A stretch of 15,355 nucleotides of DNA, from positions 1 to 15,355 of the forward strand of contig JAZGDW010000034.1 in the NCBI GenBank assembly GCA_036478295.1. Direction: 5' to 3'. The first letter of the stretch is position 1. Each line of letters starts with the position of its first letter. Under the pieces are notes generated by a model. It did no database searches and had not been told where the DNA came from. It saw only the letters and a list, made by a program, of their open reading frames with translations. This stretch comes from Candidatus Krumholzibacteriia bacterium. Lineage in GTDB: Bacteria > Krumholzibacteriota > Krumholzibacteriia > WVZY01. The position numbers were made by a program, and so were the translations under genes. This document shows, one piece after another, positions 1-15,355 of the stretch.

Positions 1-135
1 GCCCAACGCACTCTCTTCGAGGCCAAGAGAGAGTATATCGACACGTTAGCCGATTACCATCAGTCCAGCGCCGATATGGAGCGCTTGATCGGGCAACGGC
101 TCGATACCGTCACAGGTCCACGGGACCAGGAATAG
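1..135 (+). CDS. czcC: 3' end of TolC/CzcC-family outer-membrane efflux factor (partial)
   Basis: Frame 1 reads AQRTLFEAKREYIDTLADYHQSSADMERLIG...DQE-stop (TAG 133-135). This resembles the OMF C-terminal 'AQRTLF...ERLIG' segment and lies directly upstream of adaptor and RND genes. Confidence 0.8.
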   Translation, partial: AQRTLFEAKREYIDTLADYHQSSADMERLIGQRLDTVTGPRDQE

Positions 136-145
136 GAAGGGAGGC

Positions 146-1135
146 ATGATGCAAAGAAGAAAGACGATCACTGGTATCGCAGTCGTCGCCGGGGTGATTA
201 CTGTAGCGCTCATAGCCTATTGGGCGATTGGTCCCGCGGGGAATTCACCGGCGGGATCGGAGGAGGCGCAACACGGGGCTGAAGACAAAGGGCACGACGA
301 GCACGGCGAAGAGGCTGTGGTGCAGCTAAGCGCAGCGGAAATGGAGGAGTTCGGCATTGAAGTCGGGAGAGCCGAAGGGGGCGTGCTGCACATCCGCACG
401 ACGCTACCTGGTGAAGTTGTCTCCAACCAAGATAACGTCGCCCATGTCGTGCCGAGATTCCCAGGCTTGGTGACTGACGTGCGAAAACAGTTGGGCGACC
501 ACGTCGAGAAGGGCGAAGTGCTGGCGATCATCGAGAGTAACGAGAGCCTGACCGGATACGAGGTGAAATCCCTCATCGCCGGAACGATTACAGAGAAGCA
601 CATCACGCTCGGCGAGGTGTTAATCGAGGGCGACGAAGCGTACGTGATTGCAGACTTGAGCACGGTGTGGGTCAACCTGAGCGTGTACCAAGAGGATTTG
701 AACCTCGTGCGGAAGGGACAGAAAGTAGTCATATCCGCGGGACACGGCATTCCTGACGTCACAGCGAAGATTTACTACGTCGGGCCGGTGGTGGATGAAC
801 ACACGCGGACGGGACTCGCTCGGGTGGTGCTGTCCAACGAAAAGAGGCTCTGGCGTCCAGGCCTCTTCGTTACCGCGCGACTCCTCGTTTCCGAGGAAAC
901 GGTGCCGCTGCTCGTTCCCGAGACGGCCCTACAGACGATCGATGATAAAACGTGCGTCTTCATCGAAACGGAAAAGGGCTTTGAACCCCAACCCGTGGGG
1001 CTCGGCCGCCGCAACGACACCCATGTTGAGATCGTGTCGGGCCTCACGGTGGGGCAGCGCTATGTCACGCTCGGTGGTTTTACGCTTAAAGCCGAGCTCT
1101 CAAAAAGCGCCTTCGGCGAAGGACATGGACACTAA
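146..1135 (+). CDS. czcB: Heavy-metal RND efflux periplasmic adaptor (CzcB/CusB family)
   Basis: N-terminal TM anchor, His/Glu-rich linker, lipoyl-type GDHVEKGEVLA, IADLSTVWV, WRPGLFV, His-containing tail (GEGHGH). RBS GGAGG before ATG 146. Confidence 0.92.
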   Translation: MMQRRKTITGIAVVAGVITVALIAYWAIGPAGNSPAGSEEAQHGAEDKGHDEHGEEAVVQLSAAEMEEFGIEVGRAEGGVLHIRTTLPGEVVSNQDNVAHVVPRFPGLVTDVRKQLGDHVEKGEVLAIIESNESLTGYEVKSLIAGTITEKHITLGEVLIEGDEAYVIADLSTVWVNLSVYQEDLNLVRKGQKVVISAGHGIPDVTAKIYYVGPVVDEHTRTGLARVVLSNEKRLWRPGLFVTARLLVSEETVPLLVPETALQTIDDKTCVFIETEKGFEPQPVGLGRRNDTHVEIVSGLTVGQRYVTLGGFTLKAELSKSAFGEGHGH

Positions 1136-1153
1136 CGAGGAGGGAAGCTGATT

Positions 1154-4100
1154 ATGCAAAAACTCGTCAACTTCGTCCTCGCCAACCGCCTGTTGGTGCT
1201 CGTCATGGGCGTCGTCGTCATCCTCGCGGGCTATTTGAGCTACCGCCAGTTGCCGGTGGATGCGTTTCCGGATGTGGCGCCCGTCCTGGTTCAGGTATTC
1301 ACCGAGACCGAAGGGCTCGCGCCAGAAGAAGTTGAGAAGTACGTGACCTACCCGATCGAGGTCTCGATGAACGGACTTCCGGCGGTCAGTCAGATCCGGT
1401 CGGTCTCTAACTTCGGTCTCTCCGTCGTCAACGTCTACTTCGAAGACGGCACAGACATCTATTTTGCCCGGCAACTCGTGAACGAGCGGCTCCAGGAGGC
1501 ACGCGAGGAAATCCCCGAAGGCTTCGGCGAACCGATCATGGGGCCCATATCGACGGGGATGGGACTCATCCTCTTCTACTACCTGGAAGACGAGACAGGC
1601 CAGTACAGTCTTGAAGAACTTCGGACCATCCAGGACTGGCTCATCAAGTTCCACCTCCAGACGGTGCCTGGGGTCACCGAAGTACTCGGCATCGGTGGCT
1701 ACGAGAAACAGTTTCACGTGGTCATCAATCCAAATGCGTTGCTTCAGTACGAAGTAACCATCAACGAAGTCGTTGAAAACATCCGGGCGAACAATCTCAA
1801 CGTCGGTGCCCAGTTCATCGAGAAGAACGCTGAGGAGTACATCGTCCGGTCGGTGGGCCTCGCGTCGACGATCGAGGATCTCGAAAACATCATCATCAAG
1901 ACAGAAGATGGAACACCGGTCTATCTAAAGCAACTGGCAGCGGTGCGTGTGGGCGGCGCCGTCCGACGCGGCGTACAGACTCGTAATGGTATCGGCGAGG
2001 TCATCTCCGGCATGGTAGTGAAATTATTCGGCACGAATTCATCAACAGTGATCGCCAGCGTCGAAGAGAAAATGGAAGAGATCAACGCAATCCTGCCCGA
2101 AGGCATCAAGATTGTGCCCTACTACGAGCAGAAGACGCTCGTTGAAGCGTGTATCGAAACGGTGAGCCACGCCCTTCTCGAGGGCATTGTTCTTGTAATT
2201 GTCATTCTGCTCGTCTTCCTCGGGGGGGTCCGGCCGAGTCTCGTTGTGGCGCTCGCCATCCCATTCTCCGTGCTGTTCGCCATGCTTGGAATGAAGTACT
2301 TCGGGATCTCCGCCAACCTCATGTCCTTCGGCGGGCTTGCGATTGCGATCGGCATGATGGTTGACGGCAGTGTGGTGATCGTCGAGAACGTCGATCGCAT
2401 GTTGCGAGATTCCCGGAATAACGAGCCCGTACTTCGCGTGGTAGCGCGGGCCTGCACCGAAGTCGTGCGGCCGATCACGTTCGCCATCATGATCATCATC
2501 ATTGTCTTCTTCCCCTTGTTCACACTGCAGGGCGTTGAGGGGAAGACGTTCCGTCCGCTCGCGTACACGGTCGCGCTGGCGATGACGGGCTCGCTGATCT
2601 TTGGTGTGTTTCTCACGCCGGTGTTGGCCTCATTCCTCATGCGAAGACCCAAGCGAGTGGGCAGTGGCGCCCACGGCGAAATATGGGTCCTGCGAGTGCT
2701 CCTGAGAATCTATCGACCGGTCATTACATTCCTCGTGCGGAGGCGGTTTTTGGCCGTTGGACTGGTCTTGGTCATGATCGTTGTGGGTATCACGATATTC
2801 CCGCGACTCGGGTCCGAGTTCACGCCTGAGCTGCAGGAGGGGACGATGGTACTGCGCCTGACGATGGCCCCGTCCATTTCACTTAAGGAGAGTACGAAGA
2901 CAACCCTCCTCGTTGAACGGCGATTGATGAAGATCCCGGAGATCACCGGCGTCGTCTCGCGCATCGGCCGGGGTGAGGTGGGTGCGCACACCGATCCGAT
3001 CAACAACGCGGAGATGTACATCTTGCTCAAGCCAAGAGAGGAATGGCGAGCCCGAACCCAGGAAGAGCTCCAAGAAGTCATCCGCGAAGAGCTGGGGGAT
3101 GTACCAGGGGTGTTGACGAACTTCACGCAGCCCATTCGTATGACAGTGGACGAGCTCCTCGAGGGGATCCGGGCAGAGTTGGCAATCAAACTCTTCGGCG
3201 ACGATCTCGACGTCTTGAAGCGCAAGGCGGACGAGATAGCGGCTGTTGTACGGCGCGTACGTGGGGCAGCCGATGTCCAGGTTGACCAGGTCAGCGGCAC
3301 GCCCCAGCTGCTCATTCAGGTGGATCGGTACGCGATTGCCAGGTACGGCATAAACGTCTCCGACGTCCAACAGGTTGTACGCGCCGCGGTCGGCGGTGAG
3401 GTGGCAAGCCAGGTCTTCGAAGGGATTCGTCGCTTCGACATCCTCGCTCGCTTCGAAGCTGAATACCGAAGTGACGTGAGTGCCATCAAGAAGCTGCTCG
3501 TTCAAACGCCGGAAGGCGCAAATGTGCCGCTACACGAGCTCGCTCGGATAGAGGAAGTAACCGGTCCTCGGCAGATCACCCGCGAGAACAACCAGAGATT
3601 CATTACGATCCAGTGCAACGTCACCGGTCGCGATATCGGTTCGTTTGTTGCGGAAGGGAAGGAGGCCATTAAGGCACGGGTGCAGCTGCCAGCCGGGTAC
3701 CTCGCCACGTGGGGTGGCCAGTTTAGACTGCAGCAGGAGGCCAACCGGCGGCTGGCGGTCGTGATCCCGATCACGCTCATGATCGTTTTCTTCTTCCTGT
3801 TCTTGAGCTTCAAGTCGATGAAGAACACGTTACTCATCTTTCTCAACATCCCGTTGGCGCTCGTCGGCGGTGTCGTTGGGCTCTGGGCGACAGGCCAGAA
3901 CCTCTCAGTGCCCGCATCGGTGGGGTTCATTGCCCTCTTCGGCATCGCGCTCCTGAACGGAATCGTGCTGGTAACGTACCTCAACCAACTCATCCAGGAA
4001 GGACTGCCGATGGACGACGCATCGGTGCAGGGGGCATGCCTCAGACTGCGCCCCGTCCTCATGACCGCGTTTGCAGCGGCCCTCGGGATGATCCCGCTAC

Positions 4101-4249
4101 TCTTCGCAACCGGTATCGGTAGTGAGGTCCAACGGCCGTTGGCAACGGTTGTAACGTCCGGGCTCGTCACGTCGACGGCTCTGACACTTCTAGTCGTACC
4201 AGCGATCTACAAGTGGTTTGCGGTCAAGCCCGGGGACGTCGAACTCTAG
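1154..4249 (+). CDS. czcA: CusA/CzcA-family heavy-metal efflux RND transporter
   Basis: 1031 aa with LPVDAFPDV, APEEVEKYVTYPIE, GGLAIAIGMMVDGSVVIVEN, RLRPVLMT and GSEVQRPLATVV motifs typical of HME-RND. Metal specificity cannot be read from the sequence. Confidence 0.96.
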   Translation: MQKLVNFVLANRLLVLVMGVVVILAGYLSYRQLPVDAFPDVAPVLVQVFTETEGLAPEEVEKYVTYPIEVSMNGLPAVSQIRSVSNFGLSVVNVYFEDGTDIYFARQLVNERLQEAREEIPEGFGEPIMGPISTGMGLILFYYLEDETGQYSLEELRTIQDWLIKFHLQTVPGVTEVLGIGGYEKQFHVVINPNALLQYEVTINEVVENIRANNLNVGAQFIEKNAEEYIVRSVGLASTIEDLENIIIKTEDGTPVYLKQLAAVRVGGAVRRGVQTRNGIGEVISGMVVKLFGTNSSTVIASVEEKMEEINAILPEGIKIVPYYEQKTLVEACIETVSHALLEGIVLVIVILLVFLGGVRPSLVVALAIPFSVLFAMLGMKYFGISANLMSFGGLAIAIGMMVDGSVVIVENVDRMLRDSRNNEPVLRVVARACTEVVRPITFAIMIIIIVFFPLFTLQGVEGKTFRPLAYTVALAMTGSLIFGVFLTPVLASFLMRRPKRVGSGAHGEIWVLRVLLRIYRPVITFLVRRRFLAVGLVLVMIVVGITIFPRLGSEFTPELQEGTMVLRLTMAPSISLKESTKTTLLVERRLMKIPEITGVVSRIGRGEVGAHTDPINNAEMYILLKPREEWRARTQEELQEVIREELGDVPGVLTNFTQPIRMTVDELLEGIRAELAIKLFGDDLDVLKRKADEIAAVVRRVRGAADVQVDQVSGTPQLLIQVDRYAIARYGINVSDVQQVVRAAVGGEVASQVFEGIRRFDILARFEAEYRSDVSAIKKLLVQTPEGANVPLHELARIEEVTGPRQITRENNQRFITIQCNVTGRDIGSFVAEGKEAIKARVQLPAGYLATWGGQFRLQQEANRRLAVVIPITLMIVFFFLFLSFKSMKNTLLIFLNIPLALVGGVVGLWATGQNLSVPASVGFIALFGIALLNGIVLVTYLNQLIQEGLPMDDASVQGACLRLRPVLMTAFAAALGMIPLLFATGIGSEVQRPLATVVTSGLVTSTALTLLVVPAIYKWFAVKPGDVEL

Positions 4250-4259
4250 GAGGATTCGC

Positions 4260-4295
4260 ATGAAGGAGATTGAAGCAATCATGCGTCTCTCCTAG
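4260..4295 (+). pseudogene. Remnant N-terminus of a P-II-like protein
   Basis: GGAGG RBS (4249-4253), then ATG 4260 encoding MKEIEAIMRLS-stop. It matches the P-II start MKKIEAIIRP, and P-II-like genes commonly follow czcA. Confidence 0.65.
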
Positions 4296-4584
4296 CACCC
4301 GCGCTAGGCGGCGAGGGGGCTTTGTGCACCAGACCTCCGCTGACACAGAATCTTTTGTGAAGGCACAGCGGACTTTAAGTACAGTGCTGCCATCACAAAC
4401 TCCTCTTTCGCGATTAATCATAACGGATTGGAACTCGGGTCTAATCCACAGCCGTGCGCACAAAAAGTCCGCTGCGTGCTCCCTTGTCATTGCGGCGCCA
4501 GCACGACCGCGTTGCTGCATACAGTGTTACCTAGAACCAGAAAACAGATCGCGTCGCGACAATTGGGTGACGATGAATAGTATA

Positions 4585-4601
4585 GTCACAGGGCGGTCAC
4601 A
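4585..4601 (+). repeat. Arm-like tandem repeat GTCACA-N5-GTCACA (putative right end of an upstream element)
   Basis: 11-bp period. Ends 54 bp before the tRNA 5' fragment, versus 55 bp for the equivalent repeat before the intact tRNA. Confidence 0.55.
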
Positions 4602-4654
4602 ATCAGGTCTTTCAGTGGCGGTCGGAATATGCTAAGTGTAGGAAAGACAACGAC

Positions 4655-4693
4655 GCCGGAGTGGCGGAATGGTAGACGCAGCGGACTTAAAAT
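4655..4693 (+). repeat. tRNA-Leu 5'-half duplicate (att site)
   Basis: GCCGGAGTGGCGGAATGGTAGACGCAGCGGACTTAAAAT is identical to 10247-10285. Identity stops one base after the anticodon loop. Confidence 0.95.
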
Positions 4694-4823
4694 GCGAAAA
4701 CGGCCCGGAATCAACTTCGTTGTCACACAACGAGATAGCCGATAGCTCTTTGAAAATATTTATGTTACACCGCTAATCAGCTTGCGGGACTTTGTTCTAC
4801 TTTGTGGGGTTTTGGCCAGAGCA

Positions 4824-4842
4824 TTAGCACAAATTTAGCACA
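4824..4842 (+). repeat. Arm-like tandem repeat TTAGCACA-AAT-TTAGCACA (left end of cassette B)
   Basis: Same motif in the same orientation at 10174-10192. Confidence 0.8.
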
Positions 4843-5099
4843 GCTTGCCGCGCCACCCTTCATCGAGCGTAGAATTGATTCACGGTCAAGAGCGTGCATG
4901 CTCGACCCCACATGATCCCACAACGCCACATCCAGCAATTGCCCGCTTGCCACAGTACGCCTGTTGTGGTACCATGATGTCTCACTCTTGCCGGACGCCT
5001 CATTGGGAGCACAAGCAACGATCCTCCGCTAAAAGACTCGTTTCACTCAAAGACTCAACGCGTAACGAACCATTGGACAAATCATAGGAGGTTGTCCTG

Positions 5100-5759
5100 A
5101 TGGCAATCCGTACTCGGCGGCGAAACGCTCGCGGCGTTTGGCTGGGCCGCTTTTGCGTGGTCGTTGGCTGTCTCGTCATTCCAGCGTGCAGCGATGACCC
5201 TGTGCTACCGCTTCCTCCAGATACACAGGTTGCGCCGCCTTGGTCGATAGACTCCGCCCCGATATCGATTGCCGGCATCGCTGCAGTGGGAGAAAAAGCG
5301 GTTGCTGTGAGCACTAACGCTGGTACCTACCAGTATGATGGAGCTGCCTGGCAGCGCATCGCCGCTGGAGTCAACCGCACCCAAGACATCGCATTGACGA
5401 CAGACGGGGACGTGTTCGTCGTCACTCGTGGCAACCCTGGTGGTCGCGTTCTGCGTCTCGACGGTAGCAGTTGGAGCGAGATGCTGGCGGTAGGCCGTTC
5501 TGGTGCGTGCTATCGGTACGGGTCCCTGAATGCCATTTGGGCGAGCGCCAGCGACGACATTTTCGTCGTCGGACCGACTGAGTCGTGCTCTTACGTGGAT
5601 GGAGTTACCGTCTATCACTACGACGGTACGTCATGGAAGAACATCGGGCCTTGGGGAAGTGCCGAGGCCATGTACACCGTGTGGGGATCTTCGTCAACAG
5701 ATGTTTTTATGGGTGGCTCTTGGGGGTCCATCTACCTGTCCCTACCAAATAATCCATAG
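5100..5759 (+). pseudogene. Beta-propeller-repeat lipoprotein, C-terminally truncated by IS insertion
   Basis: AGGAGG RBS, lipobox-like LVIPAC, and repeats such as AIWASASDDIFVVG...YHYDGTSW and VWGSSSTDVFMGG. The last codons (LSLPNNP-stop) are read from the IS terminal repeat starting at 5737. Confidence 0.75.
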
Positions 5760-7020
5760 CCCTCACTAATATAGGTGATTCGGCGCCGATTTGATCCGGA
5801 CATGTGCGACTGGCCGCCCTAGATTTGCCCATATGGTGGAAGATCAGGGGTATAAGCGGGGGACGAGACGCGGGGCCGGTTAATCTGCGAGCACCAATCC
5901 ATCTGCTCCCGATCGGATCAGGCAACTGGGAACTACTCAAGCAGCCTTGCGATAATACCGATGATGAAGCCCTCCGACCATCGGCTCAGCGACAACGGTG
6001 CCAGCGCCGGGCAGCTCGACTTCGCGCGGAACCGGTGAGTCCTTCCCGAGTCCGAGATGGGTTCTCGCTTCGTGGTAGTACTGGAAGTACTCCTTCAGGA
6101 TCCGTCGCAGGTGTCGGTGGTTGAGCACGATCACATGGTCGAGGCACTCACGCCGCGCCGATCCAATCACCCGCTCGACGTAGCCGTTCTGCCACGGGGA
6201 CTTGCGTGCAGTAACGACCTGTTCGATTCCGATTGACCGCAACGTATCAACGACCTTCTCGCCGTAGATTTTGTCGCGGTCCCGAAGCAGAAACCGTGAG
6301 GCGGTGTCGAACGGAAAGGCTTGGACGATCTGCCGGCTTGTCCATTCCGCAGTGGGTGAGTCGGTCACGTTGAAGTGGAGGACGCGACGCCGATCGAGTG
6401 AGAGGACAACGAAGACGTAGAGCGTCTTGAACGTAAGGGTTGGGACGGTGAAGAAGTCGACCGCTACGATCTCGGAGAAGTGGTTGTGGATAAACGAACG
6501 CCACGTCGGTGACGGTGGACGGCGCCGCTTGATTATGTACTTGGCGACCGTCGCTTCGCTCACATCGATGCCGAGCTTGAGCAACTCTCCGTGAATCCTG
6601 GGCGCGCCCCAGAGCGGGTTTTCCCGAGATATTCGTCGAATCAGGCATCGGACCTCCACCGGCACAACCGGTCGGCCGCGTCCTCGACACTTCCACCGCC
6701 AGTAGAGTCGCCACCCTTTGCGGTGCCACGCGACGACGGTCTTAGGCTGAACGATGGCCAGTGATTCACGCCAGTCCGGCCAGAGTCGAGAGAGGACGAT
6801 CCACAGAACGCGGTCTCGGTTGGTCAGGTGCCGCGGTTTCCGGGTTCGCTGGAGAACATCGAGTTGATGGCGAAGTGCAAGGTTCTCCAGGGCTAGGGAA
6901 CGGCGGGATTTGATGCTGGAAAAGATGGCGCGCAGGATGAGTAGTAGCATTGAGCCATGCTATACTCTGGGCGGCGTAAGTGCAAATGGGGCAACGGCGA
7001 TGAATTATTTGGTAGGCACA
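5737..7020 (-). mobile_element. Insertion sequence, 1284 bp, IS481/IS3-superfamily-like (TGT...ACA ends)
   Basis: Terminal inverted repeats TGTCCCTACCAAATAATCCATAGCC and TGTGCCTACCAAATAATTCATCGCC (22/25 match) enclose one DDE ORF. No target-site duplication visible. Confidence 0.88.
5937..6950 (-). CDS. DDE transposase with integrase-core (rve) domain
   Basis: LALENLALRHQL, ENPLWGAPRIHGELLKLG (HTH), AVDFFTV (D), FLLRDRD (D), SPWQNGYVER (E). Confidence 0.93.
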   Translation of the reverse strand: MLLLILRAIFSSIKSRRSLALENLALRHQLDVLQRTRKPRHLTNRDRVLWIVLSRLWPDWRESLAIVQPKTVVAWHRKGWRLYWRWKCRGRGRPVVPVEVRCLIRRISRENPLWGAPRIHGELLKLGIDVSEATVAKYIIKRRRPPSPTWRSFIHNHFSEIVAVDFFTVPTLTFKTLYVFVVLSLDRRRVLHFNVTDSPTAEWTSRQIVQAFPFDTASRFLLRDRDKIYGEKVVDTLRSIGIEQVVTARKSPWQNGYVERVIGSARRECLDHVIVLNHRHLRRILKEYFQYYHEARTHLGLGKDSPVPREVELPGAGTVVAEPMVGGLHHRYYRKAA

Positions 7021-7073
7021 GTCACTTCTCCGACGGTGTTTTATGAACGCGGTTTTTGGCAGGAGGAAGGGAG

Positions 7074-7110
7074 AAAAGGGGCGCCGCCGGTCGGGAGGCG
7101 ACACCCCTTT
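7074..7110 (-). terminator. Intrinsic terminator of the minus-strand rSAM/peptide transcript
   Basis: Minus strand reads AAAGGGGTGTCGCC-TCCCGACC-GGCGGCGCCCCTTTT. The stem pairs fully (two G-U) only on the minus strand and is followed by a pyrimidine run. It starts 17 nt after the peptide stop. Confidence 0.75.
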
Positions 7111-7127
7111 CCTCGGTGAAACACGAG

Positions 7128-7265
7128 TTACGCGCATTTGCCGCGCTGCTTGCAATTTAGCCGGCAGAACGGCGGCATAGTGCCCGTTTTAGTCGGCGGT
7201 GCAGCTAAAGCACGCTGCTTCTTCCCAGGGAGCTTGCGCTCCTTTGGGACCTTGCGAATGTGCAT
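7128..7265 (-). CDS. 45-aa basic peptide with three C-terminal Cys; putative RiPP precursor (not in ORF track)
   Basis: AAGGAGG RBS overlaps the rSAM stop codon. ATG 7265 encodes MHIRKVPKERKLPGKKQRALAAPPTKTGTMPPFCRLNCKQRGKCA-TAA, followed by a terminator. Confidence 0.8.
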   Translation of the reverse strand: MHIRKVPKERKLPGKKQRALAAPPTKTGTMPPFCRLNCKQRGKCA

Positions 7266-7277
7266 AGCAAGCCTCCT

Positions 7278-8459
7278 TTACGATTCGACGCCAAAGATGG
7301 CGCACAGGACAGGGTCTTTACCGCAGATGTGGCTGTGTTCTTGAGCACGAAAACGACAACCACCACGGCATTCTTCCAGGAAACGGCAATCTTGGCATTC
7401 CGTGAGCATTTCCTGGGTGACGCCTTTCCGCTGTACCCAGGCGCTGCGGAGATCAACCTCACGAATATTGCCAATTAGCATCTCCTCCGTATGGAGAAAC
7501 GGGCAAGGGTATATTTCGCCGTTTGGAAACACAGAGCAGATATGCGAACCACAGGTGAAGTTGCTCTTCGACAAATGCGGCCCCTCGCCGTAGCTATACT
7601 CCAACATAATCTCAGCGGCTTCCTGAATGGGAACCGCATGTTCTGAATTTTCGCGCCACCGGCCCAGCTCAGACGGGGCATTTATGATCCAGTCGGTGAT
7701 TTCAAACGACTCCCAAAGTTTAGCGAGCTCAGGGAAGTCATTGCGGTTTTCTCCGTGCACCATCGTAGCAATCGCAACTGGAATCCCGGCAGCTCGGAGC
7801 GCCTTGATACCACTGAGCGAGCGTTTGTACGATCCGCGGCCGCGGAGGAAGTCGTGCCCCCGCTCCGTGCCGTCTATGCTAACTTGTGCCAAGTCGACAT
7901 TAAGACAGCGCGCTACGTCGGGGGTTACCTCTGTACCATTGGTAAGAAGCTCGAAGCGTAGATCGTAGTCTGTGAAGTAGTTATTAAGTTCCCAGAAATT
8001 GGGATGCGTGAGCGGTTCTCCACCAGATAGCAGCACCGTGAGGCCCTGCATGTCAACCATTTGATCCATGAGCTCAAGAATCGACGTTAGTGGCAGATCT
8101 TGGTCCACAGCTGGAGCCGTATAGCAGTGCTTGCACTTGAGGTTGCAGCGAAATGTGAGGTGGAGAAGCAGATAGCGAAGTGATGGCAACGGGGGAGCCA
8201 CTGACGGATCAACGTTGAAAGTCCTGCCTCTCTGGCCGTCAGCCGGCACGAGAATGCCCTCATCCAAACAGAACTTAAGGAATGTTGCGGCTCGAGGGTC
8301 CTGGGTGTAACCGGGTACGCTTGGTTGGTTGAGGAACGCGAGCGCCTCCTCGTCAATCTCGTAAAGCTCATCTGTCCGGCCTCGGTAAACAACGGGCGTC
8401 TCAAGGCGTTTGAGCGAGCAATCTTCGGACAACTGCAAAAGGGCACCAGGTTGCTTCAA
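7278..8459 (-). CDS. Radical SAM/SPASM-domain protein with N-terminal RRE/PqqD-like region; putative peptide maturase
   Basis: CNLKCKHC (CxxxCxxC), SGGEP, and SPASM cysteines CGSHICSVFPNGEIYPC...CQDCRFLEECRGGC...DPVLC. Start placed at TTG 8459 after GGAAGGAGG (393 aa) rather than 8561. Confidence 0.92.
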   Translation of the reverse strand: MKQPGALLQLSEDCSLKRLETPVVYRGRTDELYEIDEEALAFLNQPSVPGYTQDPRAATFLKFCLDEGILVPADGQRGRTFNVDPSVAPPLPSLRYLLLHLTFRCNLKCKHCYTAPAVDQDLPLTSILELMDQMVDMQGLTVLLSGGEPLTHPNFWELNNYFTDYDLRFELLTNGTEVTPDVARCLNVDLAQVSIDGTERGHDFLRGRGSYKRSLSGIKALRAAGIPVAIATMVHGENRNDFPELAKLWESFEITDWIINAPSELGRWRENSEHAVPIQEAAEIMLEYSYGEGPHLSKSNFTCGSHICSVFPNGEIYPCPFLHTEEMLIGNIREVDLRSAWVQRKGVTQEMLTECQDCRFLEECRGGCRFRAQEHSHICGKDPVLCAIFGVES

Positions 8460-8562
8460 CGCTAGGCCTCCTTCCCAGCAGACGTAGCCGTTATTGGCAT
8501 GGCACATTTGCGTCGATCCATCTACGCAACCTTCGTGATTAGTAAAGACACTAAGGTGCAAC

Positions 8563-9801
8563 TCACAACGTGTAGTTGAGCCCTAAAGTATATGCCCAGT
8601 CCCAATCCGACTTGTTAGTTGGCACCTTTCGCTTTGAGTAACGAACGCCCGCGAACAGGCCGAACGATCCCACCATGTGGTTCAGAGCCCCACCCACGAT
8701 TAAATCATCAAACGGGCTATCCGATACCTTAAACCCGACCACCGCGCTCGGCCAGCCGAGATGAACTAGACGGGTCCTATCGCTGCGGGGCAACTTGGGG
8801 CGGGACAACAGGTAGAAGTTGAATAAAATATATGGTTCGACCTCTTTGCTCGAGACGCCTTGCTCACGGTGCTTGCCATCTACGAGCGTGAAAGCCAAAC
8901 CGAAGCTTGCTCTGACTCGGGATGGACTGTAGTTCCCGAATGTGGCGTAAGCTCGGCTATCTTTCAGCGCTGCTCTGACACGATAGATCGTATTCTCGCG
9001 TACCGAGATTTTTGCCATACCGAAGTAGAGCGCTTTGTCGCTTGTACCAATAAGTTGCATGGACAACTTGGCGTCTTGGTCTTCCAGTTCCTTTTCCTTG
9101 TCGGCCGTTGGCTTGACGTCCGCGAAAAGAGATACGATGGCCGCAATCACGGAAAGTTCCCCTATCCCGCGGCGGTACTCCAACGCCTCCGAGCGAACGG
9201 ATGGTGTGATAGCTGTAAGCTTCTGCACCGTTTTCTTGCTGAATTCTTCATCGGTCGGCTTTTCAGTCGTACGGGTAATCGTGGTGGTTGAGTCAAACTT
9301 TTCCTCGACGGAAGTCGAGTCGTTCACTCGTGTCCTCTGAAACTTCTGTACCGTTTCTTGTACCGTTTTAGTGATGGTTCCTTTATCAGCCGGTCTTAAA
9401 GTGGTACTGTCAATCGTGGTGGTTGATTCGAACTCGTGCTCGAGGAGACTCGGGTCGTCTGTAAATACCATTATCCATACGTATCTCGCGTCCCACAGGT
9501 CCTCCACAATCTTACCATTTTGAACGAGAGCAGCTTTAATGTTATGTGTCTCTGTGCCATTCTTTTTAAAATAGACCACGAGATCGACGAGATTCTTATC
9601 ATAACCGGGCTTGAAAAACATGTCTGGTATTCCGATCAAACTGTCGTTATTGTCGTTGTCTAACAAGGCAAACAACTCCACGCACCTCAATGAATCGAGC
9701 GGGTATTGCCGGTTTCCCATGGGGTGTTCTCGTGCGTGACATAGGTCAAACGAAACCGCCGCTAACCCGGTTACTATAATTAGACACATCGCTCGTGCCA
9801 T
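8563..9801 (-). CDS. Exported hypothetical protein with Thr-rich repeats and C-terminal outer-membrane beta-barrel-like region
   Basis: ATG 9801 after GAGGAG, signal peptide MARAMCLIIVTGLAAVSFDLCHA, amphipathic strands ending WDWAYTLGLNYTL. 412 aa. Confidence 0.7.
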   Translation of the reverse strand: MARAMCLIIVTGLAAVSFDLCHAREHPMGNRQYPLDSLRCVELFALLDNDNNDSLIGIPDMFFKPGYDKNLVDLVVYFKKNGTETHNIKAALVQNGKIVEDLWDARYVWIMVFTDDPSLLEHEFESTTTIDSTTLRPADKGTITKTVQETVQKFQRTRVNDSTSVEEKFDSTTTITRTTEKPTDEEFSKKTVQKLTAITPSVRSEALEYRRGIGELSVIAAIVSLFADVKPTADKEKELEDQDAKLSMQLIGTSDKALYFGMAKISVRENTIYRVRAALKDSRAYATFGNYSPSRVRASFGLAFTLVDGKHREQGVSSKEVEPYILFNFYLLSRPKLPRSDRTRLVHLGWPSAVVGFKVSDSPFDDLIVGGALNHMVGSFGLFAGVRYSKRKVPTNKSDWDWAYTLGLNYTL

Positions 9802-9940
9802 GATTATCTCCTCGTCGCGGGGAGAAGATGTCGCAGGCCGTTCTATTAACACGCACAACATTTGGGTAGAAGGGGAGAGCGGAGTGCGATTCTGGTGTAA
9901 TATGTTAACCCGTACGACAAGCTGAGGGTAATTTAGTTAG

Positions 9941-9954
9941 TTGATAATTATCAA
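9941..9954. promoter_or_regulatory. Perfect palindrome TTGATAATTATCAA (FNR-box consensus TTGAT-N4-ATCAA)
   Basis: Exact 14-bp palindrome in the AT-rich region upstream of the minus-strand cluster. Confidence 0.5.
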
Positions 9955-9995
9955 TAACCGTTGCATCGCTTCGCAGGCCGGGAATGGTCACGTCG

Positions 9996-10035
9996 GTTGT
10001 AAAAGAAAGTTTACAGTGTAAACGGAGTTTACAAC
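9996..10035. promoter_or_regulatory. Tandem operator pair TGTAAA-N6-TTTACA / TGTAAA-N5-TTTACA
   Basis: GTTGTAAAAGAAAGTTTACAGTGTAAACGGAGTTTACAAC contains four half-sites in nested dyad symmetry. Confidence 0.6.
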
Positions 10036-10173
10036 GCTACCAGTCGAGCAGGCATTACCCATGGTATCTTCGCTTGATAGTCGAATTCTGGAATCTTCTC
10101 GAAGCGAGAAGCCCTAGCCAGATCGTCGCGGGCCGGTTAAGATAGCCTTATGAAGCGGGACCGCGTACACCGA

Positions 10174-10192
10174 TTAGCACAATATTAGCACA
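10174..10192 (+). repeat. Arm-like tandem repeat TTAGCACA-ATA-TTAGCACA (right end of cassette B)
   Basis: Direct repeat of 4824-4842. Flanks are also similar (A...GCTTGCC vs A...GTTGCC). Confidence 0.8.
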
Positions 10193-10246
10193 GTTGCCCC
10201 GACGAAACACCGAACGGGTTTCGTAACTGTAGTAATGACAATAGGT

Positions 10247-10335
10247 GCCGGAGTGGCGGAATGGTAGACGCAGCGGACTTAAAATCCGCTGGGGTTATAA
10301 ACCCCGTGCCGGTTCGAGTCCGGCCTCCGGCACCA
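10247..10335 (+). tRNA. tRNA-Leu (anticodon UAA)
   Basis: Acceptor stem GCCGGAG/CTCCGGC, discriminator A and encoded CCA, anticodon arm GCGGA-CTTAAAA-TCCGC, long variable arm GGGGTT-ATA-AACCCC, T arm GCCGG-TTCGAGT-CCGGC. Confidence 0.98.
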
Positions 10336-10378
10336 TTTATCTCATCGGGATGACCCCGAGAGGCGCCAGATATTCAAA

Positions 10379-10400
10379 ATTGTGTCAGTTTTGTGCTTCG
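10379..10400 (-). repeat. Arm-like repeat (left end of cassette C)
   Basis: Plus strand ATTGTGTCAGTTTTGTGCTTCG is 21/22 identical to 13245-13266, with TTGTG at 11-bp period. Its reverse complement resembles the GCACA repeats of cassette B. Confidence 0.8.
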
Positions 10401-10446
10401 TCGGATCCCCAACGTCCGGCCTGGGGGCTGTGCCGGCAGAGCGTGT

Positions 10447-10479
10447 AAAAAGGGCGGCTCTTCGGGGCCGCCCCTCTTT
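10447..10479 (+). terminator. Hairpin terminator downstream of tRNA-Leu
   Basis: AAAAAGGGCGGCTC-TTCG-GGGCCGCCCCTCTTT: GC stem with UUCG loop, flanked by A and T runs. Confidence 0.75.
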
Positions 10480-10772
10480 GTTCAGGTCCTGCGATGGGGA
10501 GTCGCCGTACCCGGTGCACGGGCCTAAGCGTAAGAGGACCATCTTCTTCGTCAGCGGTTTCGGCGGCGATTTAGCGGCTCGACTCCCCGTCCATCCGAGG
10601 CCCGGATCCTAAATGGCTGGCGAACCCGTTCGACATTCGGAGAAAAGTGTGGTAGTCTCTGCCTGTCTTTCCGCGCCGGGGCGTTCTTAGCGTTCAGCCC
10701 ACTCATCTTCACGCCATACTCCTCTATACTGATCCCACCGGCGATTCTCTGAAGTCCACAGGAGGTCTACGC

Positions 10773-13065
10773 ATGAGGCGAATACGAAGGGTTTTTGACC
10801 GGAACCCGGCCTGCCCGCCGTCCCGTGGGGGCAGGGTGAGGGTTACGGCAATATCTTTGATGACAATGATGCTGATCGCCATTGTAGGGTGCGGAGGGGA
10901 CGACCCACCACCCGTTGCCGTGGACACCAAAGCGCCGACGGTGACATCGATGTCGCCCGCGGCTGGGGCCATGAACGTTTCGTTGAATACGACCATCAGC
11001 GCGACCTTTTCGGAGGCGGTACGCGCGTCGACCGTCAATGCCACGACCTTCACGGTCGGTGGTGTGTTGGGTACGGTCGTGCTCAACGGAAAAGTGGCGA
11101 CCTTCACGCCCTCGGCTGCCCTGGCCGAGAGCACGCCCTACACGGTGACGATAACGACCGGGGTGAAGGACATCGCGGGCAACGCGCTGGCTGCCGATTT
11201 CGTGTGGTCGTTTACGACCCTAGGAACCGCGCCTGTGGTGGCGTCGGTCTCACCCTTAAATGGGGCCATGGGTGTTTCGTTGACGAGCACTGTCAGTGCA
11301 ACCTTTTCGGAAGCGGTCGATCCCGCGACGGTGACGGCGACGACATTTACGGTGAGCGGCGTGACCGGCACTATCAGTGTCAACGGTGCGACGGCGACCT
11401 TCACGCCCTCGGCCGCCCTGGCTGAGAGCACGCCCTACACGGCGACCGTCACCACCGGCATAACCGATCTTGCCGGCAACGCGCTGGCTGCCGATTTCGT
11501 GTGGTCGTTTACGACTGGCTCGGCGCCCATTGCCAACGCCGGACCGGATCAGGACGTGACCCTGGGTGTGAGCATCGTCCTGGACGGCTCGGCGAGCCAA
11601 GGCGATTTCCAGACCCGCACTTGGGCCCAGGTCTCGGGACCAACGGTCGTGCTGACCAACCCGACCAGCGCGACTCCAACGATTCCGAATCCGCCGAACG
11701 AAGTTACGACGATGGAGTTCGATCTGACGCTTACCTTCGGCGGCCAAGAGAGTCGGGACCGCGTCGTGATCTTTATCCTCGAAGACGCGGACAACGCGCT
11801 GTTTGTGAGCAGGACAGGTAGCGACGCGAACGCCGGCACGCGCCAGTCCCCGTTCGCAACGGTGCAGAAGGCCATCGATGTGTCGAACGCCGTCGGAGGC
11901 GGGGCGGACGTCTACGCTACTGACGGCGTTTTCTCGGAAACGATTACACTGCGCGACAACGTGAGCATCTACGGTGGCTTCCACCGGATCACCGGGCTCC
12001 GTGATATCCAGCTGAACAAGACCATCATCAACGGGGGGCCGCAGGCAGTCACGGGCTCCTCAGCCAATAATTTGACCCTCGACGGGCTGGAAATCCTGAG
12101 TGCCGCCGGCCACGGCCGGTGGGAGCTCGATTGTGATCAGCCTCGAAAGTAGCACCGGCGTTGTCATCTCGCGTAACACCCTGTTTGCCGGCATTGGTAG
12201 CAACGGCTCGGACGGTTGCACTTCGCCGTTAGGTTTTTGCCCCAAACCTGGGGCCGATGGCGACGACGGTCGCACCGCCGTTGCAACCCCGCCCGGTTTG
12301 GGGGGACCCGGCGGGGGGGGGGGGACTGCAGGACATGACGGCGGTAAAGGTGGAACAGGTGGTGCTGGTGTGGGGTCAGACGGCTTCCCGGGAGACGGAC
12401 CCTTAGGTGGGCTCGGCGGAAGGGCACAGCTTTTTAACGGCTCAAGGGGCGGCACGGGCGGCAACGGCACCAACGGCGGCAATGGCCTCGGAGGATTGGC
12501 GTTCGGCTCTACAGGCGGGGCCGGTTACAACCCGAGTAATGGGGCTGACGGGGGCGACGGCACTAGCGGCAGTGGTGGCGGTGGCGGTGGTGCCGGCGCC
12601 GGCGCCAGCAACTTCATTGTTTTTGGTGGTGGTGGTGGTGGTGGTGGTGAAGGCGGCGGTGTTGGCAAGTACGGCCGCGGCGGTTTCGGTGGTGGCGGCG
12701 CTTTCGGCATCCTGCTGACCGACGGAAGCAGCGCGACCATTACCGATAATACCATCACCACGGGTGAAGGTGGTGACGGGGGAAGCGGCGGTGAAGCCAG
12801 CATCGGTGGCATCGGTGGCACCGGGGGAAACGGCGCGAATGCTGGCCACGGCACCGGTGGCAACGGTGGCGACGGCGGTATCGGTGGCATCGGCGGTCAC
12901 GGCGGCAGCGGCGGCGGTGGACCGTCGATTGGTATCGTCGAGAGTGTAACAAGCAGCTCCACTCGGACGCTCAACGTGTTCACGCTGGGAACCGCCGGCC
13001 TCGGGGGGACCGGCCCGGGCAATCCGGGCGCCGCTGGAGAACGAGTGAACTACTGGAAAGAGTAG
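10773..13065 (+). pseudogene. Surface lipoprotein (2x Ig-like Big_5, PKD-like, DUF1565/beta-helix-like, Gly-rich PGRS-like tail) split by a frameshift near 12109
   Basis: AGGAGG RBS and lipobox IAIVGC, two ATFSEAV...DLAGNALAADFVWSFTT domains, APIANAGPDQ, GSDANAGTRQSPFATVQKAI. ORFs 10773-12152 and 12100-13065 join as ...ILSAA/ATAGGSSIVI. Could be a sequencing error. Confidence 0.75.
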
Positions 13066-13081
13066 CTTATGCGGCTGTGAC

Positions 13082-13117
13082 AAAAGGGGCGGTTCTTCGG
13101 AGCCGCCCTTTTCGTTT
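13082..13117 (+). terminator. Intrinsic terminator after the surface-protein gene
   Basis: AAAAGGGGCGGTTC-TTCG-GAGCCGCCCTTTTCGTTT, 16 nt after the stop at 13065. Confidence 0.85.
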
Positions 13118-13244
13118 CGATGTTCTTGCCCCGACTCGGTAGCGGGGCGGTTTGTTCCGATCAGCTCCGTGTTCCACGCGGGGGTCCCCAAAGGACGGGA
13201 TCCGGCTAGCGATAGTCAAATCAGGCGAGAACGGCTGACCGCAG

Positions 13245-13266
13245 ATTGTGTCAGATTTGTGCTTCG
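13245..13266 (-). repeat. Arm-like repeat (right end of cassette C)
   Basis: Plus strand ATTGTGTCAGATTTGTGCTTCG, a direct repeat of 10379-10400. Confidence 0.8.
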
Positions 13267-13380
13267 GCCACGGACAAACTGTCGTATAGTGACACGACGC
13301 CTCGGCAACGTAAGTGTAAGACCAGTCAACCAGTTACAACGTATTATTAATTCTCGTGAAACGTCAAAAGAGCTGGATTT

Positions 13381-13450
13381 CGGACTTAAAATCCGCTGGG
13401 GTTATAAACCCCGTGCCGGTTCAAGTCCGGCCTCCGGCACCATTTATCTC
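13381..13450 (+). repeat. tRNA-Leu 3'-half duplicate (att site)
   Basis: CGGACTTAAAATCCGC...CTCCGGCACCATTTATCTC matches 10274-10343 except A13423 vs G10316 in the T loop. Confidence 0.96.
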
Positions 13451-13560
13451 GCATCACGCACCCGCCCGCAAGGGGGAGAGACGCCGCCGACCGCAACCAA
13501 ACGCCACGCATCTCGTAGGATAAATCAATCGCCCACTATATCCCGAAGAAGGAGGTTCCC

Positions 13561-14391
13561 GTGAAAAGATCGTGCATGACCTGGCCTGCAGGACGTCGCC
13601 TCGTGGCGGTACTCGGTACCGCGGCGCTCGCCACCGCTTTCTGTGTCACAACCATCCAACCCGCCGCCGCAAAGTCCGACCCCGATGCGGTGAAGATCGT
13701 CGACTCGATGGTCAAGGCCCACGGCGGCCTGGACAAATGGACTTCGGCCCCGACCGTCAGCTTCCATGACGCCTTCAAGCCCGCCGGTGCGCCGGCAGCG
13801 ATGGTCTCCCAGGTAACCGTGGAACAGGGCCCGCGCCGGGCCTACATCGACTACCCGGAGATGGGCATGAACCTGACCTGGGACGGCGAGAAGGCATGGA
13901 GCGTGGACTGGAAGTTACCGTACCCGCCCCGTTTCATGGCGCTTCTCAACTACTATTTCGTCAACCTCCCGTGGCTGACGAAGGATCCGGGCGTGGTCCT
14001 CGGCAATGTGAGTACCGAGAAGCTGTGGGACGACCCGACGGACTACATCACGGTGCACATGACCTTCGAATCGGGCGTGGGGGATACGCCGGACGACTAC
14101 TACGTCCTCTACATCGACCCCAAGACGCACATGATGAAAGGCTGCCGCTACGTGGTGACGTACGAAGGGCTGCTGCCGGAAGGCGCCACGTCGACCCCGG
14201 AGCATATCCTGGTCTTCGATACGTTCGACACCGTGGACGGACTACAGGTCCCGATCCACTATACGGTCTACCAGTTGGACCACAGTGTCTACGCGGAGTG
14301 CGGGTTGTCGAACTGGTCGTTCCAGAAGCCTTTCGACAGCGCCCGCATGACAATGTCCGAAGGCGCGGTCTTGGACGAGTCGAAACCGTAA
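13561..14391 (+). CDS. Exported hypothetical protein (DUF6503 / LolA-like fold candidate)
   Basis: AAGGAGG RBS plus GTG, signal peptide ending AAA-K, KAHGGLDKW, YYFVNLPWLTKDPGV, GVGDTPDDYYVLYID. Confidence 0.75.
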   Translation: MKRSCMTWPAGRRLVAVLGTAALATAFCVTTIQPAAAKSDPDAVKIVDSMVKAHGGLDKWTSAPTVSFHDAFKPAGAPAAMVSQVTVEQGPRRAYIDYPEMGMNLTWDGEKAWSVDWKLPYPPRFMALLNYYFVNLPWLTKDPGVVLGNVSTEKLWDDPTDYITVHMTFESGVGDTPDDYYVLYIDPKTHMMKGCRYVVTYEGLLPEGATSTPEHILVFDTFDTVDGLQVPIHYTVYQLDHSVYAECGLSNWSFQKPFDSARMTMSEGAVLDESKP

Positions 14392-14410
14392 GAGTCTAGG
14401 CTACAACAGT

Positions 14411-15232
14411 CTAGATCTCGAACTTAATGACGAACTTGAGGACAATCGCGGCGGCAAACGAGTAGATGATAAAGATGGCGATCCAGTGCAGGTCCCAGCG
14501 GAGGAAGGGGTAGGATGCCCCCGGGTACGCCACGGTGACACGGGCGATGGGCGAGTCCTTGGGAATAGCGGGCAGGGCCGGGTGAAGGAATGGCTCGACC
14601 CAGCCGCTGGCATTGCGCTCATGCCCGATCATGCGGTAGCCATCCTCGGCCACCAGGGGAAACGTATAGAGACTGCCGCCGCCGGATAACGTGACCTCAT
14701 GCGTTCCCGGGCCGTCCACGCGGAGACGCCAATCGATCTCGCGGGTCTCCGCGACACGCACCGGTGGTCCGTCCGCCACCACACCACCACCCAGGTTCAA
14801 ATCCAACTCGGTTCGAAATGGATCGATGCCTTCCTTTAGCGACACGGAGAGTATCGTCGTCTCGCCGCTGGCGAGGGGCTGCCGCGAGTAACGCTCGTCC
14901 ATCTGCATGAACACAATGACGACGGGCACGAGCAATATGATAAACGGCCGAAGCAACGTGCCCAGGTAGCGGCCATTGGCACCGAGCGTCCCCCCGAACC
15001 CTCTTATGATGAGCACCGGGTCGTCCTGGTAGATCCGCATCTCGAGGATGCGGGCTTTGAGCTTTTCCTTAGCGGCCTTGATAGCGGCCGCGTTGGACGT
15101 CCATTTGAAGACGTACGCCATCACCACGCCGGTCAGGAGCGACAGCGCGACGAGTCCCACAGTGTGACGATCGCCGTAGGGTACGAGCACAATATTAAAG
15201 AGAGTGGTAATCAAGCGGGCGAAAGCATCCAT
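14411..15232 (-). CDS. Integral membrane hypothetical protein (DUF106/EMC3-like N-terminus possible)
   Basis: 273 aa with three hydrophobic segments and a basic helical linker (IKAAKEKLKARILEMRIYQDD). Start lies 2 nt after the upstream stop. Confidence 0.75.
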   Translation of the reverse strand: MDAFARLITTLFNIVLVPYGDRHTVGLVALSLLTGVVMAYVFKWTSNAAAIKAAKEKLKARILEMRIYQDDPVLIIRGFGGTLGANGRYLGTLLRPFIILLVPVVIVFMQMDERYSRQPLASGETTILSVSLKEGIDPFRTELDLNLGGGVVADGPPVRVAETREIDWRLRVDGPGTHEVTLSGGGSLYTFPLVAEDGYRMIGHERNASGWVEPFLHPALPAIPKDSPIARVTVAYPGASYPFLRWDLHWIAIFIIYSFAAAIVLKFVIKFEI

Positions 15233-15234
15233 TG

Positions 15235-15354
15235 CTAAGAAATATACCCCAACCCCTCGAGCTTCTTCTTGATGTCCTCTTCGGAGCCGGCGTCGTCCAG
15301 GTTGGCGAGCTCTTTCTCCAGCACATGCGCGACGAACTCATCGGCCGACGTATA
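15235..15354 (-). CDS. C-terminal part of a small RHH/CopG-like protein with LGY tail (partial)
   Basis: Minus strand reads YTSADEFVAHVLEKELANLDDAGSEEDIKKKLEGLGYIS-TAG and is open to the window edge. Confidence 0.7.
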   Translation of the reverse strand, partial: YTSADEFVAHVLEKELANLDDAGSEEDIKKKLEGLGYIS

Positions 15355-15355
15355 G

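Follow-up and report, generated by a model that had tools for sequence, protein, structure and literature searches.

How does one tRNA gene come to stand between two partial copies of itself, with cargo genes and no integrase on either side? The window that raises this question, a 15,355-nucleotide stretch of DNA from a Candidatus Krumholzibacteriia bacterium, is the entire contig C245 of assembly G000 (3.5 Mb in 316 contigs, 91% complete, 5% contamination). ARAGORN found a single tRNA in it, a tRNA-Leu(TAA) at 10247-10335 on the plus strand (anticodon loop 10278-10284), which folds into a cloverleaf, is the sole Rfam match in the window and is the only intact copy found in the assembly; no sigma-70-like promoter was found upstream of it. 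The initial annotation had placed a 5' half upstream and a 3' half downstream of this gene, and both are there. The 5' copy (4655-4696) is identical to the intact gene at 41 of 42 positions with a spacing of 5592, and the 3' copy (13381-13450) at 69 of 70 positions with a spacing of 3107, spacings that bear out the unit sizes of 5592 and 3107 bp given in that annotation. On the plus strand, the 5' half proper (4655-4693, loop CTTAAAA at 4686-4692) ends at the core and forms the left junction of the 5592-bp unit, and the 3' half, which includes 8 nt of flank, forms the right junction of the 3107-bp unit. As had been proposed, all three copies share a 12-nt core at the anticodon loop, CGGACTTAAAAT, composed of four stem bases, the 7-nt loop CTTAAAA and one stem base. 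This core occurs three times in the window (at 4682, 10274 and 13381) against 0.03 expected, and none of 200 shuffles gave three occurrences; the proposed crossover in the anticodon loop is supported. Separately, a hairpin-forming stretch at 4320-4376, 313 nt before the 5' half, closes in a core-like GCGGACTTTAA, which is either a chance match or an older junction.

Lambda-type att sites are organised as a core plus arm sites. At all four ends of the window's units, and at the end of the unit upstream of them, we found a direct pair of motifs, CACA-N7-CACA, with an 11-bp period, at distances of 84, 135, 85, 96 and 123 nt from the loop; these repeats had been overlooked in the initial annotation, which had described the half copies correctly. 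The short-side pair of the upstream unit lies at 4583-4601 (plus strand), 84 nt before the loop at 4686. The 5' unit carries a long-side pair, TTAGCACA-N3-TTAGCACAG, at 4824-4843 (plus strand), 135 nt after the same loop, and a second pair at 10174-10193 (plus strand), 85 nt before the loop at 10278, within an element-borne right end that occupies 10105-10246 (plus strand) upstream of the tRNA. The pairs of the 3' unit are inverted (TGTG-N7-TGTG) and lie on the minus strand, the short-side pair at 10379-10400, 96 nt after the loop, and the long-side pair at 13245-13266, 123 nt before the loop. The 3' unit is a mirror image of the 5' type: its minus-strand long end begins TCCGAAA, a heptamer found directly after the loop in many 5'-type ends, and the mirror of this heptamer, TTTCGGA, precedes the 3' half at 13381. 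Genome-wide, CACA-N7-CACA occurs 52 times in 7.04 million strand-bases (7.4e-6 per base). By analogy with lambda, we regard the pairs as putative integrase arm sites and the tRNA loop as their core. Translated, the window arm also looks like an integrase tail, but we gave this no weight as evidence, since the same holds for every repeat of this kind.

The units on both sides of the tRNA lack an integrase, in agreement with the initial annotation. No tyrosine integrase was found among the 12 open reading frames by Pfam, on contig C245 in a genome search for PF00589, or in the window with a six-frame integrase HMM, which likewise detected no remnant of one in the window's units, the unit beside the tRNA included. 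The only recombinase-like gene is a DDE transposase, and the main reading frames, compared with Pfam and NCBIfam, contain no integrase, relaxase or conjugation genes. Reading rightward from the left junction, the cargo of the 5' unit comprises a repeat protein (5100-5759, plus strand; Tectonin-like, below the cut-off) whose 3' end is cut by an IS3/IS481-like insertion sequence (5736-7021, minus strand; 26-nt inverted repeats; transposase 5937-6950), a radical SAM/SPASM protein assigned by Pfam/NCBIfam (7278-8561, minus strand) and a 432-aa protein that matches no Pfam or NCBIfam family (8563-9861, minus strand). The last has a 45-aa internal repeat, encoded at 9224-9323 and 9359-9458. Apart from the transposase, none of this cargo matched any of the loci compared with it. 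The 3' unit carries a Big_5 (Ig-like) and glycine-rich surface-type gene (10773-13065, plus strand) in two frames (10773-12152 and 12100-13065), where its paralogue on contig C24 is a single frame of 893 codons. GC-rich, terminator-like hairpins at 10448-10478 and 13082-13112 flank this cargo, and a third follows the C24 paralogue. GC content is 54% in the 5' unit, 62% in the 3' unit and 60% in the genome. With an insertion, a frameshift and a truncation, the cargo in the window is decaying.

The array had been delimited at 4655-13450; that span is real, but the array runs further, and positions 1-4654 are the tail of another unit. This tail holds CusB/CusA-type RND efflux genes (146-4249, plus strand; Pfam HlyD_D23 and ACR_tran) and the truncated start of a small gene (4260-4292, plus strand), which is intact after CusA in the same-genus genome G001 and which we take to be P-II-like. 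The efflux genes are probably a further integrase-less unit whose left end, a 5' half plus a long arm, lies on contig C163, because the end of C163 overlaps window positions 1-132 at 95% identity. An efflux cassette 81% identical to this one stands behind a 5' half in G001. CusCBA-type metal-efflux cargo also lies behind Leu 5' halves at loci L023, L024, L030 and L004, in unrelated metagenome-assembled genomes, as it does at 146-4249.

Could the whole arrangement be a chimera, assembled from metagenome reads at a repeated tRNA? The fragmented and partly contaminated assembly, the imperfect C163 overlap and the frequency with which relatives' contigs break at tRNA-Leu(UAA) would all fit such an origin. 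However, every junction has unique flanks and correctly placed arms, the downstream flank is syntenic with relatives, and the same design occurs on single contigs of independent assemblies (L022, L029, L082, L087 and G215), which argues against a chimera; we consider this explanation hardly credible.

Occupancy of the site varies among relatives, as had been predicted, with empty sites on both sides of the tRNA. Of 11 relatives' loci that have an intact tRNA, five show the homologue of 14411-15232 immediately 3' of it, three have it 1.5-9 kb away and three have no match to it. G001 has other genes 3' of its tRNA, no Ig-like gene and no second 3' half. On the 5' side, seven loci of genus g13 have, before the intact tRNA, the genes that in G021 precede a 5' half plus long arm, and G034 and G031 form a second occupied and empty pair. 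A DUF5674 gene pair adjoins Leu halves in G000, G004 and G026 (83-89% identity), its order relative to the efflux cassette being reversed between G000 and G026; this unit has no arms, and its halves are damaged. At L002 (G004:C219, 2502-2539), a damaged Leu 5' half and the DUF5674 pair lie downstream of the intact tRNA, a placement that the Islander configuration filter, as given in the accessible text of PMC4383910, rejects. Another side observation comes from a genome of the same family: at L097/L102 (G008:C1:12580-13765), an integrase of full length (354 aa) is oriented towards a Leu 5' half that is damaged and seems to be interrupted by another insertion.

Further copies exist elsewhere in G000, where nhmmer located four more tRNA-Leu 5' halves, on contigs C44, C163, C223 and C114; several half copies are damaged, and C44 and C223 are connected solely through synteny with G026. 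The left end of the 5592-bp unit is 78% identical to that of C44 over 160 nt. C245, C163 and C114 share a right-end stretch of about 140 nt (79-86% identity), beyond which each has cargo unrelated to that of the others. On C114, a 5,715-bp unit without an integrase, carrying kinase-TPR and TonB-receptor genes and bounded by GCGGACTTAAAA repeats, sits at a non-tRNA site. Its long arm is at 136 nt, and its right end holds the short arm (85 nt) and the 5' half. No tRNA 3' half follows that 5' half. In relatives without the unit, the distance between its flanking genes is about 30 nt (G001), 158 nt (G007) or 835 nt (G009), and the gap in G001, an empty site, does not contain the core. It follows that the 5' half is carried by the element and not by the host. 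The genome search gave eight PF00589 matches in G000 (none, as noted, on C245). In this assembly, at 91% completeness, none of the eight is a cognate integrase beside a Leu half, and no helper integrase was identified among them. One, on C233, adjoins the 3' part of a tRNA and has arms that repeat every 12 bp, but it groups in a quick unrooted tree with the G008 integrase aimed at the damaged Leu 5' half and so is still a candidate; another, on C182, lacks a core at the offsets where one would be expected. Fragments of other tRNAs also occur in G000 and mark further island ends: a Pro-GGG 5' part (C224:14564-14595), a Phe 3' part (C197:15386-15434) and a Thr-CGT 3' part (C85:269-322).

The half-plus-arm pattern extends beyond these genomes. 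Scans with the arm allowed at 120-150 or 120-140 nt found 11 loci in a genome collection, whose labels include Eubacteriales, Clostridiales and Ignavibacteria plus two archaeal-labelled MAGs, and 19 matches in 18 metagenome loci. The pattern itself selected these 30 matches for an arm, and they lack full independence, L029 and L077 being one element. They comprise 26 5' halves and four intact tRNAs, and among the 5' halves the arm lies at 123-124 nt in 24 and at 134-135 nt in two. Long-side spacings thus differ by about 11 nt, and short-side spacings fall at 84-86, 96 and 108-109 nt. Thirteen complete units examined (773-5,715 bp) contain no full integrase: two of them (L082 and L084) keep a C-terminal integrase part that points at the tRNA, and 11 show no integrase trace. 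An integrase fragment also precedes the Leu half of L074. The same scan of viral contigs gave no matches, the truncated integrases used as queries retrieved one and two viral loci, none of half-plus-arm design, and each of the 211 matches to phage records was below 60% identity.

What would an autonomous member look like? On contig G215:C2, a 5' half (35475) is followed by an 11,431-bp unit with efflux and P-type ATPase genes and no integrase, a second 5' half (46906), a 31,506-bp element and the intact tRNA (78412). The 31,506-bp element encodes a PF00589 integrase, an HTH_17 protein that is excisionase-like, a PF13814 relaxase, a coupling-like TraG/D-like protein and a type III restriction system, and its right end runs from HTH_17 through integrase and arm to the intact tRNA. 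The integrase frame runs across the arm and continues into the 5' half of the tRNA; the short-arm spacing is 86 nt, compared with 85 nt in the window. The element belongs to a different lineage from that of the window and has a different arm sequence. With the truncated L082 protein as query, whose own tail biases the ranking, we retrieved 131 full-length integrase homologues; among the best 120, at least eight read into a Leu-UAA 5' half and at least ten into a Leu-CAA-like one, and others run into further tRNA starts, judging from peptides read by eye. In many of these proteins (P0001-P0120), the reading frame continues across the arm repeat and enters the 5' start of one tRNA or another, which means that target and polarity can be read from the protein tail alone. 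In 4 of 80 viral loci, a related integrase immediately precedes a different tRNA at its 5' start (tRNA-Arg, tRNA-Ser and, twice, tRNA-Gly). Polarity may have switched repeatedly among these integrases, since the quick unrooted tree, which left out XerC/D, C182, L090, L095, L098 and L099, does not unite those that read into a 5' half as one clade.

It could be argued that the units are dead remnants of ordinary islands, long fixed, whose arms persist by chance or as a source of a tRNA promoter. The pseudogenising cargo and the damaged halves would be expected of such remnants, and the left ends on C163 and C114 no longer align to that of the window by blastn. Yet the half copies are 98-99% identical to the tRNA, the arms are still exactly in register where an end provides no promoter for a tRNA (4824, 13245 and C114), and the units are absent from same-genus G001, making this reading very unlikely.

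We consider it moderately probable that the units are CIME-like decayed derivatives of integrative elements that accreted at one tRNA with both the usual 3' and the uncommon 5' polarity. According to this model, the anticodon loop of tRNA-Leu(UAA) would serve as attB for lambda-like tyrosine integrases, with Int binding the inverted repeat of the anticodon stem and crossover falling in the 7-nt loop. Two mirror-image attP designs would use this target: a 5'-type attP would bring a new upstream region and a tRNA 5' half and push older DNA upstream, and a 3'-type attP would bring a tRNA 3' half and push DNA downstream, the placement of the overlap with respect to the attP arms presumably deciding which half is supplied. 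Repeated integration would then build a two-sided array in which each newcomer enters beside the intact gene. Units would lose their integrase and transfer genes, by deletion or in exchange for cargo, but retain core and arm sites. Renewed movement would then have to await a cognate autonomous element, with which a unit might be co-excised in cis or whose integrase it might borrow in trans. Several observations speak for such decay: arm pairs at all ends of the window's units despite their low genome density, a tight register within a wider allowed range, integrase homologues that read into the Leu-UAA 5' half, and empty sites in relatives on both sides. The autonomous G215 element in tandem with an integrase-less unit, the truncated integrases in two of 13 units together with the L074 fragment, which could be decay intermediates, and the decaying cargo of the window fit the known decay-and-accretion (CIME) route; a CIME-IME-target gene order is already described in the accessible text of PMC7563491. 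Against this model stand the unit beside the tRNA, which has no integrase remnant, and the failure to find a cognate integrase by a Leu half in G000. The autonomous element, moreover, comes from another lineage and has arms unlike those of the window. The approximately 140-nt right-end module common to three unrelated cargoes, one of them at a non-tRNA site, is easier to understand if a backbone already lacking an integrase moved and swapped its cargo.

That last point leads to an alternative that we rate as doubtful, namely that such units make up an established class of non-autonomous cassettes, each moving singly with an integrase supplied in trans, the tRNA acting as an integron-like capture point and one integrase possibly serving both orientations. 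The complete C114 unit, with both arms, between genes adjacent in G001 is what such movement might leave behind, but its integrase may have been lost once the unit was in place, and no core is present at the empty site in G001. Likewise, the DUF5674 pair beside Leu halves in three genomes, with its order swapped relative to the efflux genes, suggests independent movement, but it has no arms, its halves are damaged, and the C44-C223 join in G000 depends on G026. The 11 complete units without integrase trace, the clean window units and their integrase-free right-end module, the conservation of arm spacing across lineages and the presence of only two XerC/D-like recombinases in each of G021, G209 and G211 are also consistent with mobilisation in trans; however, the scans selected for the arm pattern, no identical unit was seen in two hosts, and no helper was identified. 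It is tentative, and rather improbable, that cassettes without an integrase form a family that spans lineages and stays mobile in trans at tRNA-Leu(UAA) through one integrase type that uses the symmetric anticodon stem-loop either way. If such a family exists, a single tRNA would collect and reorder cargo on its two flanks as well as at secondary sites that resemble it, capturing genes much as an integron does while escaping island finders that depend on an integrase. Returning to the decay model, we infer the origin of the units from integrative elements and any mobility that they have today; the mobilisation in trans proposed in the initial annotation is possible. Either way, catalogues that require an integrase miss such units, although these hold metal-efflux, kinase and surface-protein cargo and differ from relative to relative. 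The locus offers precise candidate att sites in both polarities and a full-length candidate integrase found with its element, and it makes two ideas testable: that integrase-less units move in trans, and that polarity is set only by the lie of the overlap and half in attP.

How does this array compare with known systems? Integrons are defined by IntI, attI and attC. The outcome here is similar, with small cargo units stacked at one site in an order that varies between genomes, but the window has no IntI beside an attI and no tyrosine recombinase on its contig, the units span several kilobases, and the junctions are tRNA halves with direct arm repeats, that is, double-stranded arm-plus-core sites 100-150 nt deep. 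Even a cognate-type integrase, P0017, scored 60 bits against an integron integrase model with a cut-off of 265. The array is therefore not an integron. The 'integron-style' likeness drawn in the initial annotation holds for the outcome only, whereas its tandem accumulation on both sides and the uncommon 5' polarity stand. The Prochlorococcus tycheposons (bioRxiv 10.1101/2020.12.28.424599, accessible part) also integrate serially at tRNAs, with partial tRNAs between elements, the newest element beside the tRNA and remnants outward. In that account, however, 474 of 501 tycheposons carry a tRNA-associated tyrosine recombinase, and the window units have none of their own.

Islands integrated in tRNA genes with a 5' tDNA fragment were reported by Zhao and Williams 2002, as cited in the available portions of PMC1635311 and PMC6563490, the latter calling 5' polarity 'considerably less frequent'; Islander has 159 such islands among 3919 (PMC4383910, accessible text). 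The window units resemble these in their anticodon-centred crossover and in an upstream, same-orientation 5' fragment before a restored tRNA, but they form arrays, coexist with a mirror-image 3' unit and carry no tyrosine integrase. By the Islander rules, from the same portion of PMC4383910, an island must encode an integrase and measure 2 kb or more, which would exclude the window units. In the main texts that we searched, which included few subscription journals, we found no description of a two-sided, mirror-image or integrase-less 5'-half array. Islands without an integration module are described at Dehalococcoides ssrA in the accessible text of PMC3146451. CIME arrays, as far as the accessible text of PMC7563491 describes them, share several features with the array here: units of 1-13 kb that have att sites and no recombination genes, a tandem arrangement at one target, and metal-resistance cargo. 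Both window units retain core-and-arm pairs at both ends, as attL and attR, and contain no integrase, relaxase or conjugation genes. As for descent from an ICE or IME, the IME-like G215 element, with its CIME-IME-target order and PF13814 relaxase, shares the end design, and truncated integrases occur in L082 and L084 and not in the window. Compared with those CIME arrays (PMC7563491, same portion), the window differs in that its target is split with the 5' half displaced, both sides are used, G000 has no autonomous element in tandem, and one unit lies at a non-tRNA site. On present evidence, this locus is a variant of known tRNA-island accretion and not a new system.

Follow-up and report, generated by a model that had tools for sequence, protein, structure and literature searches.

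A candidate two-gene RiPP locus from an unnamed family that pairs an RRE-containing radical SAM-SPASM enzyme with a short C-K-x4-C peptide

The stretch of DNA analyzed here (15,355 nucleotides, hereafter called the window) carries on its minus strand a gene for a radical SAM enzyme that is followed directly by a gene for a 45-amino-acid peptide. Our findings support the view that this pair belongs to an unnamed peptide-modifying family of oxygen-avoiding bacteria and archaea. The small ORF is a real, conserved gene that travels with its enzyme subfamily, and the peptide is very likely the cognate partner of the enzyme family. The locus is best explained as a RiPP unit of two genes whose family is unnamed. 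By analogy with related enzymes, it is rather probable that the peptide is the substrate and that it acquires one or two thioether cross-links from its cysteines.

The enzyme gene (7278..8459, minus strand) has an intact frame that runs from a TTG codon at 8459 to a TAA at 7280-7278 and encodes a putative peptide maturase of 393 amino acids, identical to protein P0003 of our collection. A ribosome-binding site, AAGGAGG (8467..8473, minus strand), lies 7 nt before the TTG. A second AAGGAGG (7272..7278, minus strand) shares one base with the enzyme stop codon, an arrangement of the kind that couples translation, and a 6-nt spacer separates it from the ATG at 7265 that opens the peptide gene (7128..7265, minus strand). 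This frame of 45 codons closes with a TAA ending at 7128, and so a UGA-readthrough variant that was considered is unneeded. Both the overlap of the enzyme stop with a perfect ribosome-binding site and the peptide sequence are present in the DNA as the sequence-only reading had described them. Downstream lies an 18-bp hairpin with an 8-nt loop (7071..7114, minus strand), and the 96-nt stretch containing it folds at -40.1 kcal/mol (z -4.68, equaled by 0 of 200 shuffles). The hairpin had been called a strand-specific terminator. Its preference for the minus strand is borne out (-40.1 versus -36.6 kcal/mol on the plus strand) because three G-U pairs become mismatches on the opposite strand. Its role as a terminator is no more than plausible, given that the U-tract is short (UUUU, within the extended stem) and that a consensus terminator scan does not list it.

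Several observations establish the 45-codon ORF as a gene. It is called as a protein and has ten homologues, and the peptide gene occupies the same position in loci L162, L163, and L165. In the genome, AGGAGG and a start codon adjoin the stop at 12 of 2377 long-ORF ends, four of which lead into an ORF of at most 60 amino acids. When the window peptide is left out of the profile made from the ten homologous peptides, it still ranks first among the 57,648 small ORFs of the genome (E 0.0063, 18.6 bits; next best 8.2 bits), a rank that is not fully independent because the window peptide was part of the profile that recovered these long-type homologues. As had been supposed, the peptide matches no known precursor family in NCBIfam or Pfam, and 11 long-type peptides yield only unrelated, chance-level matches there. 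A search with a two-row alignment returned only the window peptide itself, and phmmer over 1.84 billion representatives returned the peptide and one 3085-amino-acid protein. The latter was dropped as a repeat match, its 18 stretches all aligning with the Pro/Thr part.

The association between peptide and enzyme extends across two clades. Among close-clade archaeal loci with downstream DNA, a long-type peptide directly follows the enzyme in three of three (L162, L163, L165); a further locus, L166, ends at the gene end and stands outside this count. Protein P0014 may be a fusion of enzyme and peptide. The sister enzyme clade, from Nitrospirota, Desulfobacterota, Methanoperedens, and Archaeoglobus, carries a 20-amino-acid form, and short Cys peptides comparable to that of the window are thus found beside homologues in both clades, where the earlier reading had proposed to look for them. 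Within a subfamily defined by the enzyme N-domain profile rather than by the peptide, the motif occurs within ~600 nt in 38 of the 48 loci with full flanks, compared to 0 of 57 other radical SAM loci; the motif was formulated after these peptides had been seen, and the loci are kin, so that the counts overstate independence. One of the 10 loci that lack a nearby motif has it 3.5 kb away, and four of five genomes checked have it elsewhere (16 of 20 matches in the genome-wide pattern search were not family peptides and were dropped). In a quick tree of 60 hand-chosen rows, in which about 53 short-type loci are represented by 30, the type of peptide tracks the clade of the enzyme (SH-aLRT 96 for long, 95 for short, and 99 for both together), and the two clades differ at active-site positions 170, 260, and 320 in a manner that matches their core types.

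The features common to the long and short peptides are confined to a leader motif, two cysteines, and a lysine. The leader motif (residues 1-9, I3-x-K5-V6; 7239..7265, minus strand) is predicted to pair with the RRE as an additional strand. The core, C38-K39-x-x-G42-x-C44 (7134..7154, minus strand), belongs to a segment whose P, C, K, G, and C are invariant in 12 of 12 long-type peptides, and short-type peptides keep C-K-x4-C. Core types are C-K-C-K-x-S-C and C-K-S-x-G-K-C. The register common to the two forms rests on the motif and on the sister enzymes, because mutual sequence matches are non-significant (the short profile gives E 430-990 against the long peptides and E 3.1 against the window peptide). 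The short form is under purifying selection, with core entropies of 0.40, 0.23, and 1.19 bits at the three codon positions and both Cys codons in use among 52 distinct DNAs. The C-x3-C-x5-C segment and the Pro/Thr linker that had been emphasized do exist in the window copy, but neither Cys34 nor the linker is a family feature: all 11 of the other long-type peptides have Ile at position 34, and the linker corresponds to 13-14 inserted residues that are private to this copy. Relative to the same 11 relatives, the window core carries three substitutions (I to C34, F to N37, and S to Q40). Its SCIFF-like length, once taken as a clue, is a coincidence, since family peptides range from 20 to 84 amino acids.

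The N-terminal domain of the enzyme (residues ~6-74; 8238..8444, minus strand), when modeled alone, shows an RRE fold, in agreement with the earlier suggestion. The structural matches of the model are led by RREs: TigE (Z 8.0, rmsd 3.1, 81 aligned), lasso B1 (Z 7.4, 2.5, 67), TbiB1 (Z 7.3), the PbtF RRE (Z 7.0), and PqqD (Z 6.4). A Foldseek search likewise placed TbiB1, lasso B1, and TigE at the top, none reaching E 0.001. Sequence-level support for the RRE is weak, with PF05402 found in 3 of 63 members (best E 0.0059) and only chance matches between the N-domain profile and PDB sequences. Pfam Radical_SAM and SPASM both score above cut-off (24.1 versus 21.5 for PF13186, SPASM). The CxxxCxxC motif for the SAM cluster (C105, C109, C112; 8124..8147, minus strand) is Cys in 119 of 119 aligned homologues. 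In the SPASM domain (7302..7553, minus strand), six cysteines are kept in 119 of 119 homologues and C386 in 117, which reproduces the 3+4 pattern of CteB. We infer that C303, C319, and C368 provide the three ligands of the first auxiliary cluster and that C355, C358, C364, and C386 hold the second; C303 and C319 align with C344 and C362 of CteB (numbering from PMC10177961). C308 was rejected as a ligand, as it is replaced by A, M, L, or G in 39 of 119 homologues and aligns with a Leu of CteB.

Foldseek matches for the whole enzyme are best with CteB, SkfB, and SuiB. No NCBIfam maturase model reached its cut-off among the best 25 of 74 families, where the highest scores (MftC 118 bits, AhbD 117, ScmE 115, NirJ 113) all fall far below it. 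At the six catalytic-site positions described in PMC10288494, the enzyme reads Y-S-L-S-P-F, compared to Y-T-F-S-Q-L in SkfB and F-F-T-S-H-Q in CteB, as read from our alignments. Judged by eye, this set appears nearer to the sactisynthase SkfB than to the ranthisynthase CteB, with which it is identical at one position of six. The mismatch lowers the case for membership in the CteB group, not the case for thioether chemistry.

Co-folding of enzyme and peptide gave a score of 0.89, compared to 0.01 for the best control. In a calibration that extended to neither user alignments nor ligands, 116 of 157 solved complexes attained this mark, as did 2 of 215 mismatched pairs. At least 67% of contacts are shared between runs, and the partner pLDDT is 44 or higher. 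Peptide residues 2-6 contact enzyme residues 31-36 at 0.4-0.9 A expected error, and the confident interface also includes peptide residues 38-39 and enzyme residues 303 and 367-368, whereas the peptide's own fold is uncertain (pLDDT 44-53). In the predicted complex the leader sits against the RRE, and Cys38 lies next to the first auxiliary cluster. The prediction may owe something to structures already solved for RRE-leader pairs (CteB, SuiB, lasso B1).

Locus conservation, the RRE fold, and the co-fold support the original proposal that the peptide is the enzyme's substrate, and they are consistent with the following mechanism. The I-x-K-V leader would pair with the RRE and allow Cys38 to reach the first auxiliary cluster, which, having three protein ligands, could bind a core Cys thiolate as in CteB, PapB, and Tte1186. 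A substrate Cys or Sec bound to this cluster is reported for PapB and Tte1186 in PMC10177961. The 5'-deoxyadenosyl radical would then take hydrogen from a nearby core residue, and one or two S-C thioether rings, each costing 2 Da, might form within C-K-x4-C. The likeliest acceptors would be the alpha carbon of Gly42, linked from Cys38 as a sactionine, and the invariant Lys39, linked from Cys44. We lean toward a sactionine, itself a tentative assignment, over a ranthionine, which we regard as somewhat unlikely. The absence of a protease or ABC exporter nearby stood up to Pfam and NCBIfam scans of the window's long ORFs, and no exporter or protease recurs among neighbors. The lack of dedicated genes for cleavage and export makes it probable that the product is retained inside the cell or depends on housekeeping processing.

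Other neighbors of the window locus do not appear to be parts of the system. An RND efflux pair lies 3 kb away on the opposite strand, and neither it nor an IS3-like transposase recurs among neighbors; an upstream 432-amino-acid protein has no tblastn match in the fetched loci besides the window's own. An Rfam scan returned tRNA only. In the sister clade, 63 of 85 subfamily loci encode a small Cys-rich partner protein of no named family, and four have it fused to the enzyme. Searches did not find it in the window genome, nor in three long-type genomes, each of them incomplete. Archaeal long-type loci carry a GNAT gene, likewise not found in the window genome. Two Thermodesulfovibrio genomes hold the complete three-gene set in scattered form, a pattern that speaks for a physiological function more than for a toxin cluster that can be discarded. 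The sister-clade neighbors hint weakly at a part in how anaerobes cope with oxygen or metal stress.

Alternative readings of the peptide must be weighed against thioether formation. The enzyme might instead act on the cysteines by oxidative decarboxylation of the terminal Cys, by forming a thio-oxazole-like heterocycle, or by oxidizing a Cys carbon, and the product might be a small cofactor used inside the cell, in the manner of mycofactocin or PQQ. The top score of MftC, the lack of a recurring exporter or protease, and the scattering of the Thermodesulfovibrio genes in the manner of housekeeping genes all fit this reading, as does the fact that the last Cys is also the final residue in 48 of 52 short peptides. 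However, 11 of 12 long-type peptides extend one or two residues past that Cys, which argues against obligate decarboxylation at the C terminus, and model scores are far below cut-off (MftC 118/265, SbtM 73.5/350). Moreover, PMC10288494 gives StsB as a case in which full-length MftC similarity hides a sactisynthase. We regard these alternative Cys reactions as unlikely. A cyclophane joining the aromatic residue to the Arg or Lys of P-[F/W]-x-R, as in triceptides, is the least probable proposal. Long-type peptides have W or F in 10 of 12 and R or K in 12 of 12 at the motif positions, but Leu replaces the aromatic in the other two, the 52 short-type peptides have no conserved aromatic even though their enzymes form the sister clade, and no cyclophane maturase model reaches cut-off among the best 25 of 74 NCBIfam families. 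It is also quite improbable that the peptide binds without covalent change, as a metal or Fe-S carrier or as a regulator whose Cys sits at the open iron site. The true substrate would then be another molecule, possibly the Cys-rich partner in the sister clade, whose frequency and fusions are in keeping with this idea. A co-fold cannot separate substrate from ligand, and the cluster-bound Cys in the CteB structure is, according to PMC10177961, not the cross-linking one. Yet enzyme and peptide are retained in the genomes where the partner was not found, and a leader and core combined with an RRE is the standard precursor layout according to PMC10288494.

A separate matter, independent of the chemistry, is whether the window copy is a decaying, horizontally acquired remnant of a real family that is no longer processed. 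The three private core substitutions and the insertion point this way, as do the failure to find the GNAT gene in this genome, the position of the locus between tRNA-Leu fragments beside an IS, and its lower GC3 (0.60 versus 0.75-0.84). Neither 60 relatives nor 207 other genomes of the phylum yielded the enzyme. Searches elsewhere found it in 0 of 401, 0 of 301, and 0 of 151 genomes in the phyla of G063, G065, and G062, respectively, and in 0 of 5 further genomes, and a metagenome scan gave no close-clade locus among the matches listed. Against decay, both frames are intact, the insertion is in frame, and both ribosome-binding sites and the hairpin are kept, as are the invariant peptide residues (I3, E9, P32, C38, K39, G42, C44) and the invariant residues of the enzyme. 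The differences may instead mark a subtype; the nearest enzyme, P0004 (53%), was compared as protein alone. The window copy may be drifting, and we doubt that the locus is a dead remnant.

The family offers several points of interest. It is a candidate RiPP family missed by curated HMMs because its 20-amino-acid short form lies below usual gene-calling lengths, and to our knowledge a peptide of 20 residues is among the shortest precursors. The lineages that carry it (sulfate reducers and the ANME and DPANN archaea) have yielded almost no characterized RiPP chemistry. Both the enzyme and its substrate are small enough to be coexpressed, and the 20-mer is easily synthesized, so the chemistry is directly testable. 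The two core types, with matching differences at enzyme positions 170, 260, and 320, provide a comparison for how radical SAM enzymes choose the acceptor carbon. We also speculate, with considerable doubt, that the locus represents one branch of an ancient system that spans domains and belongs to strict anaerobes (sulfate reducers, Nitrospirota, ANME, Archaeoglobus, Aenigmatarchaeota). The system would make neither an antibiotic nor a signal, and its enzyme would turn a 20-residue peptide into a unit constrained at C-K-x4-C. The sister clade would combine this unit with the Cys-rich partner, perhaps in a shared metal or Fe-S site or as a redox cofactor that derives from the peptide and serves under oxygen or metal stress; the long-type clade would have lost the partner and the middle Cys together, and its archaeal members would have gained the GNAT gene. 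Literature searches with the motif found no paper, as did a taxon search, and further searches showed nothing on this family at the level of titles and abstract openings. The supplements of PMC10288494 and PMC9062424 lack the motif, containing only two unrelated CKCK rows.

Several known systems resemble the locus in part. Mycofactocin (MftA-MftB-MftC) and the NirJ-, AhbD-, and ScmE-like SPASM enzymes give the highest HMM scores, but MftC (TIGR03962) stays below its cut-off of 265, the RRE is fused in the window enzyme, and the window peptide has no C-terminal Val-Tyr, which MftC needs according to PMC10288494. CrpA-CrpC of Methanococcus voltae (TIGR04463) is similar in that an RRE-radical SAM-SPASM enzyme of an anaerobic archaeon acts on a Cys-rich neighbor. 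Its substrate, as described in PMC13692751, is a large repeat protein with C-x-x-Q/D motifs, unlike the window peptide, and the best 25 of 74 families for the window enzyme do not include TIGR04463. CrpABC was rejected as the same system. The SCIFF/ranthipeptide systems (CteA-CteB, Tte1186, PapA-PapB; PDB 5WGG/5WHY) share the enzyme layout and a small adjoining Cys peptide, and CteB, a top Foldseek match, shares the open site on its first auxiliary cluster. These enzymes are only 19-20% identical to the window enzyme, which scores 72.7 against the PapB cut-off of 340 and differs from CteB at five of six catalytic-site positions. A SCIFF identity was rejected, as the peptide has three cysteines, two of them conserved, rather than six, lacks CX3D and six-Cys patterns, and the maturase model is not among the best 25 of 74 families. 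The sactisynthases SkfB (PDB 6EFN), AlbA, and StsB also contain RREs, and their models too are below cut-off (StsB 95.9/625 and AlbA 58.8/850 for the window enzyme; SkfB 57.2/300 for a sister-clade enzyme). The window enzyme has a full SPASM domain, compared to the twitch domain of SkfB (PMC10114670), and the StsA core, CxCxCx4GxGxG, is unlike C-K-x4-C. Nevertheless, SkfB ties for the best Foldseek match and has similar active-site positions by eye, and StsA, too, has a short core of Cys and Gly and is paired with an enzyme that resembles MftC (PMC10288494).

The 393-aa enzyme, a radical SAM-SPASM protein with an N-terminal leader-binding fold (RRE), is encoded on the minus strand by an intact ORF (TTG at 8459 to TAA at 7278) preceded by an AAGGAGG (8473-8467). 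As the sequence-only reading had claimed, its stop overlaps a perfect AAGGAGG (7278-7272, minus), by one base, and a 6-nt spacer leads to the 45-codon peptide ORF (7265-7128, minus). Across the whole genome, 12 of 2377 long-ORF ends combine AGGAGG with a start codon at the stop, and four of them open ORFs of at most 60 aa. The strand-specific terminator said to close the pair survives in part: an 18-bp hairpin (7114-7071, minus) follows the peptide ORF, with none of 200 shuffles folding as well (z -4.68), and is more favourable on the minus than on the plus strand, but its U-tract is short and it is not among the matches of the terminator scan.

Comparable peptides, predicted to lie beside homologues of the enzyme, were found. 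Its nearest relatives (proteins P0004-P0015) are 45-53% identical, and such a close enzyme occurs in 4 of 371 genomes of one phylum, that of an Aenigmatarchaeota record. At the archaeal loci L162, L163 and L165, the enzyme is followed directly by a peptide ending P-[WF]-I-[RK]-[LK]-F-C-K-S-x-G-x-C (long type) and then by a GNAT gene; the sequence of locus L166 stops at the enzyme end. Protein P0014 carries a long-type precursor fused to the enzyme C-terminus, which may be natural or an assembly slip, and its close relative P0015 stops before such a peptide. A peptide search with five rows, the window peptide included, returned ten homologues, three being own or near-identical peptides of loci already in the query. 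For four homologous peptides, the longest contig is as long as that of a close enzyme (P0130/P0005, P0132/P0011, P0129/P0123 and P0135/P0009), from which we infer that each pair is co-located.

The C-terminal C-x3-C-x5-C segment of the earlier reading is only partly a family trait. C38 and C44 are invariant across 12 long-type peptides, as are P32, K39 and G42, but C34 is unique to the window peptide; so are N37 and Q40, and the other 11 have Ile, Phe and Ser at the three positions. From leader Ile to core Cys, the window peptide spans 35 residues versus 19-22 in the others. Among 57,648 small ORFs of the genome, the window peptide is the top match (E 0.0063) of a profile built without it, the profile's homologues having been found with a query that contained it. 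The GNAT acetyltransferase lies 36-57 nt after the peptide at all three archaeal loci (L162:1755-2240, L163:777-1340, L165:675-1169); it is possibly a tailoring or self-protection enzyme, and gave no tblastn match in the window genome.

Enzymes 35-42% identical to that of the window, from Nitrospirota, Desulfobacterota, Methanoperedens, Archaeoglobus and Actinomycetota records, are accompanied upstream or downstream by a 20-21-aa peptide, M-x-I-[KR]-K-[VI]-x-K-x4-5-C-K-C-K-x-S-C (short type). A quick tree of 60 chosen rows places the long-type enzymes in one clade (SH-aLRT 96) and the short-type enzymes in its sister (95), with a support of 99 for the two together. Their peptides have a leader and a C-K-x4-C register in common, and show no significant sequence match to each other. 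With the subfamily set by an enzyme N-domain profile, the peptide motif occurs in 38 of 48 subfamily loci having 600 nt on both sides versus 0 of 57 other radical SAM loci, and in 50/83 versus 2/81 among all 164 loci, counts that are overstated because the loci are related by descent. The two motif-bearing outsiders, L094 and L115, appear to be subfamily genes truncated at the 5' end. Among the ten full-flank misses, one has the peptide at a distance of 3.5 kb, a check of five genomes located it elsewhere in four of them, and four are metagenome contigs outside that check. The short-type core varies mainly at third codon positions across 52 distinct DNAs (entropy 0.40, 0.23, 1.19).

A small Cys-rich partner protein, built of a 55-aa unit that contains C-x2/3-C-x-F and C-G/A and is often duplicated to about 115 aa, is present at 63 of the 85 subfamily loci and at none outside (for example L003:4808-4969 and L096:3614-3970, also L187, L188 and others). 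It is fused in frame to the enzyme at L002, L013, L029 and L111, and neither Pfam nor NCBIfam has a name for it. In two Thermodesulfovibrio genomes, the genes for enzyme, peptide and partner are all present, each at a site of its own. The partner was not found in the window genome or in three long-type genomes, which are incomplete. Divergent members L034 (a Promethearchaeia record), L127 and L121 also have it; the peptide motif was not found near them, nor elsewhere in the L034 genome. The other neighbours are recurrent only inside particular lineages; they are rubrerythrin/ferritin-like proteins, 2-oxoacid oxidoreductase, Fe-SOD, catalase-peroxidase, NifU/NifS, ZIP, USP, an ATP-grasp, a cupin-like gene and an additional radical SAM. 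These point weakly to an oxygen/metal-stress role. Desulfobacterales-like short-type loci (L025, L027, L028, L030, L031, L047, L056) have an extra radical SAM/SPASM gene, often with an unnamed cupin-like gene, and the sub-clade L082, L087-L089 and L094 has an ATP-grasp gene after the peptide; further tailoring is a possible role for all three.

In the window, the pair was likely acquired horizontally. The enzyme was not found in 60 relatives or in 207 other genomes of the phylum, and the pair has a GC3 of 0.60 where three other genes of the window have 0.75-0.84. The two genes sit between a tRNA-Leu 5' fragment (4633-4696, plus) and an intact tRNA-Leu(TAA) (10247-10335, plus), adjoining an IS3/IS481-like transposase (rve_3; 5937-6950, minus) that starts about 120 nt past the hairpin and scores below both NCBIfam cut-offs. 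The 5' fragment is 5.6 kb upstream of the intact copy, and a 70-bp 3' fragment (13381-13450, plus) is 3.1 kb downstream, which suggests two islands integrated either side of one tRNA-Leu. Similar 5' pieces lie on contigs C163, C114, C44 and C223. A 432-aa protein (8563-9861, minus) starts with what by eye resembles a signal peptide, is rich in Thr in the middle and is beta-barrel-like at the C-terminus; it has no Pfam/NCBIfam family, the Atlas clusters that resemble it (at 0.94) are unnamed, and it was not found beside the enzyme's relatives. A membrane-fusion protein of the HlyD type, His-rich at its ends, and a transporter of the AcrB family (146-4249, plus) probably form a heavy-metal efflux pair of the CzcBA type. 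At 10773-13065 (plus), a Big_5/PKD/DUF1565 lipoprotein ORF is overlapped by a Gly-rich ORF read in a different frame (12100-13065); the two look like a single surface protein split by a frameshift, with paralogues on contigs C24 and C203.

Pfam places Radical_SAM and SPASM above cut-off in the enzyme, which stays below cut-off for each of the 25 best-scoring NCBIfam families out of 74 (top scores/cut-offs: MftC 118/265, AhbD 117/500, ScmE 115/400). An AlphaFold model (pLDDT 82.6) best matches CteB, SkfB and SuiB. The N-domain, modelled alone from a 63-row alignment, is closest to TigE (Z 8.0, rmsd 3.1, 81 aligned), followed by lasso B1 proteins (7.4 and 7.3), the PbtF RRE (7.0) and PqqD (6.4); some non-RiPP winged-helix domains are interspersed among these best matches. 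RREs head both match lists, at middling Z and with no Foldseek match below E 0.001, in agreement with the RRE-like N-terminus originally proposed. C303, C319, C355, C358, C364 and C368 are invariant in 119 homologues, as is H306, and C386 is kept in 117; C308 is kept in only 80. Aligned to CteB, C303 and C319 match C344 and C362, and C308 falls opposite a Leu.

Co-folding of enzyme, peptide, three 4Fe-4S clusters and SAM scored 0.89 versus 0.01 for the best control, passing a mark that 116 of 157 solved complexes attain, as do 2 of 215 mismatched pairs, counts only roughly valid for this case; similarity to known structures of RREs with bound leaders may account for this score. Separate runs shared at least 67% of contacts, and partner-chain pLDDT was at least 44. 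Peptide residues 2-6 pair with RRE strand 31-36 and helix 56-67, and the confident interface includes residues 38-39 of the peptide and 303 and 367-368 of the enzyme. The leader is thus predicted to bind the RRE, with Cys38 near the first auxiliary cluster; that a peptide so placed is a ligand and not a substrate is improbable. We favour, with modest confidence, Cys-to-carbon thioether rings, for which Gly42 and Lys39 would be candidate acceptors. Some other Cys chemistry or a cofactor is a minor contender, and a cyclophane is very improbable. The comparisons establish a conserved leader and core, the co-occurrence, a real gene and an intact enzyme; decay of the window copy, a question separate from the chemistry, is unlikely.

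No Pfam/NCBIfam family fits the peptides, in line with the earlier impression that no recognised precursor family matched, and the family is outside every curated family tested. The motifs were not found in the literature searched, including the searched supplements of PMC10288494 and PMC9062424; subscription-only radical SAM-RiPP atlases, unsearched supplements and bioRxiv supplements could list it. The system in PMC13692751 (CrpA-CrpC) differs from the window pair, and PMC10114670, PMC12144867 and PMC9062424 give general background only. This RRE-radical SAM/SPASM peptide family is real and apparently undescribed so far. CteB, PapB and Tte1186 have a 3+4 Cys pattern with an open iron site on the first auxiliary cluster, according to PMC10177961, and the conserved cysteines of the window enzyme fit that same pattern. 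At the six catalytic-site positions set out in PMC10288494, the enzyme reads Y-S-L-S-P-F, nearer SkfB than CteB in alignments, and we therefore lean slightly to a sactionine. In mode of working, the family resembles sacti/ranthipeptide systems, with a chemistry that we infer.
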